A stretch of DNA of 64,000 nt from Eledone cirrhosa. Lineage: Eukaryota. Where the stretch lies: contig OZ024748.1 of assembly GCA_964016885.1 (NCBI GenBank), positions 29,822,001-29,886,000 of the forward strand, read 5' to 3'. The position numbers and the translations under genes were made by a program. Position 1 is the stretch's first letter. Each line of letters starts with the position of its first letter. A model generated the notes under the pieces. That model saw only the letters and a program-made list of their open reading frames with translations, had not been told where the DNA came from and searched no databases. Below are positions 1 to 64,000 of the stretch, piece by piece.

Positions 1-109
1 TAAATAAAGCAGCCGATACACACACAAAAAAAAAAAAACACACACACACACATATTAATTTATGAAAATATATACATACATACATGTATGTATGTGTGTG
101 TGTATGTTG

Positions 110-451
110 AGCAAGGCTTTTGCTGACAGAGTTGATCACAGCAGCCTGTTGAAGAAATTATTTAGAATCAGAAGTTTCTATAGTGGATTGAGTGTTTTCT
201 GGTAACAGAACCCAGCATGTTGTGATCGAGGAGCAGTACAATTCATAAGTGGTGTCCTACAAGGCACTGTGTTGAACTCACATCTCTTCATTATTTCTAT
301 CAATGACATCATAGACATCACCAAGTACAACAAAATAGGAATCTCCGTTGATGATTCAAAGCTACAGAATGTCGTCAAGGGAGTGGGAGTCCGGACATAC
401 ATACCTTCAATCGGATCTGCTTGCTGTTATTCAATTGGTGCAGAAAAATAA
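110..451 (+). pseudogene. CR1/L2-like LINE reverse transcriptase fragment (degenerate)
   Basis: Read across frameshifts it gives KAF.RVDH.SLL, SGVLQGTVL, LFIISINDI and VDDSKL, a decayed RT core of CR1-group LINEs. Confidence 0.6.
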
Positions 452-504
452 CAAAGAAACAAAGAAACACACAAATCAATACGTTATTTGAGATAATCCA
501 CTTT

Positions 505-1003
505 GGAAAAGAAAATTTAAGTTACCATGTTCGGACGAAACCCACGTTGCATCCATCAAACTTTTAACACAATATGGTGACAGTGAACTACCATTAGAAG
601 TGTGTATAAGTGGATCGAAAAGTTTAAAAGAAGCCGGACAAGCGTGACGTACGAAGGAGTAGGACGCCCACCAACCTCCACCACGAATGAGAAGATTCAG
701 TAAGCTCGAGAGATGGTAATGGCGAATCGGCGAGTTATCACCGAAGAGGTAGCATGTTCTCTGCAGATTAGTCATGGTTCTGCTTATTAAATTATCCACG
801 ACTAGCTCAGCTTCTATAAAGTCTATGTGAGATGGGTACCAAGAGAGCTTACCACAGCACAAATACAAATGTGTTGAGGTCCACCAACGTTTACTTGATC
901 GCTACAACAATGAAGGTGAAGAATTTTTTTAGCAGAATGGTCACAGAAGAGGAAACGTGGGTCCATGACTCTAAGCAGAGTATGAAGTGGAAATATCCTG
1001 GTG
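505..1003 (+). mobile_element. mariner (Tc1/mariner) transposase relic
   Basis: VYKWIEKFK, GRPPTST, RWVPREL (mariner WVPxEL motif) and FFSRMVTEEETWVH (IVTGDETWV-like); has stops and frameshifts and is truncated by the RTE LINE. Confidence 0.8.
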
Positions 1004-1004
1004 C

Positions 1005-3027
1005 ATACGAGGGTCTTCTTCCTCTTGGTCAATGAGGCCGGGGTCATCCTAAGCCAGCGATCTCGAAGCATCGTCGTGCATAGAGCCGACCAGGTCCACC
1101 AGCGCCCTCCATCATTGGCGGTCCCATGCCAGCTCCTCTGCATCATCCAAGGTGATGTCGAACCTCCGGAGAGAGTGACGACATCCAGCCATCTGGTGCG
1201 GGGCCTGCCATGGGGTTTCTTCCAGTCGAACGACAGTAAGGCTCGGGTAGGATGATCTGGTTGAAAGCGAAGGACATGTCTGAGCCAGCGCATGCGGCGG
1301 CTAGCTACGAGGCGGGAAGCTGTGGAATGATGTGTGCACGCACGCAACACTTTGTTAGAAACGTGGTGGTCCCATCTGATTTTTTTTAAGGTCCTCAGGG
1401 CTCTGCTATCGAAGCTATCGATCCTCTTTGCCAGAGTCTTTGTGAGGGGCCACGTCTCTGCTCCATAGAGGACGGAGAGGACCATTGCGTTGTAAATACG
1501 GAGCTTCGTCTTCTGGGAGTTTGAGCAATGGCTACAAAGGGGCTTCCATAGGGTGTGCATTATCCCGGATGCCAGGTCACATCTGCGGCTGATCTCCGGC
1601 GTCAGGTCTCCATTGCTGGTGAGAGTCGAGCCCAGGTAAATGAATGAGTTGAGAAACTCCACGGCGTCGGGGCCAATATAATGCGGAGAGGGATCCGGGT
1701 CATTGTCAACATGCATAAGCTTTGTCTTCGCCCAGCTTACCTGAAGGCTAAGCTTTGCTGACTCATCTCGGTATATGGTCAGTGCGTCTTTGAGTGATTG
1801 AGTTGATGAATAAGGTGGTGTCGTCTGAGTTGATGAATAAGGTGGTGTCGCCTGTGTACTCCAGGTCGGTTAGGTGGTAATTCCCGAAGGTAGCGTCAGA
1901 AACTCGCTCACAAACCTTGGTCATCAGATAATCGATGACACAGTTGAAGAGGTCGGGGGCAGCCACGCAGCCCTATCTGATCCCGCTGTTGATGGGAAAC
2001 CAGTCAGAGTGCTTCCTGCACGCTGCTCTCGGCACTGCTATAGAGCCGTTGGAACAGGGTTGTGATATTGGGAGGCGCGCCGATGAGCTTGAACATTTTC
2101 CAGAGGGATGCAGGGTCGACAGTGTCAAAAACCGCGTTGAGGTCCACGAAGGCGACATAGAGGCATCGATCTCTACGGAACTCCCGAGATCTTTGGATAA
2201 TGAGGCGGAAGTCAGAAATATGGTCGGCAGTGGATCGATTAGGCATGAATCCGGTTTGTTGTGGGCGATGTCCGCTTCTGATGGCTGGAAAAGCACGATT
2301 GTGGAGGATCTTGGTGATGGAGAGAAGTATGATGCCCCTGTGGTTGCTGCATTTCCAGAAGGGGAGGACATTGTCATTTGGGAGTCGCTCTGACGCCCAG
2401 ACATGGCTGATGGTACGGGTGAGCCATTAGATCATGTTATCTCCGCCCGCCTTCTCCGTGGTGACAAGTGCAGATTCCATGGGGCTTTGTGGTTTCTGAG
2501 CTTCTTCAGGATGGCTCTGACTTCATCGGGATTCACAAGATCGAGTCTGCAGGAGTCGTTGGCTGAAGCCGTATCTCCGGTGATGATTAGGCAAAGATCG
2601 ATTGGGACGAATGGGTGATGTAGAAGAAGGCTGAGTTGCTCCTTCCAGTTTTCGAGTCAGGTAGTTTCAGTGGTAATGACGTTGCCATTGGTATCCTTCA
2701 CCAGGGCTGTCTTAATTCGGGGACTGCTTCGAGCTCTGCGGAGTGTGTTGAATACTTAGCTGAGGTTGTTGTTTCTTGTTGATGTCTCCACTAGTTCGGC
2801 TTCTTCCGCCAAAAACCTCTGCCGATCATCCGTGATGGCGTTGTTGCTTATCCGGTTGAACCAATGGTACTCATTCATGTCACCGTACTCGTCCAACGTC
2901 CGGCGTGAAATCCAGGACCATTTGGGATGAGTTTACCAGGACATCGCGCTCAGACTGGTTAACTCTTGATTTAAAGATCTTGCAGTGGTCGGTCTTGTCC
3001 TCGGCCAGGATACTAAAGTGATTGAAG
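1005..3027 (-). mobile_element. RTE-clade LINE, 5'-truncated and frameshifted
   Basis: ORFs 823..1716, 1763..1966 and 2004..2246 give AFVDLNAVFDTVD, GIR(QG)..AAPDLFN, DLEYTGD (YADD remnant), FIYLGS, LYGAETW and HGRPRTRWLD. Confidence 0.85.
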
Positions 3028-3029
<2 letters not shown>

Positions 3030-3060
<31 letters not shown>

Positions 3061-3070
3061 TGTATGTATG

Positions 3071-3101
<31 letters not shown>

Positions 3102-3118
3102 GTATGTATGTATGTATA
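3030..3118. repeat. (TATG)n microsatellite
   Basis: Seen directly in the sequence. Confidence 0.95.
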
Positions 3119-3589
3119 CCACATGATCGAAATAATCACATCGATTATACCATAAAAAGCTCAATGAACACTACGGACTACAATCCAGATTTTCAGGCCA
3201 TCATTTACACACTATTACTGAGGTATAATAATATTGGTTATAATAAACTGGTTGTCCGAGAGAAAAGTTTGGTGGGCCGCAGAAAAATTTGGACATTATT
3301 TGCAATTTTTATGTTTTATTAATAATAAAACAAAAATAATATTCGGTTAAAATATATTTTATAACACCCCTGAAAATGTTTCTCCTCAGTAAAGAACTAA
3401 CATCCATGAAAGAATTTTACATTTATGTATCATCTATCGACAATTTGACACACGTACGCTTCAGTATTGTTTCGACCATTACAACAGTCACCCCGCTCCG
3501 CGAATGCTGATTCTCATTCGTTTTTTTAATTTTATTTGGCTTCGATAGCTATAATTTCTTGATTGTTCTTAGATTCCAATGAAATAAAT

Positions 3590-4940
3590 CCATAATGAGT
3601 GAGAAAAGGCAAGCGAATATAGTAATACCAAAGGTAATGTAACTAATGATAATAGCAACAATAGTAATACTTCACTTAACCGTGAGCTGATCAATGAATT
3701 AGAGGCTCGACAGTCCTCATCAGGCACCATTAGGTAGACCATTTGAACTGGAGGAGGAGAAAATAAAAAAACTCAAAGTATCAAGAAAATATGATTTGAA
3801 ATTTGGATTTATTCAAGAACTTGGTAGTGAGCTGGACCCACTGCCGCTTTGTGTTGTGCGTTTTGAGAATTTATCCAATAATGCCATGAAACCTTCGAAA
3901 CGAGGAAGACACTTGTAATGAAAACACCTGGATTTAGCAAAGAACTCACTTGAATATTTTCAAAGAATGCGTAAAGTATGCAAAAGCAAGTAAGTGCGTT
4001 AACGAAAATGACTTTTGAAGACAAGTTTTTATTAATGGCATCTTATTTGATAGCACTTCAAGTCACGAAAAGTAAAAAGCCGTATACGACTGGAGGAGAA
4101 TTAATTAAGCCTTGCATGTTACAAGCCTGTGAAGAGGTTTTGGGAAAGTACGCTGTCCAGAAACTGAAAGTAATTCCTATGTCTGCAAAAACTGTAAAGC
4201 GCAGAATTGAAGACATGGTTGAAGATATTGAAAATTAAGTTATAAAAATGGTGAACAATTCACCATTTTATTTAATTCAGCTTGAATCAACGGACGTAAG
4301 TAACAAGGCACTTCTTTGTGAGGGTTGAGTGTGAAGCACAGTTACAGGAAGAACTACTTTGTTCGCTCAACTGACCAAGTAGAACAACTAGCTCTGAGAT
4401 TTTTGAAGCACTTAATAGAATACGGAATTGAATGGAAAAATATATTGGGATATGTACAGACGGTACCGCAAACATGACAAGTTGCGAAGGTGAAAAATGT
4501 TGGTCACCCAGACATTTTGTCTACACACTGCATAATAAATCATGAGCAACTTGCAGCGGAAAAAAAAAATGTCCCCAGAACTACACGAAGTATTATCAGA
4601 CATTATTAAAATTATACGGTGAATTGGCAGTATCGGTAGAGGGTCGGACGCCATGCTTTCCAGCATAGTTACACCCCTTTACGGTTTGAGTTCAAATCCC
4701 GTTGAGGTTAGCTTTGCCTTTCATCTTTACGGGGTCGATAAAATAAAGTACCAGTAATGTACTGGGTATTTGCTGGCCTTGTGCCAAAAGTAAAAACAAT
4801 TATTAAAATTATAAATGAAATTCGACACAAAGCGCTCAATTCTCGAATATTTGAGGCACTTTATGAAGAAATGGGTTCCCAGTATACTCACCTTCTTCCC
4901 GCTGGGGTGAGATGGCTCTGTGTTAAAGTGGGAGAATATT
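3590..4940 (+). mobile_element. hAT (Buster/Charlie-like) transposase pseudogene interrupted by a SINE
   Basis: PLPLCVV..LSNNAMKPSK..RHL (BED-like), ASYLIALQVTKSKKPYTTGGELIKPC, IPMSAKTVKRRIEDM, THCII.HEQLA and LYEEMGSQYTHLLPAGVRWL; many stops. Confidence 0.8.
4617..4805 (+). mobile_element. SINE family 1 (tRNA-like head plus Deu/Nin-like core)
   Basis: B-box-like GAGTTCAAATCC; core GCCTTTCATCTTTACGGGGTCGATAAAATAAAGTACCAG; tail GCTGGCCTTGTGCCAAAAGTAAAAACAATTATT; at least seven copies in the window. Confidence 0.8.
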
Positions 4941-5859
4941 AGTTTAAAAAGTAAGAGATATATTGTATTCATATATACGATTTGGTCAATTCTAATGGTG
5001 TGTTTTAATATTATAGAGATAATATTTATAATTATATTTTATGAAGATTAGAGTTATAAGTATATTTTATTTTATTATATTACGATAGGTTATTTATATA
5101 TAAATAATTTTAGTGAGTATATATGTTGTTTTTATTAATAGATAGATAATTTAAATATTTTTTATATGTGAAAAGTTACGATATATGTTTGTTTACATTT
5201 TCAATATATGTTTTAAGAAAACAGGAAGTAGTTCTATTTTATTATAGAAGATTATTTTGTACATTCAATAGTTGCCTCAAGATAGGAATAAATTTACGAA
5301 ATTATAATAAATTTTAATATTTATGTAAAGTTTAGCTGTTACTTAGAAAGAATGTGTAAGCGTTTTACATTTCAAAGGAAAAGATAACTCTAAAATTTCT
5401 TAATTAAAATAGTTAAGTTATATTTACCGTTTATTCTCGAATTTACTTTTAAAAAAATTCTAATTATGATATATGGAAAAATTATTTTATATATGATTTT
5501 ATAATATCATATATTACATATTTTCTAAGATAAAAATGTATATATGTATTATGATAGCATTCCATATATCTATTCAAAGGTTAATGATATTAAGTATTTG
5601 TATGTAAGGATTTACAATGCCTATAGAGTCTATTAGGAAAAAATTCTACAGACATCAAAAGTATATTTGAAAACATCATTAAAGCCATCACAAAAAAATA
5701 CATTCAAAAATATTATTTAAAAACATCACAAAAACATCTACAAAGCACGGCGAAGATATATAAAATGTAAACAGGTGAGATATAGAGGCTATAGATAATA
5801 TTTTCTATAGATTATAGATACTACCAAAAGTCTGAGACTGACGATGTCTACAAGAGTTA

Positions 5860-5967
5860 AATAATTGTTTCTACTTTTGGCACAAGGCCAGCAATTACCC
5901 AGTACATTACTGGTACTTTATTTTATCGACCCCGTAAGGATGAAAGGCAAAGTTAACCCCGGCGGAG
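5860..5967 (-). mobile_element. SINE family 1, 5'-truncated
   Basis: Reverse complement of the core and tail of 4617-4805. Confidence 0.8.
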
Positions 5968-6153
5968 TTAAATAATTCCTTCTTTTTGTTTATAGCGTTT
6001 TGATTGGTAATTATGTTGAATATTTCTTCAATACATAAATAACAAATTCATGAGAGAGCCATATTTCGGTATGCGGACGCTTTCGAAATCGTTCCCCAAG
6101 AAATTGAATAGTCAATAGATAACAATAGCATGCAAACTCATCCTAAAATTTAC

Positions 6154-8876
<2,723 letters not shown>

Positions 8877-9123
8877 TTTCTTTATTAACCACAAGGGTTT
8901 ACATAAAGTAGACATTAAGGACAGTGCAGGACAATACAGGACGGTACAAATGGGCATTTCTGCGTGTAAAAACAAAAACAGAGGATGTAACAAAAAATAA
9001 CAATGAAAAATTCCCCAATAGGGGGGAGACTTCGGAGGGACATTTGTGGAGAAAGCCCAGTAAAAGGCCACAATGACCCTGACCACCAAGGCAAGTGCCC
9101 TCTCCCAGTTTTCCACCTTTAAT

Positions 9124-12100
9124 TTACAGATATATACTTAGAGTAGGCCCATTCACTCGGGCCATTCTTGCTTCTCTCACCCATCTTTCAACAAAATGCT
9201 GGGAAGAGAGCACTTCCCTCTCTACTCAGATTTTCCTTTTCAAATGAAATTTGAAAAAGTCAATCAGAGCATCACCGAAGAGGTAAGTGCTCGTCTTCAG
9301 CCCTTTCAAACGTGTCCACCATACTATCTCTTTCGCCATGGCCACCAGACAGATAAAAACTGCCTGCCCTTCCCGGCTAAAGGAGGAGGGCGGGCAATCC
9401 TCACGATGGACTCAGATGATAGCCGGATCCGTCCTAAACGCGACAGCAGGTGTTCGACATAAACCCACAAGTCAGCAATTTTCGGACACTGGACGAGTGC
9501 GTGCAGGACGGTTTCGTCGCCCTGCGCGCATCTCGGACATGCCCGGCTGACGGCACCTCCATGCCTGTAGAGTTTATCCCGAACTGGCAAGGCTCCTCGG
9601 TAGCACTGCCAGGACAGAGATTTCTGGAAGTTGTCCATAGGCCCTGGCCCGAAAGTTCTTCCGAAGAGATTGGCTAGTTGATTTTCGTCGACGCCTAGAG
9701 TTTCCCCAAGTACGTCGTCGCTCTTCCCCTCCACTAATCCTCTATAGAACGCCGAGGTGGAGTTTCCACCGATCACATTGCCCGATTGGTCGAGGGCTGT
9801 GAGCGCCTGAAGACATTCCAGTCTCCAGGCGCTCCCTCTCGGTCTTCGCTTGACCCAGGACTGCAGCTCCGTCAAGGAAACGAGCTGGGGAAATACGTGT
9901 CTAGCAAACGGCGACCACACCTGATCACCGTCGAGGAAGAGGTGGAGATGTCGTAGCCTGAGCGCGTGCCTGCGCATCATCAGCCACGGCATACCCAGCC
10001 CTCCACGTAGCGGGTGTTGACAACAGATGGACCGCCTGACCATCGGAGCGCGTCCCTTCCACAAAAAGCGAAAGAGCAAACGCTCCAGCGCAGTCAGGCG
10101 AGGCTTAGGACAAGGTTCGACGGTCAGGCGGTAGCAGATGACGGACGCGATGTACGCGTTAGCCACCTCCGCTCGACCTTTCAGGGATAGCTTCCTCTCC
10201 GCCCATTTCTGGGTGAGAGAAGCCACCCTGCTCGTCACCTCGTCCCAGTTTTTGTCCGTCTGGAGGTCCGGACCGAACCAGACCCCTAGCAATTTAACCG
10301 GTCCGTCCGTCCAGCGTCCGACGACGCTGTTGGACGGCATGGACCTGCCTCTCCAGGTGCCGAGCTGCAGGCCCACTGACTTTTCCTGGTTGATCATTGC
10401 TCCTGTCACCGCTTCGTATTCTCTTAGTGTAGTGCCGATCGCCTCGATGTGTTTGGCGTTCGACACCACTACGGTGACATCGTCCGCATATGCTGACACG
10501 GATCTTCCGCATCCTAGTTCGCGCGGGATGCCCCTCAACGTCTCCAGTTTGTGCAGTAATGGCTCGAGAGTCAATACGTACAAGAGGGACGAGAGGGGAC
10601 ATCCTTGGCGGACCGAGCGCATGATGTTGAACGGTTGCGACAGGTGACCGTTCACTCTCACCACAGAGCAGATGTCGCTGTGCATGGCAGCGATCCAGCC
10701 TCTGAAGACGGGCCCAAAGCCAGCCGCCCTCAGGACTGCCGCTAGGTAACGATGGTCGACCCTATCGAAAGCTTTCGACTGATCTAAATTGATCAAGGAC
10801 CCACCCGTACCAGGTTCCCTAGCTACCCTCTCTACGATGTATCGCATGAGGTGGAGGTTGTCGTGGATGGATCTGTCGGGAATGGGGCATGTCTGCGCCT
10901 CTCCCACCAGACCACCAACGACAAGCGCCAACCTCTTTGCTAGCACCTTGGCCAAAATCTTGAACTCTGTGTTTAGCAGAGTTATGGGCCGGAAATTATC
11001 TATGTTATCCCCCTTGTTCGGATCCTTTCTCAGCAGTGCCACCGCTCCTCGGCTCACAGAACTGGGAATTCTCCCGTTCTGTTGCCAGTTGCAGTAGACG
11101 TCCGCCAAGAGGCCTCCGAACAAGTCTGGCATCTGTACGTAAAGTTCATAGGGCAGACCATCCAAACCAGGCGATTTACCCCTTGTGCAGCCAGTCATTG
11201 CCTCCCTTACTTCAGCGGCTGTTATCGGCTTTTCGCAACACTTCGCCTCAGTGGCCGAGAGCCGCGGCAGTCCGTCGAGGTAGACACTAAAGTCCATCCC
11301 TCGACCCGGCCCACCGCTGCCCCCGAACAGCTGAGCGGAGTGTCGCTGAAAAGCTTCACACATTTGCCCGGGATCGAGTAGCATGCGCCCGTCGTGGTCC
11401 ACCAAAGACCGGATCGTGGCTTTGTTGCCACGACGCGCCTCCGCCACTCGGGCCCATTGAACGGCTTTCGTCCCCTCGTGTCTGAGAGCACGCACCCTTG
11501 CTCTGACAACGCAGCCTTCGTGCTTTGCATTGAAGAATTGGTCAAGGGCCAATTTCGCCGCAAGCACGTCGGTCGCAATGCCTTTGCTAAGCGCCTCGTC
11601 TAATTTTCTAACTAGTTCTCCCTCTGCTCTATTTTTCTCTATTGCTAAAGCCTTACTAAACCTAATCGATTCTATTCTAATCGCTCTTTTCAGAGCAAAC
11701 CACCACTTGTTGTTGACGATGGCCCCCGTCAACGCCCGCTTAACTAGTTCGCTAATCCGGTCTCTGTAGGCTTTGCGCGCTGGTAAGGACGCGTTTAGCT
11801 TCCAGTAGCCGGGTCCTCATCTATGAAGCCTATCTAAGTCAAGCACACAGATCACGAATTTGTGGTCCGTGTAGCTGACTATCTTGAATTGTGGACAGCC
11901 TATGCTAGACCTATCTATTTCCCTACAAAATACTCTATCTAGATATGATCTGGATGACCCTATGCGATTTGTCCAAATCCACATTGGCACATTCGGAAAA
12001 TCCAATCGGTACCTGTCAGACAGTTCAAAACGCCTGAGCAGGTTGGTGAGGCTCTTGCACCCTCCACCCCTATCCGCTAATCCCACACAATCCCAGCGTG

Positions 12101-12542
12101 CATCTAAGATCCCGTTCCAGTCGCCCACTAACACTAAAGAGCGGGACGTTCCAAGAAAGGTCTCCAGACGCCGGAAGAAATCAGGCCGCCCTGCTCCTGT
12201 CGGGGCATAGACGGCCACTAAACTGAAAGCTTGCCCGTCTCCGCTGGTCACGTCCAGCACCACCAGCTTACCCTCTGGGTCCAGGAAGATGGCCCGTATG
12301 GCGAGATCCAAACCTCTCCGAAAAAGCACAGCAACTCCTCCCCCCGATCCAGGACGGCTGGGAGATGCGTACACATCGTAGCCGCCGAAGATCGGTGCGA
12401 AGGCCCGTGCTTCGGAGATTCTGGTCTCGCTGATGGCCACTACATCTATGTTTAGTGACCTGAGGTCGTTGAGCATGTGACCCTACTTCCATGACGACCC
12501 CAAGCCACGCGCATTTATGCTGCCTATTCTGAGTGAGGTCAT
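9124..12542 (-). pseudogene. Tx1 ORF2 (APE endonuclease, RT, C-terminal zinc finger) with a few disablements
   Basis: Starts MTSLRIGSINARGL at 12542; ISETR, GDWN, SYLDRV, SYTDHK; KSPGLDG, NFRPITLLN, DQSKAFDRVDH, VRQGCPLS, SAYADD; CPRC..ETVLHALVQCP; stops near 12483 and 11817 and a shift near 9390. Confidence 0.9.
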
Positions 12543-12577
12543 GTTTAAAATAGAGTGGAAAAGATGGGAAAGACCAC

Positions 12578-14670
12578 TTACCGTACTTTTCGTAGAGGAG
12601 GGATGGTTTTTACATCCCTTTTCACTTGATCGTCTGGTGAAGGGACCGTTGAATCGTCCCTTCGGCTGGTCGTCGGCTCTTCTATGAGTATGTCCGAATA
12701 TACTCTTCGATTGATAGTTCCTCCTAGGTCCCTGAAATCACCAACTGCGTTGGGGAATTTCGTTTTAATGTTTGTGTATTGTTTCTGTGCTATTTTTAGC
12801 AGTCTTATGTTAGTTGGCGTTTCGATTGGTGCTGGTATTATGTAGTCGTGTTGTGAAATGTCTGTGTGTTCAATTATGTAAGTCATTAGTTTCTTGTTGT
12901 GTGTATTTATTGCCGTGCATTTGTTTTTCTGGGGGTGCGGTGTGGTTCTGCTATTTTCTTGTCGTTGTTGCTGGGTGTGTGTGTTTTGTTGTTGTGTTTG
13001 CGATGTTGGTGCTTGTGGTGGTGGTGTTGAAGGTGTTGTTGGCGGTGGGGTTGTCGCCGGTGGTGATGGTGGAGCTAGTGTGGGTGGTGATGGTGTTGGT
13101 GGTGTTGCTGCTGTGAGTCTCTTTGCAGTAGACTTTACCCTTTTCTCATTTCTTTCCTCCCTTTTCAAAGGCGACGATGCGCTGCTTCTGCGTTTGTGCC
13201 TTCTTACGACCTTTTGCCATCCCTCTCCCACCTCACACTCCATGTCTGATTCTGTGAGGTCGGGGAGGGGTACCAGCTCCACTCTTTCACTTGTTGTTGT
13301 TGGTGATGTTTGCACTGGAGTCTCTGTTGCAGCTGCATTTAGTATTGCTGTTGTTGTTGTTAATACTTCCACTGCTGCTGCTGTTTTTGATTTCCGTGGC
13401 GTGGGTATGGGTGCCACGGACCTATCGTTCCTGGTTGCCGCTTGTCCTGTTGCTGGTAGCCGTGGAGCCGGTTTCGGAAGGAGGGGGGTTTTCTCCTTTC
13501 TCAGGGTCTTCTCGTTGCAGAAGGCCCTGAGGTGAGTCTTCGATCCACAGCGAAAGCATTTCGGGCGTTTGCCCTCAACACTTATGGGCAGTTGAGTGCC
13601 GTTATCGAAGTCTATCACATCCGGGATAGCTTCGATGCACTCCTGGTTGGTTTGGATTAGCATCTCAATGGAGGTGCCGACCCAATCTTCTCTTACTTTT
13701 TTCTGTACTTGCAGTACAGTTGTTTTGTCCTCGATTCCGACGAGGACAGACGCGGTCAGCCAAGAAGGGGCCATCCCGGGGGGGGTGTCACTTTGACCCT
13801 CACAATTTTTTGCCCGCAGTAGGAGGGCACCAACACCATTTCCTCGCTCCTTAGTGTCACTACGGATTGAGCCTTTGCCTCCTGGGGTGTGGCAAAAAGT
13901 ACGTCTACGGTGGCATATTTTTTGCCTCGGGTGATGTGCGTTTTCCGCTGCCACACAGACCCCAAGGCTTTTTGTATTTGAGCCTCTGTGGCTCTTTCAA
14001 CCCTACGGGATTTTGTACTTACTGTACGGTACGTGACCGTACAGTGCTGTTGGGTTTCGAAAAATTTTTCCGCTGCCTTGCAGATTGCTCGGTGTCCAGT
14101 CTTTGTCACCATCTTCTTCGCTTCCTCTAATTCCTCATTTGTTATGAGGATTGTTTCCAGGTTCTTCGCAATACCTGCAAACGAGATTGGTTTTTCTTTG
14201 CTGCTGTTGTTGTTGTTGTCGTCAGAGCTGCTGTTACTTTTGTTGTTGCTGCAGGTACTACGACTACTGCCTCCGCCGCTGTTGCTGTGGTTGTTGTTGG
14301 TGTTGCTGCTGCTAATGCTGTTGTTGTTTATGCTGCTGGTGATGCTGTTGCGGCTGCTACTGTTGTTTTCATTGTCACTGTTGCTGTTGTTATTACGGCT
14401 GCTACTGCTATTATTCCTGACGTCAGACGAATGAAATGGGTTTTCGTACTTCCCGCACACCTGTTTCGTCGTTGTCGTCGTCGTCGTGGAGAAATCTTGC
14501 ACGCTTTGCACGAGACTTTTCTTTTCTGTCGTCGAAAGAGAAGGGAGGGAGAGAGACACATTTAAAGAAGGGAGGGAGAGAGACAATCTTCTCTCTGCTG
14601 TAGTGATGATTGAGGAAGAAGAAGACGGAATGAGTGGGAGTGACCTATGAAAATTCTTTTTCGTAGCCAT
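12578..14670 (-). pseudogene. Tx1 ORF1 (gag-like, CCHC zinc knuckle), frameshifted at a homopolymer run near 13780
   Basis: ORFs 13756..14670 and 12578..13954; CFRCGSKTHLRAFC (CX2CX4HX4C), an N/S-rich N-terminus and a Pro/Thr-rich C-terminus. Confidence 0.8.
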
Positions 14671-14887
14671 GTTGTTTTTTTTTGTTTAAAATAAATATTG
14701 GGCACAAAACCCCAATAAGCAGTTATTTAACCCAGAAGGGCCAAATAACGGACAGAAAGACCCCTCTCACGAGGAGGAGGGTGTTTTTGTCTACAAGTTC
14801 GTTAAAGTTTTAAACAATTTACAATTGTTATAGCGTTCAAAATTTACAATACCTTACAGAGCCGAGCCTCCGTCAACCATAGCATTC

Positions 14888-14934
<47 letters not shown>

Positions 14935-15009
14935 GCAAATTAACATAAATAGTAAATCAAACAAAAGAACTAGAACTAGAAATATTATTTGGTTCTCTCC
15001 CCCAATCTC

Positions 15010-15373
15010 ATTAGGAATTAAAGTAGGTCACTATCCAATATAAGGACAAACTGAAGTACAATCTTAAGTTTGTCAACGTACCTCTTCGTTTGAAGCCATG
15101 ACTGCCAACCGTAAAAGATGGAGAACTGTCTGCCACAAAGGTATAAAGAACTTTGAGAAATCTCATTTAGCCCACCTCTGTGAAATAAGATCTGACACCA
15201 GAATCCGGTCAGGCATTTCAGCCTGCTTTGTTCAAGGTCATGTCACCTGCACCAAATGCGGATTGAGTGTAAATCAGCAGCTGGATTGAAGTGCCATTTG
15301 AGGCATAAACATAAAACAATGAACTGAAAAGACTGTTGAACCCTCTTACATCGAATAGACGGAACAGTCCATC
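15010..15373 (+). mobile_element. RTE LINE 3' fragment
   Basis: QYKDKLKYNLK, RKRWRTVCHKG, CTKCG..AAGLKCHLRHKH* (RTE C-terminal zinc finger). Confidence 0.65.
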
Positions 15374-15417
15374 ATATATATAGAGAGAGATAGATCAGGA
15401 TTTTACCAGTTTTAAAC

Positions 15418-15562
15418 TACCATATTTCCCGGCGTCAAAGACGCTACTTTTTTCCTAAAATAAGTCTCAACAATCTACCATGCGCCCTGGAGGCCGTCCT
15501 GGTTGTCAAGATTAGGGTGCGTCCTCGAGGACGAAGCGTCTTCGGCGCCGGGAAATACGGTA
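15418..15562. mobile_element. MITE, Tc1/mariner-pogo type (about 25-bp TIRs, TA ends)
   Basis: TA-CCATATTTCCCGGCGTCAAAGACGC at the left and GCGTCTTCGGCGCCGGGAAATACGG-TA at the right, with about 3 mismatches. Confidence 0.75.
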
Positions 15563-15580
15563 GTAAGACCATTATTCAGC

Positions 15581-15725
15581 AGATTACTACATACTTGGAC
15601 TAGTAGAGTGTGACTATATTAGAGAGAGTCAGGGCCCAACGACTGAGCTCTTGCCGTTTCGAAGCTAATTCTATAATTAGCTGTCGAAACGGCAAAGCTC
15701 AGCCATCGGGTTCCGACTCTCTCTA
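15581..15725 (+). repeat. Foldback (hairpin) repeat family, diverged copy
   Basis: Imperfect inverted repeat around GCTAATTCTATAATTAGC; similar to 25420-25595 and 27901-28061. Confidence 0.6.
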
Positions 15726-15979
15726 AAAAATATATGTATAGATATATTTGCATATGTACACACACACACGAGCGTGTACATATAAATGCATACATATACA
15801 AAGTGACTCATAAAAAAATATAAATTTAAATGTATATAGATAGATACAATTTCATATGTATAAAACAGAGACTGCTATTGTTTGTCTTCACGTACACACA
15901 TGAACACACGGGCTCACAGGCAATATTTGAGACAGACATACTAATACACGTACGTACACGTATATTTATTTGCATATGT

Positions 15980-16159
15980 ACATACACACACAGACAAACA
16001 CACATACACACGCGCGCGCGCAACTACACACGCGCACGCGCAAGCACGCACGCACACACACACACACACATATACGCACGCACGCGCAACTACACACACG
16101 CACAAGCACACACACACACACACATATAGGCAGAGGGACACATACATACTCACACACGC

Positions 16160-16190
<31 letters not shown>

Positions 16191-16236
16191 TATATATATA
16201 TATAGGCAGAGGGACACACACACACATTCACACACA

Positions 16237-16268
<32 letters not shown>

Positions 16269-16424
16269 TATATATAGGCAGAGGGACACACACACACACA
16301 CACACTCACACACGTACACAGACACACACACACACACATACACACACACACACACATACACACACACACACATATATATAGGCAGAGAGATACACACACA
16401 CACTCACACACAGACACACACACT

Positions 16425-16462
<38 letters not shown>

Positions 16463-16526
16463 CATATATAAATATGCATGTGTGTAGTAGTGTTTCATCC
16501 AATGGTGGAACACATACATACACATG

Positions 16527-16561
<35 letters not shown>

Positions 16562-16583
16562 ATATATATATATATACATATAT
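15980..16583. repeat. Compound (CA)n/(CG)n/(TA)n microsatellite with recurring AGGCAGAGGGA
   Basis: Seen directly in the sequence. Confidence 0.9.
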
Positions 16584-17198
16584 GATGGCTGCCCCCTCGT
16601 TATCGAGTAGGACCATAGCACGATATACCATTATTAATAATTATTAATTAATTCTATCGTGCAATGCCTGTGCGTGAAGATATTTTTTAAAGTGAGGAAA
16701 GACTGTGCACTGAACCAATCCCACTCTCTGAGCGACAGTAGCTATAACCCGAAAAGAAGAAAAGATCAACATCATCGGTAACCACTGAGCCGCAGGTTTT
16801 ATATCGGAGTTATCCCAGTTTCTTGAGTTGCCTTCTAGAAGAATGCCCCGACAAAGGCTAGGGGTCCTTCACTCACAGTGGTTTAACAGCGCGATCGGGT
16901 GTCCAGCCCGACTATTTCTATGTCCCCGCGCATATACATACACATGCACCCATGTATATACACATATACACACATATGTACATGTGTATATACATATTTA
17001 CAGACTTTTGGATGGCCGTTGACTCTTATGAGTTCTTCCGCCCTTTATGAGGTTTTGTTATTTGTCTGCAGAGTGTCCAAAAGCACCCTCCTCACCAACT
17101 AAACTTGGTGGGGTTGCCGGTTTAGTCGCCGACGACCCGACCTTGCGACAGGTTGTACTGGGTTAGATGTTACCAGTAGCACTCAAGAGTGACCCGAC
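16584..17198 (-). mobile_element. Short non-autonomous RTE derivative (5' leader plus 3' stem-loop)
   Basis: Shares its leader and 3' hairpin with 17748-18354, 39950-40292, 41710-41994, 42047-42408 and 44427-44952. Confidence 0.7.
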
Positions 17199-17540
17199 AT
17201 AATATACTTATATATATATAAGTATAAATACATACATATATGTGTCTGATGGTAGCTAAGATGCTTCCATAGGCGGTATGCCGGTTGAGCACTCTATGCT
17301 CTTACAGAGCAGAGTATGATAGAATAGAAAACGAAAAATCAGTGATGCAGCTGAACTCAATTTATTGTGTGTTACAATTGTTTCGCCGGCGGACAGCTCG
17401 AGACGCGATCATTGGAAACAATTGTAACACACAATAAATTGAGTTCAGATGCATCACTGATTTTTCGTTTTCTATTCAATATATATATTCTCTTTTACTC
17501 TTTTACCTGTTCCAGCCATCCGCCTGTGGCTATGCTGGGG

Positions 17541-17618
<78 letters not shown>

Positions 17619-17747
17619 GTTCGTGTGTGTGTGAATGTTTGTGTATGAGTGTGTGAGTGAGTATGTGTGTGTGTATGTGTGTTTATATATGGGTATGACC
17701 GTAAGTGTATGATTCTATATATGTATGTATGTGTGTATGTATGTATG

Positions 17748-18354
17748 GTCAGGTCACCAGTTGGTGCTACTGGTAACATGTATCCCAGTACAACCTGTCC
17801 CATGGTCGAGTCGTTGGCGACTAAACTGGCAACCCCGCCAAGGTTTCTTGGTGAGGAGGGTGACTTTGGACATCCTGCAGGATGTCCAAAGCCACCCTCC
17901 TTTTGGACTAAAAACAAAACCTGTCAAAGGGCAAAGGAGCTCTTAAGAGTCAATGGCCATCCAAAATCACCGGGAGAGATGACCCCTTAGCCTTTGTCAA
18001 GGCAGAATTCTAGGAGAAGGAAAACTCTGATATAACACCTGCAACCCTGATGGTATCCAATGATGTTGACTTGTTCTTCTTTTTGGTAAATATCTTGGTT
18101 AAGAGAGTGGGACTGGCTTTGTGCAGTGCCTTTGCTCACTATAAAAGCTTCACGGCACAGGCATTGCTTTATATCTGGAGATCTCTCTGCACTTGTCGTC
18201 ACATGATACCATGGGCCCAGCACTGTGTCAATAATTGTCACAAGTGTAGTGTTTGTACCAGAGTTTTCAAGTCGCTGGCTGGACTAAAAAGTCACACTCG
18301 TTCAGCGCATCGGTATAAGTAGTGGCCGTACTCGAAAACGAGTTGGTAGCCACC
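17748..18354 (+). mobile_element. Short non-autonomous RTE derivative flanked by (TATG)n
   Basis: RTE-like leader (GGAGAAGGAAAACTCTGATATAA), zinc-finger remnant [22 protein letters not shown], and 3' hairpin GTGGC..CTCG-AAAA-CGAG..GCCAC. Confidence 0.75.
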
Positions 18355-18387
<33 letters not shown>

Positions 18388-18594
18388 TGTATGTATGTAT
18401 GTATGTATGTATGTATGTATGTATGTATGTATGTATGTATGTGTACATGTATGTGGGAATATGTGAGTGTGCATGTTTACGTGTGTGAATGTACGTATGT
18501 GTGAATGGGCGTGTTTGTATGTATGTGTAATTGAAATGCAAGCAAAAATCTAATGATAAACAGTGTCGTAGCTTGTGTATATTAGAGATAAGAC

Positions 18595-18870
18595 TGGTGG
18601 TGGTAGTGGTGGTGGTGGTGGTGGTGGTGGTGGTGGTGGTGGTGGTGGTGGTGGTGGTGGTGATAGTGGTGGGGGTAGCCGTGGTGGTAGTGGTGGTGGT
18701 GGTGGTGGTGGTAGTGGTGGTGGTAGTAGTGGTGGTAGTGGTGGTGGTAGTGGTGGTGATAGTAGTGATAGTAATGGTGCTGGTGATATTAGTGATAGTA
18801 GTGGTGATGATGGTGGTGGTGATAGTTGTGGTGGTGATAGTAGTGGTGGTAGTAGTGGTGGTAGTGGTTG
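18595..18870. repeat. (GGT)n/(AGT)n trinucleotide repeat
   Basis: Seen directly in the sequence. Confidence 0.9.
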
Positions 18871-18923
18871 TTGGTTACATAAGACGATCAGGTTGCCGCA
18901 TCTCTACCCCTTTATACACCTTA

Positions 18924-19348
18924 TCACTCTCTGATGGTAAGATGGTATTACACAACATATTGGAGAGTCACTCTCTGATGCTAAGATAGTATTACACAAC
19001 ATATTGGCGAGTCACTCTCTGTTGGTAAGATGGTATTACACAACATATTGGAGTCACCCTCTGTTGGTAAGATAGTATTACACAACATATTGGAGAGTCA
19101 CTCTGTGTTGGTAAGATAGTATTACACATCATATTGGAGAGTCACTCTCTGTTGGTAAGATGGTATTACACAACATATTGGAGAGTCACCTCTATTGGTA
19201 AGATGGTATTATACAACATATTGGAGAGTCACCCTCTGTTGGTAAGATGGTATTACACAACATATTGGAGAGTCACCCTCTGTTGGTAAGATGGTATTAC
19301 ACAACATATTGGAGAGTAACTCTCTGTTAGAGAGTTACTCTGTTAGAG
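18924..19348. repeat. 44-bp minisatellite, about 9 copies
   Basis: Unit TCACTCTCTGTTGGTAAGATGGTATTACACAACATATTGGAGAG in head-to-tail array without spacers. Confidence 0.9.
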
Positions 19349-19349
19349 A

Positions 19350-21076
19350 TAGAATATTACAGGGGTATATTTCAAGGAGACAGTCTCTCTATGATACTTA
19401 TCCTGTTATTAAACCCCTTGTCTTTTCTGCTCAAGAAATGTGAAGGATACATCATTAGCTCACAGAAGGACAGAAATACGAACTTAACCCACAATTTCTT
19501 TGTGGATGATCTGAAACTCTATGCCAAGAACATAGATGGGATGAAGAAAAATCTTGACCTGGTTAGAACATTCTGAAAGGATATAGGAATGGAGTTTGGC
19601 CAAAATAAATGTACGTATATGATTGTAAAGCGGGGAAAAACTACAACCCAATCTAGCAACATTTTTGTCAATGGCCTAACTGTTTCACCGACATCTGAGG
19701 AGGACTGCTACAGATACCTGGGGATAGATGAGAACATATCCTATCATGGTATTTGTAATAAGGAACGCGTAACCAGGGAATATACCCGATTAAGAAAAAT
19801 ATTGTGATCAGAACTCTCTGCGCACAATAAAACAGTGGCTCACAATGTGTTTGCTGTGCCTGCCATAACACCAACGTTTGGAATACTCGATTGGACGATA
19901 GACGAAATCTGAGCAATTGATGTGAGGACTCGAAAAATACTAAACAACACCGGAAACTTAATTTAAACGTAAGCAGGGGGGGGGGGGGCAAAGGTCTAAT
20001 ATCAATCAAGAAAACATTTGAATGTCGCATCATATTCCTCCAACAACATTTACGAACCTCCAAACAGAGAAGCCAATCTACTGAGAAAGTCTGTCTGTAT
20101 GAGACAGATAAGATCATGAGAGTTGAAAGATACTCCCTGCGTGATAAGCAAAAGCTCACACCAAGGGAAATTACGCTGCAATACCGCAGCAAATCCATGG
20201 ATGAAAAACTGCATGCTTATCAGCAAAAAAAAATCATGCATCGATATTTTTCCAGGAAGCTCCAAAGTGAGAGTAATATATAGAAACAAAGTAGTCTATC
20301 TTGGACCAACGGCCACTATGTTGGCTCTAACTTTGAAGGATATGCTTTTGCAATCCAAGAACAGGAAATCAACAGAAAATACCTGATTCACAAAAGAGAT
20401 AGGGATTCAGACAAAACACCTAGATGTGACAACAAATGCAGACTCTACAGAATTAACACCGAAGAAGTCACCCATGTCATAAGCAGCTGTCCAAAGATGT
20501 CATCACGATACTACTTTCCTATGAGGCAGGATGTAGTGGCCAAAACACTGTACAATGCAAACCGTAAGCATATTAAAAGTTACAGCAATGTGGAAGAGAT
20601 ATACATACATAATATGAAAGAGTACTGGTGGAATGTTCCAGACAAAACCCCAATAAAATGCAAGCATAACAGACCAGATAAAGTGATATGGTACAGGAAT
20701 GGAAGTCAGATGCCCAGCAGATGCCAACATAATATCAAAGATTAGCGACAAGGAGAATATCTATGTAGGACTAATGAGAAATCTGCAGCTACTCCACCCT
20801 GAATATGCCTTTAGATTTATACCTGTGATTATTGGGGTACTGGGATATGTTACAACCTTGAGAAGCTGGGCTTCACAGAACTAGAAAGAACACAACTAGT
20901 TAGGAAGTCACAAGAAGATTCCTTTAATGGAACTGTAAAAATATGTAAAACATTCAAAAGCTCCTGCATATAATAACTGCATATACACATGTACAGATAC
21001 AAAACATATACACGTGTGCACATATAACTCAATTCATACAGATCCACACATACACTAACATTCGTATCTGCACACA

Positions 21077-21141
<65 letters not shown>

Positions 21142-21283
21142 GCGCGCGCGCGCACACATGCCGACGTACAGACATATCTACCTAGTTGATGTCTAAATTC
21201 CAATGAAAGAGTCTTGTGTCTATGTTAGAAACCGACTCTCTCTCTATTGGTAAACATTTATAAAATAATGAAACCAGAAGAAC
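19350..21283 (+). mobile_element. Degenerate RLE-type LINE (family 2), ending at (CATA)n
   Basis: GIFQGDSLS, HNFFVDDLKLY, YRYLG, HVISSCP, HNRPD, FIPVIIG; 3'UTR shared with 40293-41666. Confidence 0.8.
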
Positions 21284-21460
21284 CTACATACACGCACATA
21301 CATACATACGTAATGCTTACATACATACAAACATACATACATACGTGTGTGCATACATACATACATAAATACATACATTGATACGTACATACAAACAGAG
21401 CACCATTGTCATTGTAAGACGGGTCCCGCAGAAAAAAAGAACGACCTCCCCACCCCAAGT

Positions 21461-21504
<44 letters not shown>

Positions 21505-21653
21505 AAATAAGGTAGAGCATCAGAGATGTCTATAAACTAAGTGAAATAACTTTCAACACACACACACACACACACACATACACACATATATATATAAATG
21601 AAAAGTATAGAAATTATTGTAGCAAGAAGCCAACAGTATTCCATAATATATAA

Positions 21654-22115
21654 GTGACTATAGCGTCCAGTCTTTTCATCCTGCTCTCACCTTCACCACC
21701 TCCGTCTCCGATTCTTCTGTCTAATTTCTCGACATATCTCCCCCCCCCCTCCTTCTCTCTCAATCACACTCACCACACCCTCTTCACTTCCATCTTCTAC
21801 AAACTCACAGAACCCCACTCCTACCTCGACTTCACCTCCGCCCACCTCACACATATCAAACACTCTGTACCTTATTCCCAATTCCTCCGTCTTCGTCGGC
21901 TCTGCAGGCAGGACCATGATTTAGAGATCCACTCTACTCATGGCTTCTCGCTTCATCCAGCGTGGATATCCTCCTACCGTTATTCAAGCTGCTTTTACCC
22001 GCGCCTGTGATACTGACCGCACCACAGCCCTCTCACCCGCCAACCGCCCCCAATACCCACATTCCTTTCCCCCTCACCTGCCACCCGTCTTTCTCACCAC
22101 TACGCCACCGCATCA
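21654..22115 (+). mobile_element. PLE RT-thumb fragment
   Basis: FYKLTEPHSYLDFTSAHLTHIKHSVPYSQFLRLRRLC; same type as 32985-35581. Confidence 0.75.
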
Positions 22116-24575
22116 TTCAATCTTGGAAATCACTAAGATAAAACAAGAAGACTGGATAGGGTTCGAGGATCAAGCTCCTAATCCAAATGGACAGAAACAA
22201 CAGAGGCCATCCCCGATGTTATCGACCTCGACGAAAATACCCATCTACGCGTGGCCGTGGAAGGTAGAAAAGCAATATGTCTCGTTTGTGGGAACAAATC
22301 CCACCTCAATGCCTTCTTCTCAAACAAAATCAAGGTGGGAACAAGACCCCATGTCATCAGGTCCCATGTTGGGAACATTCAACCATCTGCAGCAACTGTT
22401 GCTGCAAAAGTCTCGGCATCAACATCAGCACTGGCACCAGCACCAACATTTTCAAAAACAAAATCACCACCTCCACCACCAACAAGAACACCAACGCCAG
22501 TGGAAAACTTACTCCTCCCTGATATTACACAGTTTAACACTGAGTATGATGATGCTGAAGGGTGGCAAACCGTTGACTTGAGGAAAGCCAAAAGAAAAAA
22601 CAAAGAAAAGATCAAGCACTCAGCACCACCAGCCCCACTACCAACACAACCACCACCACCACCACCACCCACACTACCACCATAACAAACACCCACGCAA
22701 CCAATCACATGACCACCTACATCAACACCACAGGAAACACCGAAGACATCAGCAACACCGCATACGCAATACGCAGCAATAGATACAAACAACCAAAACC
22801 TTTTAGATGACACAACACTGACATTACACAAACATATTATGTACGGCCACAAAAAATTGCACCCCCACCACACAAACATTTTACAAATCACACAAAAGGC
22901 ATACACTTATAAAAACCAAGATCCTCGAGGCTGTTGGAGACTATAGAAGAACCTTTTCAAAGAGAATATATTCTGATGTTCTCGTGGAGAAACCCACACC
23001 GAGCCGGAGGCATGATTCACACACCCTACACCTAAAAAACAAAAGGTAAGTCTTTCTCCCTCACTTGCTTCCTCACACTTTATCGAACATGGCTTCTATC
23101 AGAATAGGCAGCATAAATGCACGCGGCCTGTGGTCGTCTTAGATAGGCTTCATAGACAGGGACCCAGCTACTGGAAGCTAAACGTGTCGTTCACGGTGCG
23201 CAAAGCCTACAGAGATTGGATTGGCGAATTAATTAAGCGGGCGTTGACGGTGGCAATCGACAACAACAAATGGTGGTTCGCCCTGCAAAGGACGATTAGA
23301 ATGGTGTCCATTAGGTTTAGTAATGCATTAGCAATAAGGAAAAATAGATCAGAGGGAGAACTAGTCAGAAAATTAGACTAGATGCTTAGTAAAAGCATCG
23401 TGACTGACGTGCTTGCGCCAAGATAGGCAGTCGACCAATTCTTCAACGCAAAGCACGAAGGCAGTGTTGTCAGAGCTAGGGCATGTGCTCTCAGACACAA
23501 GGGTACGAAAGCCGTTCGATGGACCCGAGTAGCGGAGGCGCGTCGTGGCAACAAAGCCACGATCTGGTCTCTGGAGGACCACGACGGGCGCACGTTACTG
23601 GATCCCTGGCAAATGTCTTCAGGCGCTTACAGCCCACGACCAATCAAGCAATGCGATCGGTGGAAACGCCACCTTGACTTTCTATAGAGGATTAGTGGAG
23701 GGAAAGAGCGACAGCGTCCTTGGGGACTCTGGGCGTCGACGAAAATCAACTAGCCAATCTCTTTGAGAGAATTTTCGGGCCGGGGCTCATGGACAACTTC
23801 CACAAAATCCCTGGCATGGCAGTGTTACCGAGGAGCTTTGCCAGTTCTGGATAAACTCTACAGGCATGGAAGTGCCGTTAGCCGGGCCTGTCCGAGATGC
23901 GCGCAGGGTGACGAAACCGTCCTGCACGCACTCGTCCAGTGTCCGAGCATTGCTGACTTGTGGGTTTATGTCGAACATCTGCTGTCGCGTGTAGGATGGA
24001 TCCAGCTATCAGGTGAGTCCATTGTGAGGATTACCCCGTCGTCTTCTTTAGCCAGGAAGGACAGGCAGTTTTTATCTGTCTGGTGGCCATGGTAAAAGAG
24101 ATCGTATGGTGGACACGTCTGAAAGGGTTGAAAACGGGTACTTTCCTCTTCGCTGACGCCCTCATTAACCTTTTCAGGTTTCACCTAAAAAGGAAAATCG
24201 GGGCGGAAAGGGAAGTGCTGCCTTCTAGCCAGTTTGTTGAAAGGTGGACGAGAGGCAAGAATGGCCCGTGTGAATGGGCCTACTCTGAGCGTGTGCCTGT
24301 AACATCGTAGGAGGAAAACTGGAAGAGGGCACTTGCCTTAGCGCTCAGAGTAACCGTGGCTTTTTGTGTGGGCTTTCTCCACGAGCCACACTCGGAAGTC
24401 TCCCCCCTGTTGGGAATTTTTTCGTTGTTTCTTTTTTTTGTCACATACTCTGTTTTTGTTTTTTACACGTAGAAATGCCCATTCGTACCGTCCTGTATTG
24501 CTCTGTGTTTCCTTAATGTTATACTTTGTGTCAACCTATGTGGTTAATAAAGAAAGCATTATTATAATTATTATT
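22116..24575 (+). mobile_element. Internally deleted Tx1-like copy (ORF1 3' part, ORF2 start, linker, 3' end)
   Basis: AVEGRKAICLVCGNKSHLNAF, MASIRIGSINARGL, GPSYWKLN, CPRCAQGDETVLHALVQCP; 3'UTR ends in a short (ATT)n. Confidence 0.85.
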
Positions 24576-25419
24576 ATTGAAGGTGAAACCACGCTTCTTA
24601 TCGGCTCCAGTTTTTTTCAACAGTATACCTCGATTTCAACCCTTCTTAACCCTTTATTCTAGTTTTAAACTTGATAAAAGTTTAGAAGTGACCCACCTAA
24701 TACGGCACCATTTTATGTCGTATTATGTAAATATTATTTGAAAAAAAAAAATTATTTCAACATGGATAACACAAGAAAGAGAGAGAGCGCTGTCAAACAA
24801 TACAGAGAGAGGGGGACTTTGACAACATGTCAGCAAGACAGCGTTCTAGCGAAGGTAAATATAAATATTACGAAGGAAAAGAGGAACAATATCATTTTTA
24901 ATGATATTGTTACAGATTTAAAATTGCCAAATATTACTAACACAAACAACACCAACAATAACACCAATAACAACAGCAACAACAAAAATAACAGCGATAA
25001 GCTCGAGAAAGACAATAACAATGACAATAACAACAACCACAAGACTCTTGAAAGAGAGAAAGCAAGAGAGGGAGAGAGATGGAGAGAGTAGGGAGTCAGA
25101 AAGAGAGAGAGAGGGAGATCCTTTTACACTTTTATTTGTTTCCGACATTGGAATGGAACCATGCTGGGAGGCCATATTTAGCCGAACATTTCATCGTTAG
25201 TCCAGTCTTTATTTCATCGATTTGTATTTGTAGAACTAGATAAAGAGTCACAAAGGTCAACGACACTGTATGTTTATATATATATATATATGTTTATATA
25301 TATATATATATATACACACACATATATATATAAGGTGAAACATTTATATATGTATATATATATATATGTACATATATATGTATATGTATATATATATGTA
25401 TATATATATATATATATAT

Positions 25420-25593
25420 AGGAACCAGTAAGACCCCGACGGCTGAGCTCAAGCCGTTTCGACGGCTAATTCTCGAAACGGCTTGAGCTCAGCCGTCGGG
25501 GTCTTACTGGTTCCTATTACCCACTCTACTACCCCAAGTATTGAGTACTTTGGTGCGTTATGGTCCACCTGGTTCCTTACCACATTTCCTTCG

Positions 25594-25595
<2 letters not shown>
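25420..25595 (-). repeat. Foldback repeat family copy with a perfect 42-bp-arm hairpin, between (TA)n tracts
   Basis: 25421-25462 is the exact reverse complement of 25473-25514. Confidence 0.85.
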
Positions 25596-25640
<45 letters not shown>

Positions 25641-25645
<5 letters not shown>

Positions 25646-25850
25646 ATAATAATAAATTTGAAGACTAAAATCCAAAGAGGGCTCGATAAGGATAAATATA
25701 TATCAAATATATAAGGCGGCGATTCTTTGCTTAGACTTTGATCTGTTATTTTAATAAATATTTGCTCTACGGTTCTTATATATTTGATATATATTTATCC
25801 TTATCGAGCCCTCTTTGGATTTTAGTCTTCAAATTTATTATTATTACTAT
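25641..25850. repeat. About 75-bp perfect inverted repeat enclosing a pLTR end fragment
   Basis: 25641-25715 is the reverse complement of 25776-25850. Confidence 0.85.
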
Positions 25851-25859
25851 ATATATATA

Positions 25860-26983
25860 TTTATTAAAATAACAGATTAGAGTTTGGGCGGGGAATCGCT
25901 GCTTTCACCCTTAGCGGGATCTTCTGGAGCTGACGGCGTCAATCTGTAGACGCAGAGGTGGATGTTTCAGGGAGCGTTGCAGCCGGAGGGGGACGGGAAG
26001 GCGATGCTTTGGTTCGTGGAGGCGTTCCCTGGCGGGGAGCGGGAGGGAACGAATATAATACGTCATTAATTACCTGTATGTTTTGTGAAGGTACGTATAC
26101 TTTCTCGTACGTATATTTGATTGTATATGTTATGGCGTATATTTTTATATATTCTGGTACATATGCTTTTGGTTATGTGTATACGGGAGTTTTGCGTCTG
26201 TGTGAGTATGCGGGTTCGTACGTATGTTGGATGTGTGTATATGTGTACTTCATGTTTTGGTTGACTTACGTCTCCGAACATTGGTGTATTTACATGTAGG
26301 TATGTGTGTGTGCTTGTTATATACGTATTTATTTTTTTATATACGTTTATTTAATTACTTATTTATTTGTATACACGCACACACACACACATACACATAT
26401 GTATATGTGCGTGGTTTTGTATACCTATGCCGAGTGTTTTCGCGTATGCTTGTGTATGTACGTATTTGGATGCGTGTATGTATTTATTTAATTTCAATTA
26501 CCTCTCTATTGTATTTTATTTACTTTATTCTTAACTCTGAAGCGGAGAATCATTCGGTTTCCTAGTTAGAATTTTAGTCTACGACTTCAGTTTACCATTT
26601 ACGTGGTTTTGTCTTTGCGTGCTATTGTTCTCCACGATCCACATATGACGTATTATCTTCGTTATTTCCGTTCATTGCCAGAGAACGTCTCTATGAACCA
26701 CCTAAGAGAACATTAGTCTACGACTTCTTTTATACCATAAACGTGGTTCTGTCTTTGTGTGTAATTGTTTTTCACCGCTCCGATTAATGACGTATTATTT
26801 CCCGTTCTTTGCCAGGGAGCTTTTCCATGAACCAAAGTATCGTCTTCCTGTCTTTCTCCGGTTGCAACGTTTTTTGAAATATCCACTTCTGCGTTTACAG
26901 ATTGATTTTGTTAGTTTCAGAAGATCCCGTTAAGGGTGAAAGCAGCGATTCTTTGCTTAAACTTTAATCTGTTATTTTAATAA

Positions 26984-26985
<2 letters not shown>
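25860..26985 (+). mobile_element. Non-coding PLE copy: inverted, A-to-G hypermutated pLTR (25860-26070) joined to the 3'UTR/pLTR (26068-26985)
   Basis: 26068-26985 aligns to 30150-31205; 25860-26070 aligns to 31323-31531. Confidence 0.85.
26898..26971 (+). ncRNA. Type I hammerhead ribozyme-like motif with a variant core
   Basis: AGUUU-CAGAAGA-U-CCC GUUAA GGG-U-GAAA-GCA(9 nt)UGCU-U-AAACU, with distal CAGAUU/AAUCUG pairing. Confidence 0.65.
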
Positions 26986-27014
<29 letters not shown>

Positions 27015-27071
27015 TATATATAAGGTGAAACATTTGTTCTCGGTATGGTAAACTAACTGTTGTGGAACTAC

Positions 27072-27141
<70 letters not shown>

Positions 27142-27154
27142 GTATATATATATG

Positions 27155-27888
27155 GTGGGTAAAATTCCCGAGATCCTTGGACGAGTTCTCTCCAGCAGTC
27201 TCTGTCCTTCATCATCGCCGCCATATCCAGTGTCTGTCCTTTGGGCATCAATATATGTCAACCTCGGACTCCCTCTTCTAGTGTGTCCGTGTAGGGGATC
27301 CCACAGGAACACTAAGTGCAGTGTCAACACTGAATGTCGGTGAGCATGTCCAGCTAACCTCAGTCTCCTCTGTGTTACTTTAATGTAGCCCTGGCTCAGA
27401 TCAGGAGAGTTAAGACTAAAAAGATATCAGGTGCTGAATTTGCTGATGACATAGTTCTGGTGACAAACACAGTGAAGGAGGCAGAGGATTTGATGCAGGA
27501 GGTGGAGACTGTGTCGCTGAGTGTGGGGCTGAGAATGAATGAGATTAAGACGAAGTATCTGGTAGAGAACATTAAGAAGCCAGAGAAGATTACTAATGTA
27601 GGTGGAAAGCTGCTAGAGTTGGTTGAGGACTTCCTGTATCTGGGAGCAAAGATTGGGAACACAGAGAATGATGTGGTGGAGAGGAAGAGCAAAGCCTGGG
27701 TGGCATGCCACAGTTTGAGGTCGGTGTGGCAGACAGACCTTCGTAAAGACCTGAAGATCCGTCTCTTCGTTGCTACAGTGGAGACTGTGCTACTGTACAG
27801 ATCTGAGACTTGGACAGTCATCAAGAAACTCAGATGGTGGATGGGTGCTACACGAGAATGCTGAGGATGGCTCTCAACATTAATCAGG
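27155..27888 (-). mobile_element. RTE LINE fragment with an inverted 5' segment (27396-27888 on +)
   Basis: + part: AEFADDIVL, FLYLG, VETVLLYRSETW, RMLRMALNI; - part: [30 protein letters not shown]. Confidence 0.8.
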
Positions 27889-27900
27889 ATATATATATAT

Positions 27901-28061
27901 AACGAAGGAAATGTGGTAAGGAACCCGGTGGACCATAACGCACCAAAGTACTCAATACTTAGGGTAGTAGAGTGGGTAATAGGAACGAGTAGGACCCCAA
28001 CTAGTCCAGAATTAGCCGTCGAAACGGCTTGATCTCAGCCGTCGGGGTCCTACTCGTTCCT
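27901..28061 (+). repeat. Foldback repeat family copy
   Basis: Reverse complement of 25420-25595 with the left arm partly deleted. Confidence 0.8.
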
Positions 28062-28134
28062 ATATATATATATAGACAACAAACAGGATAAATTTGGGTT
28101 TAAAACCTATAATAACCCCCCGTGTAACCCAGCA

Positions 28135-30051
28135 TTGCTACCCTTCGAAAATGATGCCTTGGAACTCATACGGAGTATCAAATTTCGGAATAGGAGCAAT
28201 TCCTTCCAGCAGAACCTGAAGAATATAATTCGTTCTATTAAGGATTCTAATGCCGTGCACGGCCATTCCGACAAAACTGGCAACCTATATCAAGTGGAGC
28301 GCAGTACTTACCATCAACTACTACATAATGCTGTACCTAAGGATTACCGTAAAACTAATCGGTGCGTCATCAATGAAATCAACGATGCTGGGTTTAAAAT
28401 CACCTCTGATCTCAACATCCTGGACCGGACCGAACCTCTGGACCCTATTTCTCCCCACTTTACCCTGAAGGATCACAAATCCAATTTTCCGAACAACCCC
28501 TCTATTCGGCTTATTAACCCTACGAAGTCCAATTTAGGTAGACTTAGTAAAAGGATTCTTGATAGAATTATACCAGAAATTAGAAGTTTGGCCCCTCTTG
28601 CACTGTGGAACAATTCTTTCGCGGTGATTGATTGGTTCAACGGCATATGTAACAAGGAACATTGCCGTTTTATCCAATTCGACATCAACAATTACTACTC
28701 CTCCATCACTTTACCACTTCTCCTTAGAGCTATCAATTTCGCTAAAACACTCACAGTGGTTAAGGATTTCGAAGTTGATGTCATCCTCAATGCGCGTAAG
28801 TCGGTGATTAATTTCGACGACTCTATTTGGATTAAAAAATCCAATAGTACCCCATTCGACGTGAGTATGGGCGCCAGCGATTCTGCGGAGGTTACTGATC
28901 TTATTGGCCTTTTCCTTCTTTTCTCTATCAAGGACGAATTCTCCAACGCGGGCGGTGGTTTGTACCGTGATGGTGGTCTTTTGACCATGACTAAGTGCGG
29001 ACCTCGTGCTTGCGACAGGTTCAGAAAAGAACTCACAGCCTTCTTTAAAGGCTTCAACCTCTCTATACAGGTTGAGGCCAATCTCTCGGTCGTTAATTAC
29101 CTCGATGTTACCCTCAATTTATCGAATGGGTTGTATTACCCGTATAGAAAGCCGAATGATACGCTTAATTACATAAGTAAGCATTCCAACCATCTTGCCA
29201 GCATAACCAAGAACCTGGTAAGAAACGTTTCGTTGAGGCTTTCCCGTCTATCTACTAACGAGCATATTTTCAACCACCATTCCACTTATTACAATGAAGC
29301 TCTTGCTCGGAGTGGATTTGTCGATAAGGTAGCATATACTGAGTACGAAAATAGACCTAGAAGAAATAGATCCCGTCGCATTTGTTGGTATAACCCACCA
29401 TATAGTATGGAGGTGACCACACCATTAGCTAAGATCTTTCTTTCCCTTATTACGAAGCATTTTCCCCCTACACATAAATATAGTAAACTTTTTAATAGAA
29501 ATACTATTAAAATTTTTTACTCTACGACTCCTAACATTGCACATAAAACCACAGCTTCAAATTTAGCTAAACTACCTAGCCGTAGGAACACGTGCAACCC
29601 TGTAGTTGGTACTAACTGTAAATGTAGGAATCGGGTTGATTGCCCCCTATCCGGGAAATGCCTCTCTAGTAACATTGTCTACAAATGTAAGGTTGAAACA
29701 CCCACGTCCCGTAGGGCCTACATAGGGTTAACCGCCAATAGATTCAAGCAGCGTCTTTACATGCAAACCCATTCTTTTCGTTACCCTCTAAGAAGGAATA
29801 TGACGTCACTTTCAGCTTATATCTGGAGTCTGAAAGACAACCACACCCAATATAAGTTACACTGGGAGATCCTAGATAGGGTTAGATCGTATAACGGAAA
29901 TAAAAGACCATGTGACCTCTGCGCCGCTGAGGCTCTGGAAATACTCTACGCCACAGACCACATCCTTAACAAAAAATCTGAGGCAATTTCGGCTTGTAAA
30001 CATAAATTGCACAAAAACTTTCCTCTATTACAGCCCCACGTTATACCCTAA
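28135..30051 (+). CDS. PLE reverse transcriptase-GIY-YIG endonuclease (open frame; catalytic YRDD reads YRDG)
   Basis: SDKTGNLY, KDHK..IRLINP, FDINNYYSSI, MGASDSAEV, LYRDGG, NYLDVT, WYNPPY, CNCR-like CKCR..CPLSGKC, IVYKC..AYIG..RFKQR, CDLCAAE. Confidence 0.85.
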   Translation: MLPFENDALELIRSIKFRNRSNSFQQNLKNIIRSIKDSNAVHGHSDKTGNLYQVERSTYHQLLHNAVPKDYRKTNRCVINEINDAGFKITSDLNILDRTEPLDPISPHFTLKDHKSNFPNNPSIRLINPTKSNLGRLSKRILDRIIPEIRSLAPLALWNNSFAVIDWFNGICNKEHCRFIQFDINNYYSSITLPLLLRAINFAKTLTVVKDFEVDVILNARKSVINFDDSIWIKKSNSTPFDVSMGASDSAEVTDLIGLFLLFSIKDEFSNAGGGLYRDGGLLTMTKCGPRACDRFRKELTAFFKGFNLSIQVEANLSVVNYLDVTLNLSNGLYYPYRKPNDTLNYISKHSNHLASITKNLVRNVSLRLSRLSTNEHIFNHHSTYYNEALARSGFVDKVAYTEYENRPRRNRSRRICWYNPPYSMEVTTPLAKIFLSLITKHFPPTHKYSKLFNRNTIKIFYSTTPNIAHKTTASNLAKLPSRRNTCNPVVGTNCKCRNRVDCPLSGKCLSSNIVYKCKVETPTSRRAYIGLTANRFKQRLYMQTHSFRYPLRRNMTSLSAYIWSLKDNHTQYKLHWEILDRVRSYNGNKRPCDLCAAEALEILYATDHILNKKSEAISACKHKLHKNFPLLQPHVIP

Positions 30052-31119
30052 CGGATAGTACGATCTATACGTGGATATTTTACGTCTTGATGTGGTAGCT
30101 AAGTATATGTTTTGTTTATACCATTACTTATTTGCATAGGTAAGTATATATTACCTGTATGTTTTGTGAAGGTACGTATACTTTCTCGTACGTATATTTG
30201 ATTGTATATGTTATGGCGTATAATTTTTTATATATTCTGGTACATATGGTTTGGTTATGTGTATACGGGAGTTTTACGTCTGTGTGAGTATGCAGGTTCG
30301 TACGTATGTTGGGTGTGTGTATATGTGTACTTCATGTTTTGGTTGACTTACGTTTCCGAACATTTGTGTATCTACATGTAGGTATGTGTGTGCGCTTGTT
30401 ATATACGTATTTATTTATTTATATACGTTTAGTTAATTGTTTATTTATTTGTATACACGCACACACACACACACATTTATATGTGCGTGGTTTTGTATAC
30501 CTATGGCAAGTGTTTTCGCGTATGCTTGTGTATGTACGTATTTGCATGCGTGTATGTATTTATTTAATTTCTATTACCTCTGTATTGTATTTTATTTACT
30601 TTATTCTTAACTCTGAAGCGGAGATTCATTCGGTTTCCTAGTTAGAATTTTAGTCTACGACTTCTGCTATACCATTTACGTGGTTTTGTCTTTGCGTGCA
30701 ATTGTTCTCCACGATCCACATACGACGTATTATCTTCGTTTTTTCCGTTTGCCAGAGAACGTCTCTATGAACCACCTAAGAGAACATTAGTCTACGACTT
30801 CTTTTATACCATAAACGTGGTTCTGTCTTTGCGCGTGATTGTTTTTCACCACTCCTATTAATGACGTATTATCTTCGTTTTTTCCGTTTGCCAGAGAACG
30901 TCTCTATGAACCACCTAAGAGAACATTAGTCTACGACTTCTTTTATACCATAAACGTGGTTCTGTCTTTGCGCGTGATTGTTTTTCACCGCTCCTATTAA
31001 TGACGTATTATATTCGTTTTTTCCCGTTCTTTGCCAGCGAACGTTTCCACGAACCTAAGTATCGTCTTCCTGTGTTCCTCCGGTTGCAACGTTTTTTGAA
31101 ATATCCAGTTCTGCGTTTT

Positions 31120-31193
31120 CAGATTGACTTTGTTAGTTTCAGAAGATCCCGTTAAGGGTGAAAGCAGCGATTCTTTGCTTAAACTTTAATCTG
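31120..31193 (+). ncRNA. Hammerhead-like motif, same variant as 26898
   Basis: Identical core and stems. Confidence 0.65.
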
Positions 31194-31209
31194 TTATTTT
31201 AATAAATAA

Positions 31210-31243
<34 letters not shown>

Positions 31244-31290
31244 TTATATATATATATTTATATATATATTTATATATATTTATGTATATA

Positions 31291-31322
<32 letters not shown>

Positions 31323-31327
<5 letters not shown>

Positions 31328-31645
31328 TAAAATAACAGATTAAAGTTTAAGCAAAGAATCGCTGCTTTCACCCTTAACGGGATCTTCTGAAACTAACAAA
31401 GTCAATCTGAAAACGCAGAACTGGATATTTCAAAAAACGTTGCAACCGGAGGAAGACAGGAAGACGATACTTTGGTTTGTGGAAACGTTCGCTGGCAAAG
31501 AACGGGAAAAAACGAATAATACGTCATTAATAGGAGCGGTGAAAAACAATTACGCGCAAAGACAGAACCACGTTTATGGTATAAAAGAGGTCGTAGACTA
31601 ATGTTCTCTTAGCTGGTGCATAGAGACGTTCTCTGGCAATGAACG
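31323..31645 (-). mobile_element. Inverted pLTR copy including the HHR motif, tail-to-tail across (TA)n
   Basis: Near-exact reverse complement of about 30885-31207. Confidence 0.9.
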
Positions 31646-31723
31646 AATACTTAAAAATAAGAAGAAAGCATGAACGGGAGAAAGTTTTCCTTCATCAGTT
31701 GTCTGCTGGAAGTCTCGGATATT

Positions 31724-31788
<65 letters not shown>

Positions 31789-32085
31789 TTATATGCATAC
31801 ATAAACAAACACATACGCACACATATACACAAACACACACACACACATACACACGCACGCAGACAGATGCCTACATACACAGGTACACATTACAGGCACA
31901 CATCACGCCCGACTCCAGCCTATATTAGTCCCATCCTGCTGTAAAACTGTCCACCCCTCCATCCTGTCACACTCACTGTACTTATTCCTTATCAAAACAG
32001 TTGCTGTTCTCCTTTAATAGGGTCTTTGTTTCTTATGTTAACATGATATCATGAGAGCTCTTATGCACGCCACGATGGGTGTGTG

Positions 32086-32168
<83 letters not shown>

Positions 32169-32176
32169 TCTCTCGC

Positions 32177-32212
<36 letters not shown>

Positions 32213-32217
32213 CGTGT

Positions 32218-32491
32218 GGAGGACGTGGCCTAGTGGTAAGGGTGTTAGACTTACGATCATAATGTCGTGGGTTCGATTCCCGAGTTGCGTGTTGTGCTTT
32301 TGAGCAAAACACTACATTGCACGTTGCTCCAGTATACTTAGCTGAAAATGAATACCAGCAATAGCTGGGGTTTTAACCCTGTGATGGACTTGCGTCCTGT
32401 CCAGGGGGGAGTCTTGTACTCTCAGTCGCTTCACGCCATGAAACCGGGATAAGCAATGGATGACCCTTCTGGCTTAAGACAGACTTTAGAC
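32218..32491 (+). mobile_element. SINE family 2, tRNA-derived, full length
   Basis: A box TGGCCTAGTGG, B box GGTTCGATTCC, body AACCCTGTGATGGACTTGCGTCCTGTCCAGGGG resembling conserved V/Meta-type SINE cores. Confidence 0.85.
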
Positions 32492-32507
32492 TATATATAT
32501 ATATATA

Positions 32508-32556
<49 letters not shown>

Positions 32557-32579
32557 ATATATATATATATGTATATATA

Positions 32580-32629
<50 letters not shown>

Positions 32630-32642
32630 TATATATATATAT

Positions 32643-32673
<31 letters not shown>

Positions 32674-32695
32674 CACACACATATATATATATATA

Positions 32696-32937
32696 GTCTA
32701 AAGTCTGTCTTAAGCCAGAAGGGTCATCCATTGCTTATCCCGGTTTCATGGCGTGAAGCCACTGAGAGTACAAGACTCCCCCCTGGACAGGACGCAAGTC
32801 CATCACAGGGTTAAAACCCCAGCTATTGCTGGTATTCATTTTCAGCTAAGTATACTGGAGCAACGTGCAATGTAGTGTTTTGCTCAAAAGCACAACACGC
32901 AACTCGGGAATCGAACCCACGACATTATGATCGTAAG

Positions 32938-32942
<5 letters not shown>
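32696..32942 (-). mobile_element. SINE family 2, inverted twin, truncated in the tRNA head
   Basis: Reverse complement of 32245-32491 with one visible mismatch. Confidence 0.9.
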
Positions 32943-32984
<42 letters not shown>

Positions 32985-32987
<3 letters not shown>

Positions 32988-35580
32988 TCGACTCCTTTCT
33001 CTCCTTCTTCTGCTCCTTCCACCCCTCCCTCCACTTCACCACCTCTATCTCCACCACCCACGTCCACTTCTTAGACATCTCCGTCGCCTTCGACCCCTCC
33101 CACCACTCCCTCGTCACCTCCGCCTTCTTCAAACCCACCGACTCCCACTCTTACCTCGACTTCACCTCTTCCCACCCCACACACACTAAACGCTCTATTC
33201 CCTACTCCCAACTCCTCAGGATCCGCCGCCTCTGTAGCCGAGATGCCGACTTTGAGTCCAAGGCCCTTTCCCTAGTCAGCCATTTCATCCGCAGAGGATA
33301 CCCCCCCTCTCTCGTCCACACCGCTCTCACCCGCGCCCGTGCTGTCCACCGCTCCACCACCCTCACCCCACGCCACCGCACACCCACCCACCGCCTCCCC
33401 TTCCCCATCACCTACCACCCCTCCACCATACCCCTCCACCGCACCATCCTCCGCCTCTTCCGACGCCTCCAGTCCGACCCCTCCACCTCCCACATCTTCC
33501 CATCCCCACCACTCCCCTCCTTCAAACGCGCACGCAATCTCCGCACCCTCCTCGTCCACAGCTCACTACCCCCAACCCACGCTCTCTTCCCCCCCGGTCC
33601 TTTCCCTGTTCTAGGCCCCGCTGCAACACCTGGCCCCACATCACCAACACCACCACCTTCCAGGGTCCCAACGGCCACTCTCTCTCTGTCCAGCATGCCT
33701 TCCGCTGCACCTCCTCCAACCTAGTCTACGGACTTCGCTGCACGGTGTGCAGCGCGACTTACGTCGGACAGACTGGACGTCGCCTGGCGGACAGATTTAC
33801 TGAGCACCTCCGGGATATTCGTCTCGGTGGTAGTACCCCCATCGCCCGCCACTTTGGTGCCCCTGGACATTCCGCACGCCATCTCACTGTCTGTGGCCTA
33901 CTCCAATGCCACGGAACACCCGCCAACTTCCTAAGAGTTGAACAACGAACCATCTTCATCTTACAGACCCATACTCCCCCCGGCCTGAACTCCCCACCCT
34001 TATTCCTTTAGCTTTCGACCGCCCCCTCCATCCACACATATCCCCCACTAACACCACTAACACACCCCTCCTTTTCACCGCCCACCCCACAACTAACAAT
34101 ACTAACACCTCTACCCCACATCCGACCACCCTTCCCCAACTAACATACTAACATCCCTCCCTTCTTCTCCTCCCCCCTCCTTATCACACGCACACATCCA
34201 CCGGCACATATATACACGCGCTCACACTAAACACACACCCTACTACCACCACTAATCCTCACCCCAACACATCCACCCCACCACCCCGCAACTAACATCA
34301 CTAACACACCCTGACCCCAAGCACACGAACACACACACCCACTTACACCACCCACCCTACACGCAACTAACATCACTAACACCCCCCAACCCTACGCACA
34401 CGTACACACACACCCTCTTACACCACCCACTCTACACACCTACCACCACTGACCCCCACTCACACCCGCATTCAACCCTTTCTCCACCTCCTGTATACTA
34501 ACACCCACTAACACCCCCTTCACCAAACACACACACCAGTACACCATACTCCCTCCATCGACCCCCACACCCTTCTCTCCCCACTCCACCCACACCCTTT
34601 CTCAAACACTCACTCATCCCACTAACACCTCTACTAATACACACACACACACCCTCCTTACTCCAACTTTCACACCTACCCATCCTCTCCCCCTTACCAT
34701 TCTACCCTACTGCTGCTATGCCCTCTGACCACCTCCCCGCACACACAGACACACAACACACACTCACCATTTTACCCTACTGCTGCTATGCCCTCTGACC
34801 ACAGACACACCACACTCCTCCTGCCTTGACCACTTCCTGTTGCGCGCGCACCCCACATCTCCCCTCTTCCGACCAATCTCTTCACGGATTACACGTATGT
34901 GAACCTTGATCCCGGAATCAACCACAATCAAGGATTTTACCAAGCATCCCACCACATCTTCTTACGGAATCACCTTTATGACTCACCCACACACACACAC
35001 CCAAAAATAATTTTTTTTCCCACACGCCACCTACACCCACAACACGCTTAAACACCACACACACACGTGCGTACCACCACATATTCACACCTCTATCCAC
35101 ACCCGCACACACACTCCGACCTACACCCCACCCCACACACACCTCTTCCTGAACATGCAACCCCGTTCTTCCCCCAACCCTTGCTTTCACATACACACAC
35201 ACACACACACGTACACCTACACACACACACCACCTTCAGCCCTCCCCGCTCGGACATCCCGTCTCCCTCTCCCCACTCCACCCGCCACCACCTCTACACG
35301 CCCCACACCCTTCCACCACCTGTTTTACCCCATTTTAATTTTATTTTGATCATGCCTTTATTTTTAATTTCATTTGCACCGTTTCCTCTCACCCCCTTTT
35401 TGCTATATGTCTCTCCACCACTCCCCTACACACCCTTTGAACTCTCTTCCCACACACTTTTCACCTGAAGAAGGGCTTATGCCCGAAACGTCGTTCCCCA
35501 CCACCACCCCACTCTCAAGAGCGTGAAATTAATAAACATTTGTTGTACTGCCTCTCTGTTTTGTTCCCGTTCAATTTTTC

Positions 35581-35581
<1 letters not shown>
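32985..35581 (+). mobile_element. C-rich PLE, 5'-truncated, flanked by (TA)n
   Basis: HFLDISV, FFKPTDSHSYLDFTSSHPTHTKRSIPYSQLLRIRRLCS, LVYGLRCTVCSATYVGQTGRRLADRFTEH (GIY-YIG; stop at 34011); HHR motif; AATAAA at 35531. Confidence 0.88.
35462..35495 (+). ncRNA. Minimal type I hammerhead motif
   Basis: CUGAAGA-A-GGGC UUAU GCCC-GAAA-CGUC; palindromic ACGU stem III; stem I is weak. Confidence 0.65.
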
Positions 35582-35672
<91 letters not shown>

Positions 35673-35921
35673 TATATATAGTCTAAAGTCTTGCATTGAA
35701 CCACAAAGTTACTAAGACAAAACCTATATATTTGCTAGCATAGGTATGCATCTATATATATTAAAATAGGGAGAAAAAGACGATTATTAGGAAGAAACAT
35801 TTTTTTTTTCCTTTTATTTTTTTCTCTTTTTTCTGGGTTAGAAAATGTTTAAAACAAAATATTTTACTTTGGGTGAAGTATTAAGGTATTAGTTAATTTA
35901 TTTATTAATTAACAATGGCAT

Positions 35922-35964
<43 letters not shown>

Positions 35965-36447
35965 TATATTTAATAATTGTGTATTACCGGTTTCAGTCTT
36001 TTATGCATTATCAAAGGGGGAAATTTGAATTGGTATAAAATGTTGGAGAGAAAATAATGTGATGTTGAACATGTTAAGGAAATGGGAAAGAAAGAATAAT
36101 ATTATATACAAACAAGGTTTTTGAAGTAAAAAGAAAAAAGAAAAAAGGGGGTGATGTGGAACATGGTAAGGTAATGGGAAAGAAAGAATAATATTATTTA
36201 CAGGCATAGTTCAAAATGTTATTATGGCAAGAGCGCTTGGTTGGTCCATAATCGTGGCAAATGGTAGTATGGGTTTGATATGATTTCCCTTTTTAGAGAG
36301 TTAATATGCAGGGGGAGGTAATTTAGGGTGGTCAGGTAGGGGAGAGAGCAATGAGAAGGGGTAATTCATTTATATGAGAAAAAGGATTAGGTAGGGTGTG
36401 AGGGAAGGAACTCTTTAGAGAAAATGGGAATTGGGGCTTTGGTTCAT

Positions 36448-36510
<63 letters not shown>

Positions 36511-36711
36511 ATCAAAAGATGGTTAAAAGAGTTCCATGTATTTTATTATGCGCATTTCAAAAACAAATATTATCATGCAATAACATTTGCGTTTTCGTCA
36601 GATAAAATAGGGAGACATGATATGAAGGTTAAAACACACTTGTGAATAGTGCAGTTTTAAATCAACATATGATATGCATTGCTTTATTGTACTACAATAA
36701 AACTCACCTCC

Positions 36712-36774
<63 letters not shown>

Positions 36775-36784
36775 GTATATATAA

Positions 36785-36821
<37 letters not shown>

Positions 36822-36830
36822 CACATATAT

Positions 36831-38765
36831 AAGACGCAAATAAGACCCATCGTCTCTAGCATAGAAGGACCCCTATACAAAATTTCCTGGCTCCTCTCCC
36901 AGGTCCTCAAGCCTCTACTCTCCACCTTTCCCGGGCATGTCAGTAGCTCCGACGAAGTTATACGTAGACTACACCAACTCCAGCCAGAACAACTTAAACT
37001 AAATAAATACGCCTTTAGCCTCGACGTTGTCTCCCTCTACACTACAGTCCCCGCTCATCCAGCTGTCGATTTATTGACGGACTGCGTGGTCGCAGAGGAC
37101 ACCCACTGCTACGGCCCCCACCCGACGGACATACACCAGCTTTTGTCCTTCACAGTAGACAACACGTACTTCACCTTCCACCACCACACATACAGACAGA
37201 CAACAGGATTACCCATGGGATCCAGCCTATCGGGCCTGCTGGCCATCACCTACATGAACCAGCTAGAATGCCGAGCCCTCAACACCTGCCATTCCCATAC
37301 CTTCTTCACCCGATATGTAGATGACATACTCATCCTTACATCATCCCGTGAGGAGGCAGATAAAATATACACAACATTCTCCAGCATGGACGACAGTATA
37401 AAGTTCAGCATGGAACACCCCGATGACCGCGGATCCCTATCCCTACTGGACTTCCAACTCAGGGTAACAGAGGAAGGCAACATCCACACCTGCTTCTATA
37501 AAAAAGCCGCCAGCAGGGACCTGTTCGTACATTTCAGATCGGCCCTCCCACTCGGTGCCAAGTTCGGATACATAAGGAATGAACTGGCACGTATCCGGAA
37601 CAAATGCACCGACGCTAGAGACCGAGACACACACACCACACATTTCCTGGAAGTACTCAAACTGAACGGATACACGACATCCACCACAAACCGTGCCAGA
37701 AAGAACAGAGGACACCACACCCGAGGCACTAACACTTGCTTCCTGAAGCTCCCACACTTCAGTGAAGAAACAACAACAGCCATCCGCAGAGCTATCAGAC
37801 GAGAGGGACTAGATATCCAACTGGCCCACTCAGTCCTTCTCTACGCGGACAGCTAACCAAAAGACACTCCACCAGACACGACAACTGCTGCAGACTAGCC
37901 AACTGCCCCATCAACGACACAGACCTATGCCACCAGGCTTACGTCGTATACAGACTAGAGTGTGACAAATGCAACAACTTCTACGTAGGTAGCACCACCA
38001 GACCACTCCACATAAGAATAAAAGAACACCTCAATACTAACGCTTCCTCATTTAAGAAACACCTAGTTAAATGCAAAAACACCGACAAAACCATAACAGT
38101 TAGGATAGAAACCAAGGAAAGAAACCTCGGCAATCTTAGAATTAAGGAAGCACTAATTATAGACAAAACACTACCACCAATCAATAATAGACTAGAACTC
38201 AACACCCAATTTATAACTTGATAGAGCTTCTAGCCCCATATTTACACCCCCCACACACACGCACACACGCACGCACACACACGCACACACACGCGCTTAC
38301 ACCTCCACTCATTCTCTCTCACACATACACACACAAAACCAGTTCTAACACGAGATAACACCTATCCCCCACATTTACGAATAGACATATCTTCTCACAC
38401 TCACACACACACATACTTACACCTTCATGCATTCTCCCACACACTTAAACAGGCATGTATATAAAAAAAAAATTTAAAAAAAAACCCTTTTAAAGGGAGA
38501 CTACTAATCACCTAATCACCTCTTTGACATTAGAGATAGAACAGATACTCTATACCATTTCCTGTCAGCATGACTTGGCAAACTATTTAGAACACTGGTT
38601 GACAACTTTACTTCGCTCTGAAGAAGAGATATTATCTCGAAAATTAAGGACATTTAAATAAATCTAAGGTAAAAGACTAATTGTCAACAATATCTTTTGC
38701 ATTTGCATTCTTTATTCTATGTCCATACCTGCATTGTTTTGGCTTTATTATACATATACAAACGT
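36831..38765 (+). mobile_element. PLE (Poseidon/Penelope-like), 5'-truncated at (TA)n, one frameshift near 37830
   Basis: IRPIVSS, SLDVVSLYTTVP, GLPMGSSLSG, RYVDD, LLDFQL, VVYRLECDKCNNFYVGSTTRPLHIRIKEH; stop near 38220. Confidence 0.9.
38615..38649 (+). ncRNA. Minimal type I hammerhead motif
   Basis: CU-CUGAAGA-A-GAGAU AUU AUCUC-GAAA-AUUA-AG; palindromic AAUU stem III. Confidence 0.6.
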
Positions 38766-38766
38766 T

Positions 38767-38842
<76 letters not shown>

Positions 38843-38879
38843 CATATATATACATATATATATATATATTTATATATAT

Positions 38880-38941
<62 letters not shown>

Positions 38942-39459
38942 AAAAATAAAAACGAAACAAAAATGAAGGGGAAATATAGGCACTATATTTTGGTTTTATA
39001 TATGCCCACACTGGTATCGTATCAATATTTTATTTCTTTCGAGAAACAGAAACGATTTCGTTGAAACGGTTAGCTAGCGTGACAAGGGAAGAAGGTGGCA
39101 AAAAGAAAGGAAAGTAGGAAGGAGTAATATATTTCTACTGTGCGGCTTTATGGAAGTGTTGATTAAGTGTTGGTTGTTAAGTGTTGGTGGACATTTGGGT
39201 GGAAGGTTAGTGGAAGTAGCAGCTGAGAAAGGAAAAAAACTATTTAAAGAAAGCAAAATTAGATAAGGCGACTGTGAAACTGATTTTTTCCGGTGTTTAC
39301 AGACGAAAATAACACAGAATACCATTGGCTGTTCTATGAAGGGTTACAGGAAGCTGAAGTATATTCACTAGCACAATTTTCAGCTAGCCGTTTCCTTTGT
39401 TATAAGTGTCTTCAAAAAATGTCATTTCATATATATATATTATAAGTATTGTCTTGTAC

Positions 39460-39538
<79 letters not shown>

Positions 39539-39545
39539 TGAGTGC

Positions 39546-39577
<32 letters not shown>

Positions 39578-39703
39578 ATGCGCGCGTGTGTGTGTGTGTG
39601 TGTGTCTGTCTGTTTGTAAGTATGTATGTATATGTATGTATTATGTATGTAAGTATGTATGTATATGTATGTATTATGTATGTATTTATATTTATATGTA
39701 TGT

Positions 39704-39798
39704 ATGTTCTCTTTCTCTTAATTTTGAGTATATTTTGACAGGCCACCTTCCTGGTGGCAAGGTTGTAAAAGAAAAGAAATTGTCATCCCTTGAATCGC
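39704..39798 (+). repeat. Putative solo-LTR 3' part, related to 44329-44412
   Basis: Similar in inverted orientation to the sequence upstream of the Gypsy gag relic; ends in CA. Confidence 0.4.
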
Positions 39799-39949
39799 AA
39801 GAATGTTTTGCAAATTTTGAAGGTGCCAGATATTGCGGCCATTTGTAGTCTATGAATTAGGGAGCTGCACTCTTTGAGCACAAATCCAATTCAGTCATAC
39901 TTTGGTCTAAGTGGGTTGATACATAACCTGTAGCTCCAATAATAATGGG

Positions 39950-40292
39950 TGCACTCGGCCAATCCCACCACTCAACACTACCCGAAAAGAAGAACTGGTC
40001 CACATCATCGGATGCTTCCGAAGCCGCAGATTTTTTTCAGAGTTTCCCTCTCCTAGAAAGGTATTGTAACAACAACTGGGGGCCTTTCACTCACAGGTGA
40101 AAAAAAAGTACTATTTGGATGGCCGTTGACTCTGCTGAGTTCCTCCACCCTTTGCCGGGTTTTGTATTTCATCCCGCAGGGTGTCCAAATATCACCCTCC
40201 TCAACAAGCTAGCTTGGTGGGGTTGCCGGTTTAGTCGCCGACGATCCGAACATGAGACAGGTTGTACTGGGTTACATGTTACCAGTAGCACT
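39950..40292 (-). mobile_element. Non-autonomous RTE derivative, 5' leader part
   Basis: GGTGGGGTTGCCGGTTTAGTCGCCGACG...GGTTGTACTGGGTTACATGTTACCAGTAGCACTC shared with 17105-17185. Confidence 0.7.
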
Positions 40293-41666
40293 CGATTGGA
40301 CGATAGACGAAATCCGAGCAATTGATGTAAGATTCGCAAAATCCTAAACAACACCGGAAACTTCCACATCAACAGTGACATATAACGCCTCTACTTGAAA
40401 TGTAAGCAGGGAGGCAGAGGGCTAGCATCAGTCCAGACAGCATTTGAATGTCGCATCATATCTTTCCAAAAACATTTACGAACCTCCAAGCATAGGAGCC
40501 AATCTACTGAGCAAGTCAGATAAGATCATGAGAGTTGGGAAGGAACTCCTTGAAAGATACTCCCTGCATGATATCAAAAGCTCACACCCAGGGAAATTGC
40601 CCTGCAATATCCCAGCGAATCCATGGATGTAAAAATGCATGCTTATCAGCCAAAAGCATGCATGGATATGTTGCCAGTTAGCTCCAGAGTGAGAGTAATA
40701 TAGATAAGCAAAGTAGTCTGACTTGGACCAACGGCCACTATATTGGCTCCCACCTTGAAGGATATGCTTTTGCAATCCAAGAACAGGAAATCAATACAAA
40801 ATACCTGATTCACAAAAGATGCAGGCAAAACACCTAGATGAGACAACAAATGCAGACGCTACAGAATTAACATCGAAAATGTCACCAATGTCATAAGTAG
40901 CTGTCCAAAGATGTCATCACGGTACTATCTACCTATGAGGCATGATGTAGTGTACAATGCAATCCGTAGAAAAGATAGCTCCGACAATAAACACATTAAA
41001 AGTTACAGCAATGTGGAAGACATAGATATACATAATATGAAAGAATACTGGTGGAATGTTCGAGTCAAAACCACAATAAAATGCAAGCATAACAGACCAC
41101 ATGTAATGATATGGGACAGGGAAAACAAAGCATGCACAGTAGAGGATGTTAGCTGCCCAGCAGATGCCAATATAATATTAGATATCAGCGAAAAGGAGAA
41201 TATCTATGCAGAACAATTGAGAAATCTGCAGATACTCCACCCTGACTATAACTTTAAATTTATACCTGTGATTATTGGGGCACTGAGATATGTTTGTAAC
41301 TGCCTCAGTATAACTTTTGAGAAGCTGGGCTTCACAGAAACAGAAAGAACACGATTAGTTAGGAAATTACAAGTACAATCCATTAATGGAACAATAAAGA
41401 TATGTGAAACGTTCCAAACTTTTGCATCTAATAACTGCATATACACATGTACAGATACAAAACATATGCACATGCACACATATAACTGAAAGTATACAGA
41501 TCCACACATACATTAACATCCATACCTGCGCACATATGCATGCAGATATGCATACATATATACCTAGTTGATGTTGTGTAAATTCCAATGAGAGAGTCTT
41601 GTATCCATGTTAGAAACCGGCTCTCTCTATTGGTAAAAATTTATATAATTATAAAATCAGAAGAAC
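40293..41666 (+). mobile_element. RLE-type LINE family 2, 3' part, ending at (CATA)n
   Basis: GGRGL, YAFAIQEQEI, MRHDVVY, HNRPHVMIWD, DVSCPAD, FIPVIIGAL. Confidence 0.85.
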
Positions 41667-41709
41667 ATACATACTTACATACATACATGCATGCATGCAT
41701 GCATACATG

Positions 41710-41994
41710 ATGGCTACCCCCTCGTTATCCAGTATGGCCATTGCACGATATACCATTGTTAATAATTATTAATTAATTCTATGCTTTGACGCATAGAGTT
41801 ACGGCCCTTGCCATTCTAGTTCAAATCCCGCCGAGGTTAATTTTGCCTTTCATCCTTACGGGTTGATAAAATAAAGTACCAGTAATGCACTGGATAATTG
41901 CTGGCCTTGTGGCAAAAGTAGAAACAATTAATTAATTCTATCGTGCAATGCGTGTGCGTGAAGATATTTTTTTAAGTGAGGAAAGACTGTGCAC
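41710..41994 (-). mobile_element. Non-autonomous RTE derivative 3' part with a family-1 SINE inserted at about 41782-41930 (+)
   Basis: Matches 16584-16712 on both sides of the SINE; ATTAATTCTAT is duplicated. Confidence 0.7.
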
Positions 41995-42046
41995 TACATA
42001 CATACATACATACATACATACATACATACATACATACATACATACA

Positions 42047-42408
42047 TGGTGGCTGCCAACTCGTTTTCGAGTACGGCCACTACTTTATATCCATGTAGGA
42101 GAACCCCTACCGATGCGTTAAACAAGTGTGACTTTTTAGTCCAGCCAGCGACTTGAAAACTCTGGTACAAACACTGCACTTGTGACAATTATTGACACAT
42201 AGTGCTGGGCCCATGGTACCATGTGAAAACAAGTGCAGAGAGATCTCCAGATATAAAGCAATGCCTGTGCCGTGAAGCTTTTATAGTGAGCAAAGGCACT
42301 GCACAAAGCCAGTCCCACTCTCTTAACCAAGATATTTACCAAAAAGAAGAACAAGTCAACATCATTGGATACCATCAGGGTTGCAGGTGTTATATCAGAG
42401 TTTTCCTT
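42047..42408 (-). mobile_element. Non-autonomous RTE derivative, 5'-truncated, (CATA)n on both sides
   Basis: Near-identical reverse complement of 18016-18354. Confidence 0.8.
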
Positions 42409-42480
42409 CATACATACATACATACATACATACATACATACATACATACATACATACATACATACATACATACATACATA

Positions 42481-42640
42481 GGATTGCAGCGTCTTCAGAG
42501 ACGATTGCCGTCTCTTATTGATTCTTCGTTGTCATCCCATCCGCGTTCTTCACTTCGTAGATGACTTTGTAGGCCAGCTGTAGATCTCCTTGATTTACGA
42601 CACAGGTGACAGAAGAGAGTTGTGCTTTCCACAGGACCGG
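42481..42640 (-). mobile_element. RTE LINE 3' end followed by (TATG)n
   Basis: LFCHLCRKSRRSTAGLQSHLR zinc finger. Confidence 0.55.
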
Positions 42641-43003
42641 TGGGGTCACCCTGTGGGACACAATCTTTATGTACCACTTGTGTTTTTTTTTACATATCAT
42701 ATAACACTTCCATTGGTTCTTCATTTGTTGTGACCCTTTATTCAGCAACCTTTTTTTAATTGATTTATATGTCCCTTATTTTCCCATTTGTAACCTTTTA
42801 CCATATACAACATTTTTCCAATTTGTTTACTTATCACGCACTCTTTTCGCCTGCCTTTTGTTGTATGTAATCCTAAATGTGTGTATTACCTGCTTATATG
42901 TTTTTCTCTTTCTTTTCCTCTTTCTTTTTTTCCTTTCCCTTTTCTTTTTGTATATTATATTTGTTTGTGTTTTCGTTCTATGAGCATTATATTATACTTT
43001 TTA

Positions 43004-43111
43004 TCCCGCTGAGGGTAACTTTGCCTTTTATCCTTACGGGGTCGATAAAACAAAGCACCAGGAAAGCACTGGGTAATTGCTGGTCTTGTGCCAAAAGTAG
43101 AAACAATTATT
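43004..43111 (+). mobile_element. SINE family 1 fragment
   Basis: Core and tail similar to 4697-4805. Confidence 0.75.
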
Positions 43112-43478
43112 ATATTTTTCTATACAACTGTGAATAAACCTGTAACAACAAATGAGTTTTAAAAAAAAGTTAAACTGTGTCGTTAAGAATAAATAAATAA
43201 AAAGTTTACCCTTCATTTTGCCCTCCCATTTCCAAAATTATCGAACGCTGCTATCATGCTGTGTGTGAGTATGTGTGTGTTTGTGTAAATGTATGTGTGT
43301 GTTTGTGTGAATGTATGTGTGCGTTTAGTTGAAGTGGTGGTAGTGGTGGCGATATACCGGAAGTTGAAATTTGAAACTCTTAACAGAAGTGAATCTTGAA
43401 ATAAGCAATATATTGTACATAAAATTATTTGTTTAATCAAGAGTTATGAAATTTAGTACATAAATTATATAATATTCA

Positions 43479-43572
43479 TTTGCCTTTCATCCTTATGGGG
43501 TCGATAAAATAAAGTACCAGTAATACACTGGAATAATTGCTGGCCTTGTGCAAAAAAGTAGAAACAATTATT
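43479..43572 (+). mobile_element. SINE family 1 fragment
   Basis: Core and tail similar to 4713-4805. Confidence 0.75.
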
Positions 43573-43749
43573 TATTCAGAGTAATCCAACTAACGGGATA
43601 AAAAAAAAACATGATACAGTCCCGCACTCCTCCCTTTATTATAGTATAGATATCGCTACCTATATCTAACTGCAATTTCACATTCACGTTAATTTTACCT
43701 ACACAAATTTCCTTTGAGTTTCATTAATATTTTTCGCCGATAATGTTTT

Positions 43750-44412
43750 TACATAATTTTTACTGTTGAACCTTTTTTTTTTCATGGTTTGGTTTTGCAA
43801 CATGTCCTATTCTCCCACATTCGAAGCACTTTAAGTTTTTGAAAGGACAATCGTATCCTCCATATCCGAAACATGGATTAATTTTTTGTTTTTTACTTTT
43901 GGTCGCACCAACTGTATATGAGAGCAGTCTCTCTCTTCGATTCTTTCCATACCATGTCTCAGATTCATAATTCTCTGACATTCCTCAGAAATTTCCTCTA
44001 ATGTTAAGTTCTGATTCTGCTCTAATTTTGTCAGAATTCTGGTACGAATTTCCGTATCTTTCTTTGCAGTTAACCCTTGCATGAAAATGAAGCATTTAAA
44101 CATGTCTGGGGTAAGTTAGTTAAGTTTAAATCTTTGGCATTCCTTGTTAATGATCCCAGCAAACATGACAAAATCTTCGTCCTCTTTTTTCGCCAGATTC
44201 ATACACTGCCAAATAAAGAACTTTTTTCGCTATAAATTTTTGACAGGATATATATCCTCAAAATAGATTCCCATCTGGTTTCTTCGGTAGTATATAGTTG
44301 CAGTTTGTTCATGTTCGACTGGTGCCAACGCGATTCAAGGGATGACAATTTCTTTCCTCTTACAGGAAGGTGGCTTGTCAAAATATACTCGAAATTAAGA
44401 GAAAGAGAACAT
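43750..44412 (-). mobile_element. Gypsy-type LTR retrotransposon relic (LTR end, PBS-like TGGCACCAG, gag fragment)
   Basis: FKCFIFMQGL..DTEIRTRILTKLEQNQNLTLEEISEECQRIMNL and CPFKNLKCFECGRIGHVAK (knuckle). Confidence 0.65.
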
Positions 44413-44426
44413 ACATACATACACGA

Positions 44427-44952
44427 TGATGGCTGCAACTCAATTTCGAGTAATGCCATCGCTTGATACTTAAACATGAGCATCACGGACGGGGCTTTTT
44501 AGTCCTAATAGGGCCAGCAATACCATGCATCGCAAAAAATGTCACATATCAAGCGATTGCTGTGCTTGAAGCTTTTTTAAGTGAGGAAAGGCTTTGCATG
44601 GGGCCAATCCCACTCTCTGAACATCGAATGCATTTACCCAAATAGTAGAACTGGTCTACATCATTGGATGCAAAAAAAGTCGCAGGTTTTATATCAGAGT
44701 GACCTTCTAGAGATATGTCTTAATGAAGACTATGTGTCTCTCACTCCACAAAAAAACTTTATTAGATGGTCGTTGACTCTCCTGAGTTCCTCCGCCCTTT
44801 GACAGGGTTTATTTTTCCTCCTGCAGGGTGTCCAAAATCCCCCTCCTCACCAAACGAGCTTAGTAGGGTTGCCGGTTTAGTCGTCGGCGACCCGACCTTG
44901 CACAGGTTGTACTGGGTTACATGTTACCAGTAGCGCTGAAGAGTAACCTGAC
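44427..44952 (-). mobile_element. Non-autonomous RTE derivative, (CATA)n on both sides
   Basis: Same leader and 3' hairpin as 16584-17198. Confidence 0.72.
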
Positions 44953-45217
44953 ATACATACATACATACATACATACATACATACATACATACATACGTAC
45001 ATACATACATACATACATACATACATACATACATACATACATACATACATACATACATACATACATACATACGTACATACGTACATAATTGCAAAGAAAT
45101 TAAGTTTCATGTGACAACACCTATTTAAACAATAACAAAAAAGCAATAACAAACAATTAAACAAACCCTGTAGAAGACAACCGAAAAAACAAACAAACAA
45201 GCCCTTGAATCCACTTT

Positions 45218-45301
<84 letters not shown>

Positions 45302-45613
45302 TCTCTCTGACCTAAGTGGAACGATGACGTCAATAATTGGTGTGTCGAGTGTTATATTGTACCATTAAAAAAACAACAACTTAAAAAGTAACATAAGTTA
45401 AGGGAAATAACTCAAGTGGGACAATGACATGTATTTAAACAAATAATAAATACTGATGATATACTGGGTCGTATTAGTTCATAGTCGTGACCCTAGGTTT
45501 CAATCTTTCACTCTGCTACAATAACAATAAAAATGTTTTAATATAGCCAGCCTTATGAATAATGCGATCCAATCCGCCGCCCAATCAACGCCCTCATGAA
45601 CAATCCAGCCTTA

Positions 45614-46040
45614 TGAATAATTGTTTCTACTGTTGGCACAAGGCCAGCAATTACTGGTACTTTATTATATCGACCCCGTAAGGATGAAAGGCAAAGTTAA
45701 CCTCGGCGGGATTTGAACTCAGACCATAAATGGCCGTAACTCTTTGCTGAAAAGCATGGCGTCCGACCCTCTGCCGATACTGCCAATTCACCACCCTCTT
45801 ATCGATCCTTTTACCGATACTGCCAATACACCACCCAGCCTTATAAATAATTGTTTCTACTTTTGGCACAAGGCCAGCAATTACCTCAGTGCAATACTGG
45901 TGCTTTGTTTTATCGACCCCGTAAAGATAAAAGGCAACGTTAACCTCGGCGGGATTTGAACTCAAACCGTAAAGTGTCGTAACTCTATGCTGCAAAGCAT
46001 GGTGTCCGATCCTCTATCGATATTGCCAATCAATTCACCA
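45614..46040 (-). mobile_element. Two tandem full-length SINE family 1 copies (about 45614-45794 and 45843-46040)
   Basis: Each is a reverse complement of 4617-4805. Confidence 0.85.
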
Positions 46041-46447
46041 TCTTTACGAACAATCCAGCCTTATGAATACTTATTACGACCCAATCCACCGCCCTCTAAT
46101 GAATAACACGACCTTGATGATATACACAGAATGATGTACGTCAGCAGAGTTATTCTCAAATATCTGAAAATGTTCATCTTAGAGGAAGGAAACAAAAACA
46201 CTAGCTGTGTACGCACATCTGTCTATTTGATAATAGGTCTCCTTTTGTCATAAATCACCATGGGTTTGGTACCTGAAAAGTTCCTCTCTGTAGTGCAAGC
46301 CTAGTCAAGATGTTTGTGGACCAACGGTTGTTCAAGTAAGCCAGTCTCACCTTTCAATGCCACCAATTTTGTCCAAGATAAAAAAAGAAATGGCTAATAC
46401 TGTTTGGCATGAGTCTCATTGCGATATATTTCCCTCCCAGCTGAGTG

Positions 46448-46566
46448 GGCTGGAGAAAGGTGAAATAAAGTTTCTTCCTTGAGGATACAACGCGCCGCCC
46501 AGTCTGGGATTCGTATTCATACGATTAACAACCCCAAAACCAACACCCCTAGCTATGCGCCTTCAC
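46448..46566 (-). mobile_element. SINE family 2-like degenerate head
   Basis: GTGAAATAAAGTTTCTTCCTTGAGGATACAACGC..GGGATTCGTA matches 47916-48025. Confidence 0.55.
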
Positions 46567-46976
46567 ATATGCATATATGTGCCTGGAAATAAAACATTTA
46601 CGAATGCGACAATAAGACGAAAGTATCTCCCCCACAAAAAAAAGAAACCTATACAGAGTTGCCTAGGGAAGAATCGAACCTCGTACTTATTTTATAACGG
46701 ATAACAACATCAAACAATTACACCTTGACGATCAAACAACTTTCGCTGTCAAATTTAGCGCATATAAACGTTTAACTAGACAGGTTACAATTATTTAGCT
46801 CCAATTGTATCTCACAAGCTGCCATGATACTAGCAACTCAATTGCACAAGTGGACGAGATTACCCAATCGCTCTCCAAAAATACACACACACATACACAC
46901 ACATGCACGCACACACGTGCACATACACACACGCACACACGTTCACATACACACACGCACACAAGCACTCAAATAT

Positions 46977-47025
<49 letters not shown>

Positions 47026-47026
<1 letters not shown>

Positions 47027-47780
47027 TTCATTTATTGGCCACAAGGGCCGACATATAGGGGAGAATACAATAGACGGGGACAGTGGGGGATAACCACCCA
47101 GGGTTGACTCAGCGACCCCACCAATCAGGAACTACACGACGAGCTGCGGAAAGGCTCGTCTTAGAAACGGCGACCACACTTGTTCACCGTTTAGACAGAC
47201 TATCTGGAAATGCCACAGCCTTAGCGCATGTATGCGCATCATTAGACACGGCATGTCCAGCCCTCCACGTAGAGGGTGCTGGCAGCAGATGGATCGCCTC
47301 ACCAACAGAACCTCTCCCTCCACAAGAAGTTGAAGAGGAGTCATTCCAATTTGGCGAGGCGCGAACGGAGGGAAGGCACGACGGTTAGGCGGTAGTAGAT
47401 GACGGACGCAATGTACGCGTTCACCACATCCGCCCAACCTTTCAGAGACACGCTTCCTCTCGACCCATTTTTGGTTGAGAGTGGCTCCCCAGATCATCAC
47501 CTCGTCCTAATTCTTATCTACCTGGAGGTCTGGTCCGAACCAAACTCCAAGCAACTTTACCGGTCCATCCGTCCTGCGCCCGACGACGCTGTTGAATGGC
47601 ATGGACAGGTGCCGAGTTGCAAGCCCACCGACTTTTCTGGGTTAAGTTTCGCTCCCGTCAACCGTTCATATCCTCCAATAAGGTACAGACCACCTTGAAT
47701 TCCGGTGATGTCGTCCGCATAAGACAATTCAGCCTTTTCGCATCCTGGCTCGAGCGGGATGCCCTCAAATAGCTCCAACT
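47026..47780 (-). mobile_element. Diverged, deleted Tx1-like fragment abutting (AAT)n (46978-47025)
   Basis: LSYADDIT, EKSVGLQLGT, VRRSICCQHPLRGGL. Confidence 0.8.
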
Positions 47781-47915
47781 TATATACGTATATAAATATA
47801 TATATATATATATAAAAAGGAACGATCGACTTTCGTCAAATCGGACCGAGGGAACAATGTTTCCGTTGGTCTTTCCAATTGCTAGTACTATCTATCGGTC
47901 GCAACTCCAGGTAGA

Positions 47916-48021
47916 AGGAGCAACGTGAAATAAAGTGTCTTGCTCAAGGACATAACGCATCGCCTGGTCCAGGAATCGAACTCACAACCTTACGATTGCG
48001 AACAATTCTCTGACACGCCTT

Positions 48022-48025
<4 letters not shown>
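47916..48025 (-). mobile_element. SINE family 2-like head fragment
   Basis: Reverse-strand B box (GGAATCGAACTC) and the GTGTCTTGCTCAAGGACATAAC core. Confidence 0.65.
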
Positions 48026-48076
<51 letters not shown>

Positions 48077-48079
<3 letters not shown>

Positions 48080-48672
48080 TATATGATTTTTAATGCAACG
48101 AAATATCTATGAGCTTCGGCAAATCACTGATGAGGGACTCATTTTATTACATGTTATCCATGTGCTACCTGCAGTATTTTTCTCTATATTTTATTACATA
48201 TATTTACCACTGCGATTCTGTGTTTTTTTCTCTCTCTCTTACTGTTCCCCCATTCTCTCTGTTTCTCCCCCTCTGTCATGTCAGTTAACTCTTCCTCACA
48301 CTTTCACTCACTCACTGTTTCTCTCTCTTCTCTTCATTTCATCCTGTACACCACGAAGGCTATTTTTCTCTCTCCGCTCATGGCCTTCGCTCGTGTCGGG
48401 TCTGTTCTAAAAGCGCTCATATATTCACCTAGCTTATGCTAAACAGAATAATTTTTGAAGCTTGTTTCTTTCCCCTGGTTAGCCATACTCTGTTGTTCTC
48501 CTGTCTCACTCGCTTTACGCGTTTTAATTGTCCTAATAACTTATTTTGGTTATTATTGCACCGACGTGAGGTATATGATTTTTAATGCAATGAAATATCT
48601 ATGATCTTCGGCAAATCACTGATGAGGGACTCATTTTATTACATGTTATCCATGTGCTACCTGCAGTATTTT

Positions 48673-48677
<5 letters not shown>
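48077..48677 (+). repeat. Non-coding 492-bp unit with ~108-bp direct terminal repeats inside (TA)n
   Basis: 48077-48185 is approximately equal to 48569-48677 (two visible mismatches). Confidence 0.8.
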
Positions 48678-48727
<50 letters not shown>

Positions 48728-49319
48728 GAACAAGCAAATGTATTATGCATATATAAGTACTGTTTGGCAAGGTATTACATAAAATACAAGCACTTTAAGC
48801 AAATATGTTAGTGTATTATGGGAAATGCAATGCGATGATATTTTCTGTATAGTTCAAATTTGTATGTGTGTAGAATATGAAAGTTATAGATTTCACATCC
48901 ATTACATATGTCAAGTTATTAAGTTTTTAATTTTAATTTTAATCTTAATTTGAATTATTGTACTATTCTCGTATGATATATGTCGCATCCATTCCACCCT
49001 GTAAACATGAAACTGTTGTCCACAACATCAATATATCTGTATCTGTATGACTCTTCAGTTGAATAGGAGGTTAATTATATGTACAAACAATAATGCTCCG
49101 AGGACTCCAAGCTTAAGTTAACAGCTGTCAGCGATTAAATGTTTTAAACATAACTTTGATACTTGTGTAATCTATATTACTGCTCTGTTAAACCACTGAT
49201 GTTCTTACATTGCGCTATTTCTCTTACTGGTAATAAGGTAGTAATAAATTACTGACCTTCCCTGTTTATAGTTGTTTATAGTATAGTATACACATAACTA
49301 CAAATAGTATCTTTAATAT

Positions 49320-49350
<31 letters not shown>

Positions 49351-49735
49351 ATGTATAAATTCAAAATTAAATTAAGGATGTCATGTCTGAGAAACATGCA
49401 CCATAGCCTCTGCTCAAAGATTCTAATGGATAGATCCGAGCATTTATAAGCATTCAATTAAAAATCGATTGACATATACATAAAATAAACATATCAAACA
49501 ATCACAGGGCTAATTTGTAAAGAGTGTAAGCACACCTAGCTACGTAGATAACTAATTAAAATTTAACGAGAACTTCAATAATGATTAATCTCCTTTGTAT
49601 ATATTTCATTAAATAAAAAAATATTTTTCACCGTTAATCGGTAAATCATGGCAGTCAAATTTCGGATCGTCGGCAAAGGAGAAGAATTAACTATCTGTTT
49701 ACACACTAAATGCAAATCTGACTAGAAGCACGTGT

Positions 49736-49809
<74 letters not shown>

Positions 49810-49900
49810 TTAGTTAAGCAAAACAAGACCTCAAATTTCACAAGGAAGACATTATTAAAAGATTGTCAACATAGTTTTAGTTTAATGTAAGGAATGTAGA

Positions 49901-49962
<62 letters not shown>

Positions 49963-49966
<4 letters not shown>

Positions 49967-50905
49967 CGTGACCTATAGTAAGGAGCCAATGCTCAGAACT
50001 GTACTGAAGGAGGAGACAGTAGGCCGGGGGATGTCCAAGGAGGAAATAACATCAAGGAGGAAGAGCAGCCTTAAGGGAAAATCCCTTCATAGTACCTTCT
50101 TTGAGAAAACTGAATTTAGAGATCCACAGACATGGAACTGGTTGAGAAGAGGAGACCTCAAAAAGGCTACAGAAGGAATGCTAATGGCTGCGCAGGAGCA
50201 GGCCCTCAAAACGAAGTGGTTGAATCACCACATTTACAAGGAGGAGGCTAGCCCACTGTGCAGGATCTGTGGAGAGAGAGAGGAGACTGTGGCTCACATT
50301 GTGTCCGAGTGTAAACACCTAGCCCAGACCCACTATAAGGGCTGGAGACACGATGTGATGGGCAGGATGATCCACTGGCACTTGTGCAAAGTAAACAATT
50401 TACCACATTCTGAGAAATGGTATGAGCATAGGCCAGAGGCGGTGATGGAGAACAATCAGGTGAAGGTGCTGTGGGATTTTAGGATACAGACGGACAAAAA
50501 ACTGGAACACAATAGACCTGACCTGGTGGTTGTGGACAAAGAAAAAAGATCGTGTCTGATTGTGGATGTGGCCTGCCCGTTCGACACGAGAGTGCAAGAG
50601 AAGGAGAGGGAGAAAATTAACCGATACCAGGACCTAAAGTGGGAGGTGAAAAGGATCTGGAACTGCCATGAAGTCAAAGTGATCCCGATTGTCATAGGCG
50701 CACTGGGGACTATCTCCAAAAGTTTCCAGGGATGGTTAAAGAAAATCGGCCCCTTCACGCTTTTTGGAACGCTTCAAAAGGCATGCTTGCTTGGAACAGC
50801 AAGAACCCTCCGATACGTCCTGAATATCTGAGGCTGCAGGTAGTGGCTTGATATTCAATCCAATGGACTTTCCAGTTAACCAACATCAATGACTGAGATT
50901 CAAGG
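49963..50905 (+). mobile_element. RLE-type (R4/Dong-like) LINE 3' part with an open CCHC + RLE frame (49968-50831), flanked by (AAT)n
   Basis: AAQEQAL, CRICGEREETVAHIVSEC, RHD, HNRPDLV, VDVACPFD, KINRYQDL; (AAT)n at 49902-49962 and 50906-50944. Confidence 0.9.
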
Positions 50906-50914
50906 AATAACAAC

Positions 50915-50944
<30 letters not shown>

Positions 50945-50945
<1 letters not shown>

Positions 50946-51873
50946 TTTTCTTTATTAACCACAAGGGTTTACATAAAGTAGACATTAAGGAGAGTACAGG
51001 ACAATACAGGACGGTACAAATGGGCATTTCTGCGTGTAAAAAAAACAGAGGTTGAAATAAAATAACAAAGAAAAATTCCCCAATAGGGGGGAGACTTCCG
51101 AGGGACATTTGTGGAGAAAGCCCATTAAAAGACCACAGTGGCCCTGACCACCAGGGCAAGTGCCCTCTCCCAGTTTTCCACCTTTAATTTACAGACACAT
51201 ACTCAGAGAAGGCCCATTCATTCGGGCCATACTTGCTTCTCTCACCCATCTTTCAACAACATGCTGGGAAGAGAGCACTTCCCTCTCTACCCTGATTTTC
51301 CTTTTCAAATGAAATTTGAAAAAGTTAATCAGGGCATCACCGAAGAGGTAAGTGCTCGTCTTCAGCCCTTTCAAACGTGTCCACCATACTATCTCTTTCG
51401 CCATGGCCACCAGACAGATAAAAACTGCCTGCCCTTCCCGGCTAAAGGGGGCGGGGCAATCCTCACGATGGACTCAGCTGATAGCCGGATCCGTCCTACA
51501 CGTGACAGCAGGTGTTCGACATAAACCCACAAGTCAGCAATGCTCGGACACTGGACGAGTGCGCGCAGGACGGTTTCGTCGCCCTGCGCGCATCTCGGAC
51601 ATGCCCGGCTGACGGCACCTCCATGCCTGTAGAGTTTATCCCGAACTGGCAAAGCTCCTCGGTAGCACTGCCAGGCCAGGGATTTCTGGAAGTTGTCCAT
51701 AGGCCCCGGCCCGAAAGTCCTTCCGAAGAGATTGGCTAGTTGATTTTCGTCGACGCCGAGAGTTTCTCCAAGTACGTCGTCGCTCTTCCCCTCCACTAAT
51801 CCCCTATAGAACGCCAAGGTGGAGTTTCCACCGATCACATTGCCCGATTGGTCGAGGGCTGTGAGCGCCTGAA

Positions 51874-51874
<1 letters not shown>
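50945..51874 (-). mobile_element. 5'-truncated Tx1-like copy, (AAT)n on both sides
   Basis: Highly similar to 8875-9813; (AAT)n at 51875-51904. Confidence 0.92.
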
Positions 51875-51904
<30 letters not shown>

Positions 51905-52003
51905 TGAGCACATGCCTTTACGCTTTGGCTTCTAACTAATTCACCAATCTCTCTTCTCCTCTCCTATCTCCATCTCTCACTTTAAGATTGGTTACTCTTG
52001 AAC

Positions 52004-52116
<113 letters not shown>

Positions 52117-52266
52117 GTATATATATAACGACGATAAGGACCGAATAAATTAGATTACCGATATAAAAGACACAGAAGCGAAAAGCGAAAACGAACCAAA
52201 CAGTGAGTGTGTTCTGTTATTAATTCTGGCAATATTACACAAATATGACCCTCCTCAAGTATAACA

Positions 52267-52377
<111 letters not shown>

Positions 52378-52387
52378 GTATATATAT

Positions 52388-54157
52388 AGACTTACATACG
52401 ACAATGAATACTTAAATAATTATGACTTTAGCAGTTTCTGTCCCAGTAAGCCAATAAGAAGTAGATCTCCCACCCTAACTTCAATGGCTAAAAAGACCGT
52501 CATAGGAAGATGGAATGGATGGACCAAAGCCATACGAACACCCAAGAACAATGATCAGATGAAAAAAATGACCGCACATGCAGTAGGGACTAGTATTAAA
52601 ACTACCCTAAAGGGCCACATGTTTAAATTTAATGAGAAAATATACACCCAGAATGAGGGAGCAGCCATTGCCAACCTATTTATGGTATGGTGGGAAAAGA
52701 GACTCAAAGAACTCCTAGAAGAGAACTCCATAGACCTCGTCATGTACTCTCCTTACGTAGACGATATCAATATAGTAATAAAAAATAACCCCCCCCCCCT
52801 CCGACAAGAGAGTACCAGTAAACCCAAACTAGAAAATAACACAATGGAGAGCATCCAGCAGATAGCTAACTCCATACACCAGAGCACAACAGTAACTATT
52901 GACCTTCCAAACACCCTAACAATGGATTACCAGTATTAGACACTGAATTCTAGTTAAACACTATAAACGAGGAAACCTAAATTCTCCACTCACATTATAC
53001 TAAACTCATGGCCTCCAAATACCTTATACTCAAAAACTCAGCAATGTCCAATAGTGCTAAGTCTAATATTCTGATCGCAGACTTGGTAAGAGTGATGAAG
53101 AATGTGTCCTGCATGTGCGATCCAACTGAAATGGAAAGACACATCCAACATTTCATCAATCGCATACAGTTCTCTGGCTACAACCAAAGAGACTGAATTA
53201 GAGTGTACAAAGGAGCCATGGAGAAATATAAGACCATCATAGAGATGGACATGAAAGAATTTTCCCGTTGTACAGGAGCAAATCATGGAATAGCATAGAT
53301 AGGACTAAGCATAAGATAAGGAAAGCCACTTCATGGTACAACAACCAGAGATACCAGAGTGTCATGTTCGTGGATGGTACCCCTGGAGGTAAATTAGCTA
53401 AGCAATATAGAAAGGCCCTAAGAAAGACGCATCTAAAGATCAAAGTGGTAGAAAAGCCAGGAACTACCATAAAATCCCTGATCAGCAAAACATACCCCTT
53501 TCAGAAAAGCTTCTGTACGAATAAGAAATGTGTTATATGTAGAATAAATCCTCAAATAAATTGTAAAACTAGAAATGTAGTCTATAGCTTAAGATATACA
53601 GAGAGTACTTGCAGAAACATGACAACGACATACATAGGTGAGACAGCTCGAAGCATAGGAGAGAGGATAGACCAACACTGGGGGGAACTAAAAGGACAAA
53701 AAGACGGTTCCGTACTATATGAACACGCCAGACAAAGACACGACGGTAATATAGACAACATAGAAATTAAAATAATACCTAAACATAGAAATGACTCAGC
53801 AGGTAGACAAATCTTGAAGCAACTGAAATAGAACTAAGAAACCCCAAGTTGAATAGAAAAAATGGAATAACAACAACAACCATACACAATCACACAATAC
53901 TGACCTAAGGTAAATATAAATAAATAAATGTACACAGATACAATAACAACAACCTCACATAAACACACACTAGTGAATAAAGATAGAATACAAAGACACA
54001 GACTCACACACGAACACACACACACACACACAAATGCATGCGCAAACAAAGACAAGAATAAATAAATAAATATAAATGGCATTACAATACAACAGGAGGA
54101 AAGATAATAGTATCACTGATGATGTCACAGGTGTGTGACGAAAGAACTTTGATAGAC

Positions 54158-54158
<1 letters not shown>
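52388..54158 (+). mobile_element. Degenerate PLE flanked by (TA)n (same family as 59850-62445)
   Basis: YSPYVDDIN, LPVLDTE, VVYSLRYT..TYIGETARSIGERIDQH; 3' HHR motif. Confidence 0.85.

Positions 54159-54160
<2 letters not shown>
54106..54160 (+). ncRNA. Type I hammerhead motif
   Basis: UAUCA-CUGAUGA-U-GUCACA GGUG UGUGAC-GAAA-GAACU-U-UGAUA, plus AUAGU/ACUAU extension. Confidence 0.75.
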
Positions 54161-54191
<31 letters not shown>

Positions 54192-54404
54192 TTTTTTTTT
54201 TTTAACCGTTGGTCAATCAATGTTAAACATTGATTGCCAGATAAATTAACTATAGAGATATAAAAAAAAGGATACAGAAGCGAAAGCCATTCCAAACCAA
54301 ACAGTGTTTTATTATAATTTCTGGCAAATATTATAAGAAAAGAGTTTTTACATACATATATATAGGGAGAAAAGTTCACATTTTTGTCTGTAGTTTTCTT
54401 TCTT

Positions 54405-56045
54405 TCTTAGTGCCCTTACAACCTAGCCAAAAGGATCTATAAAACACTATCTGATAGAAACACCTGTTACATACGACTAGAAGAATTAAAGGACACACTC
54501 ATTAGCAGGAATTACCCACCATCCCTAATTAATAATGGATTCCAACGTGCCCTAAAACTCAACATCCAGGAACTTAGACATCCCAAACCAAAGAATAAAT
54601 CGAAACTGAAAGCCCTACTATACATCTCCACACACAGCCCCCTTAACAATGAGGCCTTCGACACTATCCTCCAGAACATACCTTTACTAAAAAGAGATCT
54701 AAGAATGAACCAAATCCTTCAAACGCACATCATAAATAGCAAAAGACAACCCAAGTCAATGAAAAATTTTCTAGCACAGGCCAAAGTCCAGTCGTCCATA
54801 ACAACGAAACCAACAGTAAAAAAATGCGGAAGACCCAACTGTGGTATATATGTCAACCTAATAGAGGGATCGGAGTTCTGCTTCAAACAAGGGCAACGCT
54901 TTACAGTGAAATACAATTTCACATACGCATCAGAAAATCTTATATATGTATTAACTTGCTCAGGCTTTCGAGAGCACTACATAGAACAAACTAAAAACAG
55001 TCTTCGTCAACGTATGGCCGTTCATAGATCCCAAATTAAAATACGGGAATACAGAAAAATAGCACTGAGTGAACACGTTGCCACCTGCGCCTCTAATGAA
55101 CAACCCAACTTCAGAATGTTTCCCCTCTACAAATTTAAAGACAACGCTTCCTACATTCAGCGCATTAACAAAGAATCACACTTTATTACTAAATACGAAC
55201 CCCTTTAAATGCATCTGCCACAGACGAAAGTGCAACGAGCACCCAACATTAACACCAATGGACAAATTAATAAAGATAGTATTTCCTTCCTAAGGAAGAT
55301 AGATCTCTTCAGTAACAATCCCACTTCAGGTCAATTTTTTACACCAATGGACAAACTAAGAATGCCAGTATTAAGAAAGATATATGTAGATACAATTACT
55401 CCCTCAGTCAACTTTAAGTCACTCTACCATTTAGGTCAGTCCCACGGACAGCTCCCTTTACTACTATTAATACTGATACTATTACTACCACACCTCCTCG
55501 TCGTCTCCTTCTGCTTCGCCCATCCCTCCTTCGTAGTTCCCTTCCTTCTTTACTATAACGCTATTATTACTACCACACCTCTCCTTTCTTCTTCTTCTTC
55601 TTCTTCTTCTTCTTCTTCTTCTTCTTCTTCTTCTTCTTCTTCTTCTTCTTCTTCTTCTTCTTCTTCTTCTTCTTCTTCTTCTTCTTCTTCTTCTTCTTCT
55701 TCTTCTTCTTCTTCTTCTACAGACGAAGTCAACACCAAGAGCATAGAACTAACTGGTTCTCCTACCTCTGCTACTTTCACTACCACTGCTGCAGTTATAG
55801 TCAACACCACCAAGAAGGAGAAAAAGAGAGAAAGCAATAAACAAAAATCTGAACTCTTCTATATATGTGTATGTAACCATGTTATTTTATAACATATTCT
55901 TATTATTATACAACTTCACTCCATTATAAATTTTATTATACACTTCTGTAGCATCAAGAAGCCCAACAACTCTTGGCTGAAACCGGTACGATAAATTCCT
56001 TTTTTTGTAAATAAATGTTCTGCTGTTATTTTATGAGAAAATCAC
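54405..56045 (+). mobile_element. PLE 3' part (GIY-YIG frame 54705-55208) with (TTC)n in the 3'UTR and a decayed HHR near 55951-55992
   Basis: SKRQPKSMK, CGRPNCG, NLIYVLTCS..HYIEQTKNSLRQRMAVH; remnant AAGA-A-GCC..GGC-U-GAAACCGGUA. Confidence 0.75.
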
Positions 56046-56071
56046 ATTAGCATTTTCTACTGTTTTTTTCT

Positions 56072-56170
<99 letters not shown>

Positions 56171-56174
56171 ATAA

Positions 56175-56228
<54 letters not shown>

Positions 56229-56248
56229 CACACACACTCATACACACC

Positions 56249-56293
<45 letters not shown>

Positions 56294-56319
56294 CATAGAT
56301 GTATATATATATATACACA

Positions 56320-56405
<86 letters not shown>

Positions 56406-56466
56406 TATATATAGATATAGATAGGTAGATATACACGGGTGTGTATGATTGTGTATAGAAGATTAT

Positions 56467-57245
56467 ATTAATAAGAGGAATTCCAACTTTGTCTGATTTA
56501 CTCGTTTTATTTACAATCCTTTAAAATATATAATGGTATTATAATGAAATAGTATGATAGAATATTAAATTCTAAGTGTTAGTTGAACAAGTACTTTCAT
56601 GCTTTCGCAATCTTCAGGTTCATAATATGTGGTGACAGTCGAGTTTGCAATTTTCAACTGTAATGAGATGGGTAAATTTCCTACCTTTTATACATTTTAT
56701 ACAACATTGTTGTTGTTGTTGTTAGTGGTCGTGGTCATAGTGGTAGTAGAAGTAATACCCCTAGGCGTTATTATTGTTCATTTAGCTTGGGTTTGAATTT
56801 ATCAATAAAATTCTTTTCTTTGATTTTTCTCTTGATTTCACTTGGGCTGTGTAATTTGTAGAATGGGAATATTATAAATATTCCCTGACCACATGTTGCC
56901 AGGTGGCCGCTTAGGGGTATCTGACGGACATTTGTGTCTCTGATTTGTTGACGGTGTACCCGTGCACGTTCCGATAGTGCATTTCCAGTTTGACCGACAT
57001 ATAGTTCTTCACAATTCGGGCATTTGGGAATATTTTTCCAGTTTTTGTTTTCATATATTGACCGGCGTGTATGGATTGACATGTGCCGCATCGACTATCA
57101 TTGCATTTAGATACAGTGAATGATTGGTCTTTGTTGTTAAGGTCAAACTTTGCTTTTGTTAGTAATTGCTTCAAATTTTTTGGCTGTCTTTTACTAAGAG
57201 TCAAAAATCGATCTGTGATTAATCCTTTTAATTCATTACTTTGAT
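56467..57245 (-). mobile_element. 5'-truncated PLE (GIY-YIG end plus pLTR)
   Basis: SKRQPKNLKQLLT, CNDSRCGTC, CPNCEELYVGQTGNALSERARVH. Confidence 0.85.
56584..56622 (-). ncRNA. Type I hammerhead motif
   Basis: Reverse complement of 57639-57677. Confidence 0.75.
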
Positions 57246-57248
57246 ACT

Positions 57249-57287
57249 AGGGGTACTACTTCTACTACCACTATGACCACGACCACT

Positions 57288-57320
<33 letters not shown>

Positions 57321-57795
57321 AATAATAATAATAATAATAATAAAAGTGATGTTGATGGTGATGATTAATAGAAAATGCTATTTTCATCATTTCTAAACAT
57401 AGCAAAGCAATTGATGCTTCGGATATGTTCATTGGTCGTTAGCATGCTCAACCAGCCGTGACGCTTAAACCAATCAGCTTTAGTAATTCAGTGAAACTAC
57501 ACACTGATTGGTCGAAATACAGTTTACAGGGCTTAGCATTCTGGAGCCACTTTTCTCTGTATAAAATGTATAAAAGGTAGGAAATTTACCCATCTCATTA
57601 CAGTTGAAAATTGCAAACTCGACTGTCACCACATATTATGAACCTGAAGATTGCGAAAGCATGAAAGTACTTGTTCAATTAACACTTAGAATTTAATATT
57701 CTATCATACTATTTCATTATAATACCATTATATATTTTAAAGGATTGTAAATAAAACGAGTAAATCAGACAAAGTTGGAATTCCTCTTATTAATA
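57249..57795 (+). mobile_element. Inverted pLTR at the 5' end of the PLE at 56467-57245
   Basis: 57249-57300 and 57557-57795 are reverse complements of 56706-56763 and 56467-56702. Confidence 0.85.
57639..57677 (+). ncRNA. Type I hammerhead motif
   Basis: UGAAC-CUGAAGA-U-UGC GAAA GCA-U-GAAA-GUACU-U-GUUCA; palindromic AGUACU stem III. Confidence 0.78.
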
Positions 57796-57900
57796 TATAC
57801 ACATATATACATATATGTATATATATGTATATATATATATATATATAAATATATATATATATATTATATATATATATATTATATATATATATTATATATA

Positions 57901-57977
<77 letters not shown>

Positions 57978-58459
57978 TGTATATATGTATATATGTGTAT
58001 ATATATATATATATACATATATGTGTATATATATATGTATATAGTATATATATATATATGTGTGTGAGTGTGTGTGTGTGTGAGAGTGTGTGTAGTCACA
58101 CGCACATTTAGGTTTGCAAATTATACCACTGTAATCTGACAGAGAGAGAACAGGCTTTAAATGTCAAGTAATTTTAAACAAAAATAGCCAGAAAATACAC
58201 CCAACCACCACCATCATACCACCATCGTCATTGCCACCATTATACCACCGCTACCACTGCTCCCGTCATCATCGCCTCACTACCATCACCGCCATCACAA
58301 CACTTCACAACTATCAGCGCCACCATCACCACCGCCACGCCACCATCACCACACCTCACTAGCATCACTACACTACCATACTACCAGTACCACACCATCA
58401 TCGCCATCTCAAGTACTTTTCAAGTATAATGACATCGTAGAGAAAACCTCTAGCACCAT

Positions 58460-58475
58460 CTTGTTGTTGTTGTTT

Positions 58476-58510
<35 letters not shown>

Positions 58511-58578
58511 CTTCTTCTTCTTCTTCTTCTTCTTCTTCTTCTTCTTCTTCTTCTTCTTCTTCTTCTTCTTCTTCTTCT
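58460..58578. repeat. (TTG)n(TTC)n compound microsatellite
   Basis: Seen directly in the sequence. Confidence 0.9.
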
Positions 58579-59265
58579 ATCACGCAAACATCATACCAAC
58601 AGAAATATTTATTTTCCTGTTGCACGAGCCAACAATTTTATGTGGTACTCTTATGTTAAATTATGCGAAACCACAGCCAGTCTGAGAGCTGAAGAGGTTA
58701 AAAGATGTTTATGTGATCTTGTCTGGTCCATTTTCTTCCTTTCCCACTTTCTTCCTCTCACTTCTGCGGGTCAGCACACTTCTAGCCGCTGGTTTCTGTC
58801 CTTTGATCTTTGATCTTTGATCTGTCCACAGTCTTACATCTTCCTACTAATACATGGTTATAGTTTCTATTCCTCTTCTCTAAACTTATCATTCTTTATT
58901 TTTAATGTGTCCTTAGAATCTTGTCAATCTTTTTTTTCTTGTCCTTCCTTTTCTCTTTTTTAGAATCATTCACTTTATTTTTGACTAAAAAGCAATATTT
59001 AATCATCTCCTCTTTTCATTAATGATCTCCCTTTGAATACTATTTACTTCTTCAATTTCAAACCAACACAAAATGGTTGCTATAACGCTTTTTACACTTC
59101 CTACCTTTTAACATCAACATTCCAGTAGGTTTTTCACTTCGGTGATATGTCCTGATTTATGAGTTAATATGTTATAAAGAATCTTTTTTAGGCTCTGATG
59201 ATGATACTGACACATATTTATTTATTTTTAATATACTAATATCGCTTTATATACGATATCTCAAC

Positions 59266-59353
<88 letters not shown>

Positions 59354-59583
59354 TTCGTTTCTGAATTGGCAACATGACCCTCCCAAAGTATAACAATATA
59401 TATATATATATATAGTTAAAGAATGAAGATTAACATGATTGGCTGTACAATAAGGGCTTTATTTAAAGTGCTGACAATTGTTTCGTTGATCAGGTGGGTC
59501 TAAAGTTCGCTAAAAAAAAAAGCCCTACGTTAAAACTATCTCACAACTTCTAACTGGATTACCTATAACGATAACTTGTTATC

Positions 59584-59675
<92 letters not shown>

Positions 59676-59849
59676 CGTTTCTGAATTTGTTTAGCAAGAT
59701 TCTTTATCTGAAAACGTGTGTTGAAACCGATATTGTTATACTTTGGGAGGGTCATGTTGCCAATAAGAAACATACGCACCAGTTGCTTTCACTTCAATTT
59801 ATTATAATAAATTTATAAATTTAGGAATTTATAAATTTCTGGTTGGTTG

Positions 59850-62445
59850 GTTGGTTGGTTCCACAACCAGATAGTTGTTTATATATTGTCAAAGTTCTTT
59901 CGTCACACATTCTGTGACCTCTTCAGTGACTGGGGATTCTTTTCTTTGTTTTTGTGCCTCTCCTTTGTTCTGTCCTACGCCATTTTGTTTCTGTGTGTGT
60001 GTTGTGTGCTCAGTCTGCGCATGCGCCACATCCGGGTGTCTGTGTGTGTTTATATTCGTTTATTTATTTGTTTATTTACATGTTACCGGTTGGTTGTTTG
60101 TTCTATGTGCGTGTGTGTTTTCATTTTGTCCTTAATTGTAAGTTGTGATGTTGCTGTTCCACTCATATTTTCTATTTAATTTTGGTTGTAATTCTTTTAT
60201 GTTTATTGTCTCTGTGATTTCTCTAAACATTGCGTCTTTTCTGTGTGTAGATTCTATTTTCATTTCTATGTTCTCTAATTTACCCTTATGTTCTATTTTA
60301 GCATGTTGGTAGAGTACAGATGATTCTTTACTATCTTGAAGGTCTCGCCAGTGTTCATTTATCCGTTCCCCTACACTACGAGCTGTCTCACCTATGTACA
60401 CTATATTTTTGTCTCTACATTGTCCTTCAGTACATCTTATGCTATATACTACATTTCTAGTTTTACAGTTAATATGGGGGCTTATTTTACAGGTTATACA
60501 TTTCTTATCTATACAGGGGGGTCTTTGAAAAGGGTATGTCTTGCTAATAAGTGTTTTTACGGAGGTACCTGGTCTTTCTACTATCTTAATATTGAGTTTA
60601 TGTTTATCTAGGGCCCTTCTAAATCTGTAAGCTAATTCACCTCTAGGGGTTGTATCGATGAACATTACAATCTGGTATTTATTGCTATCATACCATGAGT
60701 TTATTCTATTAGCCTTATTCCTAGTTCTTTCTATTCTATTCCAAAATTTGCTCCTATACAAGGGGCAGGTCCCATTTGTGTCATTATTTACCATTTTTTC
60801 CCATTTGGTTCTGGCTCCTCTATACACTCTGATTCTATCTCTCTGATTGTAACCAGAGAATGCATACGGTGGATGAAGTGTTGTATGTGTCTCTCTAGTT
60901 CTTCGGGGTTGCACATGCGGGACACGTTTCTCATCACCCGTACCAAATCCGCAATCAGTATGTTGATTTTGGTATGGTCCGAAACAGCTGAGTTTCGGTG
61001 GATCAGATGTTTGGAAGTCATGGGTTTGGCATAATGGGAATGTAGGATTTGTTTTTTGTTATTAATGGTATCTAACCAGAGCTCTGTGTCTAGTACAGGT
61101 AATCGATGGTTGGGGTGTTTACTTGGGTAGTCTATAGTAACTCTAATACTCTGGTGGATGGAGTTAGCTATTTGCTGGATGCTTTCCATTGTGTTTTTCT
61201 CTAGTTCCTGACTGTTCTCTAGGGTGTCTTAACTACGATGTTTATATCATCAACGTAGTGGGAGTACATTATCAGGGTTAAGGGGTCTTCTAATTGTTCT
61301 TTAAGTTTAAGTTTAAGTCTACTGTCCCACCATACCATGAATAAGTTAGCTATGTCGCCTGCAATGCTAACACCAATGGCTGCTCCTTCCTCTTGGGCTT
61401 ATGTTTTTCCATTAAATTTGAACATATGTTCCTTATGGGTTAGTTTTATGCTGGCCCCTACCACATGTGCAATCATTTTCTTCAGTTCATCGTGGTTTTC
61501 GGGTGTCCGTATGGCTCTGGTCCACCCGTTCCATCTATCTGTGTGGGTTTTCTTGGCCATTGAGGTAATAGTAGGTGGTCTGCCTCTTGCTGGTCTTGTA
61601 GGTCACAGGTTGCTAAGGTCATATGTGTCTAGGTAATTATTACTATAGGTAAGTTTAAGTAGGAGTCCCAGCTCACTGGTATCAATCCCACGGAACTTAA
61701 CATTGCTCTCACTGATCATGTCTACGCATTTCTCCACAGCAAAATCCACCTCAATAGATGGATACAGGGACACAACATCCATACTACCTATTATGCAGTT
61801 TGTTAGGTCCCTAGATCGGTTACTCTCGTCGATTCTGCTGAGGATGTCTTCCGTGCTGTCACATACATCTGGGGAGATTTCAATGATGGGGCGTATGATC
61901 AGGGAGAGGAAGTAGGACAGTCTGTAGTTACTAGCAATGTTAGCTCCACAGACTGGCCGTGTTGGTGGTCCCGTGACAGGGTCACTGCCCGTTTTATGGT
62001 CTTTTCGAAACCCATACAACGCCGGCACGTCATTGTTCCAGGCCTGGAAGTTGTTGGCAGTCCTTTTGTTGGGCTGCATTATATTCGTCCACATCACCAT
62101 ATGGGCATTGAGGGCTTTTTCTCTATCCTCATGATCCTGTGGTGTTACCTCTCTTGTGTTAGTGATGTGGGGTTGCATTGCCTGGATGTAGTTTGGCAGG
62201 CTGTCAACCGACATTCTTCCAGACTTGTCTGTTGGAAAGCATGCTATCTCTCCATTACGCGAGCGCTGCATGAGTTTACGCAAGCCATTTGCAGATTTTT
62301 CTCCCAGTTGCTGGGCCTCCATTCTATTATGCTTCTTGCTATACTGTTCTATAATATTTCTAAGTTCGGATCTAGCTATACTAAATTGTGCTTCTGTTTG
62401 TTCATCGACCTGCGACGGCAATTGCGTGCGTTTGTTAAATGGTAG
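59850..62445 (-). mobile_element. PLE, disrupted RT + GIY-YIG, lacking the N-terminus
   Basis: PTDKSGRM, LYGFRKDHK..PTRPV, GSMDVVSLYPSI, YVDDIN, LPVLDTE, VVYSIRC..VYIGETARSVGERINEH; stop at 60132. Confidence 0.9.
59888..59930 (-). ncRNA. Type I hammerhead motif
   Basis: GUCA-CUGAAGA-G-GUCACA GAAUG UGUGAC-GAAA-GAACU-U-UGAC. Confidence 0.75.
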
Positions 62446-64000
62446 AGAATTAAGTCATCAAGAAAAACATAAGCGTAACCTAATACAAGAAATAACTAAG
62501 ATCACCACACCAAGAGAAAAACTAGTATTTATAAGCCTTATACGTCCCGAAGAACAGTACATTGATCAAGAATGTGATAAGCACTTTAACAAGAAACTAA
62601 AGTGGCTTGAGTAGATAAAACTAAATCAGGATACTGTAGAGAATACCAATAGATATCCCGACAAAATTGACGGTATAAATATGGCCGACACCTCATTAAC
62701 AGATGAGTTCAACAACAACAACAACAACACAAATATACACGGCAACACGGCAATAGATCCTGATGAATTATCTGTATTACAACTTCCACCTAAGTATGCG
62801 ACATTCAAGAAGGTAAATATGATTAGTTGTCTGTCAGAAATAGAAAAATCATTTACAAAATTACGTTGGCGCCTCAAAAACAAAAACAAAAGTAACAACA
62901 TACGCACACACATATACAACACACATCCCAACAACAACAGACACACAGACACAAACAACAATAACAACAACACACACACCAACAATAATAACATACTCAG
63001 AAACAACAACAGACACGCAGACACAAACAACAATAACAACACACACAACAACAATAACACACACGGAGACAACAACAACAACACACATCAACAACAGCAC
63101 ACATCAACAACAACACACACACATTCAATGCCTCTCACCACCACCACAATCTTAACAAACACACAGACACAGAAAACAAGTAATGACAGTAGCACAGAAA
63201 TCACAGAAATAAGGGAAAGTAATAGGATTAAAAAGAGAAGGGAGACTATGGACAAAGAAAATAACCAAGACGAACACACAGACACACAAAATAGAGTAGA
63301 TAATAACAATGAGCCAGTGGAAAGAGACAGGAGTAATAATGAGAGACATAGAAACAACCATGAGGCTGTTGGTGGAAATAGAAATAGAAACAACACAACT
63401 AACAATAACAATAGCACTAGTACACATAAAGCAGCAGCCTGGAACTCTACTTTTTATAATCCCTCCGATAAGTCGTTCGACCTACGACGAGTCCACGCCA
63501 CGACTTTACCATTTAACAAACGCACGCAATTGCCGTCGCAGGTCGATGAACAAACAGAAGCACAATTTAGTATAGCTAGATCCGAACTTAGAAATATTAT
63601 AGAACAGTATAGCAAGAAGCATAATAGAATGGAGGCCCAGCAACTGGGAGAAAAATCTGCAAATGGCTTGCGTAAACTCATGCAGCGCTCGCGTAATGGA
63701 GAGATAGCATGCTTTCCAACAGACAAGTCTGGAAGAATGTCGGTTGACAGCCTGCCAAACTACATCCAGGCAATGCAACCCCACATCACTAACACAAGAG
63801 AGGTAACACCACAGGATCATGAGGATAGAGAAAAAGCCCTCAATGCCCATATGGTGATGTGGACGAATATAATGCAGCCCAACAAAAGGACTGCCAACAA
63901 CTTCCAGGCCTGGAACAATGACGTGCCGGCGTTGTATGGGCTTCGAAAAGACCATAAAACGGGCAGTGACCCTGTCACGGGACCACCAACACGGCCAGTC
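62441..64000 (+). mobile_element. PLE N-terminal region and start of RT, running off the window; head-to-head with its near-identical copy
   Basis: ELSVLQLPPKY (PLE LxLGPKF-like), low-complexity insert, then 63506-64000 is the reverse complement of 61953-62445. Confidence 0.85.

What the first reader, a model, noticed from the sequence alone, without database searches (positions are those of the whole stretch)
25713..26070. Penelope pLTR with clustered A-to-G hypermutation: a candidate ADAR-edited RNA written back into the genome
Seen: aligning 25861-26070 by eye to its unmutated sibling at 31324-31531 gives about 34 A-to-G changes and about 5 other substitutions in ~200 bp (e.g. TTTAAGCAAAGAATC to TTTGGGCGGGGAATC; CAAAAAACG to CAGGGAGCG; GGCAAAGAACGGGAAAAAAC to GGCGGGGAGCGGGAGGGAAC). 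Most of the other differences are shared with the 26.8-27.0 kb or 31.0-31.2 kb copies. The sense-orientation pLTR end at 25713-25760 carries 4 further A-to-G changes on the same + strand, so both complementary arms are altered. As preceded by G are almost always spared (one exception seen). The layout (sense pLTR end, spacer/(TA)n, antisense pLTR) mirrors the unedited hairpin at 30.9-31.6 kb. Known: ADAR hyper-edits long dsRNA, disfavours a 5' G, RT copies inosine as G, and coleoid cephalopods edit heavily. Inference: a hairpin PLE transcript was hyper-edited and then retrotransposed, fixing RNA editing in DNA. This would be a route from RNA editing to heritable mutation and possibly an ADAR defence against PLEs.
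Basis: partly seen in the sequence, partly recalled or inferred. Interest (0 to 1): 0.88.

Follow-up and report, generated by a model that had tools for sequence, protein, structure and literature searches.

The report
RNA edits written into transposon DNA
This copy of a Penelope-like jumping gene has about 40% of the A letters in its paired arms changed to G on one strand, and nine other places in the same genome carry their own such clusters, most likely because RNA edited by the enzyme ADAR was copied back into inherited DNA.

Summary
Observation confirmed in the assembly. 25857-26070 has 34 A>G and 3 other changes against the family majority; 25713-25760 has 4 A>G and none other, on the same strand. 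It is not a subfamily: no G-rich sister scored among 40 best hits; the family has 26,801 copies. Nine further independent clusters turned up. Pooled, A is changed 8% of the time after G versus 28-47% after other bases (p 2e-16), and changes stop where a hairpin would stop pairing. The 'spacer' is the element's own 87-nt tail, and the whole insert sits in a ~45-bp target duplication. One other locus has two facing arms sharing 95 of 97 edits, so one edited template was copied twice. Best reading: ADAR-edited read-through RNA retrotransposed in the germ line (0.85). Not shown: short-read contigs did not carry the edited letters (inconclusive), no RNA run was available, and only about 0.1% of copies are edited, so 'defence' is unsupported. 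In print I found this only for exogenous retroviruses. This scan's notes report the same phenomenon on other DNA of this and other genomes.

The parts
25301..25345 (+). Left copy of a ~45-bp direct duplication flanking the whole insert (target-site duplication, inferred)
   Evidence: Aligns to 26987-27035 with 1 mismatch and a 4-nt microsatellite gap, including a non-repetitive stretch
25420..25596 (-). Unrelated palindromic (TA)n-targeting repeat lying inside the duplicated interval; order of insertion not settled
   Evidence: Matches 27885-28070 on the other strand with mixed substitutions
25643..25715 (-). Inverted 5' arm: reverse copy of the family tail, unedited (0 of 37 A)
25713..25760 (+). 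Last 48 nt of a sense pLTR; 5' arm of the edited hairpin; 4 A>G of 17 A, no other change
25761..25847 (+). 87-nt optional tail of the element; loop of the hairpin; unedited (0 of 20 A), identical to 4 of 20 sampled copies
25848..25860 (.). Short (TA)n run in the loop
   Evidence: sequence
25857..26070 (-). Antisense pLTR arm, hyper-edited on the + strand: 34 A>G, 3 other changes
26069..26987 (+). Sense 3' UTR and pLTR end without tail, unedited (3 A>G among 38 mixed differences); likely start of reverse transcription
   Evidence: junction with the antisense arm is unique in the genome
26987..27035 (+). Right copy of the flanking duplication
28075..31210 (+). Separate, 5'-truncated long copy of the same family; open frame 28081-30051 with telomerase-like RT fold; sets the sense direction
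31320..31645 (-). Unedited antisense pLTR forming a tail-to-tail hairpin with the long copy; comparison copy, not the source

Best explanation
The A-to-G cluster is most likely the DNA record of ADAR hyper-editing of a read-through RNA of a Penelope-like element, copied into a (TA)n site in the germ line by the element's own reverse transcriptase. Shown: the one-strand A>G clusters, their neighbour bias, their confinement to segments that can pair, the anatomy of the insert and its flanking duplication. Inferred: (1) repeated insertion into (TA)n runs next to earlier copies builds inverted arrays; (2) a transcript reading sense pLTR + tail, (UA)n, antisense pLTR, sense UTR/pLTR folded its first two arms into a long duplex with the tail in the loop; (3) ADAR deaminated about 40% of the paired A, leaving the loop and the last sense arm alone; (4) reverse transcription began at the tail-less end of the last sense arm, read inosine as G, ran through the edited arm and loop and stopped 48 nt into the 5' arm; (5) the other target strand was primed at the tail end and gave the short inverted arm. 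The edits are a rare by-product (about 0.1% of copies) that barcodes single template molecules.
For: 34 A>G versus 3 other changes. Ten independent loci with different edit sets; window and L003 share 21 of their 34 and 36 edited sites, no more than chance once 5'-G sites are set aside (p 0.19). Pooled 307 A>G versus 58 other changes; edited share by 5' neighbour T 95/200, A 164/369, C 37/133, G 10/132, p 1.6e-16; still p 1.6e-8 without L003; 5'-G depletion is the shared ADAR signature in PMC5625713 and PMC8586724 (passages). Both arms of a fold-back edited on the same strand in the window, L101 and L102, with the tail or unpaired part spared: window 0/20 vs 38/99, L101 0/20 vs 16/48, L102 0/91 vs 13/60. 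25713-25915 folds into a 50-bp stem with the tail as loop. Flanking ~45-bp duplication. L003 and L114 share 95 of 97 A>G and one junction, differ by about 28 mixed later changes, and are separated by several other TA-site repeats: the pattern is old and sits twice in the assembly.
Against: No short-read contig carried the edited letters: at 92% likeness 25926-25995 and 26036-26072 had no cover and the pieces at 25996-26033 were relatives with 1-3 differences; the best run held 0.50 of sampled words while 60% of words avoid the edited stretches. The tool warns that such holes prove nothing, so this is a missing confirmation. No unedited parent with the window's or L003's junction was found. In 5 of the 9 family loci the terminal sense arm is unedited although it could pair with the edited arm; an upstream or trans partner must be assumed and is seen only in the window. 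The 3' neighbour rates (G 60/125, C 74/161, A 133/370, T 39/178) do not show the downstream-A preference that PMC5625713 reports for invertebrate hyper-edited reads, though the measures differ. ADAR itself was not looked for in this genome.
Confidence: 0.85

Rival explanations
1. The changes arose on the cDNA: ADAR deaminated deoxyadenosines in the cDNA:RNA hybrid during insertion, or the reverse transcriptase put dG opposite U when dATP was scarce. The + strand would then be first-strand cDNA.
For: ADAR deaminates dA in DNA/RNA hybrids with its usual sequence preferences (PMC5389660, abstract). The edited strand is antisense to the ORF in most loci, which is the cDNA polarity. Nucleotide-pool hypermutation by reverse transcriptases is recalled, not read.
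Against: A hybrid or pool effect should hit the whole copied stretch, yet tails and unpaired parts between or beside edited arms are clean. Sense-strand clusters exist (L094 4/18, L095 9/35, L101, L102). Two separately placed arms share 95 of 97 changes, which independent cDNA-level events would not give.
Confidence: 0.06
2. Editing is real, but the insert is a mosaic: reverse transcriptase began on an unedited sense RNA and switched template at 26069 to a separate edited hairpin RNA.
For: The last sense arm is unedited although complementary to the edited arm; no parent with the junction was found; 2 nt of overlap at the junction.
Against: In L003/L114 the same kind of junction is reproduced in both arms with the same edits, so there it existed in the template before copying. 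This rival changes only the anatomy step, not the ADAR origin; its weight is included in the best explanation's confidence.
Confidence: 0.2
3. Assembly or polishing artefact: the G letters are not in the animal's DNA.
For: Short-read contigs of four public runs did not show the edited letters.
Against: Ten loci on seven contigs with distinct patterns, ADAR-like context and sharp stops at duplex ends; one pattern present twice, 9.6 kb apart, with about 28 independent later differences. The runs may be of another animal, and contig building drops low-depth paths beside repeats of very high depth (tool's own caveat; inference).
Confidence: 0.05
4. A G-rich subfamily or ordinary mutation.
For: A few A>G variants recur among ordinary copies (column 118; L109 and L110 share four).
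Against: Best other hits to the edited arm are 82-85% identical (40 of 2205 candidates scored). Among 100 listed one-G hits 84 have one G, 9 two, none three or four, 7 five or six; expected with four or more extra 1e-5.
Confidence: 0.01

Closest known systems
ADAR-linked A-to-G hyperediting of avian retroviruses RAV-1 (Felder 1994) and avian leukosis virus (Hajjar and Linial 1995), as cited in PMC8586724 (passage read; the 1995 paper was not held)
   Same: A-to-I edits on a retro-element RNA fixed as A>G after reverse transcription.
   Different: Those are exogenous viruses; here a non-viral Penelope-like element, inherited, at ten or more chromosomal loci, with the duplex made by the element's own inverted insertions.
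APOBEC DNA-edited LTR retrotransposons (PMC4866542, passages read)
   Same: Strand-biased clusters of one substitution in genomic retro-element copies, detected against family consensus.
   Different: G>A made on cDNA, vertebrate LTR elements only; that screen found other cluster types negligible and 19 invertebrate genomes at noise level, but it covered LTR elements, not Penelope-like ones.
Hyper-edited RNA reads from inverted repeats across Metazoa (PMC5625713, passages read)
   Same: Dense A>G in repeat-derived duplexes with G depleted upstream; octopus among the highest.
   Different: Those edits are in transcripts only; here they stand in the genome. The downstream-A preference reported for invertebrates is not seen in the per-site rates here.
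Penelope-like element insertion anatomy: pLTR, inverted 5' copy, optional tail (PMC8557442, PMC3846280 passages; PMC11167929 parts 1-2 of 4)
   Same: Partial tandems, head-to-head arms, tail on one end only, AT-rich or microsatellite targets, two start sites for reverse transcription on both target strands in vitro.
   Different: Tail is 87 nt, not 30-40. The edits give in-genome evidence on template polarity (3' end is ORF-sense, against the antisense-template proposal in PMC3846280 for these events) and on one template feeding both arms.

Membership tests
ADAR A-to-I hyper-editing | Dense one-way A>G on one strand | tested here: met
   34 A>G vs 3 other; pooled 307 vs 58 over 13 segments
ADAR A-to-I hyper-editing | G depleted 5' of the edited A | tested here: met
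   Window 3/16 vs 31/60, p 0.024; pooled 10/132 vs 296/702, p 1.6e-16
ADAR A-to-I hyper-editing | Limited to double-stranded segments; both arms of a fold-back hit on one strand | tested here: met
   Window, L101, L102; in 5 loci the pairing partner is not seen
ADAR A-to-I hyper-editing | Different subset of sites in each molecule | tested here: met
   Window vs L003 share 43% of edited sites; twin arms 98%
ADAR A-to-I hyper-editing | Downstream-A preference reported for invertebrates | tested here: inconclusive
   Per-site rates G 0.48, C 0.46, A 0.36, T 0.22; not the same measure as in PMC5625713
ADAR A-to-I hyper-editing | Same editing seen in RNA and dependent on ADAR | not testable with these tools
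   No RNA holder listed; no perturbation possible
Germ-line retrocopy | Letters confirmed in genomic reads | tested here: inconclusive
   Contigs of X1-X4 did not cover the edited letters
Germ-line retrocopy | Target-site duplication, 5' truncation, later divergence | tested here: met
   25301-25345 vs 26987-27035; twin arms diverged by about 28 changes
Germ-line retrocopy | Unedited parent locus with the same junction | tested here: not met
   Exact-junction searches found only the window, and only L003 with its edited twin; other loci not searched
Penelope-like elements | Single ORF with telomerase-related reverse transcriptase | tested here: met
   Predicted model (pLDDT 87) has telomerase chains as its top two matches and 6 of the top 8, TM 0.27-0.41; Pfam and PDB sequence searches gave no hit for this protein
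Penelope-like elements | C-terminal GIY-YIG endonuclease | tested here: inconclusive
   A GIY-YIG-like pair of strands is visible by eye in the frame (motif recalled); no profile or fold hit among the listed matches; domain not folded alone
Penelope-like elements | pLTR: 3' end repeated in front of the ORF | tested here: met
   6 of 15 long copies have the pLTR end or tail directly before the ORF start
Penelope-like elements | Inverted 5' copy and optional tail at one end | tested here: met
   Tail on exactly one arm in L105, L106, L107, L112, L146; 87 nt long
Penelope-like elements | Hammerhead ribozyme in the pLTR | tested here: not met
   No hammerhead family among 83 Rfam matches to E 5 in 24500-33000; a variant core near 31135-31185 is suggested by eye only
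Penelope-like elements | Clade by phylogeny | not tested
   No tree was built

The most novel reading that the evidence does not exclude
In this animal ADAR edits are written into the germ line again and again by Penelope-like reverse transcriptase, and the edit sets are single-molecule barcodes which show that one ORF-sense read-through RNA is copied twice, from the tail end on one target strand and from the tail-less end on the other. That would settle in vivo the template polarity and the origin of head-to-head arms of these elements, and give a dated fossil record of germ-line RNA editing.
Probability: 0.55. Interest if true: 0.85.

Novelty: new variant of a known kind. Interest (0 to 1): 0.72.

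Why it matters
It would be a direct route from RNA editing to heritable DNA change in an animal, so far described (in what I could search) only for exogenous retroviruses. It shows that ADAR acts on transposon RNA in the cells that found the next generation. The edits mark the RNA strand and the single molecule behind an insertion, which makes two open questions on Penelope-like elements testable from genome sequence alone: sense or antisense template, and how inverted arms and the one-sided tail arise. It also warns that such copies look 20% diverged while being young, which would distort repeat dating.

Tried and rejected
No RNA holder listed. DNA search with the tail found nothing because the words are too common; a pattern then gave 10,873 hits, which overturned my first guess that the spacer was a second family. 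A sense-strand pattern with two fixed G found 0; with one fixed G it found 2 clusters among 89 hits. Ten of the eleven two-G hits were fetched plus one at a contig end; none is a dense cluster (0-9 A>G among mixed changes). Parent searches failed for the window and L003 (the second hit is an edited twin, not a parent). Twin arms were sought within about 10 kb of seven other edited loci and in the whole window: none; L100 was not examined that far. Pfam, PDB sequence and profile searches did not name the ORF. Rfam gave no hammerhead. 'ADAR defence' rejected as unsupported: about 22 edited of 26,801 copies by a rough scaling, with no data on how many edited RNAs fail to insert. Ten paper searches listed no report of ADAR-edited genomic copies of a non-viral retrotransposon; only open-access text was searched and no supplements were read (supplementary note S4 of PMC4866542 on invertebrates may bear on this).

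Full report
What was checked. The stretch 25855-26075 differs from the sibling at 31318-31540 by 34 A>G and 5 other substitutions in the homologous part. Against the majority of 82 segments from 60 fetched loci it has 34 A>G, 3 transversions and no other transition; 80 other segments have 0-4 A>G and one (L003) has 28 in 178 nt. With a background of 58 in 6001 A, 34 of 76 has a chance near 1e-47. The piece 25713-25760 has 4 A>G in 17 A and no other change, on the same strand. A after G is changed 3 of 16 times versus 31 of 60 otherwise (p 0.024), so 'spared' is a strong tendency with three exceptions, not one.

The element. The frame at 28081-30051 had no Pfam or PDB sequence match but 408 homologues; its predicted model (mean pLDDT 87) matches telomerase reverse transcriptases best. 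In 6 of 15 long copies the 3' end of the element stands directly before the ORF start, which is the pLTR arrangement. The pLTR end is followed in some copies by an 87-nt tail (10,873 exact hits of a 31-mer), and in five of five short unedited head-to-head inserts the tail is on one arm only. These are features of Penelope-like elements as described in PMC8557442 and PMC3846280 (passages); PMC11167929 (parts 1-2 of 4) shows in vitro that the tail lies between two start sites of reverse transcription and that both target strands are cut and extended. A GIY-YIG domain and a hammerhead were not confirmed. A 34-mer of the pLTR end has 26,801 matches in the genome. The host species was not determined here.

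Anatomy of the insert. From left to right: a (TA)-rich run holding an unrelated repeat, an inverted tail copy (25643-25715, 0 of 37 A changed), the last 48 nt of a sense pLTR (edited), its tail (0 of 20), a short (TA)n, an antisense pLTR arm of 210 nt (edited), and a sense arm of 920 nt without tail (3 A>G among 38 mixed differences). 25301-25345 is repeated at 26987-27035 with one mismatch, as expected for a target duplication around one insertion. The outer ends follow the family rule: tail left, none right. 25713-25915 folds into a 50-bp stem with the tail as loop.

Not a subfamily, and not alone. The best other matches to the edited arm are 82-85% identical (40 of 2205 candidates scored). 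Patterns that allow A or G at each A and fix one or two G found further clusters: L081, L094 and L095 on the sense strand (2 of 89 hits), and seven hits with five or six G among the 100 listed of 114 antisense hits, none with three or four (expected 1e-5). After fetching, ten independent loci remain: the window, L003, L081, L094, L095, L099, L100, L101, L102, L103. L003 has 159 A>G in 914 nt. Pooled over 13 edited segments there are 307 A>G and 58 other changes; the edited share is 47% after T, 44% after A, 28% after C and 8% after G (p 1.6e-16; 1.6e-8 without L003). The segments were picked for being edited, so density is selected, but the neighbour bias and the segment borders were not. G depletion upstream is the common ADAR signature (PMC5625713, PMC8586724; passages). 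The 3' rates (G 0.48, C 0.46, A 0.36, T 0.22) do not reproduce the downstream-A enrichment that PMC5625713 gives for invertebrates; the measures differ and I leave this open.

Edits follow RNA pairing. In L101 both arms of a short head-to-head insert are edited on one strand (9/25 and 7/23) and the unpaired tail is not (0/20). In L102 the antisense arm has 9/33, the part of the sense arm that can pair with it 4/27, and the unpaired tail and overhang 0/91. In the window the paired arms have 38/99 and the loop 0/20 (p 0.002, 3e-6, 3e-4). A change made on the cDNA, by ADAR on the hybrid (PMC5389660, abstract) or by skewed nucleotide pools (recalled), would not respect these borders. Against a simple fold-back picture, the terminal sense arm is clean in the window, L003, L081, L099 and L103 (1 A>G in 253 A). 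The window offers the explanation, since it has captured an edited upstream sense arm; for the other four an upstream or trans partner is inferred. A template switch between an unedited and an edited RNA remains possible for the window.

A barcode. The junction of L003 occurs twice in the genome. The second copy, L114, lies 9.6 kb away facing it, shares 95 of 97 A>G over 560 nt and the junction, carries the tail that L003 lacks, lacks 355 nt that L003 has, and differs by about 28 mixed substitutions; several other TA-site repeats lie between them. Unrelated edited copies share 43% of sites. Neither arm can be a plain copy of the other, so both come from one template that held the edits, the junction and the tail. 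The simplest reading is one RNA copied from its two start sites on the two target strands, as the in-vitro work suggests; a DNA-level inverted copy onto a resident tailed element is not excluded, and this is one case: no twin was found near seven other loci or in the window. In all nine family loci the strand that reads A>G ends in an ORF-sense pLTR, which fits a sense template rather than the antisense template proposed in PMC3846280.

What failed. Contigs of four public short-read runs did not carry the edited letters (one search was misleading), and the best run held only half of the sampled words. The runs may be of another animal and such contigs lose low-depth paths, so this neither confirms nor refutes; the case against an artefact rests on the ten patterns and the diverged twin. 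No RNA run was listed. No unedited parent was found. A rough scaling gives about 22 edited copies in 26,801, near 0.1%, so nothing here supports a defence role.

Comparison and novelty. It works like the A>G hypermutation of avian retroviruses cited in PMC8586724 and is the RNA-level counterpart of APOBEC-edited LTR elements (PMC4866542, passages). Ten searches of open-access text listed no report for a non-viral, inherited retrotransposon. Earlier notes of this scan describe the same phenomenon on other pieces of this genome and in other genomes; I read them after my tests and do not count them as support. Verdict: real in the assembly, most likely germ-line retrocopies of ADAR-edited RNA (0.85), a new variant of a known kind, interest 0.72.

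Noticed in passing
L100 2150-2700 (G000:C1:282368452): The edited copy belongs to a different, apparently non-autonomous repeat that carries an antisense piece of this pLTR; A>G continues through about 400 nt outside that piece (25 vs L109, 44 vs a copy near L003). A second element is therefore edited too.
   Followed up: partly
L109 1456-1580, L110 1452-1571: These two copies of that derivative share four A>G differences from the family majority; possibly a lightly edited founder that later spread, possibly ordinary subfamily variants.
   Followed up: no
L101, L105, L107, L111, L112, L146: Many short head-to-head inserts join at about 70 nt before the pLTR end, at a small palindrome; a preferred junction.
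   Followed up: no
window 31135-31185 and 26915-26965: By eye a hammerhead-like layout with a variant core in the sense pLTR end; several sense-strand edits fall in it. Rfam did not score it.
   Followed up: partly
window 25420-25596 and 27885-28070: A short, very palindromic (TA)n-targeting repeat, also found beside L095, L103, L114 and L077; likely another non-autonomous element.
   Followed up: no
L099 2470-2782: The edited antisense arm is preceded by an unedited antisense arm with the same flanking microsatellite, as if a neighbouring copy were the source or the site were duplicated.
   Followed up: no
window 32245-32942: A 349-bp perfect-spaced inverted repeat (95%) of a tRNA-like-headed repeat around a (TA)n centre; another potential long duplex, not checked for edits.
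   Followed up: no
window 30724-31001: A 139-bp internal unit of the UTR is duplicated in the long copy relative to 26650-26788.
   Followed up: no
run X4, piece 32: A low-depth contig of a second sample continues beyond 25926 with several A>G relative to the family majority, in a pattern unlike the window's; the kind of run is not on record, so it may be an edited transcript or another edited genomic copy.
   Followed up: no
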